Notes under the pieces: model-generated
What the model saw: the letters and a program-made list of their open reading frames with translations, nothing else
Databases searched by the model: none
Told to the model about the DNA's origin: nothing
Assembly: GCA_038213805.1 (NCBI GenBank)
Contig: JBBQSO010000027.1
Location: 1 to 60,711 of the forward strand
DNA: 60,711 nucleotides
Direction: 5' to 3'
Source of the DNA: Planctomycetota bacterium
GTDB taxonomy: Bacteria; Planctomycetota; UBA11346
In this document: positions 1 through 60,711 of the stretch, one piece after another
Position numbering within the stretch: the stretch's first letter is position 1
How the letters are laid out: every line of letters starts with the position of its first letter
Program-made: the position numbers and the translations under genes

Positions 1-235
1 ACCTCCCCCACCCGCCCCCACCTGCTCGCGACCCCGCGCGCCGCACGCCGCGTCCCCCGCACTACGTTTATCGCCCCGCATTTCGCCGCGTAGTTGACCG
101 GCGGCGCCCCGCGGCCGGCGGACGCGCGGCGCGAACGGTCAGCTACGCGGCGAACTGCGGGGCGATCACCGTAGTCCTGGGCACGCGCCGTCCGGCGCGC
201 TGGGTCGCGAGCAGGTCGAGGCAGGTGGCGAAGGT
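1..235. repeat. Imperfect fold-back palindrome centred on nt 118 (probable contig-end artefact)
   Basis: nt 1-117 are the ungapped reverse complement of nt 119-235, with about 20 mismatches by hand count. Confidence 0.85.
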
Positions 236-1231
236 CGCGGGGATGTCGTAGCCCAGGCGGGCGATGTGCGGTGCCGCCGCCGCGGCGGCGCGCGGCAGCG
301 GAAAGTTGGCGTGCGCCACCACCTCGACCGAGGCGGGCGGGTCCAGGCCGAGCTCGGCGAGGCCGGCGCAGGCGTGCTCGACGAGGTGGTCGTCGGCGAT
401 GATCAAGCCGTCGGGGCGCGCCTCCTGCCCGTCGCGGAACATCAGCATGGTCAGGTGCGCCGCCCAGCGCGGTTCAGCCTGCAGGCCGACCTGCACCCGC
501 CACGGTTGGTACTCGAGGTGGCGCTCGGCGAGGATTTTACGGTAAGTCTCGAGGTGCACGCCGGACAGGCCGGGCACGGTCAGCAGTGCGATGCGCCGGC
601 GCCCGCGTGCGACCAGGTGGTCGACCGCGCGGCGGAAGAACAGCAGGCCGTCACCGCCCAGCGCGACGCTGGGCACCGCGGTGTTGGCCTGCAGCCCGGC
701 GAAGGCGACGCGCGGGACGCCCGGCTGCTCCAGGATCGGCGAGCCTTTGAGCGGCCACGGGTCGCTGGCGAAGACCACGCCCGAGAGGCGCTGCGCGGCG
801 AGGTCGGCGGTCAGGCGTGCGACCTCGGCGTCGTCGCAGCCCGGTTCGACGCCGGTATAGAGGGCGATGCCCACGGGCAGGTCGCTCGCGCGGGCCTCGG
901 CTTCGGCCGCGAGCAGGTGCCAGAACGGCGACCAGCGCGCACCGTCGCGGCGCTCGGGGAAGACCAGGGCGAAACGATGCAGGTGCGGGGGGAACTGCGC
1001 CGCGAAGGTGCCGATGTTGCCAGCGACCGTCACGAAGCCGTCGGCGACCAGCCGGTCCAGCGCGCGCTGCATGGTCACCGGCGAGACCTGGAAGCGCCGT
1101 TCGAGGTCCGCGCGCGTCGGCAGCCGGTCGCCGGGCTTGATGCTCCCGCTGATGATCAGGTGGCGGACGTAGTCGACCACCGCGTCCTGCTTCACCGGCG
1201 GTCGGGTGCGGAATCGGGTCGTGGTCGGCAT
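143..1231 (-). CDS. GntR-family transcriptional regulator with LacI-type sugar-binding C-terminal domain
   Basis: N-terminal wHTH (IKPGDRLPTRADLERRFQVSPVTMQRALDRLVADG); C-terminal periplasmic-binding-like fold (AVDHLVARGRRRIALL, RPDGLIIADD). Confidence 0.9.
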   Translation of the reverse strand: MPTTTRFRTRPPVKQDAVVDYVRHLIISGSIKPGDRLPTRADLERRFQVSPVTMQRALDRLVADGFVTVAGNIGTFAAQFPPHLHRFALVFPERRDGARWSPFWHLLAAEAEARASDLPVGIALYTGVEPGCDDAEVARLTADLAAQRLSGVVFASDPWPLKGSPILEQPGVPRVAFAGLQANTAVPSVALGGDGLLFFRRAVDHLVARGRRRIALLTVPGLSGVHLETYRKILAERHLEYQPWRVQVGLQAEPRWAAHLTMLMFRDGQEARPDGLIIADDHLVEHACAGLAELGLDPPASVEVVAHANFPLPRAAAAAAPHIARLGYDIPATFATCLDLLATQRAGRRVPRTTVIAPQFAA

Positions 1232-1254
1232 GGGCGGGCTCCGTGTCGCGCGTA

Positions 1255-1360
1255 CTCCACTATCTACAGCAGAGATACTGTAACGCTGACGGGAATTTGA
1301 GAGAGCCGTATAGATATTCTTAAGATGATATAGTGAATCTATTTACATCCACGAAATGGC
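1255..1360. promoter_or_regulatory. AT-rich promoter/operator region upstream of the GntR regulator
   Basis: Sharp AT-rich island containing short dyads (TACAG-N8-CTGTA; TCTTAAGA), directly 5' of the regulator. Confidence 0.4.
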
Positions 1361-1748
1361 ATGGAGGGCGAAGTCGCGCTACGCTCATGAAGGTTGGCCA
1401 TCAGCCGTTTGCGGTCCGTCATGCCCGCGTCGCGGATCCGTGTAATTCCGACATCCCTCGCATGGTCACGAGCGAGGTCATGGACCCCTTGCCTGCGGTG
1501 TTCGCATGCATTGCTGGATAGAGGTCCCGCCAGACACAGAACGTGAGCCGCTTGCCGGTCGCCACCGAGCAGATGCTTCATGTCGCTGGTTGTTACGCTC
1601 TACGACACCCGCAACGTCGCGCACAGGTGCGGACTGGAATGCGGGGCGTTGAGGCTGCTGAACAGTTTATCAGGGCCTACGGCCCGGCCTGCACATGCAT
1701 CATCTGGCGATAGCCGGGCTCGCGATTGGGATGGTTCTGAGCCGACGC

Positions 1749-4700
1749 TCAGGGCTTGAACATCGCATCCTGGGGATTGGCCGCCGACAGCAGGTACGCG
1801 ACCAGGTCGAAGACCTCGTCCTGGTTCAGGCGGTCGAGCAGGCCGGGCGGCATGATCGAGATCTTCATCATCCGGGTGTTGGTGACGTCTGCCTTGTGGA
1901 TCGCGGTCAGCTGGGTGGGGTCGAAGGGGTTGGTGCCGACGAACAGATCCTTGCCGTCGTCGCCCATCAGCCGGCCGACGGTGTTGCCCTCTTTCGTGCG
2001 GACCTCGTAGTTCGCGTACTGGTCGGAGATGACCTTCGACGGTTCGACGATCGACTCGAGCAGGTCGTGCAGGCTGAACTTCGCGCCAGCGCTCGACAGG
2101 TCGGGTCCGACCGAGCCGCCTTCATTGGCGAAGCGGTGGCAGACGGTGCAGCCGAGCGCGCCGAACATGTTGCGGCCGTTCTCGAAGTTGCGGCCCTTGA
2201 GGCTGCCCTTGCCCAGCGCGGTCAGCTGGTCGGTGGTCCAGGTCTTGCCGGGTCCCTTCGGCTGGGCGAAGGTCGCCGGCGCCGGCCGCGCGGCGAGGCC
2301 GACGCGCAGCTTGTCGGTGGCAAGCGCGGCGCGCTCCGCCTCGGGGACGTTCTCCCACGCCATCTTGCGGATCGCGTTGATGAAGCCCTTGTAGCTGTTG
2401 CCGCCCTTGCTTTCGCTATCCGCCGCTTCGAACCAGGTGAAGTAGCGCAGGCGCAGGTCAGAGGTCCAACCGACCTTGGCCACGCTCAGGGCGTAGGCGT
2501 ACCAGATGCGCTGCTGCTGCGGCTTGGCCGCGAGCATCGCCGCGATCGGGCCGCCGTAGCCGCCGTTGCGCGCGATCAGCGCGTCCAGGTCGTGGTTCAC
2601 GGGGATCAGCTCGCTCTTGCCCATCTGCTCGACGATCTTGGCCGGCGCGGTCGGCGACTGGAGCGTGCTCAGCAGCGACGCGCAGTCACGGTTGAGGCGC
2701 AGGTCGAGGCTCGGGAAGAGCGGGTCGATCTTGGCGACGAGCTGCGCGGCGAGCGCCGCTTCCGGCGGGCCCATGCGGATGATCAGCAGCTCGCAGGCGC
2801 GCAGCGCCTCAAGCTGGGCGTCGGTGCTGAGCTTGGCGAGGTCGAGGCCCAGCCAGGCGGCGAGCGCCTTGGGCTGGATAGCCTTGTCGCCGCAGCGCGC
2901 GAGGGCGACCAGGGCGGTGATGCGTGCTGCGGGGTCGGCCTCGGTAAGGGCCTTGTCCTGCCACCCGGCGACCGGCTGGTGCTCGACAGCGATGCGCGCG
3001 GCGAAGCGGATGGCGCGGTCGGCATTGCCGAGCTGCGGCCAGACGGCGGCGATCGCCGCGGGGTCGACGTGGCCATGGAAGGCCTCAAGCTTGTGGCGCT
3101 GCAGCGCCAGATCAGTGGGCGGCAGGGCCGCCACCGGTGCGGTCGACTCGCTGCCGGTGTAGACCACGCGGTAGAGGGCCGACTGCGACCCGCGGCCGCC
3201 AGTGGTGAAGTACATTGCGCCGTCCTTGCCAACCACCATGTCGGTCAATGGCAGGGCGCGGCCTGACACGAATTCCTCCTTGGTGGCCTTGAACGAGGCG
3301 CCCTGCGGTTCGAGGATGATGGCATACATGGTGCCGAAGGTGAAGTCGGAGCCGAATAGCGCGCGCTGGTACTTCGCCGGGAATTTCGCGCCGGTACCGA
3401 ACACCACGCCGGTGGGGCTGCCCGGCCCGACCTCGGCCACCGGCGGCAGGCTGTCCGGGTACCAGGTCGCCCACTTGCCCGAACCGCTGCGCCAGCCGAA
3501 CTCGCTGCCGCTGGGGCTGTGGCAGAAACGCGTCGGCCGGTACCAGGGTGAGCCCATGTCCCATTCCATGTCGGCGTCGTAGACGAACATCTCGCCGTTG
3601 CCGTCGAAGGCGAAGTCGTATTCGTTGCGGTAGCCGCTGCTGACCAGCTCCCAGGCCTTGCCATCGGGATCGGTGCGGGCGATGAAGCCACCCGGCGCAA
3701 CGATGCCGCGGGCGTGGCCGTTCGGATCCCAGTGGCGGGGCAGGAAGATGTCTTCAGCCCAGTTCTTCGGCACCAGGTACGAGTCGAAGTTGTCGGGGAT
3801 CTTGGTGTGGTTGCCGCAGCAGATGTAGAGCGACTTCTTATCCGGCGACAGCACTATGGCGTGCGGCCCGTGCTCGCCTTCGCCCTCAAAGTTGCGCAGC
3901 TTGGTGATCTTGTCGAACTTGTCGTCGCCGTCGGTGTCCTGCAGGCGGTAGAGGCCGCTGCTCTTGTCGCCGACCTTGCCGTTGATCATCACGTAGAGGC
4001 TGTTGAACGCGTAGAGCAGGCCATGCGCCGAGCTGATCGGCAGGTCGATCTTCTCAACGGTGGTGGTCTCGGGCTCAGCGCCCAGGGCCGACGGGGTGAT
4101 GCGGAAGATGCCTGCGCCGCCCTGGTCGGCGGCGATCAGGCGACCCTTGTCGTCGCAGGTCAGGCTGACCCACGAGCCCTGTTCGCCCTTGGGAACCGTG
4201 TAGACCAGCTCGGCCTTGAAGCCCGGCAGCATGGCGAGGGACTCCGGCGCAGTGACGCCGCCGCCCTTCTTCCCGCCGCCGAGGACATCGCCCCAGGGAT
4301 CCCGGCCCAGCGCGCCGATGTCGAAGCTGGGTTTCCACGCCGCATCGTCGAACCCGGGCTTCTGCCAGCCCTCTGGCTTGCCCTCAAGCTGACGCCAGCT
4401 GGTGTCGCTGACGACGTCCTGGGCGTGGCCGGCGGCGTCCTTGTAGCGCAGGCGGGCCACCAGCGCCGCGGCGCCATCATCGTTGCGGCCAAGCACCGCG
4501 ATGACGTTGGTTCCGGGCTTGAGGTGCTTGGTGACGTCGGCACTCGCCGGCGCCTGCCACTCGTCGCTGCTCGCGACCTGCTCGCCGTTGACCCACACCG
4601 TGACGTGGTTGTCGCCGCTCACCTGCAGCTTGGCCGCGGTCGGTTGACCTTCGACGGTGAAGCTCTTGCGGAACAGCACCTGTTGGTTCGACGTGGCGTC

Positions 4701-4793
4701 GGCCGCGCTCCAGATCCAGTGCGGCGTGGTGTCGGCCGCGTTGGCGACTCCTCCAACCAGGACGAGGGCGAGGGCGAGGAGGCGGATGGACAT
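1749..4793 (-). CDS. PVC-type heme-binding membrane-bound dehydrogenase-like protein (signal peptide, galactose-binding-like domain, beta-propeller, HEAT repeats, cytochrome c)
   Basis: Signal peptide MSIRLLALALVLVGGVANA; FRKSF..GDN..VWVNG sugar-binding domain; propeller motifs GYRNEYD, DADMEWD, GPGSPTG; CTVCH heme motif followed by GPDLS and SIMPPGL. Start moved to ATG 4793. Confidence 0.85.
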   Translation of the reverse strand: MSIRLLALALVLVGGVANAADTTPHWIWSAADATSNQQVLFRKSFTVEGQPTAAKLQVSGDNHVTVWVNGEQVASSDEWQAPASADVTKHLKPGTNVIAVLGRNDDGAAALVARLRYKDAAGHAQDVVSDTSWRQLEGKPEGWQKPGFDDAAWKPSFDIGALGRDPWGDVLGGGKKGGGVTAPESLAMLPGFKAELVYTVPKGEQGSWVSLTCDDKGRLIAADQGGAGIFRITPSALGAEPETTTVEKIDLPISSAHGLLYAFNSLYVMINGKVGDKSSGLYRLQDTDGDDKFDKITKLRNFEGEGEHGPHAIVLSPDKKSLYICCGNHTKIPDNFDSYLVPKNWAEDIFLPRHWDPNGHARGIVAPGGFIARTDPDGKAWELVSSGYRNEYDFAFDGNGEMFVYDADMEWDMGSPWYRPTRFCHSPSGSEFGWRSGSGKWATWYPDSLPPVAEVGPGSPTGVVFGTGAKFPAKYQRALFGSDFTFGTMYAIILEPQGASFKATKEEFVSGRALPLTDMVVGKDGAMYFTTGGRGSQSALYRVVYTGSESTAPVAALPPTDLALQRHKLEAFHGHVDPAAIAAVWPQLGNADRAIRFAARIAVEHQPVAGWQDKALTEADPAARITALVALARCGDKAIQPKALAAWLGLDLAKLSTDAQLEALRACELLIIRMGPPEAALAAQLVAKIDPLFPSLDLRLNRDCASLLSTLQSPTAPAKIVEQMGKSELIPVNHDLDALIARNGGYGGPIAAMLAAKPQQQRIWYAYALSVAKVGWTSDLRLRYFTWFEAADSESKGGNSYKGFINAIRKMAWENVPEAERAALATDKLRVGLAARPAPATFAQPKGPGKTWTTDQLTALGKGSLKGRNFENGRNMFGALGCTVCHRFANEGGSVGPDLSSAGAKFSLHDLLESIVEPSKVISDQYANYEVRTKEGNTVGRLMGDDGKDLFVGTNPFDPTQLTAIHKADVTNTRMMKISIMPPGLLDRLNQDEVFDLVAYLLSAANPQDAMFKP

Positions 4794-5075
4794 GGCGGGC
4801 TTCTCGTGGGGATGCCGGGAGGGGGAGGCGGAGGCCAGGGTCGCAGAGGGCGGCGGCCGGGCGACGGAACCAATCATAGGGTAGAATACTTTGCTGAAGC
4901 GCAGGCGTTTTCAGCGAAAATTCGTGGAATTGCACCGGTTAGCAGTGGGAGTTGGACTTTCAGTCCCCGCTCGCGCCTGGTACCCCCAGGTTCAGCCGCG
5001 CACCCCAAATCGCTGCCCATCCCAGGATCAGCGTACGACGCTCGGCGTCGTCGCGTTTCGGACATGTGGCATCCG

Positions 5076-6755
5076 TCACGATCTGCCAGTTCGCAGCGCC
5101 GCCGGCACGAATTCCGGATCGCTCGCCTCCGCGATCGCCAGCCCGATCTGGAATTCCATGATCGCCGCCGGAATCGGGCTGCGGTAGCCGTCGAGGCAGG
5201 CGCGCAGGGCCGCGGCAGGGCCGAGGTTCGCGGTGCGCGCCAGGCGGTAGGCCTTGACCGCGATAGCCTCGGCGGCGCCGGGGGTGAGCAGCAGCGGCAC
5301 CAGCGGCTCGAGCGAGGCGCCCTCGGCGTCCGTAAGCGTCAGGCCGCGCCGTTTCGCCAGCGCGCGCAGCAGGCGCAGGCCCTCGGCGGTGGTGGTGGTC
5401 GGAAAGATCGGGATGCGCACGTCGATGCGTCCGGGCCGCTTGAGGTCGACCTCGATCAGATCCGGCCGGCTGCTCGCCAGGATCCACACGATGCGCCCGC
5501 GGTTCTCGCCGCGCGACATCTCCTCGGCGATCATCGCGTAGATGCGGCCGTTGATGCCGCCGGCGTCGTTGCCGCCCTGGTCGCGCTTGCCCAGCGCCTG
5601 GTCGGCTTCGTCGATGAACACCAGGCAGCGGCGGAGGGCGTGGATGAGGCGGAAGATCTTCTCGAGGTTGCCTTCGGTCGAGCCCACCCACTTGTCGCGG
5701 AAGTTCTTCAGCCGCACCACCGGCACGCGCGCCTCGCCGGCCAAGCACTCGACCAGGAAAGTCTTGCCGGTGCCGACCGGTCCGCACAGCAGGTAGCCCA
5801 TCGGCATGGCGGCGAGATCGCCCGCCGCCCACAGCGCGAGGTCCTGGCGCAGCCAACGCTTGATGGGTTCGCCAGCCTCGTAGTCGTCGAGCGAGCGCCG
5901 CGACTCGATGAACTCGATGAGCCCGCCACAGTCGCGCTCGACCAGCGCCTTCTTGATGCCGAGCAGGTCGCCGTCGCCCAGCGGCTGGTCGAGGTGCTCG
6001 CGCGTGCGCAGCAGGGACTCGATCGCGCTCAGACTGGTGCCGGTCAGGAGCGCAGCCGGCTTCGCCAGGTCTGCGGCCAGGGCGCGCAGCGCGCGCGGCA
6101 CGCGCGGCTGGAGCAGGGTCAGCGCCTGCGCCAGTTCGCCGGCGTCGGGCAGCGGCACGCGCACCTGCGCGGCGCGCGGGTTGGCTGCGACCAGCGGGTG
6201 CAGGTCGGCGAGGTTGTCGGCGATCAGAAACGACGCGACGGCCTGATCCGCGAGCAGGCCGTCGCTGGCCCAATCGCGGATCAGGCTGGCCATCGCATTG
6301 GGCTCGACCGCGCCATACGAGGCGGCCGGCACGATCAGGTCGGCGGAGCGCACCACCACGCCGACCTGGACGCGGCCCTGGCCGAGGCGCGCCAGGTTGG
6401 CGACGTAGCGCAGGTAGTGGGTGATCGCCTCGATGGCTTCGCGCGGCTGGCGCGGCAGCTGCGGCTGTTCCTTGAAGCGCGGCCATTTGGTGAAGGTCTC
6501 GCCGCCCTTCTCGACGCGCAGGCCGTTGCCCAGGTCGTAGCTGAGGATGACGTCGAAGCGCGGCAGCAGCACTTTGGCCAGGAAGTCGCCGAGGCTGCCC
6601 AGACCGCCGCCGGCGATCGGCAACACCAGGCGGTCGTGGACGTTGCCGCTGAGGATGAACTGGCTGGCCGCGCCGCTCTCGTAGCCGGTGATGAGGTCGT
6701 TGGCCCAGGCGGGCAGGGCCGGGCTGGCGGCCGCGGCCGGGAGCGGGTCGGTCAT
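5076..6755 (-). CDS. Classical-clade AAA+ ATPase with a degenerate N-terminal AAA-like domain
   Basis: Walker A GPVGTGKT, pore loop KWVG, Walker B LVFIDEAD, second region of homology SSRPDLIEVDLKRPGRID. Start at ATG 6755 (MTDPLP). Confidence 0.9.
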   Translation of the reverse strand: MTDPLPAAAASPALPAWANDLITGYESGAASQFILSGNVHDRLVLPIAGGGLGSLGDFLAKVLLPRFDVILSYDLGNGLRVEKGGETFTKWPRFKEQPQLPRQPREAIEAITHYLRYVANLARLGQGRVQVGVVVRSADLIVPAASYGAVEPNAMASLIRDWASDGLLADQAVASFLIADNLADLHPLVAANPRAAQVRVPLPDAGELAQALTLLQPRVPRALRALAADLAKPAALLTGTSLSAIESLLRTREHLDQPLGDGDLLGIKKALVERDCGGLIEFIESRRSLDDYEAGEPIKRWLRQDLALWAAGDLAAMPMGYLLCGPVGTGKTFLVECLAGEARVPVVRLKNFRDKWVGSTEGNLEKIFRLIHALRRCLVFIDEADQALGKRDQGGNDAGGINGRIYAMIAEEMSRGENRGRIVWILASSRPDLIEVDLKRPGRIDVRIPIFPTTTTAEGLRLLRALAKRRGLTLTDAEGASLEPLVPLLLTPGAAEAIAVKAYRLARTANLGPAAALRACLDGYRSPIPAAIMEFQIGLAIAEASDPEFVPAALRTGRS

Positions 6756-6765
6756 GCGCGGGCGC

Positions 6766-7098
6766 TCATTTGCCGCTCGCCCCGGCGTCCTTGAGCTTCT
6801 TCGCCAGCGCGGTGGCTGCAGTCCAGCCGGCCTTGGTCTCTTCGGTCTCGATCTGCACGTCGTTCCAGCCGGCCTTGTAGGCGGCGGCCTCCCAGGTCTC
6901 GAACTTCGCGACCAGCGCGTCGATCTCGGCATAGGCCGCGTTGAGCTCGCCGACGTCCTTGCCAGCGAGCGCCTTGGTGGCGTGCACGCGCACCGCGGCC
7001 ACTTCCTTGGCGAGCGGTTCGAGGGCGGCTTTCGGCGCAGCGTCTTCGGCCCAGGCCGCGACGCTGCAACCCAGGATCAGGGCGAGGATGCGGTGCAT
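6766..7098 (-). CDS. Small exported alpha-helical hypothetical protein (110 aa)
   Basis: Signal peptide MHRILALILGCSVAAWA; GGAG Shine-Dalgarno-like sequence upstream; fills the gap between pspA and the AAA gene. Confidence 0.75.
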   Translation of the reverse strand: MHRILALILGCSVAAWAEDAAPKAALEPLAKEVAAVRVHATKALAGKDVGELNAAYAEIDALVAKFETWEAAAYKAGWNDVQIETEETKAGWTAATALAKKLKDAGASGK

Positions 7099-7126
7099 GC
7101 GGTGACTCCTCCGGGGGTGGAGACGC

Positions 7127-7882
7127 TCAGCTCGCGGCGCCCTGGCCCGGGCCCATGCTCTTGGCGGCCGGGGTTGCGGCGGGCACCACCGGGCTGCCAG
7201 GCTCGAGTGCGATGCCCTCTTTGGCGGCGAAGTCAGCGAGCGCCATGTCGGCGAGCGCGCGCTGTTCGGCCTCTTTCACGTTGACCTGCGACATGTCGAG
7301 CGAGTCCTTGGCGACGCGCGCGCGGCCGGCGGCCTTGTCGCGTTCCTCGGCGACCATGGTCGAGAGGCGGTCGAGGGTGTCGCCGGAGCCGCCGATGCTG
7401 GTGATCATGCCCGATGCCATCTCGGTCATCTCGGCCATGGCCTTCTTCATCTTCATGTCCTCGATGCCGCTTTTCAGCGCGTCGAGCTTGGCTTTGGCCG
7501 CGGCGATCGCGACGTCGCGCGACTTCAGCAGGTTCTTGTAGGTCTCGTCGGCCTGGGTGAGCTGGGTGCGGTTCTCCTCCAGCTCGCGGGACACGGTCTG
7601 CAGGCGCAGGGCGTACTGGCCGGCGGCGTCGCGGTTGCCGGCGCGCAGATGGGCAGAGGTCTTGGCGCGCAGGTCGCGGTCCTCGGCCTCGAGCTTCTTG
7701 ACCTGGCTCATCAGGCGCTCGCACAGCCCGGCGTGCGAGGCCAGGCCCTGGTTGTACTGGCCGATCTGCTTGCGCAGGTTCTCCTTCTCGACATCGAGCA
7801 GGGCCTCGGGGTTGCGGCGCTCGACGCCCGAGACGAACAGGCCAAGGAAGCCTTTGAACAAGTTGGCGATGCGTCTGAACAT
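7127..7882 (-). CDS. pspA: PspA/IM30 (Vipp1/ESCRT-III superfamily) protein
   Basis: Amphipathic N-terminal helix MFRRIANLFKGFLG, then NPEALL, coiled coil with AGNRDAA, DTLDRLSTMVAEE, and a flexible C-terminal tail. Confidence 0.9.
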   Translation of the reverse strand: MFRRIANLFKGFLGLFVSGVERRNPEALLDVEKENLRKQIGQYNQGLASHAGLCERLMSQVKKLEAEDRDLRAKTSAHLRAGNRDAAGQYALRLQTVSRELEENRTQLTQADETYKNLLKSRDVAIAAAKAKLDALKSGIEDMKMKKAMAEMTEMASGMITSIGGSGDTLDRLSTMVAEERDKAAGRARVAKDSLDMSQVNVKEAEQRALADMALADFAAKEGIALEPGSPVVPAATPAAKSMGPGQGAAS

Positions 7883-7967
7883 GGGGGGCCCTGCGCTGGT
7901 CGGGGGTGGCTATTGGAAGCCAAACATGGGCGAGAGGGGGCCGGGGGCAAGGGAGAGGCCGGAGCTC

Positions 7968-8188
7968 GGCTGATGCCAAGGGCTGGCAGCTGACGGCCGA
8001 CGGCGCGGGCGCTCGCAGGAAGGCCCAGCCGGTTACGACGGGTCGGAGGGGTGCGGCGCACACGTCTGGGACGGCTTAGCACCATCGGGCACCAAAAGCC
8101 GCCAGCCGCCAGCCATCAGCCATCAGCCATCAGCCATCAGCCATCAGCCATCAGCCATCAGCCATCAGCCATCAGCCATCAGCCAGCC
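7968..8188. repeat. Inverted heptamer-array element; right arm contains (AGCCATC)x10
   Basis: Ten exact AGCCATC units at 8111-8180; degenerate complementary GGCTGAT/GCTGACG units at 7968-8004. Confidence 0.85.
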
Positions 8189-8194
8189 GTCCCC

Positions 8195-9625
<1,431 letters not shown>

Positions 9626-9642
9626 GGTGGTCTCGCGCGCGG

Positions 9643-12600
9643 TCAGTCGACGAAGGTGAACTCGTTGGTCATGAGCAGGGCCAGCGCGTAGCGTTCCCAC
9701 GGGCCGGGCGGCACCGGCGCGGTCGCGGGCGGACCTGCGAAGCCCTCGGCCGCCTTCCACTCGCGTGGGCCGTCGCCGGCCGGCTCGATCAGGCGCAGCA
9801 CCGGTTCCCACGCGAAGCTGTCGAAGGCGTCGTTGTCGAGCGAATCGACAGTCAGGTCGAGGTGCTCGCCGGCGCGCAGCGCGATGCGTGCGACCACGGT
9901 GTCGACGGCGCCGTCCTGGATCTTCCACTCGCCCACCGCGCCGGCCTGGCTGGAGATCGCAAGTCCGCGCACGCCGTTGCCCTGGGCGTTGTGCCGGGCG
10001 AGTGAGCCGCTCAGTGCGTAGACGCCGTCGGTGGGCGCCAGAAAGCGCCGCACCACCACGTGGTCGCGGTCGCTGCCCGGGTGGCCTCCCTGGGCGGTGA
10101 GCATCAGGTAATGCAGCGCGGGATCGGGCATCGCCGGGCCGCCCTGCCAGGTGGTGCCGACGTAGTGCGCGAATGCGGTGAAACCGGTCAGGCGCTTGCT
10201 CGCTTCGTCATAATGGCCGTAGCCGTATGCCCAGCGCGGCGCGGGCGGCGTCGGCAAGACGTGCGGTGCAGCCGTGGCTGCGTGCACGTAATCGAGGCCG
10301 ACGGCAGTCTCGGCGGCGCTGGGCGGACGTGCGAACGCGAGGCGGTAGAGACGCTGGATGCGCTCGTTGTCGCTGCCGCCTGCGGCGCGCGCGGCAAGCA
10401 GCTTCGCCTGTTCTTCGGCGAACGGGCTGTTCAGCAGGAACAGCGCCTGTTGGGGCACGCTGGTCTGGAAGCGGTGCGGGCTGTGCGCGTCGGGGCTGGC
10501 GAGGTCGAAGGTGCGGAAGAAGCCGGGCAGGTTCTGGCGATCGATGAAGCCGTAGAGCGTGCGCCGGGTGCTGAACGGCGCGGCGAAGATGTCGATGGCG
10601 CGGCCACCGACCGCGGGATCGAGGTGGCCGGCGACCGCGAGCAGCCCGTCGCGCAGGCCCTCGGCGTCGAGGCGCTGACGCGGGAAATGCGCAAGCAGCA
10701 GGTTGTCCGGGTCCTTGTTGCCCTGATCGGGGCGCGTGTCGGCCGACTGCTGCCAAGCGGCCGAGGCCAGGATCAGGCGGTGCAGTTTTTTCAGCGACCA
10801 GCCGTCAGCGATGAAGCGCGCCGCCAGCCAGTCGAGCAGTTCGGGATGGGTGGGCGGGTCGCAGCGCATGCCGAAATCGCTGGGGGTGCGCACCAGGCCG
10901 CTGCCGAAGTGCCAGGCCCATACGCGGTTGACCAGCACGCGAGCGGTTAGCGGGTTGGCGCGGTCGGCGATGGCTGCGGCGAGGTCGAGGCGGCCGCTGC
11001 CGTGTGCGAAGGCCGCAGGGTGGCCGCCGGACAGCATGCTGATGAAGCGCCGCGGCACCTCGTCGCCCATCACCCCGGGATTGCCGCGCACGTGGACGTG
11101 CGGGGTCACCGGATGCTCGCGGTCGGTCACCACCATCGCCCGCGCCGGCGCGCCGGGATGGGTGCTGGGCAGGGCGTCGACCTGGTTCTTCAGCTCGCTC
11201 ATCTTGTTCTGGTCGGCGACGTCGAAGAGCTGATCGGCGTCCTTGAAAGGGACCGCAGTGGGCGACTCGGGTCCGCGCAGCACTTGGCGCAGGCGCTCGC
11301 GCTCGCCGTCGGCGTTGGCGGTGTCTCCGTCGCATTCCGCCAGGGCCTTGCCGTACAGCTCGGCGACCTCTTCGAGTTTCGCGGGGTGCTTGCCCGCGAA
11401 GGCGGCGGCGATGGGCGCAGCGACCGGCTTGCCGGCCAGGGCCTTGGCGACCTCATCGGCATGCTTGCCGAGGTCGGCGTCGGCAACGCCCGCATAGGCG
11501 CGCCAGGTGCTGAACACCGCATCGGCGTCGCCGGCCTTGACGATGGCCGCGCGCCAGCGGCGCACCAGCACCGCGAGCAGGGCGTGCTTTTCCGAGATCT
11601 CGCGCAGCTCGTGGTCGGGGCGCTCCTTGGCCTCGTGCACGGCGAGCAGGTACTGGGCGATCTTCGGCGCGGTGCGCGCCTCGACGATGCGCTCGCCGTG
11701 ACGTTTGGTGCGCAGGTCGGTGACGGCCTGCTCGCGCTTGGCCAGCTCGGTGGCGAACTCTGCAGCTTCCTTGGGGTCGCCGGCGATGCCCAGCTCGGGC
11801 AGCTCCTTGGGCTCGTCGCAGGAATCGAACACGCCGTAGAGCGCGTAGTAGTCCTTGGTCGAGACCGGATCGAACTTGTGGTCGTGGCAGCGCGCGCAGG
11901 CCACGGTCAGGCCCATGGTGCCGCGGCAGACCACGTCGATGCGATCGTCGATGATGTCCTCGCGGATGTTGATGAAGCGCCGGCCGACGGTCAGGAAGCC
12001 GAGCGCCGCGAGATCGCCCTGGGCGTGGCCCGGGGCCTGGTCGCCGGCGATCTGCATGGTGATGAAACGGTCGTACGGCAGATCGGCGTTCAGCGATTTC
12101 ACCACCCAGTCGCGATAGGTGTAGGCGTACGGGTAGCGCCGCTCCTCCTGGAAGACATAGCCCTTGGTGTCGGCGTAGCGAGCCACGTCAAGCCAGTGGC
12201 GGCCCCAGCGCTCACCGTAGTGGGGCGAGGCGAGCAGGCGGTCGACGGCTTTCGCAAAGGCGTCGGGCGACTGGTCGGCGAGGAAGGCGTCGACCTCCTC
12301 ACTGGTCAGCTGCAGGCCGGTCAGGTCATAGGTGGCGCGGCGCAGCAGCGTGCGGCGGTCGGCGGCCGGCGCGGGTGCCAGGCCATTCGCTTCGAGCTTG
12401 GCGAGGATGAAGCGGTCGACGTCGGTGCGCGCCCAGGCGGCATTGGCGGGGGTCGGCGCGGTCTGCGGCTTCAGCGGCTGGAATGACCAGTGGTCCTTGG
12501 CGGACGGTGGCGCGCCCGCGGCCTGCGTGGTGCGGGGATCGGGCGCGCCCATGCGGATCCACGCCTCAAGCGTGGCGATGGCCTCGTCCTTGAGCTTGCC

Positions 12601-12909
12601 GCCCTTGTCCTTGGGCGGCATCTGCAGGTCGGGATCGCCGTAGCGGATGGCGTTCACCAGGCGGCTCTGCTCCGGATGCCCGGGCACCAGCGCCGGACCG
12701 GAATCGCCGCCTGCGAGCAGCGCAGGCGCGGAATCGACCAGCAGCCCGCCCTTGCGCTTGTTGGCCTTGGCGCTGTGGCAGGAATAGCAGTTGTCGACCA
12801 GCAGGGGGCGGATCTTCGCTTCGAAGAACTCGATGCCGTCCTGCTCTGCGGCGCCAGCAGCGAGCAGCGGAAGGGCGAGCAGGCAGGGCAGGAGGAGGCT
12901 GATCTTCAC
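9643..12909 (-). CDS. Planctomycete cytochrome c / DUF1549 / DUF1553 (PSD1) protein
   Basis: FFEAKIRPLLVDNCYSCH; HWSFQP; GERWGRHWLDVARYAD; CARCHDHKFDP; NPLTARVLVNRVW; PTHPELLDWLA; C-terminal NEFTFVD. GTG start. Confidence 0.93.
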   Translation of the reverse strand: MKISLLLPCLLALPLLAAGAAEQDGIEFFEAKIRPLLVDNCYSCHSAKANKRKGGLLVDSAPALLAGGDSGPALVPGHPEQSRLVNAIRYGDPDLQMPPKDKGGKLKDEAIATLEAWIRMGAPDPRTTQAAGAPPSAKDHWSFQPLKPQTAPTPANAAWARTDVDRFILAKLEANGLAPAPAADRRTLLRRATYDLTGLQLTSEEVDAFLADQSPDAFAKAVDRLLASPHYGERWGRHWLDVARYADTKGYVFQEERRYPYAYTYRDWVVKSLNADLPYDRFITMQIAGDQAPGHAQGDLAALGFLTVGRRFINIREDIIDDRIDVVCRGTMGLTVACARCHDHKFDPVSTKDYYALYGVFDSCDEPKELPELGIAGDPKEAAEFATELAKREQAVTDLRTKRHGERIVEARTAPKIAQYLLAVHEAKERPDHELREISEKHALLAVLVRRWRAAIVKAGDADAVFSTWRAYAGVADADLGKHADEVAKALAGKPVAAPIAAAFAGKHPAKLEEVAELYGKALAECDGDTANADGERERLRQVLRGPESPTAVPFKDADQLFDVADQNKMSELKNQVDALPSTHPGAPARAMVVTDREHPVTPHVHVRGNPGVMGDEVPRRFISMLSGGHPAAFAHGSGRLDLAAAIADRANPLTARVLVNRVWAWHFGSGLVRTPSDFGMRCDPPTHPELLDWLAARFIADGWSLKKLHRLILASAAWQQSADTRPDQGNKDPDNLLLAHFPRQRLDAEGLRDGLLAVAGHLDPAVGGRAIDIFAAPFSTRRTLYGFIDRQNLPGFFRTFDLASPDAHSPHRFQTSVPQQALFLLNSPFAEEQAKLLAARAAGGSDNERIQRLYRLAFARPPSAAETAVGLDYVHAATAAPHVLPTPPAPRWAYGYGHYDEASKRLTGFTAFAHYVGTTWQGGPAMPDPALHYLMLTAQGGHPGSDRDHVVVRRFLAPTDGVYALSGSLARHNAQGNGVRGLAISSQAGAVGEWKIQDGAVDTVVARIALRAGEHLDLTVDSLDNDAFDSFAWEPVLRLIEPAGDGPREWKAAEGFAGPPATAPVPPGPWERYALALLMTNEFTFVD

Positions 12910-13234
12910 CGGGGAGTATCTACCAACAACGGCAAGGGATGTTGAAGCTTTAGGCCTGGGCTTGCGCAGGCGGGCGCACGGGCACCCCTCCCGAACGGCA
13001 GCGGCAGCGGCATGTGACGGCCAAGGCCTTCAACATGCGGTGCTGGTGCCCGCTCCTCCGTACCGGTTCCGAGTCTCACCGTCGCGCCAAAATGCGTGGA
13101 ATGCAGGCGATTCGCTTTCGAGGCCGCTATGGCCACCTCGTGCCACATGCATCGCCTTGGGCGCCGGATGCCGCCCCACCAGTTGCAAAGCGCACGGGTT
13201 GCGCCCGCGGAATCCGCAGGATACTGCTCAGGCA

Positions 13235-14752
13235 ATGCTGATGACCACTTACATCCTGGCCACCCTCGTCCTGATCGTGCTGAACGCGTTCTTCGTGCTC
13301 GCCGAGTTCGCCGCGGTGAGCATCCGCGGGTCGCGCATCGAGGAGCTGGTCGACCAGGGCCGGCGCGGCGCCAAGGTCGTCCAGCACGTCCACCACCACC
13401 TCGACGAGTACCTGTCGATGTGCCAGGTGGGCATCACCTTCGCCAGCATCGCTCTGGGCTCGGTCGGCGAGCGGGTGGCCGCCGACGTGCTCATCCCGCT
13501 GCTCAGCCAGGTGGCCGGCAGCCTCACCCCGGTGGTGGCGCACAGCATCGCCACCGGCGTGGCGGTGGTGCTGGTGTCATTCCTGCACATCCTGCTCGGC
13601 GAGCAGGTGCCCAAGCTCATGGCCATCCGCGCCAGCGACAGCGCGGCGCTGTGGACGGCGCGGCCGCTGGTGTGGTCGCGGCTGGTCTTCTACCCGCCGC
13701 TGTGGGTGCTCAACACCTGTTCGACGGCGATCCTGCGCCTGCTCGGCTTCGGCGCGATGCCGCGGCACGAGCAGCACTCCGAGGACGAGCTGCGCATCAT
13801 CCTGGCGCGCTCGCAGAGCGGCGGGCTGCTGTCCTTCCGGCGCCTGCTGTTCATGGAGAACATCTTCGACCTTGGCGATCTCAAGGTGCGCGACGCGATG
13901 CGCCCGCGCAGCGAAGTGCGCTCGCTCGCCAGCGACCTGCACTGGATCGATACCGAGCAGTCGATCCGCACCTGGCGCTTCAGCCGCTACCCGCTGATCA
14001 CTGACGATCCCGAGCGCCCGGTGGGCATCATCCACGTCAAGGATCTGCTCCTCGACCGCCGTCCCGCGGGCACGGCGCCCGACCTGAAGGCGCTGGCACG
14101 GCCCTACCTGACCGCCCAGGACACCGCGCCGCTGGAGAGCCTGCTGTCCGAGATGCAGCGACGGCGCATCCACGTCGCGCTGGTGTTCAGCCAGGGCGGT
14201 CGCTGGGTCGGCCTGCTGACCATGGAGGACATCATCGAGGAGATCATCGGCACGGTGCGCGACGAGTTCGAGGCCGAGACGCCGATCTCGCTCGCCGAAA
14301 CCCTGACCCTGGGTCGCATCGTGCTGGGCGTCGAGGCAGTATCGATTTCCGAGGCGATCCGCGCCAGCCTGGCACGCGTGCCGCCGGCTGACCTGCCGCT
14401 GCCCGCCGAGCAGGTCGCGCGCGCGGTGCTCGAGCGCGAGCGCCTGGCCAGTACGTATCTCGGCCGGGGTCTGGCCATGCCGCACGCGCGCCTGCCCGGC
14501 CTGGAGCGGCCGCTGGTGGTGGTGGTGCGTTCCGACCTGGGGGTGCGCATCGAGGGCATCGCCGACAAGGCGCGGCTGTTCTTCATCCTGCTCACCCCGG
14601 CCGGCCAGCCGCGCGTTCACCAGCGCCTGCAGGCGCGCATCGCCGAGCTGCTTGAGAACAGCGACTACGTCGAGGAACGCCTGCACAAGGTGGCGACCCC
14701 GGCGGAGATGCTGGAAGTGATCAGGACTGGCGAGCAGGCGGCGATCGACTGA
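13235..14752 (+). CDS. CNNM/CorB (DUF21)-CBS-pair membrane protein fused to a C-terminal PTS EIIA-like domain
   Basis: LNAFFVLAEFA, QVGIT, GEQVPK (DUF21); FSRYP and GLLTMEDIIEEIIG (CBS pair); LERERLASTYLGRGLAMPHAR (EIIA phospho-His motif). Confidence 0.9.
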   Translation: MLMTTYILATLVLIVLNAFFVLAEFAAVSIRGSRIEELVDQGRRGAKVVQHVHHHLDEYLSMCQVGITFASIALGSVGERVAADVLIPLLSQVAGSLTPVVAHSIATGVAVVLVSFLHILLGEQVPKLMAIRASDSAALWTARPLVWSRLVFYPPLWVLNTCSTAILRLLGFGAMPRHEQHSEDELRIILARSQSGGLLSFRRLLFMENIFDLGDLKVRDAMRPRSEVRSLASDLHWIDTEQSIRTWRFSRYPLITDDPERPVGIIHVKDLLLDRRPAGTAPDLKALARPYLTAQDTAPLESLLSEMQRRRIHVALVFSQGGRWVGLLTMEDIIEEIIGTVRDEFEAETPISLAETLTLGRIVLGVEAVSISEAIRASLARVPPADLPLPAEQVARAVLERERLASTYLGRGLAMPHARLPGLERPLVVVVRSDLGVRIEGIADKARLFFILLTPAGQPRVHQRLQARIAELLENSDYVEERLHKVATPAEMLEVIRTGEQAAID

Positions 14753-14760
14753 GGGCGAGA

Positions 14761-14785
14761 AGCCATCAGCCATCAGCCATCAGCC
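14761..14785. repeat. (AGCCATC)x3 heptamer array between convergent genes, overlapping the otsB stop
   Basis: agccatcagccatcagccatcagcc. Confidence 0.8.
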
Positions 14786-15538
14786 CAAGGCGGCCACCAG
14801 GGTCTCCAGCAGCCCGGCGACGCTCGGCTGGTCCGGCAGCCGCCACTCCGCGCCGAGTTCAAGGTCGCCGACCTGGATTCCGGCGATGCGCGGGTCGTGG
14901 AGATTGAACACTTCGGCGTCGGTCCAGTCATCACCCACGAACAACGCGCGCTGGACGGGTTGCATGGCGAGCAGGCGTTGGAGCGCCTGGCCCTTGTCGA
15001 GCAGCTGGGAAGGCAGGCAGTTGAGCACGTATTGACCGCGGATCAGGCGCGGGTGCGGCTCCAGGGTCCTGGCCAGGTCGACGGCGGCCTGCTCGGCCGC
15101 GGCATGATCGTGGGCGAGCCGCCAGTGGAAGGTCAGCGACAGGCCCTTGTCCTCGAGCCAGCAGCCGGGGATGGCGGGAATGTTTGCCAGTTCTTCGCGC
15201 CAGCGCGCGGCCAGGGCGCGCGCGCCCTCCATGACGCCATCCATGCCGGGCAGCCCTTCGCTGCCGTGGTTGCCGAGGATGTTCGGACCGGGTGGCACGC
15301 GGCCGCGCACGTCGACGGCGGCGCGCCCGGAGATCACCACCACCGGACGCGCCGCCGCCAGGCGCGCGAGCAGCGGCGCCGAGTCCGGGTCGAGCGCGGC
15401 CTGACCCGGGGTGCTGGCGAAGGGGGCCAGGGTGCCATCGAAGTCGAAGGCGAGCAGCCAGTGCTCCGCGATCGCCCGAGCGCACAGCCCGGTGAGGTCT
15501 GCTGCGGGTGACGCGGTGGGAGGGGGTCCGTCAGACAT
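14780..15538 (-). CDS. otsB: Trehalose-6-phosphate phosphatase
   Basis: HAD motifs FDFDGTL, ISGR, GNHGSE, EDKG, DKGQAL, GDDWTD. Start at 15538 or 15544. Confidence 0.9.
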   Translation of the reverse strand: MSDGPPPTASPAADLTGLCARAIAEHWLLAFDFDGTLAPFASTPGQAALDPDSAPLLARLAAARPVVVISGRAAVDVRGRVPPGPNILGNHGSEGLPGMDGVMEGARALAARWREELANIPAIPGCWLEDKGLSLTFHWRLAHDHAAAEQAAVDLARTLEPHPRLIRGQYVLNCLPSQLLDKGQALQRLLAMQPVQRALFVGDDWTDAEVFNLHDPRIAGIQVGDLELGAEWRLPDQPSVAGLLETLVAALG

Positions 15539-15653
15539 GTCCATCACCCAGGATCCGGCCAAGGGCGTGGGCCAGCTCGCCACGGTTGGCGACCAGGAAG
15601 CTGGCCGCGCTCACCGGCGTGCCGACCGCGATCGAGCAGTTGGTGTCGGCGTG

Positions 15654-17702
15654 CTAGCGGAACAGGGCATCGTCGCTGAAGCGGTCGCCGACGGTCAGCA
15701 CCTGCGCGCCCGCGGGCAGCCCCAGCCGCTGTGCGACCACGTCGAGTGCGGTGCCGGCGTGGTGGTTGGCGCTGCGCACCACCAGCCCGCCGACCGCGCG
15801 CGTCGCCTGCCATGAACCGCGCGCGAGCATGCCGTCGAGCATGTGTGCGGTTTCGCGTAGCATGGCGTCGACCAGCGCCGACGGGCGCCGACCGACATGC
15901 CAGTGCAGCGAGGCCTCGTTCTCGGCGACGTAGGAGCGCGGCACCACGCGGGCGCGCTGATCGAGGTAGCGCCGCACCTCGGTGCGCCAGGCGGCGAACG
16001 GCTCGCCTGGCGGCATCGCCAGCCAGGTTCCGGCCGGATCGCGCACGAAGGCGCCGCGCTCGGCGGCCATCCACGCCGGCAGGTCGCCCCAGCGCGAGTC
16101 GATCGCCGCGCGCGGCAACGAGCTGATCACCACCGGTTGCGCGCCTGCCTGCTGGGCGGCGGCGACCGCCTGGCGCAGGCCGCGGTCGTCGTCGCCGATG
16201 CCATCAAGGATATCGGCGTCGAAGGCGGCCAGGGCGAGGTGGCCGCGCAGCTGCGCGCGCTGCCGCTCCAGGTCGGCGCCGGCCAGGTCGCGGCTGGCGT
16301 TGGCGCGGTTGCGGCGATCGACCTCGTCCATGGCCTGGAGGAAGCCGTGCGCCCAGTCGCGGTTGTCGGCCTCCAACACGCGCTGGCGCAGCGCACCCAT
16401 GCGCCGGCGGCGCTCGGTCAGGGGCATCTCCAGCGCGCGCGCGATGGCCACGGCGACCGCCTCGGTGTCGTAGGGGTTGACCACCAGAGCTTCGCCCATC
16501 TCTTCAGCAGCGCCGGCGAATTCAGAGAGCACCAGCACCGCGTCCAGGTCCTCGCTCGCCGCGGCGTACTCCTTGCACACCAGGTTCAGGCCGTCGCGCA
16601 GCGGCGTGACCAGACACACGTCGGCGACGCGGTAGAGCGCGGTGAGGTCGTCCAGGCCGCGGCGCTGGAACAGGTAGCTGATCGGCGCGTGCCCGGTACT
16701 GCCGAGCTCGCCATTGATGCGCCCGACTTCGCGCTCGACCGCCTGGCGCAGGCGTTCGTAGCGTTCGACCTCGATCCGCGACGGGACGCACAGCTGCACG
16801 AAGGTCACGCGGTCGCGCCATTCCGGGTGCAGGCGCAGGAAACGCTCGAAGGCGGCCAGTCGCTCCAGAATACCCTTGGTGTAGTCGAGGCGGTCGACGC
16901 CGAGGATCAGCCGGCGCCCGCCGAGCTGGGAGAGGATGCGCTCCTTGGCCAGGGCGTGCTCGGCGGTGTCCATGGCGGCGAGCAATCCCTGGGCGTCGAT
17001 GCCGAGCGGGAAGGCGCCGACGCGCACCAGGCGGTCCTCGACGTGCAGTTCCTCAGCCACCGCCTCGATGCCCAGCAGGCGCGCGGCCGAGCCGGCGAAG
17101 TGGCGCGCGTACTCAAGTGTGTGGAAGCCGACCAGGTCGGCGCCGAGCAGCCCAGTGATCAGTTCGTCGCGCGCGGGATGGATCTTCAGCACCTCGGAGG
17201 CGGGGAAGGGGATGTGGTGGAAGTAGCCGATCACCAGGCTCGCCTCGCGCGCGCGCAGCATCGCGGGCAGGAGCATCAGCTGGTAGTCGTGGATCCACAC
17301 CCGGTCGCCCGGTTTCGCGCGCGCCAGGATGGCGTCGGCGAAGGCCTGATTGACCGCGCGGTAGGCCGTCCACTCGGCGGGCACGAACACCGCGATCCCG
17401 GGGAAGTAGTGGAACAGCGGCCAGATGGCGCCATTGGACGCGCCACTGTAATGGTCCTTGGCGATTCCAGGGGGAATGGCGACGTCGACCACGCGCTCGG
17501 TCTCGAGGCGGTCGGCGAACCCGGGCGATTCGGGAAAGCCGCCCTGCCCCACCCACCAGCTGCTGCCTGCCTGATGGACGGGTAGCAGCGCGGTGACCAA
17601 GCCGCCGTCGGTGCACTCAAGGGTGCTGCCCTGGTCGTCGAGGCGGTAGGGCAGGCGGTTCGAGACCAGCCAGGTCGAGATGGCGGCGGCGGGAGCATTC
17701 AT
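15654..17702 (-). CDS. otsA: Trehalose-6-phosphate synthase (GT20) fused to a degenerate phosphatase-like domain, ending at a premature TAG
   Basis: [59 protein letters not shown]; the C-terminal domain has FDADILDG instead of DxDGTL. Confidence 0.9.
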
Positions 17703-17945
17703 GCGCGGGAACTTCCGGTGCGGCAAAGTATGCCATCCGCGGCGGTGCGCCACGCATCGGCTGACCGCCCTGTAGCGCCCTTCCGGAATTGAGTTGAGAG
17801 CATACCAAGCCACGATCAATGGCGATCATGCGCGGCTGTGGACGCCTGGAAGGAAACCGACCTCCTGAGATTGCAATATGCACGGCATGGTGAGCGCATG
17901 CGCCCGGCCCGCTGATCGTGCCGGAGCCTCGCATGCTGCCGATCC

Positions 17946-19091
17946 TCATGCCTCGATGCCGAAGCCCAGGCCCCGCTGCACCGCCCAGAACAGCCCGATG
18001 GCGGCGATCACCGCGCTCGCCGGAACGATGACGTAGCGCGGATACCAGGCGCAGCGCCACCAGGCGACCGTAAGCAGCGTGGCCGCGGCGACGATGCTGA
18101 GCTGGCCGGCCTCGACGCCGAGGTTGAAGCCGAGCAGGGGCATCAGAATGCCCCCGCTGGGCAGGTGCAGCTCGCGCAGCGCACCGGCGAAACCCAGGCC
18201 GTGGACCAGGCCGAAGAGGAAGACCACCGCCCAGCGCCACGGGTGCAGCTTGCGGACGAAGATGTTCTCGACCGCGACCGCGACGATCGACAGCGCGATC
18301 AGCGGCTCGACGATGCGCGACGGCAACTCGAAGATCCCCGCCATGGCCAAGCCCAGGGTCAGCGAGTGGGCGATGGTGAAGGCGGTGATCTGCACCAGCA
18401 GCGGGCGCAGGCCGGGCGCGAGCAGGAACAGGCCGAGCACAAACAGGATGTGGTCGATGCCCGTGGGGACGATGTGCATGAAGCCCATGCGGAAGAAGCC
18501 GGGCAGGTCCGACCACCGTGCGGCGATCGGCGGCGTCTGCCCGGCGACGGCCAGGGACCAGGCAACCGTCCCGTCGCTGGCGGCAGGCTCCGGCGCGATC
18601 CGCTGGCCATGCCAGGTGAGCGTGCCGCCGAGGATCACGGTCGTGCCGCGCGGCAGGCGCCCGGAGGGGTCGAAGCGCAGCACCAGGCGCTGACCATGCG
18701 GCGGCACCGTGCCCGTCAGCGCCAGTGCGACGGGATCTGCCGGCGCTGCGCCGCCGGCGTCCTCCGCCACCTGGAGGCCGCCAAGGGGGAGGCGCTCACC
18801 ATCCGCGACGACTTCGAGCGTCTGGCTGAACATGGTCGCGAACGCCGGCAGATCGCGGTCGAGTTCTGCGCGGTCACGCAGGCGGGCGCGCGGTGAGCCG
18901 ATCAGGGCCAGGAGCGCGACCTGCCGGAGGTGGGTGACGACGGTGATGCGGCCTTGGTCATCCACGGTCACGTCCGCGTCGACGATCACCGGGTCGTGGG
19001 CGGCCGCCCAGGTCGCGCAGCCACAGAGCAGAAGCAGGCTCAGCAGGCCGCGCAGGGCATTGCGCGCGCAGCGCACGTCAGCGGCTCGCAT
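17946..19091 (-). CDS. HupE/UreJ-family membrane protein with an N-terminal extracytoplasmic domain
   Basis: GFMHIVPTGIDHILF, TAFTIAHSLTL, VEPLIALSI, FGLVHGLGFA, FNLGVEAGQ. Start uncertain (19091 or 19100). Confidence 0.9.
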   Translation of the reverse strand: MRAADVRCARNALRGLLSLLLLCGCATWAAAHDPVIVDADVTVDDQGRITVVTHLRQVALLALIGSPRARLRDRAELDRDLPAFATMFSQTLEVVADGERLPLGGLQVAEDAGGAAPADPVALALTGTVPPHGQRLVLRFDPSGRLPRGTTVILGGTLTWHGQRIAPEPAASDGTVAWSLAVAGQTPPIAARWSDLPGFFRMGFMHIVPTGIDHILFVLGLFLLAPGLRPLLVQITAFTIAHSLTLGLAMAGIFELPSRIVEPLIALSIVAVAVENIFVRKLHPWRWAVVFLFGLVHGLGFAGALRELHLPSGGILMPLLGFNLGVEAGQLSIVAAATLLTVAWWRCAWYPRYVIVPASAVIAAIGLFWAVQRGLGFGIEA

Positions 19092-20388
19092 CGAGGGCAT
19101 GGAGCCGAGCGCGTTCCTGCTGGGCGCGCGCGGTATCGCCAAATCCAGCAGCGGCGCGCGCCGCGGCTTCGTGCAGGTCGGCGGTATCCCAGCCGCCAGT
19201 CAGTGCCGCGTCGGCCGCGCTGCGCGCCCCTGCCCAGTCACCGGCGAGGACGCAGGCGCGGGCGAGCAGGGTCTGCGCCTCGCCGCCAGGACGCAGCGCG
19301 ACGTTGCGTCGGGCGAGTGCGACCGCCTGCGTCGGGTCCTCCGCCACGGTCAAGGCGTGCATGAGTCCATGGGCGCAGCCCGCCTCCGGGAATTCGGCGA
19401 GCATCGCCGCACAAGCTGCGCCCGCACGCCCACTCACGCTCAGCGCATCGCTCTCGTCGCCGTGCGCGCGCAGCTCCAGCGCCAGAGCGTCCATCAGGTC
19501 GATGCGCCCGGTGCGCGCGACCAGCCCGCGGTACGCGGCGAGCGCGGCGGCGTGCTCGCCACGGTGGCTGAGGACGCCGGCGGTGCGCGCTTCCGCCTGC
19601 CACCATCCGGGCAGGCGCCGCTCGCCCTCGCGGTACCAGACCAGGGCCGCATCCCAGTCGCCGCGTTCCTGTTCGAACCAGCCGCGCTGCACGGCCAGCC
19701 AGGCCCAGCCGAAGGTGTCCGCGGGATCGGCGCCACGTTCAGCCGCGGCCAGCGCGGCGAACGCCTGCGCGCGGCGCCCGGTGGCGAAATCGAGGTCGGC
19801 CTGCGCGACCAGGATCAGGTGGTCCGGGTGCGCCTGCATGGCCTGCGCATACAGGTCGCGCGCCTGGTCGTAGCGCCCGGCGTGGAACGCGCAGGTGGCG
19901 CGCAGGGTCAGGATCGCGGCGGCGGTGCGGTCGTCGACCAGGACGGCGGCCGCGGCGCGGTCCAGATCCGCCGCGACGAGATCGTCGCGGTGCAGCGAGC
20001 CGTTGAGCTGGGCGCGCGCCAGGAACGGGCCGGCTCCGGCGGGGGCGATGGCGAAGGCGTGCGCGAGCGCATCCTCTGCGCGGGTATAATCGAGCTGGTC
20101 CCCGGTCAGCTGCGCGCGCGTGCGGTAGGTGCGGCCGAGCTGCTCCCAGGCCAACCACGAGCGCGGCTCGCGCACGGTGCGCGCCAGCAGCTCCTCGACG
20201 CCGTCATCGTAGCGCGTGACCAGGGTCCCGTAGTCGGGCTGGTGCATGGCTGTGGGCGGGGCAGGAATAGGGGCGGAGGCGGGCGGTCTCGAGAAAGTGG
20301 TGGAAAATGGCAGGGCGAGGGCGGCCGCCATGAGGGCGGCGGAACCGGCGATCAGCAAGCGGGCGTTCCGCGAGATGGCGAGGGTCAT
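19078..20388 (-). CDS. Tetratricopeptide-repeat protein with N-terminal signal/anchor
   Basis: Ala-rich TPR-like helices (GRYDQARDLYAQA, GDWDAALVWYREG, GEHAAALAAY); position between DUF4331 genes and HupE/UreJ. Confidence 0.8.
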   Translation of the reverse strand: MTLAISRNARLLIAGSAALMAAALALPFSTTFSRPPASAPIPAPPTAMHQPDYGTLVTRYDDGVEELLARTVREPRSWLAWEQLGRTYRTRAQLTGDQLDYTRAEDALAHAFAIAPAGAGPFLARAQLNGSLHRDDLVAADLDRAAAAVLVDDRTAAAILTLRATCAFHAGRYDQARDLYAQAMQAHPDHLILVAQADLDFATGRRAQAFAALAAAERGADPADTFGWAWLAVQRGWFEQERGDWDAALVWYREGERRLPGWWQAEARTAGVLSHRGEHAAALAAYRGLVARTGRIDLMDALALELRAHGDESDALSVSGRAGAACAAMLAEFPEAGCAHGLMHALTVAEDPTQAVALARRNVALRPGGEAQTLLARACVLAGDWAGARSAADAALTGGWDTADLHEAAARAAAGFGDTARAQQERARLHALDASR

Positions 20389-20567
20389 GGTGCTTCTTCG
20401 TAAGGAGACGAGCGGGGACGCTGCCGCGCGACCGGGATGGGATGCCCGGACGGCGCAGAGCGTCCGCAACCAGTCAGCGCGGCATGGGACGGAACTGCCG
20501 TACCATGCCGCGCCGCCAGACCGCGGACGCGTGCGCCCGTATTCAGCGGATCACGGCGAAACCCTGC

Positions 20568-21149
20568 TCAGAACGGTGCCGCCAGGTACGGGAACCCGCT
20601 CAAGAAGGCCTTGTCGTTGGCCGGCGGATTGAGCGGCAGATTGGCCAGCGTCAGCGCCGTCTGGCCGGCGGTGCCAAGCTTGAGCAGTACCACCGCCAGG
20701 GTCACGTCGACCACCGGATCGGCGAGTTGACGGCCATTGGGGAAGCCCGCGGCGCCCGCGGTGTCGATCTTCAGCGTGTCCGGCACGATCAGCGGACCCG
20801 CCTGGGCGAGCGACTCGCTGGTGGTGGCCGGGGTCAGACCCGCGCCCGTGAGATCGTCGTCGAGCGCGCTGTGCAGACCGGCGACGTTGCTCTGGATCTG
20901 CGGCACCCAGGTGCCCTGCGCGTCGTCGGCAGGGTCGGAGTCGTTGTAGGCGTCCTTGTTGGTGATCACCGCCGTGCCGACGGCCGGCATGCCGACGCGG
21001 TCGATGCGCACGTAGGATGCCGTGTCGTCAGCCAGGAAGGTGAACACCTGCGGAGCAGGAGTGCTGTTGCTGCTGCCACCGCAGCCCGCGAGCAGCATGC
21101 CGGTGCCGGCGACGACGCCCGCGAAGAGGATGAGGTGGGTGCGGATCAT
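20568..21149 (-). CDS. DUF4331-family lipoprotein (C-terminal-type half)
   Basis: Lipobox LLAGC; RIDRVGMPAV, KDAYN, PDTLKID, FPNGRQLADPVVD, NDKAFLSGFPYLAAP. Confidence 0.85.
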   Translation of the reverse strand: MIRTHLILFAGVVAGTGMLLAGCGGSSNSTPAPQVFTFLADDTASYVRIDRVGMPAVGTAVITNKDAYNDSDPADDAQGTWVPQIQSNVAGLHSALDDDLTGAGLTPATTSESLAQAGPLIVPDTLKIDTAGAAGFPNGRQLADPVVDVTLAVVLLKLGTAGQTALTLANLPLNPPANDKAFLSGFPYLAAPF

Positions 21150-21874
21150 GGCGTGTTCCCGGTGGCGATCACCGACCCGATCAGGGTCAGCGGGCGGTGG
21201 GTGGGGGTGGGATCCGGTGCGATGCCGGTGCGGGCGATGGCGGTGGGTTTGCGCGCGGTCGTCGCCCACAGCTGGAGGTGCGGCAGGGTGCCGCCGACGG
21301 TGATGTCGGCGAGATCCATCTCGACCACCACCGCCGTGACGTTGGTGCCCGCGAAGGTGTCGTGGGTGGAGTCGAAGTGCAGCGCGCCGGTGGCCACGGT
21401 CGACTTGAACCCATCGAGATCGAAGAAGAAGGGATCATCGCGCAGGCCAGCGAACACCTTGCGCTTGGGACCATCATTCAAGGTGGTCTCGACCGCGCCC
21501 TTGATGGCCGCCGTCGCACCCGGAAGGTTCTCCACCTGCACGCCGAAATGTCCGGACGCATCCTTGCCGAAGCGGATGTTGATGTCGACCTTCGGAGTGT
21601 TGTCGAAGGTGGTCGTCGCGCTGCGGTCGACGTGGATGGTGTAGAGCGCGTTGGCATCGTAAATTGCTGGGGCGCCGGGCGCGCCAAAGCCGCCGAAGGT
21701 TACGACCGCGGTGAAGGTGCCGGCGGAGGTGCTGTGCCAGGCGTAAAGGTCGGCGATGTCGGCGGCGTGATCGGCGGTAGCGCTCGGACCATCCTTGTGG
21801 TCGGAGCCCATCAGGATCACCAGCAGTGGCGTGGCGAGGCCGAGGGTGACGAGCCCTTTGAAGGCGGGTTTCAT
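21146..21874 (-). CDS. DUF4331-family exported protein (N-terminal-type half)
   Basis: SDHKDGP, DIADLYAW, VFAGLRDDPFFFD, DTFAGTNV; stop overlaps the downstream start (ATGA). Confidence 0.85.
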   Translation of the reverse strand: MKPAFKGLVTLGLATPLLVILMGSDHKDGPSATADHAADIADLYAWHSTSAGTFTAVVTFGGFGAPGAPAIYDANALYTIHVDRSATTTFDNTPKVDINIRFGKDASGHFGVQVENLPGATAAIKGAVETTLNDGPKRKVFAGLRDDPFFFDLDGFKSTVATGALHFDSTHDTFAGTNVTAVVVEMDLADITVGGTLPHLQLWATTARKPTAIARTGIAPDPTPTHRPLTLIGSVIATGNTP

Positions 21875-21934
21875 GGGAGTTCCTGGATAAGGTGAGTGGC
21901 CGCCAGGGCGGATGCACCGGTCGACCGCTGCTGG

Positions 21935-21959
21935 TACGTGAGCAGTTGCACACCGGATC
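21935..21959 (-). promoter_or_regulatory. Candidate ECF sigma-factor promoter GATCC-N16-CGTA for the DUF4331 cluster
   Basis: Minus strand reads GATCC ggtgtgcaactgctca CGTA, about 60 nt upstream of the first DUF4331 start. Confidence 0.35.
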
Positions 21960-22204
21960 TGGGAGATTTTTCCCACCGGTGTTTTCCGCGGTGAAATCGC
22001 CCGTCCAGGGGAGTGACTCGTGCGGAGATCGGCCACGCGACACTGCCGTCTGCACGACTGCACGGCCCGACTGCGACGTAAGGAAACACTCTGCGCCACC
22101 GTATCCGTGCTCCATCGACGCATGCGCCCTCCACATGCCCTCGCGGCGCGGTGCCGATGGCGCGCTGCCAGCGCGCCTCGCCATGATGACGGTAAGGAGA
22201 CTCC

Positions 22205-22462
22205 ATGATCACCCACGTCTGGATAGAAGCGGGCTGCATCGGTTGCGGCGCCTGCCCATCGAACGCGCCGGCGGTTTTCGCACTCGACGAGGCCACCGAA
22301 GCGGTCGTGCTCGGCAGCGCGAGGCAGGACGGGCTGACTGGCGTGAACCGGGACGAGCGCAGTCCCTTGCTCACGGAGGTGGGCGTGGCCGAAAGCCTCG
22401 CCATCCGCGAAGCCGCAGAGGGCTGCCCGGTCGACATCATCCGTTACCGGGACAGCGCGTGA
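22205..22462 (+). CDS. Ferredoxin (single Fe-S cluster)
   Basis: CIGCGAC...P..F and GCPVDII; strong TAAGGAG Shine-Dalgarno. Confidence 0.9.
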   Translation: MITHVWIEAGCIGCGACPSNAPAVFALDEATEAVVLGSARQDGLTGVNRDERSPLLTEVGVAESLAIREAAEGCPVDIIRYRDSA

Positions 22463-22535
22463 TGCCGTTGGCTGGAAACGGAAGCACCCGGAGCGTCATG
22501 CCCCGGGTGCTCGCGAGACCGGAAATCGGTCGAGG

Positions 22536-23603
22536 TTACTTCTTCGCCGCCTTCGCCCCGCCGATGCCGAGGATGCGGTGCAGTTGCTCCTTGTCCGGCT
22601 TCCCTCCGGCGAAGTCGTCGAAGGCCTTGGCCGCCTGCTTGATCAGATGGCGGGCGATGAACGGGGCGCCCTCGGCGGCGCCCTGCTCGGGGTCCTTCAG
22701 TGCGCACTCCCACTCCAGCACCGCCCAGCCCTTGTAGCCGTACTGGGTGAGCTGGCTGAAGATGCGGCCGAAGTCGATCTGTCCGTCGCCAAGCGAGCGG
22801 AAACGGCCCGCGCGCTCCTTCCAGCCCAGGTAGCCGCCGTAGGCGCCGGTGCGGCCGTCGGGACGGAACTCGGCGTCCTTGACGTGGAAGCACTTGATGC
22901 GCGCGTGGTAATTGTCGATGTAGGCGCTGTAGTCCATGCCCTGCAGCACGAGGTGCGACGGATCGTACAGGATGTTCGCGCGCGGGTGGTCCTTGAGGTG
23001 CTTGAGGAACAGCTCGAAGGTCGCGCCGTCGTGCACGTCCTCGCCGGGGTGGACCTCCCACGCCACGTCAACGCCGACCTTGTCCGCGTGGTCCAGGATC
23101 GGCTTCCAGCGCCGCGCCAGCTCGGCGAAGCCCTCTTCGACCAAGCCGGCCGGGCGCTGCGGCCACGGGTACATGGTGTGCCACAGCAGCGCACCGGTGA
23201 ACGAGGGCATGGCCTTGAGGCCAAGGTTGGCGCTAGCGGTCAGCGCCAACTTGACCTGCTCGATCGCCCACTCGGTGCGCGCCTTGGGATTGCCGCGCAC
23301 CTCCTTGGGAGCGAAGCCGTCGAACTGCTCGTCGTAAGCGGGATGCACGGCGACCAGCTGGCCCTGCAGGTGGGTCGACAGCTCGGTGATCTCGACGCCG
23401 TTCTTCTTGGCGATGCCGGCGAACTCCTGGCAGTAGGCTTTCGAAGTCGCGGCTTTCTTCAGATCCATCGCGCGGCCGTCCCACGAGGGGACCTGCACGC
23501 CCTTGTAGCCGAGCTTGCCCGCCCACGCCGTGATGGTGGGCCAGGAGTTGAAGGGAGCGGCGTCGCCCATGAACTGGGCGAGGAAGATGGCGGGGCCTTT
23601 CAT
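22536..23603 (-). CDS. Sugar phosphate isomerase/epimerase (xylose-isomerase-like TIM barrel)
   Basis: MKGPAIFLAQF, EVHPGED, YDPSH, FHVKDAEF, RFRSLGDGQIDF, LEWEC. Confidence 0.9.
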   Translation of the reverse strand: MKGPAIFLAQFMGDAAPFNSWPTITAWAGKLGYKGVQVPSWDGRAMDLKKAATSKAYCQEFAGIAKKNGVEITELSTHLQGQLVAVHPAYDEQFDGFAPKEVRGNPKARTEWAIEQVKLALTASANLGLKAMPSFTGALLWHTMYPWPQRPAGLVEEGFAELARRWKPILDHADKVGVDVAWEVHPGEDVHDGATFELFLKHLKDHPRANILYDPSHLVLQGMDYSAYIDNYHARIKCFHVKDAEFRPDGRTGAYGGYLGWKERAGRFRSLGDGQIDFGRIFSQLTQYGYKGWAVLEWECALKDPEQGAAEGAPFIARHLIKQAAKAFDDFAGGKPDKEQLHRILGIGGAKAAKK

Positions 23604-23621
23604 GAGGACCTTCTGTTCTAG

Positions 23622-24005
23622 TTAGGGGTTGTTCTTGGGGGTGGAGATGACGGTGGGCGACGACGTTGAGAGAGCATCATGGTATTTCACCAGCAGCGCG
23701 TGCCGGATATAGTCCACATCACTCTTTGCGCGCAGGGTGAAGAGGATCAGCCCTGCAGCCATGATGCTGAAGCAACCGAGCGCGAGGGTCGTGATGAGGC
23801 CATAGGCCATACCCTCCAGGAGCACGCCGGGCGTTGCGGAGGACTGCACCTTTTCGACGAATCCCGATGCGAAGATGCCGATGAGGGTGCAGAATCCTAT
23901 GCCGCCAAACCAAGCCATGAAGCGATGGCTGCGCGAGAACTCTTCACGCATGAGGAGGAACCGGCGCGATTGCTCGACGATCATGGCTTCGTTTGGCGCT
24001 TTCAT
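23622..24005 (-). CDS. Small two-TM hypothetical protein with atypical (lower-GC) composition
   Basis: 127-aa ORF exactly filling the gap between two co-oriented genes; two hydrophobic segments; more A/T-ending codons than its neighbours. Confidence 0.6.
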   Translation of the reverse strand: MKAPNEAMIVEQSRRFLLMREEFSRSHRFMAWFGGIGFCTLIGIFASGFVEKVQSSATPGVLLEGMAYGLITTLALGCFSIMAAGLILFTLRAKSDVDYIRHALLVKYHDALSTSSPTVISTPKNNP

Positions 24006-24017
24006 CGTATGCTCAAG

Positions 24018-25232
24018 TCAGAGCAGCGACTTGCCCGCCCCGGCCTTGAGCGCCTTGGCCGGCTTGAGCTTCTGGCTGCGCGCGACCTTCACCCACTTGC
24101 GCCCCTTGGCGCTGGCCAGTGAGGCGTCCAGGACCTCCTGGTTGGCGAGGCCGTCGGCAAAGTCGGGACGGAACTCTGCGCCGCTGGCCAGCGCCTTGAC
24201 GAAGTCGGCGAGCATGTTGATGAAGCAGTGCTCGTAGCCAATGATGTGGCCGTCGGGCCAGTAGTTGCCGGCGTAGGGGTGCGCGGCGCCGTCCATGCAC
24301 ATTACCGTGCGGAAGCCCTTGTGGCGGGGCTCGTCGTCGACGGTGTAGACCTCGAGCTCGTTCATGCGCTCGAAGTTCCACACGATCGAGCCCTTGGTGC
24401 CGTTGATCTCGATGCGGTTGTAATTCTTGCGCCCGGCGGCGGCGCGCGTCGCCTCGAAGCTGGCGAGGGCGCCGTTCGAAAGCTTGGCGATGAACAGCAA
24501 CGCGTCGTCGACGTCGACATCCAGCATGCCCTTGCCATCGGCATTCTTGCGCTTTGTGATGAAGGTCTGGCGCATGCCGCTGACCTCGTCGAACTCCAGG
24601 CCGGTCATGAAGCGGGTCAGGTCGATGATGTGCGCGTTGAGGTCGCCGTGCGCGCCCGAGCCGCAGGTCTTCTCCATCATGCGCCACGACGCCGGGCAGG
24701 TCTCGTCGAGCAGCCAGTCCTGCAGGTAGACCGCGCGCACGTGGCGGATCTCACCGAGCTTGCCGTCGGCGATCAGGCTGGCGGCGGTCGAGGCGGCGGG
24801 CGCGCGGCGGTAGTTGTGCCACAGGCCGACGCGGCAGGGCTTGCCGGCAACGGTGCGCGCCTTGGCGGCGGCGGCGGTCATCGCCTTGGCCTCTTTGACG
24901 TTCAGCGCCAGCGGCTTCTCGCACAGCACGTGCTTGCCGGCCTTGAGCGCGGCAATTGACAGCGGCGCATGGCTGTCGTTGGGCGTGGCGACGTCGATGA
25001 CGTGGATGTCCGGGCGCTTCAGCACCGCGTCGAGGTCGGTGCTCCACTCCTGCCAGCCGAGCTGCTCGGTGGCGGCCTTGAGCGGGCCCTCGCTGCGCCC
25101 GACCAGCACCTTGGGCACGACCTGGAAGGGCAGGTCGAAGAAGTGGTTCACCTGGCGGTAGGCGTTGCTGTGGGCGCGGCCCATGAAGGCGTAGCCGACC
25201 AGGGCGATGTTGAGGACGGGCTTGGCGGACAT
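24018..25232 (-). CDS. Gfo/Idh/MocA-family oxidoreductase
   Basis: IALVGYAFMGRAHS, ATPNDSH, GKHVLCEKPLA, GAHGDLNAHIID. Confidence 0.93.
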   Translation of the reverse strand: MSAKPVLNIALVGYAFMGRAHSNAYRQVNHFFDLPFQVVPKVLVGRSEGPLKAATEQLGWQEWSTDLDAVLKRPDIHVIDVATPNDSHAPLSIAALKAGKHVLCEKPLALNVKEAKAMTAAAAKARTVAGKPCRVGLWHNYRRAPAASTAASLIADGKLGEIRHVRAVYLQDWLLDETCPASWRMMEKTCGSGAHGDLNAHIIDLTRFMTGLEFDEVSGMRQTFITKRKNADGKGMLDVDVDDALLFIAKLSNGALASFEATRAAAGRKNYNRIEINGTKGSIVWNFERMNELEVYTVDDEPRHKGFRTVMCMDGAAHPYAGNYWPDGHIIGYEHCFINMLADFVKALASGAEFRPDFADGLANQEVLDASLASAKGRKWVKVARSQKLKPAKALKAGAGKSLL

Positions 25233-25271
25233 GCGGGACTCTCTCGCGGGTGGTTCAGGGAAGGAATGCCT

Positions 25272-25285
25272 TGGAAGCGCTTTCG
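25272..25285. promoter_or_regulatory. Candidate LacI-family operator
   Basis: TGGAAGCGCTTTCG, a near-palindrome with central CG, about 40 nt upstream of the Gfo/Idh/MocA start. Confidence 0.55.
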
Positions 25286-25415
25286 CTCAAGGCCGGCGAC
25301 CGCCTGCGGGCGGTGCCTGAGTGATACCAAAACGGGCCGGAACCCAGGGGGTCGCGGGGGCGTCCACCATGCCGCGGCCTTCGGGGCCGTCCATGGGCCC
25401 CTGGTGTGCCCGGGG

Positions 25416-26195
25416 TCACGGGGTGAGCAGGCTGATCTCGACCTTGCGGTACCACACCTCGGCGCCCTCGCTCTGCAGCTGGATGCGGCCGCGGGTGAGC
25501 GGCTCCTCGTGGCCGGCGACCACATGACGGGCATGGCTGAGCACCATCACGGTGGCACCATTGACGATGTGCGTGCAGGTGTCGCCGCGGCAGATGACCT
25601 CGATGACGTTCCACTCACCGAGCGGCTTTTCGTTGGTCGCTGACTTGTAGATGCGGTCCTTGGCCTCCCCAACCAAAGGGCCGTCGCTGCGGTATTCCCA
25701 GGCTTTTTCGTGCGGCACCGCATGGACTTCGACGCGCGGTCCGGCGACCAGCCAGCAGTCGCCGGTATCCCCTTCCTGGATCTGGCATTCGATGCTCGAC
25801 AGCCAGTTGCCGTAGGCGGCGCCATGCGGCCCGGTGCCGTGGTAGCAGATGCCGCTGTCGCGGACCACGTCGACCCTGGGCGGCCACTTCTTGTCACCCC
25901 ACCGCTGCTCAAGGCGTAGGTGGTAGTCGCCATACTCGGCCAGCGTGCTGACGCCGCCGAAGACCTGGCCGGTGATGTGCAGGCAACCGTCACTGACGCT
26001 GAAAACGTGGTCAGGATCGTGGTTCAGCCCGAGCGGCTCGCTGGCGCCGGCGGGTTTGCTCAGCCAGGTCTCCCAGCCCTGCAGGTCGGTACCGTTGAAG
26101 AGCGCTTGCCAGGGGCCTTCTGCAGTCCAAACCGGCGCAAGTGCGGCGCTTAGCAGGAGCCATGCCGGTGTGGAAATGCGTGGGTATCTGCGCAT
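25416..26195 (-). CDS. DUF1080 (3-keto-disaccharide hydrolase/lyase family) exported protein
   Basis: LFNGTDLQGW, YGDYHLRLE, DSGI, ECQI, GEWNVIEV, GRIQLQSEG, VWYRKVEI. Confidence 0.9.
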   Translation of the reverse strand: MRRYPRISTPAWLLLSAALAPVWTAEGPWQALFNGTDLQGWETWLSKPAGASEPLGLNHDPDHVFSVSDGCLHITGQVFGGVSTLAEYGDYHLRLEQRWGDKKWPPRVDVVRDSGICYHGTGPHGAAYGNWLSSIECQIQEGDTGDCWLVAGPRVEVHAVPHEKAWEYRSDGPLVGEAKDRIYKSATNEKPLGEWNVIEVICRGDTCTHIVNGATVMVLSHARHVVAGHEEPLTRGRIQLQSEGAEVWYRKVEISLLTP

Positions 26196-26317
26196 CGGGA
26201 GTTCCTCTGGGAGTGGCAGGTTGGGCGGGGATTCTGGATGGTTACCGATGCGCATGCAGGTCATTGCCGCGGTTGCCATCTGGGTGGTTCAGTCGGTGCA
26301 GATCCTTTAGACGCGGG

Positions 26318-27208
26318 TCACGTTGGCCCGGTCAGCCGCTCCCGTGGCAGGATCGCCAGCGCCTGCGCGGCAAGCCCGGCGGCCGCGCCGCTCAGGGTCG
26401 CCTCGCTCAATCCGGTCTCCCCGCCCAGGCGCACGCGTAGCGTCCAGCGCCCTCCGACGCGGCGCGCATGGCAACCGAGCGGCAGCGAACAACCCCCGGC
26501 CAGCCCGGCCAGAACGGTGCGCTCGATACCGATGGCGGTGGCGGTCTGCTGATGGTGCAGGGCCGCGACCAGCCAGCGCGTGCGGCGGTCCCCGGCGCGG
26601 CAGTCGATGGCTACCGCACCCTGCGCCGGCGCGGGCGTGCACTCATGCTCGGGATCAAGGGGTACCGCGCATGCGCGGCGCAGCAGGCCCAGGCGCTGCA
26701 GCCCGGCCATGGCCATGAGTGTCGCAGCGACCTCGCCCGCCTGCACCTTGCGTAGGCGCGTCTCGACGTTGCCACGGATGCTGGTGAAGCGCAGGTCCGG
26801 CCGCGCCGCGGCGAGTTGGCACTGGCGGCGCAGGCTGGAGGTGCCGACCAGCGCGCCCGGCGCCAGCGCCGCCAGGCTGCCCGCACCGACCAGCACATCG
26901 CGCGCATCCGCACGCTCCAAGATTGCCGCCAGCACCAGGCCAGCAGGTTCGGTGGTGGGCAGATCCTTGCAGCTGTGCACGCCAGCGTCGGCGCGTCCCG
27001 CCAGCACCGCCTCCTGGACCTCCTTGCAGAACACCCCGACGTTGTTCATGCGGTAAAGCGGCGTGGCGTGGTCGCCATCGCCGCTCGAGGTGGTCAGCAC
27101 CAGCTCAACGCGCAGCCCGGGATGCGCGCGGCGCAGTCCTGCGGCGACATGGCGCGCCTGCCACAGGGCGAGGTTGCTGGAGCGGGTGGCGAGGCGGAGG
27201 GTGCGCAT
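26318..27208 (-). CDS. hemC: Hydroxymethylbilane synthase (porphobilinogen deaminase)
   Basis: LATRSSNLALWQA, VHSCKDLPT, GTSSLRR, IRGNVETRL, PAPAQGA, GGCSLPLG. Confidence 0.95.
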   Translation of the reverse strand: MRTLRLATRSSNLALWQARHVAAGLRRAHPGLRVELVLTTSSGDGDHATPLYRMNNVGVFCKEVQEAVLAGRADAGVHSCKDLPTTEPAGLVLAAILERADARDVLVGAGSLAALAPGALVGTSSLRRQCQLAAARPDLRFTSIRGNVETRLRKVQAGEVAATLMAMAGLQRLGLLRRACAVPLDPEHECTPAPAQGAVAIDCRAGDRRTRWLVAALHHQQTATAIGIERTVLAGLAGGCSLPLGCHARRVGGRWTLRVRLGGETGLSEATLSGAAAGLAAQALAILPRERLTGPT

Positions 27209-27370
27209 GGGCCTGCGCAGATTCCGCGCTCGGGGCGGGTTGGGAAGGGGGGAGGAAGGAAGGCGAGGCAGGAGGGCGGTAGGAAAGAAGTGGGAACTGG
27301 TCCGGCGTTGTCGGTACTACCAACGAGATGGGGTCATCAGCGACCCTGTCCAAGTCCTCGTCTTCCCTCC

Positions 27371-29512
27371 TTAGCGAACCGCCCCGATCCTGTGCAGCGC
27401 ATACACCAGCTCCTTATACCCATCCGCCAGCATCTGCGCGGCCAGCGTGTCGCCATCGCCATCGGCGCCGGCGGGGCGCAGGTCGATGATCGGTACCCCG
27501 CCATTGAGGGTGTCGGTGACCAGGTCGGTGACGCCGCCCCATAGTTTTTCGGCATCGGGGCGCTGCTCATCGGAGACGCGCGTCGGACCCAGTACCACCA
27601 CCGGCAGGATGCCGCGCGCAATGCAGGCCGCGATGCGATCCTTCCAGAAACGGTCGACGGTCAGCGCAACGGTCTTCTGCAGGGACAATTCGGCGCCGGT
27701 GGTGACGAACACCACCACGTGGTCGCGCACCGGATTGAGCACCGGTGCGGCGCCGCTGAACAGGGTTTCCAGCCAGGCCTGGGTGAAGATCAGTTCTTGA
27801 TCGGCGACATGGGGGGTCTTGCCGGCGAACAGCGCGAGCAATCGCTGACTCGCTGCGACCCGCCACGCTGGCCCCAGGTCGCCAGCGGCAAGCAGCCGGA
27901 TGCGCGTCGGGTCAAGGCCCTTGGGCGGACGCTTGGCGGCGCGCATCAGCGAATCGGTGAGGCGCTGCAGGTTGCGGATGCGGTTGTCGTCCGCGACCAG
28001 CGCCGCCGGGCGCAGTCCGAGATCGCGCGCCGCTGGCTCGCGGTCGCGGACCACCACCACTTTGCCGATCACGAAGCCAGCGTCCTCGGGAAGGTCGAGG
28101 TGCGCGTCGTCATCCTCGATCGCGAGGATGTTCAGCCGCGTGGCGTCGAAGCCGGCCAGCTCCGGGATGCGGATGGGGAAGGGCGTCCAGTCGTTGGCAG
28201 GGAAGATGAAGGGCGGCAATTTCGCGACATGCCCCGACTTGTCGCTGAGCGTGACAATCAACTGCTTGCGGTCGTAACGATTGGGGTGGATGAGCACCAC
28301 CACGCCACCGTCCTTGCCCGAAGCACCGCCGAGGTCCAGGTACATGCCCTGTCGATTGCGTGAGCCGACGCGCGGCGATTTGTAAAAGACGTCGGCCCCG
28401 CCCGGCCAGTGGCCGGGGACGGATTCGCTGCCGTCGACGGGCAGCAGGCGCGGCTTCGCATCCGCATGGAGGACGGTTAGGAAGGCGGGTTTCCACGGTG
28501 TGGGATCGTTGTCAGAGACGATCACCAGCGGTGCAGGCGCCGGCGGTGCTGGGGGCGCTGGGGGCGTGGTGGTGGTTACCGGAGGCGTCACCGCGGTAGG
28601 TGGCGGGCTGGGGAGTTGCACGGTCACCGGTGGTAGTGGCGGCGGGACAAGCGGAGCTGGCTCGACATGTGCGATCGCCACGATCGGCTGCCGGGCCTTG
28701 GCGAGGCGCGCGCGCACCTCGCTTTCACGCGTGCGCACGGTGGCGAAGGCCACGTCCTCGGGCAGGGCGGGCAGCGTCGTCAGCAGGTGGTCGATCTCCG
28801 CGAGTCGCCCGGCCCCGAGCGCCTCTTCGGCGTCATCGAGGTGTGCCTGACGCTGGCGCTGCACATCGCGGGTGAGGTCCTGACGGACGAATTCCGGACA
28901 TTCCGGGTCGTGCTGCGCCTGCTTCCAGGCTTCCAGGGCATCGACGGCGTAGTCGATCCGGCTCTTGGCCGCGCGCTGCGGCTGGCTGCCGACGGTCGGC
29001 TGGTCGGTGGGCGTCGCCGCTGCCGGCCGCGTGCGCTGGCCGGACAGCGCCACCGCCGCGGTCGCGCCGGCGACCAGCAGCAGGCCGGCGGCGATCGCCA
29101 CATAGGCGGGTCCGCGGCTGGCCTTCGCCCCCGTCGTCGTCAGCACCGGAGCGGGAGGCGTCGGCTTGCCGAGGTGCAGGACGGGCGCTTCGAAGAAGCC
29201 GTTGATGGCCTGCTTGCGGCGATGGCCGTTGATGTTCATCGCGGTGGTGAAGCTGAACAGCTGGAGGTGCGGCCGGCGCGCCAGCTCGACGCGGTAGGTG
29301 GTCGCGTCCAGGCCGCGCACCGCACGCATCTGGTTGATGCGCACCTGCGCCTTGCCTGGCAGGCTGTCGACGCACAGCGGGCAGACCAGCGCGCCGTCGA
29401 CGCGCACCGCCAGGCCCTCGGCGAGCTCCTCGGGCAGGATCAGTGCTCCGCAGCTGCCGCAGCTCAGGCTCGGCGCGGGCTCGGTGGCGGTTGGGGCGGT
29501 GGGAGCGGCCAT
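27371..29512 (-). CDS. Hypothetical bitopic membrane protein: N-terminal Zn-finger, TM helix, Pro-rich linker, SGNH-like C-terminus
   Basis: CGSC...CPLC; TM segment YVAIAAGLLLVAGATAAVAL; PPPLPPVTVQLPSPPP linker; C-terminal GILPVVVLGP...GVPIIDLR. Confidence 0.7.
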   Translation of the reverse strand: MAAPTAPTATEPAPSLSCGSCGALILPEELAEGLAVRVDGALVCPLCVDSLPGKAQVRINQMRAVRGLDATTYRVELARRPHLQLFSFTTAMNINGHRRKQAINGFFEAPVLHLGKPTPPAPVLTTTGAKASRGPAYVAIAAGLLLVAGATAAVALSGQRTRPAAATPTDQPTVGSQPQRAAKSRIDYAVDALEAWKQAQHDPECPEFVRQDLTRDVQRQRQAHLDDAEEALGAGRLAEIDHLLTTLPALPEDVAFATVRTRESEVRARLAKARQPIVAIAHVEPAPLVPPPLPPVTVQLPSPPPTAVTPPVTTTTPPAPPAPPAPAPLVIVSDNDPTPWKPAFLTVLHADAKPRLLPVDGSESVPGHWPGGADVFYKSPRVGSRNRQGMYLDLGGASGKDGGVVVLIHPNRYDRKQLIVTLSDKSGHVAKLPPFIFPANDWTPFPIRIPELAGFDATRLNILAIEDDDAHLDLPEDAGFVIGKVVVVRDREPAARDLGLRPAALVADDNRIRNLQRLTDSLMRAAKRPPKGLDPTRIRLLAAGDLGPAWRVAASQRLLALFAGKTPHVADQELIFTQAWLETLFSGAAPVLNPVRDHVVVFVTTGAELSLQKTVALTVDRFWKDRIAACIARGILPVVVLGPTRVSDEQRPDAEKLWGGVTDLVTDTLNGGVPIIDLRPAGADGDGDTLAAQMLADGYKELVYALHRIGAVR

Positions 29513-29633
29513 GCTATCCTGGCTACCCTACTGGCGCCCCGGCGCTTGGCCAGCCGCGGGCGGACCCTCGCCCAGGCGGCGTACCGTGCGCCCGGACGCT
29601 GGTTTCGGCCGTTCGCGCTGGCAGACTGCCGGC

Positions 29634-30215
29634 ATGGATACCGAGGCGCCCCTGGTGCTGGCGATGCCGCGGCGCGAGCTGTTCCGCGTCTCCGGGTTCA
29701 CCAAAAACATTGATTTCGGGGTGCTGGCCTCGGTCGCCGACGAGGCCTGGTACGCCGCTCCCGACACCCTGATCGGCAATCTCGACGCCAAGGAAGTCCG
29801 CCTCGGCTTGGTCGTTGCGCGGCCCATCAGCGGCGGCGGCGAAGAAGTGCTGGTGCACGAGGGCGGCGTGCTGTTGCACGCCACGTCGATCCCGCCCGAG
29901 GTCGGCGATATGGGCCCGGGTCTGCGCGCGCTGCGCAAGCTCGCCCTCGCCGCCGGCGGCTTCCTGCTCGGTCTGGGCAAGGCGGCGCCGGGGCGCGTCG
30001 AGTTGGTCGGCTACCTCAACGACGACGCCCTCCCAGAGTGCCGGGAGTGCTTCATCCTGGTCTACCGCCTGCAGGTCGACGCCGACCACCCGGCGCCGCT
30101 CGAGATGCTGTGGACCTCTGCTACCGGACTCGAGCAGGTGCCGCTCGACCCGGTCAGCGTACTGATCGCCGCGGGCTGGGGTCAGCCCGCCGCCCCGGCC
30201 AGGAAAGACGGCTGA
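29634..30215 (+). CDS. Hypothetical protein resembling a degenerate MutT-like phosphoesterase (COG4112-like)
   Basis: VLAMPRRELF at the N-terminus and LVGYLNDD..ECFILVYRL resemble that family; no intact Nudix box. Confidence 0.5.
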   Translation: MDTEAPLVLAMPRRELFRVSGFTKNIDFGVLASVADEAWYAAPDTLIGNLDAKEVRLGLVVARPISGGGEEVLVHEGGVLLHATSIPPEVGDMGPGLRALRKLALAAGGFLLGLGKAAPGRVELVGYLNDDALPECRECFILVYRLQVDADHPAPLEMLWTSATGLEQVPLDPVSVLIAAGWGQPAAPARKDG

Positions 30216-30225
30216 GGGCGGCGGG

Positions 30226-33200
30226 GTGGACGCCCGGCAGCCGAACCAGTCAGGGCCGCCGTACGAGCAGCGCGCCGTGGAGGTGCTCGCCGCCGCCAGC
30301 CAGGTCGACGGCGAGACCCTCGCCATCGCCCGACTGACCGGCGTCGCCCGGCAGGAGGAGCTCGAAAGCCAGCTTGGCGCATGGCGCCGCGCGGTGACCA
30401 GCGATCAGCCTCGCTTCGCCGTCGAGGAGCGTATCGGCCAGGGTTCACAGGGCGTAGTCTTCGCGGTGCGTGACCGCGATTGCCGGCGCGAGGTCGCGCT
30501 GAAAACCCTGCACCACACCGGCTGCGACCTTGACGAGATCAGCCGCTTCATCCATGAGGCGCAGATCACCGCGCAGCTCGAGCACCCCGGCATCGTGCCG
30601 GTGCACGATTTCGGTGTGCTGCCCAACGGCACGGTGTTCTACACCATGAAGCGCGTCGCCGGGCAGTCGCTGGCCGACCACCTGTTGACCCGCGCCGGCC
30701 AGCCCGAGCACCGCTTCGACCTGCTCCAGCTCTTGCAGCGTGTGTGCGAAGCGGTCGCCTTCGCGCACAGCCGCGGGGTGATCCACCGCGACCTCAAGCC
30801 GCGCAACATCATGGTCGGCACCTATGGCGAGGTGCTGGTCATGGATTGGGGCCTGGCCAAGGTCCTGGGGGAGCCCGGACATGCGCGCCCGGGTTGGCGG
30901 CAGACCATGGTCAGCGACGGCGACGACCACCGCACGCTCGACGGGGCCGCGGTCGGCACGCCTGCCTATATGAGTCCGGAGCAGGCGCGCGGTGCCGGCG
31001 AGCCGGTCGATGCGCGCAGCGACATCTACTCGCTCGGCGTGATGCTCTACGAGATCCTCGGCGGCGTCTCGCCCTACCAGCGCGGGCACGTGCGCCGCAC
31101 CCTTGAGCAGGTCGGCGCCGGTCAGTGGACGCGCCTCGACGAGCGCACCCTGGGCCGCGACCTGCCGCGGCCGCTGGTGGCGATCGCGCACAAGGCGATG
31201 GCGCTGCTGCCGAGCGAGCGATACGCGGCGGTCGACGGCCTGATGGCCGACCTGCGCCAGTTTCTCTCCGGGCACGCCGTCAGCGCCTACCGCGAGACGC
31301 CCCTTGAAGTGATGCTGCGTCAGCTCGCCCATCACCGCAAACAGGTCGAGGCGATCGTCGTCACCACCCTGCTCGCGCTCGGCGCCGGCATCGCCCTGTG
31401 GTTGTACGTCGGGCGCCAGGAGGAGGCGATGCTGCAGGCGCTACGCGCCGCCGCGCAGCGCCAGGAGGAGGCCGGGGATTTCGACGGCGCGCGTGGCAGC
31501 CTCGACCGCATCCTCGCCTACCGGCCCGTGGACCTCGCCGCACTCAAGGGGCTGGAGCGCCTCGACGCCAGCATCCAGCGCCGCGAGGCCGCGCAGCTCG
31601 ACGCCCAGCAGCACGTCGCCGCCGAGCGCCTGCGCAGCGAGGCGCGCGCTTTCGAGACGCGCGGGGGCCCCGGCGACCTGCAGGCGGCGGCGGAATGCTA
31701 CCTCAAGGTGCTGGGCGTGCTGCCTCGCGATGGCGACGCGCGCGCCGCTTACCAGGCCATCATCCAGCGCAAGACCCACCTCGAGGAACTGCTCGGTCAG
31801 GAGGAGCTGGCGCGCGCCCGCGCCGCGCAGGCCACCGAGCTGCGCCGCCGGGCCCAGGTGGCCAGCGACGGCGCCGAACTGGGGGAGGCGCTCGGCTTCA
31901 TCAACGCCGCGCTGGGCGTCCGCAATGATCCCGAGTTCTCGCTGTTCCGCAGCACCCTGCTCGACCGCATGAAGGAGCAGGATGAACGCGCGCGCCGCGC
32001 GCAGCGCCGCAGCGAGGCGGACCAGCAGTTCCGCCTGCTTGACGAGGCGGTGGCGCACGGCGCGGCGCCCGCCGCCGGCGAGTTCCTGACCCGCGCGCGC
32101 GCCCTCGACCCGGCCCACCCGGAGCTCGCCTACTACGAGGGGCTGGTCGCCGCCGCGCAGCGCGAGGAGCGCGAGCGTAGCGCCGCCGCCACCCTCATCG
32201 CCGCGGCCACCGCCAGCGACCGCGCTGCCGCGCTGCGCTTGGCGCTGGAGCGCGTCGACCGCGAGGTGCGCCGCCTCGAATCCGACCTGCTCGAGCGTGG
32301 CGAGACCGCGGTACGCGAGCGCCTGCACGACCTCGAACAGGAGCAGACCGACATCGCCCGCCAGCGCGCCCAGGCGCTGTCCGGCGCGCTCGCCCTGCTC
32401 CTCCAGGCGCAGGCAGCCGCCCCCGGCTACGCCAAGGTCCTGGCGGCGCTGGCCGACTACGACGTCGCGCGCCTGCTCGAGGCCGAAGCCGCCGGGCGCT
32501 TCGATGAGGCCGCCGCCGCCGAGGCCCAGGGCCGCCTGCACGACCAGGCGCACCGCTACGCCGACCTGCTTGACGGGCACGCGCGCGTCTCCTGCCCTGC
32601 CGATGCCGCGGGCTTCACCCTGTGCCTGATCAGCGGGCAGAGCGACCGCCGCGACGCCGCCACTGGCGAAACGGTGACGGTACTGCCGGGTGGCGAGGCG
32701 GTGATCGCGCAAGGCCGCTACGAGGTGCGCGGACTGGTCGCCGCGCCGTCCGGCCAGGTCACGCTGGCGGCGCGGCGCTGCGAACGCGGCAAGACCTACG
32801 CCCTGCGCCTGCCCGTGCCGCCAGTGCTGCCCGACGGGGTCGCCTTCATCCCAGCCGGTGAGATCCAAGGCAGCGACGGCCGCGCCATCGCGGTTGCCGA
32901 GTTTGCCCTGGCCCGTCGTGAGGTGACCTGTGGCGAATACCTCGACTTCCTCAACGACCCGGACACGCGCAAGGCCTTCGCTGCCGAGCTTCATGCCGGC
33001 AACCTGGTCTACGCGCCGCGCGCCGCCTTCGCCGCCGATGGCAGCCTGTGGCGCCAGCGCAGCACGCCGCCGTGGATGAAAGGCCAGGGTGCCTTCCTGC
33101 TCGAGAGCAGCGGCGAGCGCGGCGAGCCGATCCCGCCGGCGCGGCCGCTGGCCGGCATCAGCTACGACGACGCCGTCGCGTTCGCGCGCTGGTGCGCCAG

Positions 33201-33588
33201 ACGCGATAACCTTCCCTGGCGCCTGCCCGGCGCGGACGAGTGGCAGCTCGCCGCCGAGGGCGGTGACGGCCGCACCTACCCGTGGGGCGACCGCGCCGAC
33301 CTCGGTTTCTGCGCTTCGGCCCTGACCAGCGAGCGCGCCCAGGCCCTGGCCGCCGGCGGGGCCTTCCCGACCGATTGCTCGGTGCAGGGCGTCTACGACC
33401 TCGCCGGCTCGCTTTCGGAGTTCACCGCCGGGGTATCAACCCTGAACCCGAGCTGGCGCATCATCGCCGGCGGCAATTTCACCGATCGCAAGCCGGAGCG
33501 CTTCGCTGCATCGGGGCGGCGCGAAGTCGACGCGCGCTATGTCCATCCCGGCTGTGGACTGAGGTTGGCGCTGACGATTACGCGGTGA
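30226..33588 (+). CDS. Ser/Thr protein kinase - TM - TPR/coiled coil - FGE-sulfatase (SUMF1) domain protein
   Basis: IGQGSQG, VALK, HRDLKPRN, DWGLAK, GTPAYMSPEQ; FGE motifs EVTCGEY, ISYDDAVAFARW, RLPGADEW, YPWG, DLAGSLSE, GLRL. Confidence 0.92.
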   Translation: MDARQPNQSGPPYEQRAVEVLAAASQVDGETLAIARLTGVARQEELESQLGAWRRAVTSDQPRFAVEERIGQGSQGVVFAVRDRDCRREVALKTLHHTGCDLDEISRFIHEAQITAQLEHPGIVPVHDFGVLPNGTVFYTMKRVAGQSLADHLLTRAGQPEHRFDLLQLLQRVCEAVAFAHSRGVIHRDLKPRNIMVGTYGEVLVMDWGLAKVLGEPGHARPGWRQTMVSDGDDHRTLDGAAVGTPAYMSPEQARGAGEPVDARSDIYSLGVMLYEILGGVSPYQRGHVRRTLEQVGAGQWTRLDERTLGRDLPRPLVAIAHKAMALLPSERYAAVDGLMADLRQFLSGHAVSAYRETPLEVMLRQLAHHRKQVEAIVVTTLLALGAGIALWLYVGRQEEAMLQALRAAAQRQEEAGDFDGARGSLDRILAYRPVDLAALKGLERLDASIQRREAAQLDAQQHVAAERLRSEARAFETRGGPGDLQAAAECYLKVLGVLPRDGDARAAYQAIIQRKTHLEELLGQEELARARAAQATELRRRAQVASDGAELGEALGFINAALGVRNDPEFSLFRSTLLDRMKEQDERARRAQRRSEADQQFRLLDEAVAHGAAPAAGEFLTRARALDPAHPELAYYEGLVAAAQREERERSAAATLIAAATASDRAAALRLALERVDREVRRLESDLLERGETAVRERLHDLEQEQTDIARQRAQALSGALALLLQAQAAAPGYAKVLAALADYDVARLLEAEAAGRFDEAAAAEAQGRLHDQAHRYADLLDGHARVSCPADAAGFTLCLISGQSDRRDAATGETVTVLPGGEAVIAQGRYEVRGLVAAPSGQVTLAARRCERGKTYALRLPVPPVLPDGVAFIPAGEIQGSDGRAIAVAEFALARREVTCGEYLDFLNDPDTRKAFAAELHAGNLVYAPRAAFAADGSLWRQRSTPPWMKGQGAFLLESSGERGEPIPPARPLAGISYDDAVAFARWCARRDNLPWRLPGADEWQLAAEGGDGRTYPWGDRADLGFCASALTSERAQALAAGGAFPTDCSVQGVYDLAGSLSEFTAGVSTLNPSWRIIAGGNFTDRKPERFAASGRREVDARYVHPGCGLRLALTITR

Positions 33589-33809
33589 GGGGGGGGCAGG
33601 CAAGCGGTGCTGCGCTAGCAGTCGAACCCACTGGGCCGCTATTGATCACGTCGCAAACCCCGCGACGACACCCACGGCCGCTGCGACGTGGGATTCCCAT
33701 CCAAGCTCCATGCGGGTCCGATCAAACTCCCTGATGGGGCCCAGCACGGGGCGTTGCACGCCAGCCATCAGCGTAGTTGCGACCGTGCGACCCGCCCCAC
33801 AATCCCCCC

Positions 33810-34280
33810 ATGCGCTATCGCGATGCGGCCCATGTTGACGTCGGTGGATTCTACGCCCGCCGGCCGGAGCTCGGCAAGGGCTATCGGTTGCTCGGTTATG
33901 TCGCCATCCTCTTCGCCGCCATCCACTACGACGATGCGGAGACGCTCGCGCGCCTGCTCATCGCCCTGGTGTTGGTGTGGCTTGCGGCCTGGTACCGCAT
34001 CGTCGGCACCTTGTGGCGCTCCAGCGTGGTCGCCGCGGCGCTGCTCTGCGCGGTGCTGCTCAGCGGTCACCGTCTGCATTGGCAGTGCCCGTTCTGCCCG
34101 GTCACGGCTGACGGCTGGCGGCCGACGGCTGACGGCACGTCATCATCATCGCTCGCGGAATCGGACCGTCAGGCATCCGCAGCAGCACATTTGGCGCGTA
34201 GCGCCGCAGCGTCAGCCGTCAGCCGTCAGCCGTCAGCCGCCAGCCAATCCCAGGCCGCCCCGGCCGGGAGCCCCCCATGA
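33810..34280 (+). CDS. Small hypothetical membrane protein whose 3' part runs through a heptamer-repeat element
   Basis: Three hydrophobic segments and a CPFC motif; stop overlaps the psd start (ATGA). Confidence 0.5.
   Translation: MRYRDAAHVDVGGFYARRPELGKGYRLLGYVAILFAAIHYDDAETLARLLIALVLVWLAAWYRIVGTLWRSSVVAAALLCAVLLSGHRLHWQCPFCPVTADGWRPTADGTSSSSLAESDRQASAAAHLARSAAASAVSRQPSAASQSQAAPAGSPP
34104..34245. repeat. Inverted heptamer-array element (GACGGCT-type left arm, GTCAGCC x4 right arm)
   Basis: acggctgacggctggcggccgacggctgacggc ... gtcagccgtcagccgtcagccgtcagccgccagcc. Confidence 0.8.
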
Positions 34281-35020
34281 CCTTCGCGCGCTGGGGCATC
34301 CCGACCCTGTTCTGGGCCACCCTCGTGCTCGCCTGGGGCCTGTGGCTGCTGCCGCCCGGGCCAGTGCGCTGGGCGGGCGCCGCGGTCGCGGCCTTCTGCT
34401 GGCTGTTCACCCTGGCGTTCTTCCGCAACCCGCGGCGCACGCCGGCCGGTGGCGAGCACTGCCTGATCGCGCCCGCTGATGGCGTGGTCGCCGACATCGG
34501 CGAGGTCGACGAGCTCGAGTTCATCGGTGGCCGCGCGCTGCGCATCGGCATCTTCCTGTCGGTCTTCGACGTCCACGTCAACCGCTCGCCGCTCGCCGGC
34601 GAGGTGGTGTGGGCGCGCTACACGCGCGGCGCCTTCCTCGACGCACGCCATCCCGACGTCAGCCACGCCAACGAGTGCAACGCCATCGGTCTGCGCGCGG
34701 CGGACGGCGCCGCCTCCGGGCTCAAGGTGCTCGTGCGGCAGCTTTCCGGGCTGATTGCGCGGCGCATCATCTGCACCCATGGGGTCGGCGACCGGCTCGC
34801 GCGCGGCGAACTCTTCGGCATGATCAAGTTCGGCAGTCGCACCGAGATCTGGATCCCGGTGGCCTATCCACACCAGGTGAAGGTGCAGGTTGGTGCGCGC
34901 GTGCGCTGCGGCGAGACCGTGCTGGTCGAATTGAACCACGCGGCGCACGCGCTGACCCTGGTGCCAGGCGGTCGCGGTCCCGCCGACGCGGTTCCTGTTG
35001 GCGTGGCGGAGTTTCCATGA
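34277..35020 (+). CDS. psd: Phosphatidylserine decarboxylase proenzyme
   Basis: FFRNPRR, APADG, IFLSVFDVHVNRSP, IARRI, GMIKFGSRT autocleavage motif. Confidence 0.95.
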   Translation: MTFARWGIPTLFWATLVLAWGLWLLPPGPVRWAGAAVAAFCWLFTLAFFRNPRRTPAGGEHCLIAPADGVVADIGEVDELEFIGGRALRIGIFLSVFDVHVNRSPLAGEVVWARYTRGAFLDARHPDVSHANECNAIGLRAADGAASGLKVLVRQLSGLIARRIICTHGVGDRLARGELFGMIKFGSRTEIWIPVAYPHQVKVQVGARVRCGETVLVELNHAAHALTLVPGGRGPADAVPVGVAEFP

Positions 35021-35937
35021 GCGAGAAGCTCACCACCGTGCGTTCGCGCATGCGCCGGCTCAAGACCCTGCCGGTGCTGCCGACCATCCTCACCGCCGGC
35101 AACCTGGCGAGCGGCATCACCGCCATCCTGTGCGCGGCCCACTACGAAAAGCAGTCCCATCCGTGGATGCTCGAGATGGGCGCGATCATGATCTTCGTGG
35201 CGATGATCTGCGACATGCTCGACGGCAAGGTCGCGCGCATGACCAAGACCGACGGCCCCTTCGGCGCGGAGCTCGACAGCCTCTCCGACGTGGTCAGCTT
35301 TGGCGTCGCTCCGGCCATCCTCGTCCACCGCCTGGTGCTGGGCGAGCCCGGCGTGTTCGACCACGGCCAGCGCCTGCTGTGGTTCATCACGGTGTTCTTC
35401 CCGGTGATGGCCGCGATCCGCCTGGCGCGCTACAATGTCGAGCACACCGACGTGCCGGTGCCCTATTTCCGCGGCATCCCCTCGCCCGGCGCGGCCGCGG
35501 TGGTGTGCTCGTGGATCATCTTCCACCAGGAAGTGCTGCAGCCGCCGAACTCCGCGCTCGGTTACCGCTACGACGGCCTCGAGACCCTCGACATGTGGCG
35601 TTGGGTGATCATCGGACTGACCATGGCGTCGGCGCTGCTGATGGTCTCGACGGTGCGCTACCCGCATGTCGGGCAGACCCTGCTCGGGCGTCTCGGCTTC
35701 CGGCAGATGATCGTCGGCATCCTGCTGGTCAGTCTGCTTATCTGGAAGCCGCCCTACTTCCTGGTCATCGCCACCACCGGCTACCTGCTGCTCGGCCTGG
35801 GGGGCGAGGCCATGGCGATGTGGCGCAAGTGGCGCCTGGGCCGCAGCCTGATCGAGGACGCCGACGAAGACGAGGCGGAGGACGCCGGGGTCATCGGCGA
35901 GAAGCACCACGACACCGGTCCCGCGCCGGGCCGCTGA
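35017..35937 (+). CDS. pssA: CDP-diacylglycerol--serine O-phosphatidyltransferase
   Basis: LPTILTAGN, DMLDGKVAR, FGAELDSLSDVVSFGVAPA, RLARYN, FRGIPSP; ATGA overlap with psd. Confidence 0.95.
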   Translation: MSEKLTTVRSRMRRLKTLPVLPTILTAGNLASGITAILCAAHYEKQSHPWMLEMGAIMIFVAMICDMLDGKVARMTKTDGPFGAELDSLSDVVSFGVAPAILVHRLVLGEPGVFDHGQRLLWFITVFFPVMAAIRLARYNVEHTDVPVPYFRGIPSPGAAAVVCSWIIFHQEVLQPPNSALGYRYDGLETLDMWRWVIIGLTMASALLMVSTVRYPHVGQTLLGRLGFRQMIVGILLVSLLIWKPPYFLVIATTGYLLLGLGGEAMAMWRKWRLGRSLIEDADEDEAEDAGVIGEKHHDTGPAPGR

Positions 35938-35953
35938 GCCCGGGCGGTCTGCG

Positions 35954-37123
35954 GTGGCGATCGACGAGGCCCTGCTGCTGCGCCCCGGCGCCGCGCACCC
36001 GCATCCGCCGCTCGGCATCGGCGAGCTGGCGCGCTTCCTGCACGTCGCGCCGCTGACGGCGCGGCGCTGGGTCGACCAGGGCCTGCCCCGGCTGCCCGAC
36101 GGCCGCATCGATCCCTTCACCGCCGCCAACTGGCTGGCCTGGGGTCACCTCGACGAGTGCCCGACGCTGGCGCGGCGCTGGCGCAGCTACCTGACCTTCT
36201 TCGCGCCCTTTGCCGCCGGCCAGGAGCGCGCGCGCCACCTGCGCTGGACGCGTCACCACCGCCTGTGCCTGCCCGGTCCGGTCGCCGGCCTCGACTGGTG
36301 GCTGCCGTTGGTGCCGACGCGCCCGGGCCAGCAGGTCACCGGCGCCCAGGCGCTCGCCGGCCGCGGCCTGGTGTGCACGGCCCACCCCGGATTCCTGCAC
36401 CTGCACGCCGGTTCAGCAGCGGTTTCCGCCGAGGTCTCCGGCACGCTGTCGATCACCCTGGCGCCGCGCATCGTGCTCGCCGCCGGGGCTCCCGGCCACG
36501 CCGAGCTCGCCGCCCTGGTCACCGAGGTCGCCGGCGATTTCCGTTATGAATACCGGCATCACGACGTGGGCGAGTACGATGGTGCCCTCGGCTGGCGGCC
36601 CGGCGCGATGGTCTTGGACGCATCTCAGGTGCCGACCACCGGCAGCTGCCTCGATCTCGCGCTGACCGTGGCCGCGCGGCTGACTGCGCGCAGCCGGCCG
36701 TGGCGGCTGTGCAGCGGCCTGATCGCCGCGACCCACCTCGCCAACCCGCACTTCTGGATCGAGGCGGAACCCGCGCAGGGCGGCGAGTGGATCCCCCTCG
36801 ATCCGACCCTGCCCGCGCTGGTGCGCATGATGGGCGGCGAGTGGCGCGCCCTGGCGGCGCGCTACACCGGTTCCTGCGACGCGCGCCGCGTGTGCCTGCG
36901 CGTCGGTGATCCGCTGGTGCGCGACCCGCTGCTCGCCGACATCCCCGGCGGCGCAAGCCTCGACGGCACCATCGGCGAGGCGGTCGCGACCATGCCCGAC
37001 GGCCGCCGCCTCAACGCCTGGCCGTGCATCGACTGGGTCGGCGGTGAGTGCGAGGCGGAGTTCGACGATCTGCAGGAGCTCACGCCCGCAGCTTGGCCGC
37101 CGTGCGCGCCTCGACGCTCTTGA
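35954..37123 (+). CDS. N-terminal HTH fused to a transglutaminase-like (Cys-His-Asp) domain
   Basis: GELARFLHVAPLTARRWVDQGLP (MerR/excisionase-like HTH); GSCLDLA, NPHFWIEA, WIPLDPT. Confidence 0.75.
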   Translation: MAIDEALLLRPGAAHPHPPLGIGELARFLHVAPLTARRWVDQGLPRLPDGRIDPFTAANWLAWGHLDECPTLARRWRSYLTFFAPFAAGQERARHLRWTRHHRLCLPGPVAGLDWWLPLVPTRPGQQVTGAQALAGRGLVCTAHPGFLHLHAGSAAVSAEVSGTLSITLAPRIVLAAGAPGHAELAALVTEVAGDFRYEYRHHDVGEYDGALGWRPGAMVLDASQVPTTGSCLDLALTVAARLTARSRPWRLCSGLIAATHLANPHFWIEAEPAQGGEWIPLDPTLPALVRMMGGEWRALAARYTGSCDARRVCLRVGDPLVRDPLLADIPGGASLDGTIGEAVATMPDGRRLNAWPCIDWVGGECEAEFDDLQELTPAAWPPCAPRRS

Positions 37124-39476
37124 CGATGCGGCCGTGCAGCTGCTGAAGGTCCTTTTCCTCGAGCGTGCGTTCGGCGGCCTGCAGGCGCACGCGCAGGCTC
37201 ACCGCCTTGTGCGCGGCGGCGATCTGCTCGCCGCGGTAGATGGTGATCAGGTCGATGCCGGCGCACAGCGCACCCGCGGCCTGGCGGGTCGCGGTGGCGA
37301 GATCGCCATAGGGCAGCGCCTCGGGGCACACCCAGGTGTACTCGCGCTCAACCAGCGGGAAGCGGCTCGGCGCGTGGTGCGGGACCGGCTTGGGCGCGCC
37401 CTGGGCCGCGACCAGGCGCTCGAACTCGATGGTGAAATAGCCGACGCGCTCCGGGCAGTCCGCCCGCGCGCGCAGCGGGCGCGGCAGCTCGCCGGCAGCG
37501 CCGACCACCGTGCCCGCGACCAGCAGGTCGACGGCGCGGTCGGGGGCGAGTTCGGCGTGCGGGGCGGTACGCGGCACGTACGTGGCCTCGTGGCCAAGGC
37601 CGCGCAACAGCGCCAGCGCGGCATCGCGCGCGGCGTAGAAGGGGGCCTCCTCGCCGGCGGCGGCGCACATCCCGGCGACCACCACACGCTCGTGCACGGT
37701 GTCGCCGGCGCCGGCCTGCGCGCCGTAGCGCTTGCCGACCTCATAGATGGCGACGTTGCCGCGGTGCTTGCGATTGCGCCCGACCGCCTCGGCGAGCGTC
37801 GGCAGCAGGCTCTGGCGCATCACCGTCTGCTCGCTCGAGAGCGGGTGCGCGAGGCCGACGGTGGTCGCCGCATCCCAACCCAGTGCGCCGGCCCAGGCCG
37901 CGGAGGTGAAGGCGTAGGTCGCGACTTCGCTCCAGCCCTGCGCGGACATGACGCGGCGCGCGCGGTGCTCGGCGCTGCGCAGCGGGTTCAGCGCCGGCGC
38001 GGCGGCGGGCAGGCGCGGCGTCTCGGGCTGGATGCGCTCGTAACCGTGGCTGCGCGCGACCTCCTCGACCAGGTCGGCGGTGCAGCTGACGTCCTTGCGT
38101 CGCCACCACGGCACCGTCACGGCGTTGCCCGCGACCACGAAGCCGAGCGCACTGAGCAGGCGCTCACGCGCCGCCTGGTCGACGGCCAGGCCGGTAAGCC
38201 GCTGTACCGCGTCCACGGGCAGCGTCAGCGTCACCGGTGCGCCGGCCAGGGCGCCGCTGGCGAAGCGCTGCACCACCCGGCAGCCCGGGCACAGCTCGCG
38301 CAGCAGCGTGAGGGTGCAGTTGAGGGCCGCGGGCGCGCCCTCGGGGTAGAGGGTCTTCTCGAAACGCGCCGAACTGTCGGTGGCCACGCCACTGCGCTGA
38401 CGGGTGCGGCGGATGCGCGCAGCCTTGAAGATCGCGGCCTCGATCAGGATGCCGCTGGTGTCGGCCTGGACCATGCTGCCCGCGCCGCCCATGATCCCGG
38501 CCAGGGCCAGCGCGCGCCTGCCGTCGGCGATAACCAGGTCTTCGCCGGCCAGCGCATGGCTGCGCCCGTCGAGGGTGGTGAAGGCCTCGCCGGCGGCGGC
38601 GTCACGCACCGTCACGGTGGTGCCGTCCAGCTCGCGGCGGTCGAAGGCGTGCAGCGGTTCGCCGACCTCGAGCATCACGAAGTTGGTGAGGTCAACGAGC
38701 AGGCCGAGCGGGCGCACGCCGACGCTAGTCAGCAGGTCTTGCATCCACGTCGGCGAGGGCGTGTTGGCGACGCCGTCGACGACCGCGCCGGCATAGGCGG
38801 TGCAGCCGTCACTGCGCAGCTCGGCGCGCCACGGCCCGGCATCGACCGCCCATGTGGTGTCGAGCGGCGCGGGCGGCGGCACGCCCAGGATGGCGGCGAT
38901 CTCGCGCGCCCAGCCCCATTGGCCCCACAGGTCGGGGCGGTGGGTGATCGCGGCGTTCTCGATGACCAGCACGCTGTCGCCCAGGCCGAGCGCCTCGCGC
39001 AGGGGGGTGCCTGCGACCAGCCCAGCATCCAGCACCAGGATGCCATCGTGCCCGCCGGGCAGGCCAAGCTCGTCGGCGGCGCAGATCATGCCTTCGCTGG
39101 GTTCGCCGCGCAGCTTGGCGGCCTTGATCGTGACGGTCGCCGGCGCCCCGTCCTTGCCGGGCATGGTCAGGGTGGTGCCGATGGTCGCGACGGCAACGGT
39201 CTGTCCGACAGCGACGTTGGGCGCGCCACAGACGATCGGCGCCGCGGCACCACGGCCGATGTCGACGGTGGTGACGCGCAGACGGTCGGCACCCGGGTGC
39301 TGGGCGCAGGTCAGGACCTTGCCCACCACCACGCCGGCGAGTGCGGGTCCGGCGACCTCGACCTCGGACTCGAACTCGGCGACGCGCAGGGTCAGGGCCT
39401 TCTGCAGCTCCGCGACCGGCATGGGCAGGGTCGTCAGGTCGAGGAGGCGCTTGATCCAGTTCAGGCTGACGCGCAT
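37080..39476 (-). CDS. pheT: Phenylalanine--tRNA ligase beta subunit
   Basis: MRVSLNWI, HPGADRL, IVCGAPNV, SEGMICAADEL, HRPDLWG, PLHAFD, DLVEEVARSHGY, SRFPLVERE, RTLEEKDL. Confidence 0.96.
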   Translation of the reverse strand: MRVSLNWIKRLLDLTTLPMPVAELQKALTLRVAEFESEVEVAGPALAGVVVGKVLTCAQHPGADRLRVTTVDIGRGAAAPIVCGAPNVAVGQTVAVATIGTTLTMPGKDGAPATVTIKAAKLRGEPSEGMICAADELGLPGGHDGILVLDAGLVAGTPLREALGLGDSVLVIENAAITHRPDLWGQWGWAREIAAILGVPPPAPLDTTWAVDAGPWRAELRSDGCTAYAGAVVDGVANTPSPTWMQDLLTSVGVRPLGLLVDLTNFVMLEVGEPLHAFDRRELDGTTVTVRDAAAGEAFTTLDGRSHALAGEDLVIADGRRALALAGIMGGAGSMVQADTSGILIEAAIFKAARIRRTRQRSGVATDSSARFEKTLYPEGAPAALNCTLTLLRELCPGCRVVQRFASGALAGAPVTLTLPVDAVQRLTGLAVDQAARERLLSALGFVVAGNAVTVPWWRRKDVSCTADLVEEVARSHGYERIQPETPRLPAAAPALNPLRSAEHRARRVMSAQGWSEVATYAFTSAAWAGALGWDAATTVGLAHPLSSEQTVMRQSLLPTLAEAVGRNRKHRGNVAIYEVGKRYGAQAGAGDTVHERVVVAGMCAAAGEEAPFYAARDAALALLRGLGHEATYVPRTAPHAELAPDRAVDLLVAGTVVGAAGELPRPLRARADCPERVGYFTIEFERLVAAQGAPKPVPHHAPSRFPLVEREYTWVCPEALPYGDLATATRQAAGALCAGIDLITIYRGEQIAAAHKAVSLRVRLQAAERTLEEKDLQQLHGRIVKSVEARTAAKLRA

Positions 39477-39566
39477 GGCGGCTCCGGTGGCGGCGCGGCC
39501 GCACGGGTGGAGCGGCACAGGTTCGGGAGGTGGGCTGGGATGCAAGTGTGGGGACCTGCGGCCCCG

Positions 39567-39720
39567 GTCCGGAAGTCCGGAGGTCCGGAAGTCCGGGACG
39601 CGGCAGCCTGGCGGGCGCGCCGGCAGTCTCCGGTCCTGCGGAGCACCGGAAACCCCATCTGAGACCACCAGCCCCCGCGAGCCGAGACTTCCGGACTTCC
39701 GGACTCCCGGACTTCCGGAC
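39567..39720. repeat. Inverted octamer arrays (GTCCGGAA)n ... (GACTTCCG)n between divergent genes
   Basis: gtccggaagtccggaggtccggaagtccggg at 39567-39597; gacttccggacttccggactcccggacttccggac at 39686-39720. Confidence 0.85.
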
Positions 39721-39765
39721 TCTCCCCCGTTGCCACCGCTTCCCCGTCCCTTTAGTCTCGTCCCC

Positions 39766-40314
39766 GTGGCCTCGGCACAATTTACCAGCGCCCGTACGAT
39801 CTTCGCTTCGCCGCGCTTCGCGTTGATGGAGGAGACCTTCGCCACGTCGGACGGCGAGGTGGTGCGCCCGGTCATCCACCACCCGGGCGCCGTCGCGATC
39901 CTCGCACAACCGCGTCCCGACACGCTGCTGCTGGTGCGCCAATACCGGTATCCGATCCGCCGCTGGACGCTGGAGATCCCCGCCGGCACGCGCGTCCCGG
40001 GCGAGTCCCCCGAAGCCACCGCGGCGCGCGAACTGCAGGAGGAGGCCGGCTTCAGCGCCGCGCACCTCGATGAGCTCACCCGCTTCCTGCCCGCGGTCGG
40101 GGTCTCCGATGAAGAGCTCATCATCTACCGCGCCACCGGCCTCAGCGAGATCGCAGCCGCGCCCGAGCACGGCGAGCTCGTCGCGCGCGAGGTGGTCGCG
40201 CTCGATCGCGTGCCCACGCTGCTCGCGGAAGGGCTCATCTGCGACGCCAAGACGCTGTTCGCCCTGGTCCTGATCGGCCTGCCGGTCTCCTTCGCCAAGG
40301 CCGCCCATGACTGA
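39766..40314 (+). CDS. NUDIX hydrolase (ADP-ribose pyrophosphatase-like)
   Basis: HPGAVAIL, LVRQYRYP, Nudix box EIPAGTRVPGESPEATAARELQEEAG, DAKT. GTG start uncertain. Confidence 0.9.
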   Translation: MASAQFTSARTIFASPRFALMEETFATSDGEVVRPVIHHPGAVAILAQPRPDTLLLVRQYRYPIRRWTLEIPAGTRVPGESPEATAARELQEEAGFSAAHLDELTRFLPAVGVSDEELIIYRATGLSEIAAAPEHGELVAREVVALDRVPTLLAEGLICDAKTLFALVLIGLPVSFAKAAHD

Positions 40315-41176
40315 ACCGCACGCGCACGACGACCACCACCGCACCACCACCAACGCCATCCCGCAATTCGCCATGGAGAAAAGCGCGCTGGTGATGTCCT
40401 CGACCGGACGCGGCATCCTCGACCGCGCCCAGGTCGCCGGTCGCGCCCTGCTGCTGCTGTGGTCGGCCGGCCTGCACGTGGTCGAGGTCAAGCGCAGCAT
40501 CCCGATGCTGCTGCGCCAGATCGAGTTCTGCGGCTTTGGCTCGCTGCTGGTCCTGGCGCTGATCTCCGGCCTGACCGGCATGATCATGGCCGTGCAGACC
40601 GGCATCGCCCTGCAGGCTTATGACCAGACCAATCTGCTCGGTGGCATCATCGGCGTGACCTTCTGCCGCGAGCTCGGCCCGATCTGGGCGGCGGTGATCA
40701 TTCTCGCCCGCGTCGGCGCCGGCATGGCCGCCGAACTTGGTACCATGGCGGTCAACGACGAGATCGACGCCCTGCGCGCGATGAGCATCGACCCGGTACG
40801 CTACCTGGTGATGCCGCGCATCCTCGCCCTGGCCATCGTCATGCCGCTGCTCGCCGCGGTCTCGGACTTCGTTGGCATGCTCGGCGGCGCGCTCATCGCC
40901 AAGGCGACTTTCGGAACGCTGATCACCACCTTCTTCGAGTCGGCCAAGAACAGCCTCGCCTTCCTCGACGTGTCCTCGGGCCTGTTCAAGTCCTTCGTCT
41001 TCGCCTGCCTGATCGGTACCATCGCCTGCGACCAGGGCATGAACACCACCGACGGCGCCGAGGGCGTCGGCCGTTCGACCACCAAGACCGTGGTGCTGAG
41101 CATCATCTTCGTGCTGCTGATGGACCTGTTCCTGACCTCCTTCGTACAGCTCGCCATGAAGCGGCTCCTCGCATGA
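40307..41176 (+). CDS. mlaE: MlaE-family ABC transporter permease
   Basis: RELGPIWAAVII, ARVGAGMAAELGTM, EIDALRAMSIDP..YLVMPRILA, GAEGVGRSTT. Confidence 0.95.
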   Translation: MTEPHAHDDHHRTTTNAIPQFAMEKSALVMSSTGRGILDRAQVAGRALLLLWSAGLHVVEVKRSIPMLLRQIEFCGFGSLLVLALISGLTGMIMAVQTGIALQAYDQTNLLGGIIGVTFCRELGPIWAAVIILARVGAGMAAELGTMAVNDEIDALRAMSIDPVRYLVMPRILALAIVMPLLAAVSDFVGMLGGALIAKATFGTLITTFFESAKNSLAFLDVSSGLFKSFVFACLIGTIACDQGMNTTDGAEGVGRSTTKTVVLSIIFVLLMDLFLTSFVQLAMKRLLA

Positions 41177-42123
41177 GCGATACGCCCCCGCGAAATCCCG
41201 CCAACCTTGCCGAGGGGGTGCCTGCGCCAGTGGCGGCAGTCACGCCGGGGGCCTCGTCGGGCTCATCATCGTTGGCCACGAAGAGCCCGCGCGGTGGCTG
41301 GACGCGGCAGGAGCTCGAGCGCGCCGCGCGCCTCGCCCCGGTGCCGCCGGACAAGCAGGTGCTGATGCGCATCCGCGACCTGCACAAACATTTCGGCCAC
41401 CGCCACATCCTGCGCGGCATCGACATCGACGTCTACCAGGGCGAGACCCTGGTCATCCTCGGTGGCTCGGGCTCGGGCAAAACCACCCTCATCCGCCACA
41501 TCATGGGCATGCTGCGCAGCGACGCCGGCGCGGTGACCGTCGGCGACCTCAACCTCAACGCCGCCACCCCCGAGCAGATGGCGGGCTACCGCCGGCGCAT
41601 GGGCGTGGTATTCCAGATGGCGGCGCTGCTCAATTCGCTGACCATCCTCGAAAACGTCGGCCTGCCCCTGGTCGAGGTCGACCGACTGCCCGCCGACCAG
41701 GTGCGCGCGCGCGTCATCAAGGCGCTCAAGCAGGTCTTCTTGCCGGCGGAGGAGATCCTCCAGCTCAAGCCCGCGGATCTCTCGGGCGGCATGCGCAAGC
41801 GCGTCGGCATCGCCCGCGCCATCATCCAGAACCCCGAGATCATCCTCTACGACGAGCCCACCACCGGCCTCGACCCGGTGACTGTCAATGGCGTCAACGA
41901 GTTGACCCTCGAACTGCAGAAGTCGCTCGGCGTGACCTCGATCGTCATCACCCACGATCTGCATGCCGCCTTCATGATCGCCGACCGCATCGCGATGCTC
42001 TACAAGGGCCGCATGATAGAGGTGGGGGACAGGGAGCAGATCAAGGCCTCGCTGCACCCGGTGATGCACCAGATGCTGACCGGATCGACCAAGGGGCCGC
42101 TGACGGAAGGGTACACCTCGTGA
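41173..42123 (+). CDS. mlaF: MlaF-family ABC transporter ATP-binding protein
   Basis: GGSGSGKT, LSGGMRKRVGIARA, YDEPTTGLDP, ITHDL. Confidence 0.95.
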   Translation: MSDTPPRNPANLAEGVPAPVAAVTPGASSGSSSLATKSPRGGWTRQELERAARLAPVPPDKQVLMRIRDLHKHFGHRHILRGIDIDVYQGETLVILGGSGSGKTTLIRHIMGMLRSDAGAVTVGDLNLNAATPEQMAGYRRRMGVVFQMAALLNSLTILENVGLPLVEVDRLPADQVRARVIKALKQVFLPAEEILQLKPADLSGGMRKRVGIARAIIQNPEIILYDEPTTGLDPVTVNGVNELTLELQKSLGVTSIVITHDLHAAFMIADRIAMLYKGRMIEVGDREQIKASLHPVMHQMLTGSTKGPLTEGYTS

Positions 42124-42189
42124 GCGGGCCATCCGTGATCCACCGCGCGACCCTCCGCCCCCGTCTCTTTGCAACCGCCAGCCCCATTA

Positions 42190-42219
42190 TTGATGCCATC
42201 CCGGAAACCGCCCTATATT
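42190..42219 (+). promoter_or_regulatory. Candidate internal sigma70-like promoter for mlaD-pldA
   Basis: TTGATG-N18-TATATT within the 124-nt mlaF-mlaD gap. Confidence 0.4.
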
Positions 42220-42247
42220 CCGCAGCCATGTACAACGCGGGCGCCCA

Positions 42248-43807
42248 GTGAACAGCGAAGTCAAGGTCGGCATCCTGTTCTTCCTGGGTCTCGGCCTGGT
42301 GCTGTGGCTGACCATGTTCACCACCCAGCTCGGCCAGACCAAGGGTACCTACGCGGTCAACTTCCCACGCGTCTCCAAGCTGAAGGAGGGCGACATGGTC
42401 ACCTTCAACGGCGTGCGCGTCGGCACCATCACCGAGGTCGCGCCGGTGCTGGTCGACGGCGCCCCGGTGGTCCAGGTCAGCTTCTCGATCCAGGCCGAGC
42501 GGCAGAAGTTCGTGCTGGTCGACGAGCACACCCAGTTCCGCATCGTCCAGGCGGTGCTCGGCGGCTCGGCTCTCGACATGGCCTCGCATTCCGGCAAGCC
42601 GATCGCACCTGACCTGGTGCGCGGCCGCATGGGATCCGACCCGGCCGGCTTCGACGAGGTCCTGGGCAGCGTCAAGGTGGTGATCGACGAGAACCGCGCT
42701 GAGATCAAGCAGGCCATCACCACCGTGCGCGAGAGCATGGAAAAGTTCGGCCGCGCCTCCGAACAGATCGAAGCCCTGGTCAAGGACAACCGCGCCGAGG
42801 TCGGCAAGGCGATCACCAACTTCTCGGAGATGTCCGAGCGCATCGCCAAGCTGGTCGAGGAGAACCGCCAGGGCATCAAGGACTCGATCGCGCGCTTCGA
42901 CGAGATGTCGCAGCAGATCCGCGATCTGGTCAAGGAGAACCGCGAGAGCGTCAAGTCGGCCGCCGACAAGCTGCCGGTCGCGGTCCAGAATGTCGGCGAC
43001 GCGGCGAAGTCCATCCAGACCACCGTTGACGAGAATCGCGCCGACATCCGCAAGGCGATCGCCGACATCGCCAGCTTCACGCCCAAGCTCAATAAGATCG
43101 GTGACAACCTCGAAGTCATCACCACCCAGATCGCCTCGGGTAAGGGCACCGTCGGCAAGCTGGTGTTCGAGGACACCCTGCACGACAAGACGGTGCAGGC
43201 CGTCGACAGCCTCAACAACCGCCTCGAGGAGGTCAAGCCGCTCACCGGCGGCTTCAGCGAGACCAAGCTGTGGCTCGGCGTGGCGGGGGGCATCGACACC
43301 AACACCAAGTCGAGCACCTATGGCGCCTACCTGCGCTACGAGCCCAAGCCGTGGAAGTTCTACGAGGGCGGCGTCAGCTACCGCACCGCCCCAGACGCGC
43401 GCGTGGTCAAGTCCGACGATCCCAACCGCTTCAACGTCGACTTCACCCTGCTGCTCGGCTGGCGCTTCGTCCCGGACGACGAGGCTCAGATCTACCATCT
43501 CAGCCTGGCCGCCGGCATCATCGAGAGCCAGCCCGGCGTGACCGCGAGCTGGAGCTTCACCGACCGCCTCAGTCTCGACGTCATGGCGCGCGGCAAGGAC
43601 AACCAGCGCGACCAGGACGACCGCCGCTTCGAGGATGGCCACGTCATGCTGCGCGCTGCGCTCAGCTACCGCCTGTGGGACCGCATCACCATCAGCGCTG
43701 GCGGCAACGACCTGGGCGTTAAGCCGGGCGGCTGGGTTGCGCTCAGCGGCGAGCTGCTCGACAACGACCTGCGTGGCATCACCCAGGCCACGGCCCTCGG
43801 CAAGTAG
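42248..43807 (+). CDS. mlaD: MlaD/MCE protein with helical-repeat stalk and predicted C-terminal beta-barrel
   Basis: EVKVGILF TM helix; LKEGDMVTFNGVRVGTI (MCE); five (D/E)NR helical repeats; GKGTVGKLV; alternating amphipathic beta-strands in the C-terminal part. Confidence 0.9.
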   Translation: MNSEVKVGILFFLGLGLVLWLTMFTTQLGQTKGTYAVNFPRVSKLKEGDMVTFNGVRVGTITEVAPVLVDGAPVVQVSFSIQAERQKFVLVDEHTQFRIVQAVLGGSALDMASHSGKPIAPDLVRGRMGSDPAGFDEVLGSVKVVIDENRAEIKQAITTVRESMEKFGRASEQIEALVKDNRAEVGKAITNFSEMSERIAKLVEENRQGIKDSIARFDEMSQQIRDLVKENRESVKSAADKLPVAVQNVGDAAKSIQTTVDENRADIRKAIADIASFTPKLNKIGDNLEVITTQIASGKGTVGKLVFEDTLHDKTVQAVDSLNNRLEEVKPLTGGFSETKLWLGVAGGIDTNTKSSTYGAYLRYEPKPWKFYEGGVSYRTAPDARVVKSDDPNRFNVDFTLLLGWRFVPDDEAQIYHLSLAAGIIESQPGVTASWSFTDRLSLDVMARGKDNQRDQDDRRFEDGHVMLRAALSYRLWDRITISAGGNDLGVKPGGWVALSGELLDNDLRGITQATALGK

Positions 43808-43820
43808 GGATGCGGCGGTG

Positions 43821-44729
43821 ATGGCGATCCTCAATCTCTCACGCCCGGTCCTGCTTTTGGCGTGCGCCACCCTGGCGGGTGCGGTCGACGCCCCGCCGCC
43901 AGAGGCTTCGCCTCCGGCCCAGCCCGCCCCCGGAGCGCCGGCCCCGCTCGGCGAGGTCGCGACCACACCCAAACCCCAAGGCGACGCCAAGTCTCAGGAC
44001 GACCGCCTGCGCTCGGCGATCTCGGCCTACGAGCCGGTTTATTTCCTGTTCGGCGACCGCGGCGGCGTGGACGCCAAGTTCCAGTTCAGCCTCAAGGCGC
44101 AGCTGCTCAGTCCCGCCGGCCTGTTCGCAGGCGGTCCGCGCGCACTGGGCGCGTTCTTCTTCGGCTACAGCCAGACCTCGCTGTGGGACCTGCACGGCGA
44201 GTCCAAGCCGTTCCGCGACTCCAGCTACCGGCCGGAACTGTTCTACTACGACGACCTCGGGCTGTTCGACCGGGATTCGGGCGTCAGCCTGGCCGTGCAG
44301 ACCGGCTTCGCCCATGAGTCCAACGGCAAGTCCGGCACGGAGTCGCGCAGCATCAACACGCTGTTCGCGACGCCCATCCTCACCCTGGGCGCCGATGGTG
44401 CGACGCAGCTGACCATCGCGCCGCGGCTGGTCTACTACATCGAGAAGACCGAGAACGCGGACATCACCGACTACCGCGGTTATGGCGACCTGCTGCTCAA
44501 GCTGAGCCTGGCGCATGGCTGGCAGTTCTCCGTCGATGGCCGCATCGGCACCGGCGCGCACAAGGGCAGCATCCAGTTCGACGTCTCCTACCCGCTCGAT
44601 CGCATGACCGGGGGAGCGATCTCCGGCTTCCTCGGTTTGCAGTACTTCGACGGCTACGGTGAGACCATCCTCGATTACGATCGGCGCGTCGAATCGCGTG
44701 TGCGCATCGGCTACGTGCTGGTGCGCTGA
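43821..44729 (+). CDS. pldA: Outer-membrane phospholipase A (OMPLA)
   Basis: KFQFSLK, GYSQTSLW, SKPFRDSSYRPELF, catalytic HESNG, SRSIN, DITDYRGYG, QYFDGYGETILDY. Confidence 0.93.
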   Translation: MAILNLSRPVLLLACATLAGAVDAPPPEASPPAQPAPGAPAPLGEVATTPKPQGDAKSQDDRLRSAISAYEPVYFLFGDRGGVDAKFQFSLKAQLLSPAGLFAGGPRALGAFFFGYSQTSLWDLHGESKPFRDSSYRPELFYYDDLGLFDRDSGVSLAVQTGFAHESNGKSGTESRSINTLFATPILTLGADGATQLTIAPRLVYYIEKTENADITDYRGYGDLLLKLSLAHGWQFSVDGRIGTGAHKGSIQFDVSYPLDRMTGGAISGFLGLQYFDGYGETILDYDRRVESRVRIGYVLVR

Positions 44730-45238
44730 GGGACGGCGCTCCATGCCAGGCCGGCGAGCAGCACGGCGACCGCCGCGGCGAGGGGGCGCTCCAGTCCGCC
44801 TGGCCAGGCGAGCAGCGAGGCCATCCCCGTCACCACCGCGAGTGCGCCCAGGATCGCCTGACGCCGCCAACCAGGGTAACGCGTCAGGCCCGCGCCATGC
44901 AAGCGCACCAGCCCGTTGCCGATCAGGAATGACGCCAGGATCAGGCCGGGGATGGCCGGGCGCGGGCTGAGCCGCAGGCACAGCAGTCCCCCGCCCTCCA
45001 GGTCGATCAGACCACAGAGGGTGAGCAAGGCGCCGCCCGCCCGTGCGCCCAACGCCCGTGCCCGGTCCATCTGCAGCATGCCACCGCCAGCGAGCAGCAG
45101 CCCGGTCGCAAGGGGGGGCGCGGCGATCACGACCGCAACCACGGCGCCCACGGCCAGCAGCGCGAATGCCGCTTGGCAGGCGCGCCCCGCCAGCGGGCGG
45201 GCGCGTGGCGGGGGGGCGGGCGGTGCGGTTGCGGGCAT
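44711..45238 (-). CDS. HdeD/DUF308-like membrane protein
   Basis: Multiple short Gly-rich TM helices (GLLLAGGGMLQ, LASFLIGNGLVRL, GWRRQAILGAL, LLAWP). Confidence 0.55.
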   Translation of the reverse strand: MPATAPPAPPPRARPLAGRACQAAFALLAVGAVVAVVIAAPPLATGLLLAGGGMLQMDRARALGARAGGALLTLCGLIDLEGGGLLCLRLSPRPAIPGLILASFLIGNGLVRLHGAGLTRYPGWRRQAILGALAVVTGMASLLAWPGGLERPLAAAVAVLLAGLAWSAVPQRTST

Positions 45239-45348
45239 CGCTTGCCATGGTCGGCACGGCCGGGCGGCGGCAAGCTCCGCCGGAGCGGGTGGGACCAGCC
45301 GCCTCCCCCCGTTGTGGCCCTGCGCTTGGGGTCTACGCTCGCATCCAG

Positions 45349-46155
45349 ATGCACCTCCTCGCTGTCATCCTCATCGCTGGCGCCGGCCTCTGCTACTGTG
45401 CGGCGGCCGTGCTGCGCTGGCGGCAGATGGGCCGTCAGGACGATCCGCGCGCCGGCTACCTGTGGCCGGTGTGGGTGGGCCTTGGCCTGCACACCGCGAG
45501 CATGATTCTGAGCCTGCTCGATCCCAGCGAGCGCGACTTCGCCTATGGCGTGCTCGGGGTATGGGCGGCGGTCGCCAGCCTGCTGTTCTTCAACCGCTAC
45601 CTGGCGGTACCGAGCCGCAGCCTGCTGGTGCTGCCGGTCGGGGGCATGGCTCTGCTGGTTGCCATGTCCGCGCTCGCCGGCCCGCCGCCCGTTCCCGTCC
45701 ATGATCCCAGCCCGGCCGCCACCGGTACGCCGCTGATCGTCCTGGTGCATGTGGTGTTCATGTCCGCGCACCTCGCCTGCATGCTGGTCTGCGGCGCCTC
45801 AGGCGGGCTCTACCTGCTCGCCGCCAAACAGCTCAAGTCGCCCTCGGTGCGCGCCCTGCGCCTGCCCGCCCTGCCGCCCCTGGAGCGCTTCACCGAACGT
45901 ACCCTGGTCGCCGCCACCGCGCTGCTGCTGGGCGGCCTCGCCACCGGTGGCGCGGCCATGCAGCTGTCGCGCATGGTCAGCATCGGCAGCCCGACCATCG
46001 TTCTCGCCCTGCTCACCATGGTGCTGCTGGTGGTGGTGCTTGCGCTGCGCGCCGCCGCGCGCATCAGCCGGCGCGGCATCGCACTGACCGCGGTGGTGTG
46101 CATGCTCGTCGCCGCGCTCGGGGCGGTCAGTCAGCTCGTGGCCAAGCATGGCTGA
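45349..46155 (+). CDS. Cytochrome c assembly (CcsA/HemX-like) membrane protein
   Basis: About 8 TM helices; GLHT, VHVVF, LYLLAAKQLKS..LPALPPLE; overlaps the hemA start; no clear WWD motif. Confidence 0.75.
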   Translation: MHLLAVILIAGAGLCYCAAAVLRWRQMGRQDDPRAGYLWPVWVGLGLHTASMILSLLDPSERDFAYGVLGVWAAVASLLFFNRYLAVPSRSLLVLPVGGMALLVAMSALAGPPPVPVHDPSPAATGTPLIVLVHVVFMSAHLACMLVCGASGGLYLLAAKQLKSPSVRALRLPALPPLERFTERTLVAATALLLGGLATGGAAMQLSRMVSIGSPTIVLALLTMVLLVVVLALRAAARISRRGIALTAVVCMLVAALGAVSQLVAKHG

Positions 46156-47437
46156 GCCCGATCCCGCCGCCCCCGTCCGCGAGTTGCCCCTGATGGTGAT
46201 CGGCGTCGACCACCACCGTACGCCGGTCGAGGTGCGCGAGCGCCTCGCCGTCGACGCCGGCGCGCTCGACGGGCTGCTCGCCGCGTTGGCTGCGCTGCCC
46301 GGCGGCGGCGAGGCGGTGGTGGTGTCGACCTGCAACCGCCTCGAGTGCTACCTGGGCGGCTCGCCCGACCGCCGTCAGGTCCTCACCCTGCTCGCCGAGC
46401 GCCAGGGACTCGACACCGAACTGCTCGACCGCCATCTCTACCACCACCAGGGCCGCCACGGCGTGCGCCACCTCTTCCGCGTGGTCAGCGGGCTCGAAAG
46501 CCTGGTCATCGGTGAATACCAGATCGTCCACCAGATCAAGACCGCCTACGACCAGGCGCAATCGGCCAAGGTCACCGGGCCGCTGCTCAACCCGCTCTTC
46601 CAGCGCGCCCTGGCGGTGGCCAAGGACGTGCGCAACCAGACCGCTATCGGCAAGCATAAGCTGTCGGTGGCCTCAGTGGCGGTCGACCTCGCCAAGCACA
46701 TCCACGGCGAGTTGTCCCAGGCGCGCCTGCTGGTGGTCGGCGCCGGCGAGATCGCCGAGTTGGCGGTGAAATACCTGGTCAGCGCCGGGGTGCGTCGCCT
46801 CAGCATCGTCAACCGCAGTCCCGAGCGTGCCGCGGCGCTCGCGGCCGAATTGACCACCACCGACTTCAAGCCCGAGGTGCTGCCCTGGTCCGCACTCGGC
46901 GAGGCGCTCGCCGCGCACGACATCGTGGTCAGCTCGACCGCCGCGCCGCACGCGGTGATCCTGGCCAGTGACGTGCGCAGCGCGCGCAAGCGTCGGCGCA
47001 GCCCGCTCATGCTCATCGACCTGGCGGTGCCGCGCGACGTCGAGCCGGCGGTGGCTGGGCTCGACGACGTCTACCTCTACAACATCGACCACCTCGACGC
47101 GGTGGTCGCCTCCAACCGCCAGCTGCGCGTCGAAGAGGTCGACGCCGCCGCGGCCCTGGTCGACACCATGGTCGCGTCCTACGCCACCGATGTCCGCCAC
47201 GACAAGGCGGCGCTGCTCGCCCAGGTCGCCGGCTACTTCCAGGATGTGGTCGCCGCCGAGGAGGTGCGCCTGCGCACCAAGCTCGGCCTCGCCGACTCCG
47301 CCGACCTGCGCTACGGCCTCGAGCGCGTCGGCAACAAGCTGCAGCACCAGGTGCTCAAATACCTGCGCGAGCATGCCGGGGATCCGCAGGCGGAGCGCGC
47401 GGTGCGGGCGATGCTTGGGCTGATGGCTGATGGCTGA
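46148..47437 (+). CDS. hemA: Glutamyl-tRNA reductase
   Basis: GVDHHRTPVEVRERL, STCNRLE, HLFRVVSGLES, GEYQI, GAGEIA, DLAVPRDVE, LYNIDHL. Confidence 0.96.
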   Translation: MAEPDPAAPVRELPLMVIGVDHHRTPVEVRERLAVDAGALDGLLAALAALPGGGEAVVVSTCNRLECYLGGSPDRRQVLTLLAERQGLDTELLDRHLYHHQGRHGVRHLFRVVSGLESLVIGEYQIVHQIKTAYDQAQSAKVTGPLLNPLFQRALAVAKDVRNQTAIGKHKLSVASVAVDLAKHIHGELSQARLLVVGAGEIAELAVKYLVSAGVRRLSIVNRSPERAAALAAELTTTDFKPEVLPWSALGEALAAHDIVVSSTAAPHAVILASDVRSARKRRRSPLMLIDLAVPRDVEPAVAGLDDVYLYNIDHLDAVVASNRQLRVEEVDAAAALVDTMVASYATDVRHDKAALLAQVAGYFQDVVAAEEVRLRTKLGLADSADLRYGLERVGNKLQHQVLKYLREHAGDPQAERAVRAMLGLMADG

Positions 47438-47695
47438 TGGCGGACAGCGGACAGCGGACAGCGGACAGCTGACAGCAGATAAAACAGGAGGCGCGGAGAC
47501 GCGGAGGGGAGAGGAGGACAGCCTTAAGGGGTCGGTTATCTCTGGGCTCCTGGGTGCGTACGAGTCCTGGGTTACTGGGCGCGCTATCCACGCGTACCTG
47601 CTTATTCTCCTCCTCTGATCTCCGCGTCTCCGCGCCTCCTGTTTTATCCGCTGTCGCAGTCAGCCATCAGCCATCAGCCATCAGCCATCAGCCAT
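47418..47695. mobile_element. MITE/REP-like element: heptamer arrays flanking 50-bp inverted arms and an ~85-bp core
   Basis: Left arm GACAGCAGATAAAACAGGAGGCGCGGAGACGCGGAG.. (47471-47520) is the reverse complement of 47606-47655 with 5 mismatches; flanked by (GCTGATG)n(GCGGACA)n and (CAGCCAT)n. Mobility is inferred, not shown. Confidence 0.6.
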
Positions 47696-48301
47696 TCACA
47701 CCTTCTTCGTCCGCCGGTACTGCCAGCTCGCCAGGATTCCGCCGAAGAATCCGCCACAGTGCATCTCCCAGCTCACTTGGAGGGTGGGTGCGTGGGTCAG
47801 GGTGGGCGGCAGGGCGGCGGTCAGGCCGGAACCGAATAACACCAGCGTGGCGAGGCCCAGGAAGATGGCGAAGAGGTCGCGACGGAACACGCCGTTGGCG
47901 AGCAGGAAGCCCATCAGGCCGAAGATCACTCCACTTGCGCCGATGTGCACCTCGCCGGGATGGTTCCAGCTGCCAAAACACCACGTGAAGGCGCCGGCGC
48001 AGAGCATCGCGTAGCCGACGGCCGCGCCGGTCAGGGCGCGGCTGTAGCCGCAGCTCGCCCAACCGAGGATCAGCAGCCCGACGCTATTCGCGGCGATGTG
48101 CGCGACGCTGGCGTGCAGGAAGTGCGAGGTGAGGATGCCGATCAGACCGTGCACCGTGCGCGGCCGCAGGCCAAGGGTGTCGGCGAGCGAATAGCCGAGC
48201 AGGCTGTAGAGCGCGACCTGGATGATGTAGACCACCCACAACAGCGCGAGCCAGCCCACGACCACTTGGAGGTCGCCGGCTGGCCCGCGTCTGGATGCCA
48301 T
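47696..48301 (-). CDS. Rhomboid-family intramembrane serine protease
   Basis: GILTSHFLHASVAHIAAN, HIGASG, SWEMHCGGF. Confidence 0.93.
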   Translation of the reverse strand: MASRRGPAGDLQVVVGWLALLWVVYIIQVALYSLLGYSLADTLGLRPRTVHGLIGILTSHFLHASVAHIAANSVGLLILGWASCGYSRALTGAAVGYAMLCAGAFTWCFGSWNHPGEVHIGASGVIFGLMGFLLANGVFRRDLFAIFLGLATLVLFGSGLTAALPPTLTHAPTLQVSWEMHCGGFFGGILASWQYRRTKKV

Positions 48302-48331
48302 GGAAACGTCGCCCGCAGGGGCGCCTTCGAC

Positions 48332-48967
48332 TTACTTGGGGATGACGATGATCTCGACGCGGCGGTTCTTGGCGCGTGCGGCCTCGCCGCTGCCGGATGC
48401 GACGGCGCGCTCCTGGCCGTATCCGGCAAAGCCGAGATCGGCGGCGGGGATGTGGCGCTCAAGCAGGTAGTGCAGCACCGACTGGGCACGGCCACCGGAG
48501 AGATCCCAGTTGTCGTCCCACTTGTCCTTGGTGCGGCGGATCGGCTGATCGTCGGTGAAACCTTCGACGCGGATGTAGTTGTTCTTGTACTTCTCGTTGA
48601 TAAGCGCGACGACCTTGTTCAGGGTCGACTTGGCGGTCAGGCTGAGGTCCGAAGAACCCGCCTTAAAGAGAATCGAATTCTCGATGGTGAAGACGATCTC
48701 CTTGTTGCGCTCGCCCCAACCGACGCCCGGCAGGTGCTCCTGGATCGCGGCGTTTTGCTTGGCGGGGTTGCCTTCAGTGGTTCTCAGCGTGTCGTGGATG
48801 GTCGCTGCGTCCTTGGCCGCCAACTTCTCTTCCAGATCCTTGATCTGGCGCTGGTACTCCTCGATTTCGACATCGCGGTAGTTGACCGTGCGCGCATCGC
48901 CGCAGCCGATCAGGTTGAGGGAGGCGACGGCGACCACGCAGGCGACGAGGAGACGGTAGGTGTTCAT
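48332..48967 (-). CDS. OmpA/MotB-family peptidoglycan-binding lipoprotein
   Basis: Lipobox LIGC; ILFKAGS, IRVEGFTDDQP, NWDLSGGRAQSV, AKNRRVEI. Confidence 0.92.
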   Translation of the reverse strand: MNTYRLLVACVVAVASLNLIGCGDARTVNYRDVEIEEYQRQIKDLEEKLAAKDAATIHDTLRTTEGNPAKQNAAIQEHLPGVGWGERNKEIVFTIENSILFKAGSSDLSLTAKSTLNKVVALINEKYKNNYIRVEGFTDDQPIRRTKDKWDDNWDLSGGRAQSVLHYLLERHIPAADLGFAGYGQERAVASGSGEAARAKNRRVEIIVIPK

Positions 48968-49139
48968 GGACAAGGTTTCTAGCGGGGTTGGGTGCGCTTG
49001 GCAAGATCCGGTTGGAGAATGCGTTGCGTCCAGGCCTAGGGGTTGGAGGGACGTTGGGATGCGAAAGGGCAACAGGGGAGGATGGGGGCGGTTCTGAAGG
49101 TGTTACCGCCCCCGAGCATCCGCTCGCGGCGGGCAGCTC

Positions 49140-50222
49140 CTACTTCTTCCCCCGCAGGTGCCCCAGCACGGCGTCGGCCATCTCGCGGGTGGTCAGCACC
49201 GGCAGACCGGCCTGCTTGATATCCCCGGTGCGCTTGCCCTCCTTCAGGACAGCGCGGATCGCGGTCTCGATGGCGATGGCCTCGGCCTCGAGTTTGAGAC
49301 CGTAGCGTAGCAGCAGGGCGGCGCTGCCGATCATCGCCAGGGGGTTGGCTTTCTGCTGGCCGGCAATGTCGGGGGCCGAGCCGTGGATGGGCTCGAAGAA
49401 GCCGACCGGGCCGCCGACCGAGGCTGAGGCGAGCATGCCGATCGAGCCAGTGAGCTGGCTCGACTCGTCAGAGAGGATATCGCCGAAGATGTTGCCGGTG
49501 ACGATGACGTCGAACTGCTTGGGATCGCGGATCAGCTGCATGGCCGCGTTGTCGACGTACATGTGGCTGAGGGCGACGTCGGGGTACGCCTTGGCGACGC
49601 CGATCACGGTGTCGCGCCAGAGCTGGCTGGATTCCAGCACGTTGGCCTTGTCGACCGAACACACCTTCTTGCGCCGGCCGCGCGCGATTTCGAAGGCCAT
49701 CTTCGCGATGCGCTCGATTTCGTAGACGTGGTAGACTTCGGTGTTGTATCCGCGGCGCTGGGGGCCCTCGCCGTCGATGCCGCGCGGAGTGCCGAAGTAG
49801 ATGCCGCCGGTCAGCTCGCGCAGCACCATGATGTCGGTGCCGCGCAGGACCTCGGGCTTGAGCGAGCTGGCGTCGATCAGCTCGTCGAAGACCACCGCCG
49901 GGCGCAGGTTTGCGAATGCGCCGAGCTCCTTGCGCAGCTTGAGCAGGCCGGCCTCGGGCTTGAGGTGGTGGGCGACCTTTTCCCATTTGGGGCCGCCGAT
50001 GGCGCCGAAGAGCAGGGCGTGGCTGTCCTTGACCCCCTTGAGGGTGGCGTCCGGCAGGGGCACGCCGTGGGCGTCCAGGGCGGCACCGCCGGCCAGATAC
50101 TCGGGGAAGGTGAAGGTGTGGCCGAACCGCTCGCCGATCGCCTGCATGACGCGCACGCCTTCGATGCCGACCTCCTGGCCGATGCCGTCACCGTGGATGA
50201 CCGAGATGGTGTAGTTCGCCAT
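49140..50222 (-). CDS. leuB: 3-isopropylmalate dehydrogenase
   Basis: [62 protein letters not shown]. Confidence 0.97.
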
Positions 50223-50385
50223 GGTAAAGCTGCTCCTGGAGCGGATTTCGCGGATTTCGGGGAAGGGCAGCACGGTATGCCCGTCCCGCCCCTGTAAAGG
50301 CCCGGGGGGCCGGCGGGTGGGGGAAACTCCAACATCGCGCCGAGCTGCATTCCTGGTAGGCTGCCTTGTACCCAGCGGAGGTTCC

Positions 50386-50898
50386 ATGTCCCGCCTCGCC
50401 GTGCTCATGCTCGCCAGCTGCCTGCTCGCCCCGACCCTGCTGTCCGCAGCCGCCGCCCAGGATGGCGGCAAGGCTCGCCCCAAGGGCATGCAGCCGATGT
50501 CCCTGATCGAGCGCCTCGACCGGCTCGGTGGCACCGGCAAGGAGGGGGACGAGGCGCTCGCTGCCTGGGTCGCCCGCATCAAGGAGAAGCGTCCGGAGGA
50601 GTTCGCCAAGCTCGACGCCGATGGCGACGGCACGATCAGCCCGGCCGAAGCGAAGGCCGCGCGTGACCATGCTGAAGAGCTGCTCAAGGACAACTATCCC
50701 GAGCTGTTCGCCCGCTTCGACACCGACCACGACGGCCACCTCAGCCATGGCGAGGTCCAGGCTGCCCGCGAGGCCCTGCGCGCGGCCCGCAAGGACCGTC
50801 CAGCCGAGGGCCATCCCGAGCCCGCTTCCGCATCTGGTCCGGCCGTCCCCCCGGTCGAGCTCAAAGAGCACCCGACCGGTCCCGCTCCAAAGTTCTGA
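50386..50898 (+). CDS. Exported EF-hand calcium-binding protein
   Basis: Signal peptide; [12 protein letters not shown] and [14 protein letters not shown]-hand loops. Confidence 0.85.
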
Positions 50899-50988
50899 GC
50901 GGCGCGCCGGTCGACGGTGCGCCCTGACGGGGCTTGGGTTTCGCGCAAGGTTTCCTAGGGTTCCGGGCACTACCTTCCGGAGAACCCC

Positions 50989-51549
50989 ATGTCCCTGCTT
51001 CCCCAGCTTCTCGTCCCGCTCCTGGTCATCGCCGCGGCCACGGTGCTGCCCGCCGCCGAAGGCAAGGGCGGCGCGCTTGGCTTCACCTTGACCTCCATCG
51101 ACGGCAAACCCTATCCGCTCGCCCAGCACCTGGGTGAAGTGGTCATGCTGGTCAACGTCGCATCGCGCTGCGGCAACACCCCGCAATATTCCGGCCTCGA
51201 AGCGATCTACGACAAGTACAAGGCCAAGGGTTTTGTCGTCATCGGCGTGCCCGCGAACAATTTCGGCGGCCAGGAGCCGGGCAGCAACGAGGACATCAAG
51301 GCGTTCTGCACCTCGACCTACCAGGTCGCCTTCCCGATGATGGCAAAGGTCAGCGTCAAGGGTGCGGACATGGACCCGCTCTACGCCTGGCTGACCACCA
51401 AGAGCCCCAAGCCCGGCGAGGTCGGCTGGAACTTCGCCAAGTTCCTCATCGATCGCAAAGGCGCGGTCGTCGATCGCTTCGATCCCAAGACCAAGCCCCA
51501 GGATCCCACGGTGATCGCGGCGATCGAAAAGGCGCTGTCCGCGAAGTGA
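50989..51549 (+). CDS. Glutathione peroxidase family protein (Cys-type, with signal peptide)
   Basis: VNVASRCGNTPQY, PANNFGGQEPG, WNFAKFL. Confidence 0.95.
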   Translation: MSLLPQLLVPLLVIAAATVLPAAEGKGGALGFTLTSIDGKPYPLAQHLGEVVMLVNVASRCGNTPQYSGLEAIYDKYKAKGFVVIGVPANNFGGQEPGSNEDIKAFCTSTYQVAFPMMAKVSVKGADMDPLYAWLTTKSPKPGEVGWNFAKFLIDRKGAVVDRFDPKTKPQDPTVIAAIEKALSAK

Positions 51550-51574
51550 TCTGAACACTTTGCAGGTCCACATG

Positions 51575-51614
51575 GGACGGCCGCTGGCTTGCCAGCGGCC
51601 GTCCTGTTTTTTTT
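51575..51614 (+). terminator. Rho-independent terminator
   Basis: GGACGGCCGCTGGC-TT-GCCAGCGGCCGTCC followed by TG and a T8 tract. Confidence 0.9.
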
Positions 51615-51747
51615 GGGACGCAACGTGCGGAGTGGGCATGCCACCTGATTCGGCGCATCCCGCTCTGGCGCTGCGTCGAGAAACCACGGGATGCCGCGGA
51701 TGCTCGCACCTGCAACCAGTCCCGTGTACCGATGACATGGGCCCGGA

Positions 51748-51765
51748 CCGTTACCCGCCCGTTAC
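51748..51765 (+). promoter_or_regulatory. Candidate OmpR/PhoB-family binding site (CCGTTAC direct repeat, 11-bp period)
   Basis: CCGTTAC-ccgc-CCGTTAC upstream of a TAATCT hexamer and the VWA gene. Confidence 0.35.
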
Positions 51766-51835
51766 GCCCCCTTCACCTCACCGCGCTAATCTCCCTGCAG
51801 CCGCCCACCCCACCTCGCGGCGCCAGGAGCCAGCC

Positions 51836-53071
51836 ATGCGCAGCACCATCCGTTCAACGATCCCGTCCCTCTGCGCTGCGATCGCCCTGGGCCTCGCGAC
51901 CGGCGCGGTCCCCATGCGGGTCGGCGCGGCAGAGGCGGAGAAGGTCGCGGTGGCCGATTCCATGTTCGGATCGCCCGCTGGTGCCGGGCATCTGCCAGCG
52001 CCGTTTCCCGCGCAGCGTCCGCGCATCGACGTGGTGTTCGTGCTCGACACCACCGGCAGCATGGCCGGGCTGATCGCCGGGGCGAAGGCCAAGGTCTGGT
52101 CGATCGCAAACCATCTCGCCACCGCCAAGCCCGCGCCGCTCATCCGCATGGGCCTGGTCGGCTACCGCGACCGTGGCGACGAGTATGTCACCACCGTCAC
52201 CCCGCTGACCGACGACCTCGATGCGGTCTACGGCAAGCTGATGGGCTTCGCCGCCAATGGCGGTGGCGACACTCCGGAAAGCGTCAACCAGGCGCTGAAC
52301 GAGGCGGTGTCGCAGGTGGCGTGGAATCCCGATCCCGCGGTCTACAAAGTGATTTTCCTGGTCGGCGACGCGCCGCCACACATGGACTACGGCGACGACG
52401 TCCACTACCCGCAGACCTGCATCGCGGCGGTGCGGGCCGGCATCGTCATCAACACCATCCAGTGCGGCGCCGCCGTCGACACCCACACGATCTGGCAGGA
52501 TATCGCGCAGCGCAGCGAAGGCACCTACGCCCAGGTTGAGCAGGACGGCGGCGCGGTCGAAGTCGCCACGCCCTACGACGCCGACATGGCGCGGCTCTCG
52601 GCGATGGTCGAGACCACGCGCGTCTACTACGGTGACGCGCGCCAGCAGATGGTGGCCAAGGCGCGCGTCGACGCCGCCAAGGAGGTCTGCGCGAGCGCGC
52701 CGGTCTCCGCCGTGGCGTCACGCGCCGCCTACAACGCCTGTCCCGCCGGCGCCGCCAACTTCGCCGGCCGCCAGGAGCTGGTCGCGGACGATGCCGCGGG
52801 TTCCGTGCAGGTCGAGGCGCTGCCCAGTGAGCAGCTGCCCCAGGAATGGCGCGACCTGGATGCCGGCACACGCAAGGCCAAGCTCGCAGAGCTGACCGCG
52901 CGTCGCCAGACGTTGCAGCAGCAGATCTCCGACCTGCAGAAGCTGCGCGGCGCCTACATCGCCGGTGAACTGGCCAAGAGCGGCGGCAAGGCCGACCAGG
53001 CCTTCGACGCCGCCATCGTCAAGGGCACCACCGAGCAGGCGGCGCGGAAGGGCATCGTGCTGGGGAAGTGA
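51836..53071 (+). CDS. Exported VWA-domain protein
   Basis: Signal peptide; MIDAS DTTGSM; GYRDRGD, GGGDTPESV, VGDAPPH; AGGAG Shine-Dalgarno. Confidence 0.9.
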   Translation: MRSTIRSTIPSLCAAIALGLATGAVPMRVGAAEAEKVAVADSMFGSPAGAGHLPAPFPAQRPRIDVVFVLDTTGSMAGLIAGAKAKVWSIANHLATAKPAPLIRMGLVGYRDRGDEYVTTVTPLTDDLDAVYGKLMGFAANGGGDTPESVNQALNEAVSQVAWNPDPAVYKVIFLVGDAPPHMDYGDDVHYPQTCIAAVRAGIVINTIQCGAAVDTHTIWQDIAQRSEGTYAQVEQDGGAVEVATPYDADMARLSAMVETTRVYYGDARQQMVAKARVDAAKEVCASAPVSAVASRAAYNACPAGAANFAGRQELVADDAAGSVQVEALPSEQLPQEWRDLDAGTRKAKLAELTARRQTLQQQISDLQKLRGAYIAGELAKSGGKADQAFDAAIVKGTTEQAARKGIVLGK

Positions 53072-53113
53072 GGGGCATCATGGTCTTTAGGGGCTTAGCG
53101 CGAGCCGCTAGGC

Positions 53114-53184
<71 letters not shown>

Positions 53185-53255
53185 AAGGAGTGCCTCCAGG
53201 ACAGCAGGGCGCACATGGGAACGGTATGCCTCCCCTTGCGCCTAGCGCCCCCGCT

Positions 53256-53930
53256 TCAGAAGCGGAAACCCAACCCGATGCGCGACCACGTCTCCATGCC
53301 GGAAAAAGAGGTGTCGATCGCGACGGTGGTGGTGCCGCCCACGGAGGTGACGGTGGTCGATTCGTTGGCGAACCACCACGTCACGCCCACGCCGGCGGTC
53401 AGCACGGCGCGGCGGAAGAGCGTGAATTGCAACTCGGTGCCGAGTGCCCACTCGTAGCGCAGCGGTGAGACCGAGCCGCTCACTGGACCCTGGTCGGTCG
53501 GGTAGTTGTCGAAATGCCCACTCTGGAACCCGACGCCGGCGCGGCCGAAGACCGCCAGCCCGGGATCGAAGTTCGTGGGATGTACGGAGGGCAGAAAGTG
53601 GAACATCACCCCGCCGGTCAGGGCGAGCATAAGCGCATGCACATCGATGTCGCCGCCGGGGAAACTCCCTTCGCGGGTGTCCCAGCTCACGTGCAGGCCG
53701 CCCCAGGGTCCGATCACCTCGTCGGGCTCGGAGCCGAGACGCAGCTCGGCGCCGTAGCGCTCGGCCTTCGACCAGCGTCCCTGCACGCCGACCAGGTCGA
53801 AGTCCCTGCTCATCAGCGGTTCCCAGATCGCCACCAGTTCAAGCGGGGTTAGGCCATCCTGGGTCCACACCGACGCCGCCGCGGGCGCAGCCGCTGCGCA
53901 AAGGACGACGAGGACGAGGGGGACGCGCAT
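53256..53930 (-). CDS. Small outer-membrane beta-barrel protein
   Basis: Signal peptide MRVPLVLVVLCAAAAPAAA; alternating beta-strands; C-terminal RIGLGFRF resembling a BAM beta-signal. Confidence 0.75.
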   Translation of the reverse strand: MRVPLVLVVLCAAAAPAAASVWTQDGLTPLELVAIWEPLMSRDFDLVGVQGRWSKAERYGAELRLGSEPDEVIGPWGGLHVSWDTREGSFPGGDIDVHALMLALTGGVMFHFLPSVHPTNFDPGLAVFGRAGVGFQSGHFDNYPTDQGPVSGSVSPLRYEWALGTELQFTLFRRAVLTAGVGVTWWFANESTTVTSVGGTTTVAIDTSFSGMETWSRIGLGFRF

Positions 53931-54012
53931 GCGCAGAGGATTCTGGCGCGCGGCCAGCCCACAAGGGATGGCTGCGCGTTCTTCCACGGTGCGGTGAGGC
54001 GCTGGCCCGTCC

Positions 54013-57000
54013 TCAGATCCGTTCGTCCTTCACCAGCCGGTACCGCACCACCGCGCCATTGATGTCCGCGCTGGTCCAGTCCTCGGCGTGCACGCCCGGC
54101 AGGAATCCAGGAGCCAGTACTTCACCTGCGATGTACGCGCCATACTCCGTGAGCGCCTTGCCGACCTCGGCGTGATCCGTGCTCCAGCTCACCGCGATGC
54201 GATCGCTGACGTCCAGCCCCGCGGCCTTGCGCGCCTGCTGCAGCACGCTGATGAACTCGCGCGCGTGGCCCTCGTCCTTGAGCGCCTGGGTGAGTGCGGT
54301 GTCGAGCGCCACGGTCATGGCGCCATCGCTGGCGATGGCGCCGCCCGCGGTCGGCGTGCGCGTCAGCAGCACGTCGGCGAGCGCCAGTTGGACGCCAGCG
54401 ACTTCAACCTGCTTGCCCTGCTCGAGGGTGGCGATCTCTGCGAGGCCCCAGCCGGCGAGTACCGCGCCGATCTCCTTGAGCTTCGCCCCGGCGCGCGCGC
54501 GCAAAGCGGCGAAGTTCGGTTTCACAGCGATGCTGCAGAACGCCGCCTCGTCGGCTTCGGTGACGACGCTGCGCACGTTCAGCTCGTCCATGATGAGCGC
54601 CGCCGAGGCGGTCACCGCCGCGCGCAGCGCTGGATCGCGGCTGATCACCGTCACCGTCGCCAGCGGTTGGCGGACTTTCAGCTTCTGGTCGTTGCGCAGC
54701 TTCAGGCCGAGCCCGACCACACGCCGCGCCACCGCGACGCGCGCCTCCAGGCCCTCGTCGATGAGCGCCGCTTCGGGCTGCGGGTAGTCGCACCAGTGCA
54801 CCGACGCCGGCGCCTGGGCGTCGACCGGGCGCACCAGCCGCTGGTGGACCTCTTCGGTGAGGAAGGGCATGAACGGCGCCAGCACCTTGGCGAACGTAGT
54901 CAGCACTGCGTAAAGCGTGGCATAAGCCGCGCTCTGGTCCGCGCGCGCCGCGTCGCCGCCGCCGCCGCTGTTCCAGAAGCGCGAGCGCGAACTGCGGATG
55001 TACCAGTTGGTGAGGTCGTCGATGAACGCCACCAGGCGCGGCACCACGTTGTAGAGACGGTAGGCCTCCATCTCCGCATTGACGTCGCGCACCAGCGACT
55101 GCATCACCGAGAGGATCCAGCGGTCGGCTTCCGGACGCTGTGCAGGCGCGGGGGCGATCCAGCTGCGCGGGTCGTACCCGTCGACGCTGGCGTAGGTGGT
55201 GAAGAACGACAGTGCGTTCCAGTAGGGCAGCACCACCGTGCGCATGATCTCCTTGAGGCCGGCCTCGCTGAAGCGCAGCGGGTCGGCACGTACCACCGGC
55301 GAGTCGATCAGGTAGGCGCGCAGCGCATCGGCGCCGATCTGCTCGAGGATCAGGTTGGGATCGGGGTAGTTCTTCTTCGACTTCGACATCTTCTGGCCGT
55401 CTTCGGCCAGCACGAGCCCGTTCACCACCACGTTCCGGAACGCCGGCTTGTCGAACAGCGCCGTCGACAGCACCAGCAGGGTGTAGAACCAGCCGCGCGT
55501 CTGGTCCAGTCCCTCGGCAATGAAGTTGGCCGGGAAGTTCGCCTCGACCGCGGCCTTGTTCTCGAACGGATAGTGGTTCTGCGCGTAGGGCATGGCCCCG
55601 GACTCGAACCAGCAGTCGAGAACTTCCGGCGTGCGCTGGTAGGTGCGGCCATCGGGTGTGGTGATGATCAGGCCGTCGAGCGTGTGCTTGTGCAGATCGG
55701 TGACCGTGCCCGGCTTCAGCCCCGCCGCTGTCTCAAGCTCGGCGATCGAGCCGAAGCACTTCATGTCGTTCTTGTCAGTGACGTTGACCCAGATCGGTAG
55801 GCACGAGCCCCAGAAGCGGTTGCGCGAGATATTCCAGTCCTTGGCCTCGCGCAGCCAGTTGCCGAAGCGGTTGGCGCCGATCGCCTCGGGGACCCAGCGG
55901 ATCTGCGCGTTGTTGGCAAGCAGACGCTCGCGCAGGTCCTCGACGCGCACGTACCACGCTTCGATGGCGCGGAAGATCAGCGGCGCCTCGCTGCGCTCGC
56001 CGAACGGGTAGCTGTGCACGATGGTCGCCTGCGCGAGCAGCTTGCCCTCGTCCTTCAGGCGCTTGATGATGGCCTTGTCGGCGTCCTTGCAGAACTGCCC
56101 GGCGTATTCCGTGACCGCAGAGGTGAAGCGGCACTCGCTGTCGAGCGGGTCGACCAGTTTGACGCCGGCGGCCATGCACACGCGGTAGTCGTCCTCGCCG
56201 TAGGCGGGCGCGAGGTGGACGATGCCGGTGCCATCGCCGGTGGTGACGAAGTCGTCGGCGAGGATATTGAAGCCGCGTTCATGGTCGCGGAAGTAGGGCA
56301 GCAGCGGCACGTAGTCGAGGCCGACCAGGTCCTTGCCGGCGACGCGCAGCAGCTCCTCGTAGTGCTCGGGCTTCTTTGCGTAGGCAGCGAGGCGGTCGGC
56401 GGCGAGCAGGTGGACCTCGCCGCTGGTGGTCTCGCGCACCGCCACATAGGTGATGTCCGGACCGACGCACAGGCCGAGGTTCGCGGGCAGGGTCCAGGGC
56501 GTGGTCGTCCAGGCCAGGGCGTAGACCAGCGCGCCGGGCGCGCGGCGGTCGAGGCCAAGCTTGGCGGCGGCGCCTTCGTGCAGGCGAAACTTGATGGTGA
56601 TAGCCGGGTCCTGCACGTCCTTGTAATTGTTGCCCGCCTCGAAGTTCGACAGCGGCGTGCTCAGCACCGGGTCGTAAGGCATGATGCGGTGCGCCTTGTA
56701 GATGCGCGGCCGACCCTGTGCGTCGCGCTGCTCCCAGAGCTGCTTGAACACCCACCACACCGACTCCATGAACTGCGGATCCATGGTATTGTAGTCGTTG
56801 TCGAAGTCGACCCAGCGGCCCATGCGCTCGACCGTGCGCCGCCACTCACCGACGTAGGTCTGGACCATCGCGCGGCACTGCTCGTTGAAGACGTCGACGC
56901 CCTTCTCTCGGATCTCGGCGGCGCCGCTCCAGCCGAGCGCCTTCTGGGCGAGGTTCTCGATCGGCAGACCGTGGCAGTCCCAGCCGAAGCGGCGTTCCAC

Positions 57001-57246
57001 GTGGTGGCCGCGCATCGACCAGAAGCGCGGCACGATGTCTTTGATGGTTCCAGCCAGCAGATGCCCGTAGTGGGGCGTGCCGGTGGCGAAGGGGGGGCCG
57101 TCGTAGAATACGAATTCCGGGCCGCCTTTGCGGCGGCGGTTGGATTCGCGGAAAGCGTCCAGCTCGCGCCACAGCGTCAGGATGCCCTGCTCCAGCGCCG
57201 GGAAGCTGACGTTGGCGGGGAGCTTGGCGAAGAGCGGGGTGTTCAT
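54013..57246 (-). CDS. ileS: Isoleucine--tRNA ligase (type 2)
   Basis: FYDGPPFATGTPHYGH, GWDCHGLP, WTTTPWTLP, DWNISRNRFWG, EGLDQTRGWFY, KMSKS; C-terminal QQARKAAGLDVSDRI without a terminal Zn-finger. Confidence 0.97.
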   Translation of the reverse strand: MNTPLFAKLPANVSFPALEQGILTLWRELDAFRESNRRRKGGPEFVFYDGPPFATGTPHYGHLLAGTIKDIVPRFWSMRGHHVERRFGWDCHGLPIENLAQKALGWSGAAEIREKGVDVFNEQCRAMVQTYVGEWRRTVERMGRWVDFDNDYNTMDPQFMESVWWVFKQLWEQRDAQGRPRIYKAHRIMPYDPVLSTPLSNFEAGNNYKDVQDPAITIKFRLHEGAAAKLGLDRRAPGALVYALAWTTTPWTLPANLGLCVGPDITYVAVRETTSGEVHLLAADRLAAYAKKPEHYEELLRVAGKDLVGLDYVPLLPYFRDHERGFNILADDFVTTGDGTGIVHLAPAYGEDDYRVCMAAGVKLVDPLDSECRFTSAVTEYAGQFCKDADKAIIKRLKDEGKLLAQATIVHSYPFGERSEAPLIFRAIEAWYVRVEDLRERLLANNAQIRWVPEAIGANRFGNWLREAKDWNISRNRFWGSCLPIWVNVTDKNDMKCFGSIAELETAAGLKPGTVTDLHKHTLDGLIITTPDGRTYQRTPEVLDCWFESGAMPYAQNHYPFENKAAVEANFPANFIAEGLDQTRGWFYTLLVLSTALFDKPAFRNVVVNGLVLAEDGQKMSKSKKNYPDPNLILEQIGADALRAYLIDSPVVRADPLRFSEAGLKEIMRTVVLPYWNALSFFTTYASVDGYDPRSWIAPAPAQRPEADRWILSVMQSLVRDVNAEMEAYRLYNVVPRLVAFIDDLTNWYIRSSRSRFWNSGGGGDAARADQSAAYATLYAVLTTFAKVLAPFMPFLTEEVHQRLVRPVDAQAPASVHWCDYPQPEAALIDEGLEARVAVARRVVGLGLKLRNDQKLKVRQPLATVTVISRDPALRAAVTASAALIMDELNVRSVVTEADEAAFCSIAVKPNFAALRARAGAKLKEIGAVLAGWGLAEIATLEQGKQVEVAGVQLALADVLLTRTPTAGGAIASDGAMTVALDTALTQALKDEGHAREFISVLQQARKAAGLDVSDRIAVSWSTDHAEVGKALTEYGAYIAGEVLAPGFLPGVHAEDWTSADINGAVVRYRLVKDERI

Positions 57247-57432
57247 GGGCGACCTGGTGTGGCGACGCGGGCAGCGCAACGGCGGAAGGGCCGCACGGTA
57301 AAACCCTGGTCGTCATCGGCAAGCGCGCCGGCACTCCTGCTGGCGCCCCGCCCGCCGTGGAACTACCCTTCCGCAGCTGCCCGGCACCTTGCCCGCTCCG
57401 CCGTCGACCGCCGCGCCAGGACACCTTTCCCC

Positions 57433-58545
57433 ATGCGCCAGTTCCTCTGCCGTACCCTGCTGCCGGCCCTGTGCGCCGCCCTCGCCACCGGCCTGCCCGT
57501 GATGGCCGCCGACGCTCCAGTACCAGCGCCCGCGACAACGGCTCCAGCGTCGGTGCCCGCGCCAAGCGCGACCCCGCCCGTCCCGGTGGTGCCGCCCAGC
57601 CCCTCGACCGCCCCGGGCATCCGCATTTGGCCGGATCCGGCCTTCACGCATTGGCCGGCGATAGCCTACGGCGATGAGGCGCGCAACATCGCCTTCTCGC
57701 TACCGGTCAAGCTCGCCAACGTCACCGGCAGCATCGGTTGGACCGGCGAGAAGGCCCTGCCCTTCACCACGCCCGATAAGGCCGAGAGCATCAGTGGGCT
57801 GCTGCCCCTGCCCACCGGCACCGGTCTGCACCGCGCCACTGTCACCATCGTCGAACACGCTTGGCCGCTGGCCGTACGCATCGCCGACGCGCGCGAGGAA
57901 TGGCCGATCGCCGGCCTTAAGAACGGCTTCCCGGTCGACGCCCAGGGCGTGCCGGTAGTGCTCGCCGACCGCCGCCGCAACCTTAGCGCCGAGCGCCAGT
58001 TCACCCTGCTCGACGGCGTCCTGCCGCGCGGAACTGGCCGCGCCCTGCTGGTCGGTGACCGCCTCGAGGCGCTCGGCGGCGACGTGTGGACCGGCCTCGA
58101 CGCCGAGCAGCGCCCGGCGCTCGACGAACGTTATCCGCAGCACGCCGTGCTGCTCGCCCTGGCCAAGCTGCCCGACCCCGTGCCGCGCACCATCGTGTGG
58201 AGCCCCGGCAACCAAGTGCTGCACGGCGGCGCATGGTCGGCTGAAGAGGAACGCGTGCTGGGTGTGCTGCGCTCGCGCTGCGAGCAGCTCGGCGCCCTGC
58301 CGCGCCTGATCCTGGTGTTGCCGCCGCTGCCGCTCGACGCCAACCTGCGCGCCCAGGCCGAAGAGCGCCGCGACCAGCTGCTGCGCTCCGCCACCCTGCT
58401 GCAGTGGACGGTGGTCGACCTCGGTCGCGTCGCCGGCGACCCGGAGCAGGCCAATCGCGTCGCCGAGGGCGTGTTTGCGCGCTACCCGGTGGGCCCGGCG
58501 CAACAGCGCATGCGCGAGGCGTTGAAGCAGGTGGTGGAGCGGTAG
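57433..58545 (+). CDS. Exported hypothetical protein with a degenerate SGNH-like C-terminal domain
   Basis: Signal peptide, Pro/Ala/Thr linker, LLVGDRL (GDSL-like), SPGNQ, LILVLPP, VVDL. Confidence 0.65.
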   Translation: MRQFLCRTLLPALCAALATGLPVMAADAPVPAPATTAPASVPAPSATPPVPVVPPSPSTAPGIRIWPDPAFTHWPAIAYGDEARNIAFSLPVKLANVTGSIGWTGEKALPFTTPDKAESISGLLPLPTGTGLHRATVTIVEHAWPLAVRIADAREEWPIAGLKNGFPVDAQGVPVVLADRRRNLSAERQFTLLDGVLPRGTGRALLVGDRLEALGGDVWTGLDAEQRPALDERYPQHAVLLALAKLPDPVPRTIVWSPGNQVLHGGAWSAEEERVLGVLRSRCEQLGALPRLILVLPPLPLDANLRAQAEERRDQLLRSATLLQWTVVDLGRVAGDPEQANRVAEGVFARYPVGPAQQRMREALKQVVER

Positions 58546-58764
58546 GGCCGGCGGGGCCGGCGGGGCCGGCTCTGGCTGGCAGCTGGCAGCTGGCGGCTTG
58601 CGGCTTGCGGCGGACAGCTGACCGCTGACCGCTGACGGTAGGTTCTTCCTGGTATGAATCCGGTGCTTCTGCGGGATTGCGCAAGGAACCCCCGTGACTG
58701 CTGGCTTGCACCCATGCCAACGCCACGCGCAGCCATCGGCCGCCAGCCGGCAGCCGTCAGCCGT
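58545..58764. repeat. Inverted heptamer-array element preceded by (GGGCCGGCG)x3
   Basis: ctggcagctggcagctggcggcttgcggcttgcgg..gctgaccgctgaccgctgacgg ... gccatcggccgccagccggcagccgtcagccg. Confidence 0.75.
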
Positions 58765-58820
58765 TCTAAGTAGCCACTGCCCCCTTGTTTCCGCTACGGA
58801 CCGTGATTAGTCTCCCACCC

Positions 58821-59162
58821 ATGCGTTACCTCCTCGCCTCCATCTCCCTCGCCACCCTCTTCGCCACCGGATGCCATGAGCGGCAGTCGATGCGCGTGGT
58901 GCCTGACCGTCAGGACCATGCCTACACCGATGAAAAGCAGGCCAAGGGCGGCGGTGGCCAGACCATGGACCGTGTCGCCGGTCCGGGCGAGCAGTGGATC
59001 ACGGTCAAGCCGGGGCAGTCCCTGACCCAGATCGCCAAGCTCTATGGCACGACCACTCGTGAGATCATCGAGCGCAACGATCTTGGCGACAGCCTGCCCA
59101 AGGTCGGGCAGAACCTGATCGTGAACAATCCCAACGCCCCTGCCGGTCCCGCCGGCAAGTAA
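58821..59162 (+). CDS. LysM-domain lipoprotein
   Basis: Lipobox ATGC; ITVKPGQSLTQIAKLYGTT..I.ERN.L...PKVGQNL. Confidence 0.9.
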   Translation: MRYLLASISLATLFATGCHERQSMRVVPDRQDHAYTDEKQAKGGGGQTMDRVAGPGEQWITVKPGQSLTQIAKLYGTTTREIIERNDLGDSLPKVGQNLIVNNPNAPAGPAGK

Positions 59163-59180
59163 GCGACCGCGCCGGCCGCC

Positions 59181-59807
59181 ATGGTGCCCGGGCGCCTGTT
59201 GCTCGCGACGGGCAACGCCAAAAAGCTACGTGAACTGCGCGAGATCCTGACCCCGCTCGGGCGCGCCGTGCTCGCTCCCGCCGACCTCGGCTATGATCCG
59301 CAGGTCGTCGAGGACGGCGACACCTTCGAAGCCAATGCCATCAAGAAGGCCACCGCAGGTCTCGCCGCCACCGGCGTGTGGACCCTCGCCGACGATTCCG
59401 GCATCGAGGCGCGCGCCCTTGGCTGGCGCCCTGGGGTCTATAGCGCCCGTTATGCCGGCGAACCATGCGACGACGAGGCCAACAACCGCAAGCTCATCGC
59501 CGAGCTCGCGGGTGAGGCGGACAAGCACGTGCGCTACCGCTGCGTGATTGCCCTCGCTCGGCCGGGTGAGCCGCCCCTGACCTGGTCCGGCACATTCGCG
59601 GGCGATCACACCGCGACGCGCCGCGGCGCGGGCGGCTTCGGCTACGATCCGTACGTGCTGATTCCCGAGCTGGGCAAAACCGTTGCCGAACTGAGCGCGG
59701 ACGAGAAGCATGCACGCAGCCACCGTGGTCAGGCGCTGCGCGGTTTCGTGGAATGGCTCGGGCAGACGCCGATGACGGTCCGAGGTCCGACGTCCGGGGT
59801 TCCGTGA
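59181..59807 (+). CDS. rdgB: Non-canonical purine NTP pyrophosphatase
   Basis: ATGNAKKLREL, EDGDTFEANAIKKA, ADDSG, PGVYSARY, GFGYDP, SHRG. Confidence 0.95.
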   Translation: MVPGRLLLATGNAKKLRELREILTPLGRAVLAPADLGYDPQVVEDGDTFEANAIKKATAGLAATGVWTLADDSGIEARALGWRPGVYSARYAGEPCDDEANNRKLIAELAGEADKHVRYRCVIALARPGEPPLTWSGTFAGDHTATRRGAGGFGYDPYVLIPELGKTVAELSADEKHARSHRGQALRGFVEWLGQTPMTVRGPTSGVP

Positions 59808-59943
59808 TGCCCATGCGGCTGCCGATTCTGGCGGTCGATCACCTGGATGCGGTGCGCTTGCTGGGCAAATCCAGCACGCCGGTGGTTACACCATCTTCAC
59901 TCCAACGTCTGACGCCGACCGTCGGTCGACAGTCGGTCGTCTG

Positions 59944-60711
59944 ATGCGCACCCGCTCCCGCCTGCTGCTCGGTTTCGTCGCCGTCCACCTCGTCTTGTCG
60001 GTGGTGATGGGCGCGGCCGCGTGGCGCTGGCTCGACGTCTCGATGCGCGCCCAGGCCGAGGACAGCGCGCGTTCGCTCGGTCGGGTCATCGCCCAGGGCG
60101 GTTTTCCACTCACTCCCGAGGTGGTGGCCAAGCTGCGCGACCTCACCGGCTACGAATTCAGCGTGCTGCCCGTGCGCACCGCGCCACAGACGGGCACGGT
60201 GCAGGTCGAGGAGGAGGGCAAGGTGGTGCAGGTCGCCTACCGCTCGGCGGCCTACGAGCGCGCCTCGGCCGCGGTGCTGGTCGGCACCCTGGTGGTGATG
60301 CTCGCCGGATCGCTGGTCTTCGCGGTGGTAGCGAGCTGGCTGGCCGGACAGTTCGCGACTCCGGTCGAGCGGCTTGCCGGCGCCGCACGCATCATCGGCA
60401 GCGGCGATCTCGACCGGGCGGTGGCGCCGGTCGGCTCAGGTGAGCTGCGCGAGCTGGCCGGTGAACTCGAGTTGATGCGCCTGCGCCTGCGCGAGCTCGA
60501 CCACCAGCACCGCCAGTCGGAGCGCCTCGCCGCAGTCGGCACCTTCACCGCCACCATCGCGCATGAGGTACGCAACCCGCTCACGGCGGTGCGCCTGACC
60601 GTGCAGATGCTGGCCCGGCGCAGCGGCGGCGCCGATGTCAGCCTGCAGCTGATCATGGACGAGCTTGAGCGCCTCGACCTGATCGTCGACGAGCTGCTCG
60701 CCTACTCCAAG
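59944..60711 (+). CDS. HAMP-domain sensor histidine kinase (truncated by the window end)
   Basis: My translation from ATG 59944: two TM helices, HAMP (PVERLAGAARIIGSGDL), H-box IAHEVRNPL; open to the end of the window. Confidence 0.92.
   Translation, partial: MRTRSRLLLGFVAVHLVLSVVMGAAAWRWLDVSMRAQAEDSARSLGRVIAQGGFPLTPEVVAKLRDLTGYEFSVLPVRTAPQTGTVQVEEEGKVVQVAYRSAAYERASAAVLVGTLVVMLAGSLVFAVVASWLAGQFATPVERLAGAARIIGSGDLDRAVAPVGSGELRELAGELELMRLRLRELDHQHRQSERLAAVGTFTATIAHEVRNPLTAVRLTVQMLARRSGGADVSLQLIMDELERLDLIVDELLAYSK

Follow-up and report, generated by a model that had tools for sequence, protein, structure and literature searches.

The window analysed here is a stretch of 60,711 nucleotides (contig JBBQSO010000027.1, positions 1 to 60,711) from a Planctomycetota bacterium (GCA_038213805.1). 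On its minus strand lie three co-oriented genes, namely pspA, a gene for a 110-aa protein, and a gene for a tandem AAA+ ATPase, and the arrangement given in a first-pass annotation was confirmed at 5076-7882, with intergenic gaps of 28 nt (7099-7126) and 10 nt (6756-6765):

7127-7882, minus strand: pspA, 251 aa (PF04012, E 5e-11, 43 bits against a cut-off of 33.9)
7148..7213, minus strand: PspA tail, made up of a linker (aa 224-240) and the motif KSMGP (aa 241-245)
6766-7098, minus strand: orphan gene for a 110-aa protein whose start resembles a signal peptide; no family above cut-off
5076-6755, minus strand: tandem AAA+ ATPase, start codon ATG at 6755, length 559 aa (PF00004, E 5.5e-24)
5931..6716, minus strand: degenerate AAA module of the ATPase, about aa 14-275 (hhalign and conserved columns)
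5091..5924, minus strand: active AAA module of the ATPase, about aa 278-555 (sequence and motif patterns)
5760-5783, minus strand: Walker A of the active module, GPVGTGKT, aa 325-332
5682-5693, minus strand: pore loop of the active module, KWVG, aa 355-358
5601-5621, minus strand: Walker B of the active module, FIDEAD, aa 380-385
5421-5444, minus strand: second region of homology (SRH) of the active module, LKRPGRID, aa 438-445

Between 4800 and 8300, a sigma-70 promoter scan returned 0 sites, and terminator-like matches numbered 4, all weak, against 1.8 expected, an outcome that carries little information; among 19 sequencing runs, none was listed as holding RNA. The absence of pspB, pspC, and pspF reported for the window extends to the 90%-complete genome, where neither the PspB nor the PspC family found a match and all 13 sigma-54 activators scored below the PspF cut-off, which sets this host apart from the enterobacterial Psp regulon (PspF/B/C).

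PspA/IM30 proteins belong to the superfamily of ESCRT-III proteins, with pspA being a membrane-repair gene. The product encoded here is the sole PF04012 match in the genome (residues 2-216), with an amphipathic N-terminal helix (hydrophobic moment 1.62, residues 1-18) in which F2, L8, F12, and F16 are conserved. Its tail consists of a variable Ala/Pro-rich linker followed by the conserved KSMGP, and the underlying pattern K-x-[ML]-G is kept in 52/60 and 28/29 PspAs from two clades sharing 25% identity (means of 0.8 and 1.0 in shuffled sequences). Requiring the linker as well still left 51/60 and 27/29 proteins. A loose form of the pattern also occurs in three of seven PspAs from genomes without the ATPase, where it forms the final turn of helix 5 and no linker is present. 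The motif behind its flexible tail is a candidate docking or engagement site for the ATPase. It is also what is new in this analysis; no mention of it was found in the accessible part of Ravi et al. 2024 (PMC11237479).

The ATPase combines a dead N-terminal AAA module with an intact classical one. Patterns for Walker A, the pore loop, Walker B, and LKRPGRID matched 92, 92, 92, and 91 of 92 homologues, respectively, which bears out the earlier reading of a classical-clade pore loop and an intact SRH; judged by its motifs (Walker A/B, aromatic pore loop 1, and an SRH with arginine fingers), the protein is a classical-clade AAA+ unfoldase. Its N-terminal half, previously called an apparently inactive AAA-like domain, proved to be just that: it lacks Walker A/B and arginine fingers, a P-loop pattern occurs in 1/92 N-halves, and profile comparison (hhalign) matched it at 90% to Cdc48 D1 and at 81% to the N-half of Ycf46-like ATPases. 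Conserved positions in this degenerate module are W17, F33, G37, D41, W162, and P203. No MIT domain was matched by Pfam, the N-half being an alpha/beta AAA module instead. In a structure model (pLDDT 84.7), the whole length matches the D1-D2 folds of p97, Drg1, and Rix7 in a fold search, a Cdc48-type N domain is not present, and neither Pfam nor the model gave a DNA-binding or other output domain.

How close this enzyme stands to Vps4 is a separate matter. As in the pairing of Vps4/CdvC with ESCRT-III, a polymer protein of the ESCRT-III superfamily goes together with an AAA ATPase of the classical clade, equipped with an aromatic pore loop and with arginine fingers. Vps4, spastin, and fidgetin can be superposed on the active module (Z about 21, rmsd about 3, about 260 residues), though the fit to p97 D2 is nearly as good (Z 19.9). 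Vps4/CdvC, however, have an MIT domain and a single AAA module, whereas the ATPase has two modules and no MIT, and membership in the Vps4 family was rejected; among named profiles, Cdc48 scored best (67 bits) and CdvC was among the weakest (29 bits). The special Vps4 kinship suggested earlier was therefore not upheld. A free tree places the ATPase apart from bacterial Vps4-like proteins, but an AU test on this tree, which had no archaeal or eukaryotic Vps4, did not reject a joint clade with them (p 0.18). The genome has a separate TPR-AAA gene (contig C35; CdvC 166 bits), followed by a TPR-membrane gene, and this pair matches the context given for bacterial Vps4-like ATPases in the accessible part of Ravi et al. 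2024 (PMC11237479).

The tandem AAA arrangement aligns over residues 11-547 with type II AAA unfoldases (Cdc48/p97/VAT, Drg1, Rix7, and Pex1). Cdc48/p97 differ in having an N domain and two active modules, and membership in that family is ruled out by the absent N domain, the dead D1, and a score of 67 bits that lies far under the family cut-off of 803 bits. In AU tests on a 34-row tree with long branches, nesting with Cdc48 D2 was rejected (p 0.016), as was, by a narrow margin, nesting with Cdc48 D1+D2 (p 0.047). The same dead-plus-active order is found in the product of G000:C11:35997-37487 and its relatives, which we take to be Ycf46-like ATPases. A 98/97 branch has both groups on the same side, but this may reflect attraction since both are long branches. 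Unlike the ATPase studied here, the Ycf46-like ATPases are not tied to PspA in their distribution: the counts in the host's family for both genes, PspA only, ATPase only, and neither were 9/13/5/10, with no pattern of co-inheritance.

Linkage of the ATPase family to pspA, by contrast, was evident in a neighbourhood survey. A pspA gene lies upstream of the ATPase on the same strand in 61/80 loci, or in 57/64 when at least 3.2 kb of upstream sequence is available, and the remaining seven of these 64 genomes encode a 59-76% identical PspA elsewhere, which supports, on the genomic side, an ATPase dedicated to this type of PspA. Among 37 genomes of the host's family, 19 carry both genes, 3 PspA only (all three near contig ends), 1 the ATPase only, and 14 neither; the genomes are related and incomplete, and such counts therefore overstate independence. 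Identities of the ATPase and PspA co-vary within clades (rho 0.58 and 0.85). A sister ATPase clade, 33% identical and chosen with a quick within-family tree that served only this purpose, keeps its own divergent PspA (36/80 loci, with the two-helix gene described below in 44/80; mostly short metagenome loci). No pspA is annotated within 5 kb of distant family members carried by two Paenibacillaceae plasmids. Overall, PspA and the dead-plus-active tandem AAA ATPase are inherited together across phyla. The system is present in 20/37 genomes of the host's family and 2/24 from other families, and occurs commonly in other groups such as Acidobacteriota and Verrucomicrobiota; a planctomycete-specific role was rejected, and the proposed link to planctomycete inner-membrane invaginations was not supported. 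In Arenimonas composti DSM 18010 (L072), a cultured and non-pathogenic host, pspA, the ATPase gene, and the two-helix gene stand in a row.

Further genes that usually accompany the pair sit on another contig of the host:

G000:C111:1961-5825: three genes, for a solute-binding+vWA protein, a solute-binding protein, and a two-helix membrane protein

With these usual partners on C111, a five-gene operon is split in this host; 13/80 loci keep the five genes in their intact order. The first-pass annotation missed the conserved partners, encoded as they are on a different contig. The vWA domain of the C111 protein is likely outside the cytoplasm since a membrane anchor and a solute-binding domain come before it, and a MoxR-vWA-type pairing was rejected on that ground. 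The two-helix protein is confidently modelled as all-helical with a long hairpin; its best structural match was to designed bundles (Z 8.4), with neither ESCRT-III nor another specific fold among the matches listed, and hhalign gave 0.3% against PspA. Similarly, Pfam searches with 30 family members gave no consistent family among the matches listed. Of the named Atlas clusters, Rv2743c lies nearest (score 0.89, 40% of members), but likeness to PspM is a lead only, since PF25587 was not in the best 25 of 55 families for the same 30 proteins. Mycobacterial PspM is described, in the accessible part of a preprint, as an integral membrane partner that keeps PspA at the membrane (bioRxiv 10.64898/2026.09.09.750162). 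That PspA-PspM pair (Rv2744c-Rv2743c) resembles the present system in joining PspA to a membrane partner, and differs in that the clgR-pspA-pspM operon is described there without an AAA gene.

The pairing of pspA with this ATPase and the analogy to Vps4 have already been predicted in print. As far as its accessible part goes, Ravi et al. 2024 (mSystems, PMC11237479) list a neighbourhood of PspA with "inactive classical AAA + classical AAA", propose an ESCRT/Vps4-like role, and include "SIG+TM+Snf7" and PBPB(+OmpA)/ABC genes (examples AEY64321.1 and OGG56892.1), in line with the earlier mention of PspA-AAA neighbourhoods in comparative genomics. Matched by architecture and context, the host system fits this description, with an inactive and an active AAA module, pspA linkage, and, in trans at C111, a membrane-anchored coiled-coil protein and solute-binding partners. 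It differs from the published examples in its operon split over two loci, its lack of ABC genes, the inserted orphan gene, and its binding protein+vWA variant (the accessible supplement has 0 instances of "vWA"). Our fold searches and hhalign did not confirm Snf7 as a label for the membrane protein. In agreement with the first-pass annotation, we found no experimental study of this tandem-AAA family in the literature searched, which took in few subscription papers.

We propose that the ATPase is probably a dedicated remodeller that pulls subunits from membrane-bound PspA polymers by their conserved tail, an analogue, and not necessarily a homologue, of Vps4. Co-inheritance does not by itself name the substrate, because the two-helix protein co-occurs with the ATPase about as tightly as PspA does (18/2/2/15 in the host's family, for both, either one alone, and neither). 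The motor may instead act on the two-helix protein, or on its complex with the solute-binding proteins, in a Cdc48-like extraction or resetting for which PspA would be the scaffold or adaptor that brings it to the membrane. Consistent with this are the two-helix gene's place directly before the ATPase gene in many loci, identities that track those of the ATPase more closely than PspA's do (rho 0.87 and 0.93), and the overall p97/Drg1/Rix7-like architecture. Against it, when the operon split in the host's genus, the ATPase stayed with pspA and the two-helix gene with the binding proteins, and a cognate PspA is encoded in 7/7 unlinked cases, compared with 14/24 for the two-helix gene in distant genomes whose locus lacks it. 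We therefore consider this substrate rather unlikely, if the most serious competitor.

Removal of PspA subunits by the ATPase is likewise preferred to the idea that PspA regulates the motor rather than serving as its substrate, such that envelope stress would draw PspA to the membrane and free the ATPase for other targets. In E. coli, PspA acts as an inhibitor of the AAA+ protein PspF (PMC7619361), and this precedent, the want of any protein above the PspF cut-off in the genome, and the unusual conservation of this PspA type (53-75% identity across phyla), which fits a large binding surface, would all suit such regulation. Yet no DNA-binding or other output domain accompanies the AAA modules, and a conserved motif that ends a flexible tail looks more like a recruitment signal than an inhibitory hairpin; we give the idea little credence.

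The 110-aa protein, earlier suggested to be an exported partner, has a signal-peptide-like start by eye and a hydropathy peak at residues 3-18. Its gene occurs in 3/61 related genomes, at the same position in all three, with pN 0.05-0.10 against pS 0.31-0.37, which marks it by its substitution pattern as a real gene under purifying selection. It is missing from that position in six genus-mates, where pspA directly precedes the ATPase gene, and from all 80 distant loci (0/80). Homologues form one cluster among 40 candidates scored, with no family above cut-off and Atlas scores of 0.78 or less; a weak match in G034 (E 5e-5) was discarded as lying inside a longer unrelated ORF. The gene is likely a recent, unrelated insertion and a passenger of the system. 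That it encodes a lineage-specific periplasmic partner, which would be compatible with tail-directed remodelling of PspA, seems improbable: the constant position, the short gaps here, and the purifying selection speak for it, whereas the absences just listed and a 220-330 nt palindromic spacer that parts it from the ATPase gene in the other two genomes speak against it. Since PspA and the ATPase are cytoplasmic, such a protein could meet only the C111 products. Least credible of all is a view in which solute sensing or uptake, by binding proteins with or without an ABC permease and ATPase, is the main task, and PspA and the AAA ATPase only assemble or maintain that module, for although sister-clade loci carry genes for a binding protein+OmpA (39/80), an ABC ATPase (38/80), and a permease (35/80), no permease or ABC ATPase occurs in the 13 intact five-gene loci or at C111, and in many loci the only members are pspA and the genes for the two-helix protein and the ATPase.

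Mechanistically, in the reading of PspA as substrate, PspA would polymerise on the inner membrane via its amphipathic N-helix, and the ATPase would form a double-ring hexamer whose aromatic pore loop threads polypeptide, as expected from their families. The dead AAA ring may replace MIT as a docking platform, with the K-x-[ML]-G motif as the handle that the ATPase grips. The two-helix protein could anchor or nucleate PspA, as PspM does in mycobacteria, and the periplasmic binding proteins could supply an envelope signal. Taken together, and more tentatively than for subunit removal as such, these steps might make up an independent bacterial ESCRT-III/Vps4-like cycle, in which a non-Vps4 tandem motor catches a MIM-like PspA tail with a dead ring as MIT substitute and disassembles the filaments, a PspM-like anchor and binding proteins set where and when, and the parts work in trans after the split.

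Against remodelling of PspA by this ATPase count the ATP hydrolysis by Synechocystis PspA itself (PMC11746142), the loose tail pattern in PspAs from genomes without the ATPase, and the plasmid-borne family members with no pspA annotated nearby. A 2025 review notes that bacteria appear to lack a Vps4-like regulator of ESCRT-III assembly (PMC7619361). The PspA/ATPase family offers a two-protein test of how PspA polymers might be recycled, in which the tail motif is the candidate handle. If the ATPase does remodel PspA, this would represent convergent evolution of an ESCRT disassembly motor.

The three genes of the locus are co-oriented on the minus strand, as the first-pass annotation had described, separated by 28 nt (pspA to the 110-aa gene) and 10 nt (110-aa gene to the ATPase gene):

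7127-7882, minus strand: pspA, 251 aa, with a PF04012 match above cut-off
6766-7098, minus strand: 110-aa gene, whose product has, by eye, a signal-peptide-like start
5076-6755, minus strand: ATPase gene, 559 aa, tandem AAA

The pspA product is the sole PF04012 match genome-wide. In the genome (90% complete), PspB and PspC had no match and no protein scored above the PspF family cut-off. At window 8110-8185, between a sulfatase-like gene and pspA, the 7-nt unit CAGCCAT is repeated in perfect tandem 10.9 times, and similar repeats occupy intergenic gaps of some related loci (e.g., L004).

That annotation had also proposed a gene-neighbourhood survey, and the linkage proved frequent. Among the best 80 of 291 relatives in the genome contigs scanned, 61 loci had a co-oriented pspA upstream. 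These include 57 of the 64 loci whose upstream flank reached 3.2 kb or more; of the 16 with less flank, 12 had no pspA. In each of the seven exceptions among the 64, a PspA of 59-76% identity is encoded elsewhere in the genome (one copy with an internal stop). Across the 37 genomes of the window's family, 19 carried both genes, 3 PspA only (genes close to contig ends), 1 ATPase only (contig beginning just upstream of the ATPase), and 14 neither, although Fisher values for this co-occurrence are overstated because the genomes are related and incomplete. A control ATPase in the same genomes, of a second dead-plus-active type that we take to be Ycf46-like, was not associated with PspA (9/13/5/10); the window's own genome has one of these tandem AAA ATPases (contig C11, 35997-37487; L112), which are patchy within the family.

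In a sister clade (clade 2), the ATPase and PspA are 33% and 25% identical, respectively, to those of the window's type (clade 1). Its 80 metagenome loci, only 24 of which had 2.5 kb on both sides, contained divergent PspA (36), the two-helix membrane protein gene (44), a binding protein+OmpA gene (39), an ABC ATPase (38), and a permease (35). In 38 of these loci (including L221:7764-8066), the gene directly after the ATPase encodes a conserved product of 100 aa without a Pfam match, a possible cofactor. Still more distant members of the ATPase family, on two Paenibacillaceae plasmids (L253 and L254, Brevibacillus and Paenibacillus megaplasmids), lack an annotated pspA in their surroundings and adjoin DUF262 genes, a setting that suggests further uses of the motor.

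The usual partners include the two-helix gene, whose membrane protein product has a long coiled-coil. It was present in 42 of the best 80 of 291 loci, with a strong match in 39 and a weak one in 3, and mostly positioned between pspA and the ATPase gene; 13 of the 80 had the order binding protein+vWA, binding protein, pspA, two-helix gene, ATPase. Genes 1, 2, and 4 of this order lie on another contig of the window's genome (C111, 1961-5825; L081), so the five-gene operon is divided there, as it is in four genus-mates, and 14 of 24 distant genomes lacking the two-helix gene at the locus carry it elsewhere. The protein is confidently modeled as all-helical; structure search matched no specific fold, and a profile comparison did not match it to PspA. 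Among named Atlas clusters it comes closest to mycobacterial PspM (score 0.89), a lead only; in M. smegmatis, according to a preprint (bioRxiv 10.64898/2026.09.09.750162), PspM retains a form of PspA at the membrane. Five Abditibacteriota/Armatimonadota loci (L002, L003, L024, L029, L044) represent an additional operon variant, in which pspA is preceded by a diverged gene for a membrane coiled-coil protein and by a second, uncharacterised conserved gene.

The 110-aa gene is real, being under purifying selection (pN 0.05-0.10 vs pS 0.31-0.37). The periplasmic partner role first suggested for its product is not supported by its distribution: 3 of 61 related genomes plus one further protein cluster, none of the best 80 of 291 distant loci, and none of six genus-mates in which pspA immediately precedes the ATPase with too little space for it. 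The gene is most plausibly a recent insertion. In the two other carriers, the closest relatives, 220-330 nt palindromic, REP-like spacers follow it before the ATPase (L107:1833-2060, L108:1506-1837); the window has no such spacer.

The described ATPase features held up. Walker A, the classical KWVG pore loop, Walker B, and the arginine-finger region are kept in 91-92 of 92 homologues, and the N-half matches Cdc48 D1 at 90% (Ycf46-like N-half, 81%; profile comparison), yet has a P-loop pattern in just 1 of 92, consistent with an inactive domain. Five homologues of 820-860 aa (P0154, P0166, P0176, P0177, P0192) have, by eye, two dead AAA modules before the active one. The model has two AAA modules (pLDDT 84.7, confident) and aligns at full length with D1-D2 of p97, Drg1, and Rix7 (Foldseek). 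In a second comparison, the active module was closest to fidgetin-like 1 (Z 21.8), Vps4 (21.4), and spastin (21.2), followed by Rix7 (20.4 over 457 residues) and p97 D2 (19.9), scores too close to single out a subfamily; profile scores (Cdc48 67 bits, FtsH 64, CdvC 29) were all far under cut-off.

In a long-branched tree of 34 active modules, containing no true Vps4 and with two Ycf46-like rows and one Cdc48 D2 removed by a motif filter, the ATPase family and Ycf46-like proteins fall together on the same side of a 98/97 branch. A clade with Cdc48 D2 was rejected by the AU test (p 0.016), one with Cdc48 D1+D2 marginally so (p 0.047), and a joint clade with bacterial Vps4-like proteins was not rejected (p 0.18). 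With two AAA modules and no MIT domain, the window ATPase is not Vps4 by architecture, though by analogy it may function as Vps4 does. On contig C35 of the window's genome (L111:877-3393), another gene encodes a TPR-AAA ATPase (CdvC 166 bits) and has a TPR-membrane gene after it, the context that Ravi et al. 2024 (PMC11237479) give for archaeal-derived bacterial Vps4-like ATPases.

Beyond the conserved last helix of these PspAs, a linker of variable sequence, rich in Ala, Pro, and Thr, leads to K-x-[ML]-G, in many cases with a P after it. Within the C-terminal 28 residues, the motif occurs in 52 of 60 clade-1 PspAs, including the window's, and 28 of 29 in clade 2 (5 of 34, with no recognised start, left out), against shuffled means of 0.8 and 1.0; with the linker required, counts were 51/60 and 27/29. 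Two observations count against it: the loose pattern also appears in 3 of 7 PspAs from genomes that lack this ATPase, as the linker-less last turn of helix 5, and in one genome with a sister-clade ATPase a PspA carries a variant not caught by the pattern.

Pairing, motifs, and tail are the directly observed parts of the mechanism; PspA polymerisation and threading by AAA rings would follow from what is known of the families. The most likely reading, with moderate confidence, is that PspA polymers are remodelled by a double-ring ATPase that grips the tail and pulls subunits out. PspA would polymerise at the inner membrane, positioned by the two-helix protein, periplasmic binding proteins would provide the cue, and the ATPase would engage the tail and thread subunits from the polymer; we infer PspA as substrate and the tail as docking site. 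That the membrane protein is the substrate instead seems unlikely, and that PspA inhibits the motor is more doubtful still. A separate motor is not strictly needed, since Synechocystis PspA is reported to hydrolyse ATP by itself (PMC11746142).

Neighbourhoods in which PspA is joined by a protein of two AAA modules, the first of them inactive, were described by Ravi et al. 2024 (PMC11237479), together with a 'Snf7' protein anchored in the membrane and with PBPB/OmpA/ABC genes; the same authors already draw the Vps4 analogy. A 2025 review (PMC7619361) and Makarova et al. (PMC11188069) hold, respectively, that a Vps4-like ATPase is apparently absent from bacteria and that vps4+ESCRT-III systems are restricted to archaea and eukaryotes. 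The literature searched, which covered few subscription papers, yielded no experimental study of the ATPase family. The distribution does not support the proposed relevance to planctomycete inner-membrane invaginations: within Planctomycetota the occurrence is patchy (20 of 37 genomes in the window's family, and 2 of 24 families outside it), and beyond this phylum the system is common. The window locus is a real new member of a system known computationally, to which our data add a split operon, a demoted small gene, and a specific candidate tail motif.
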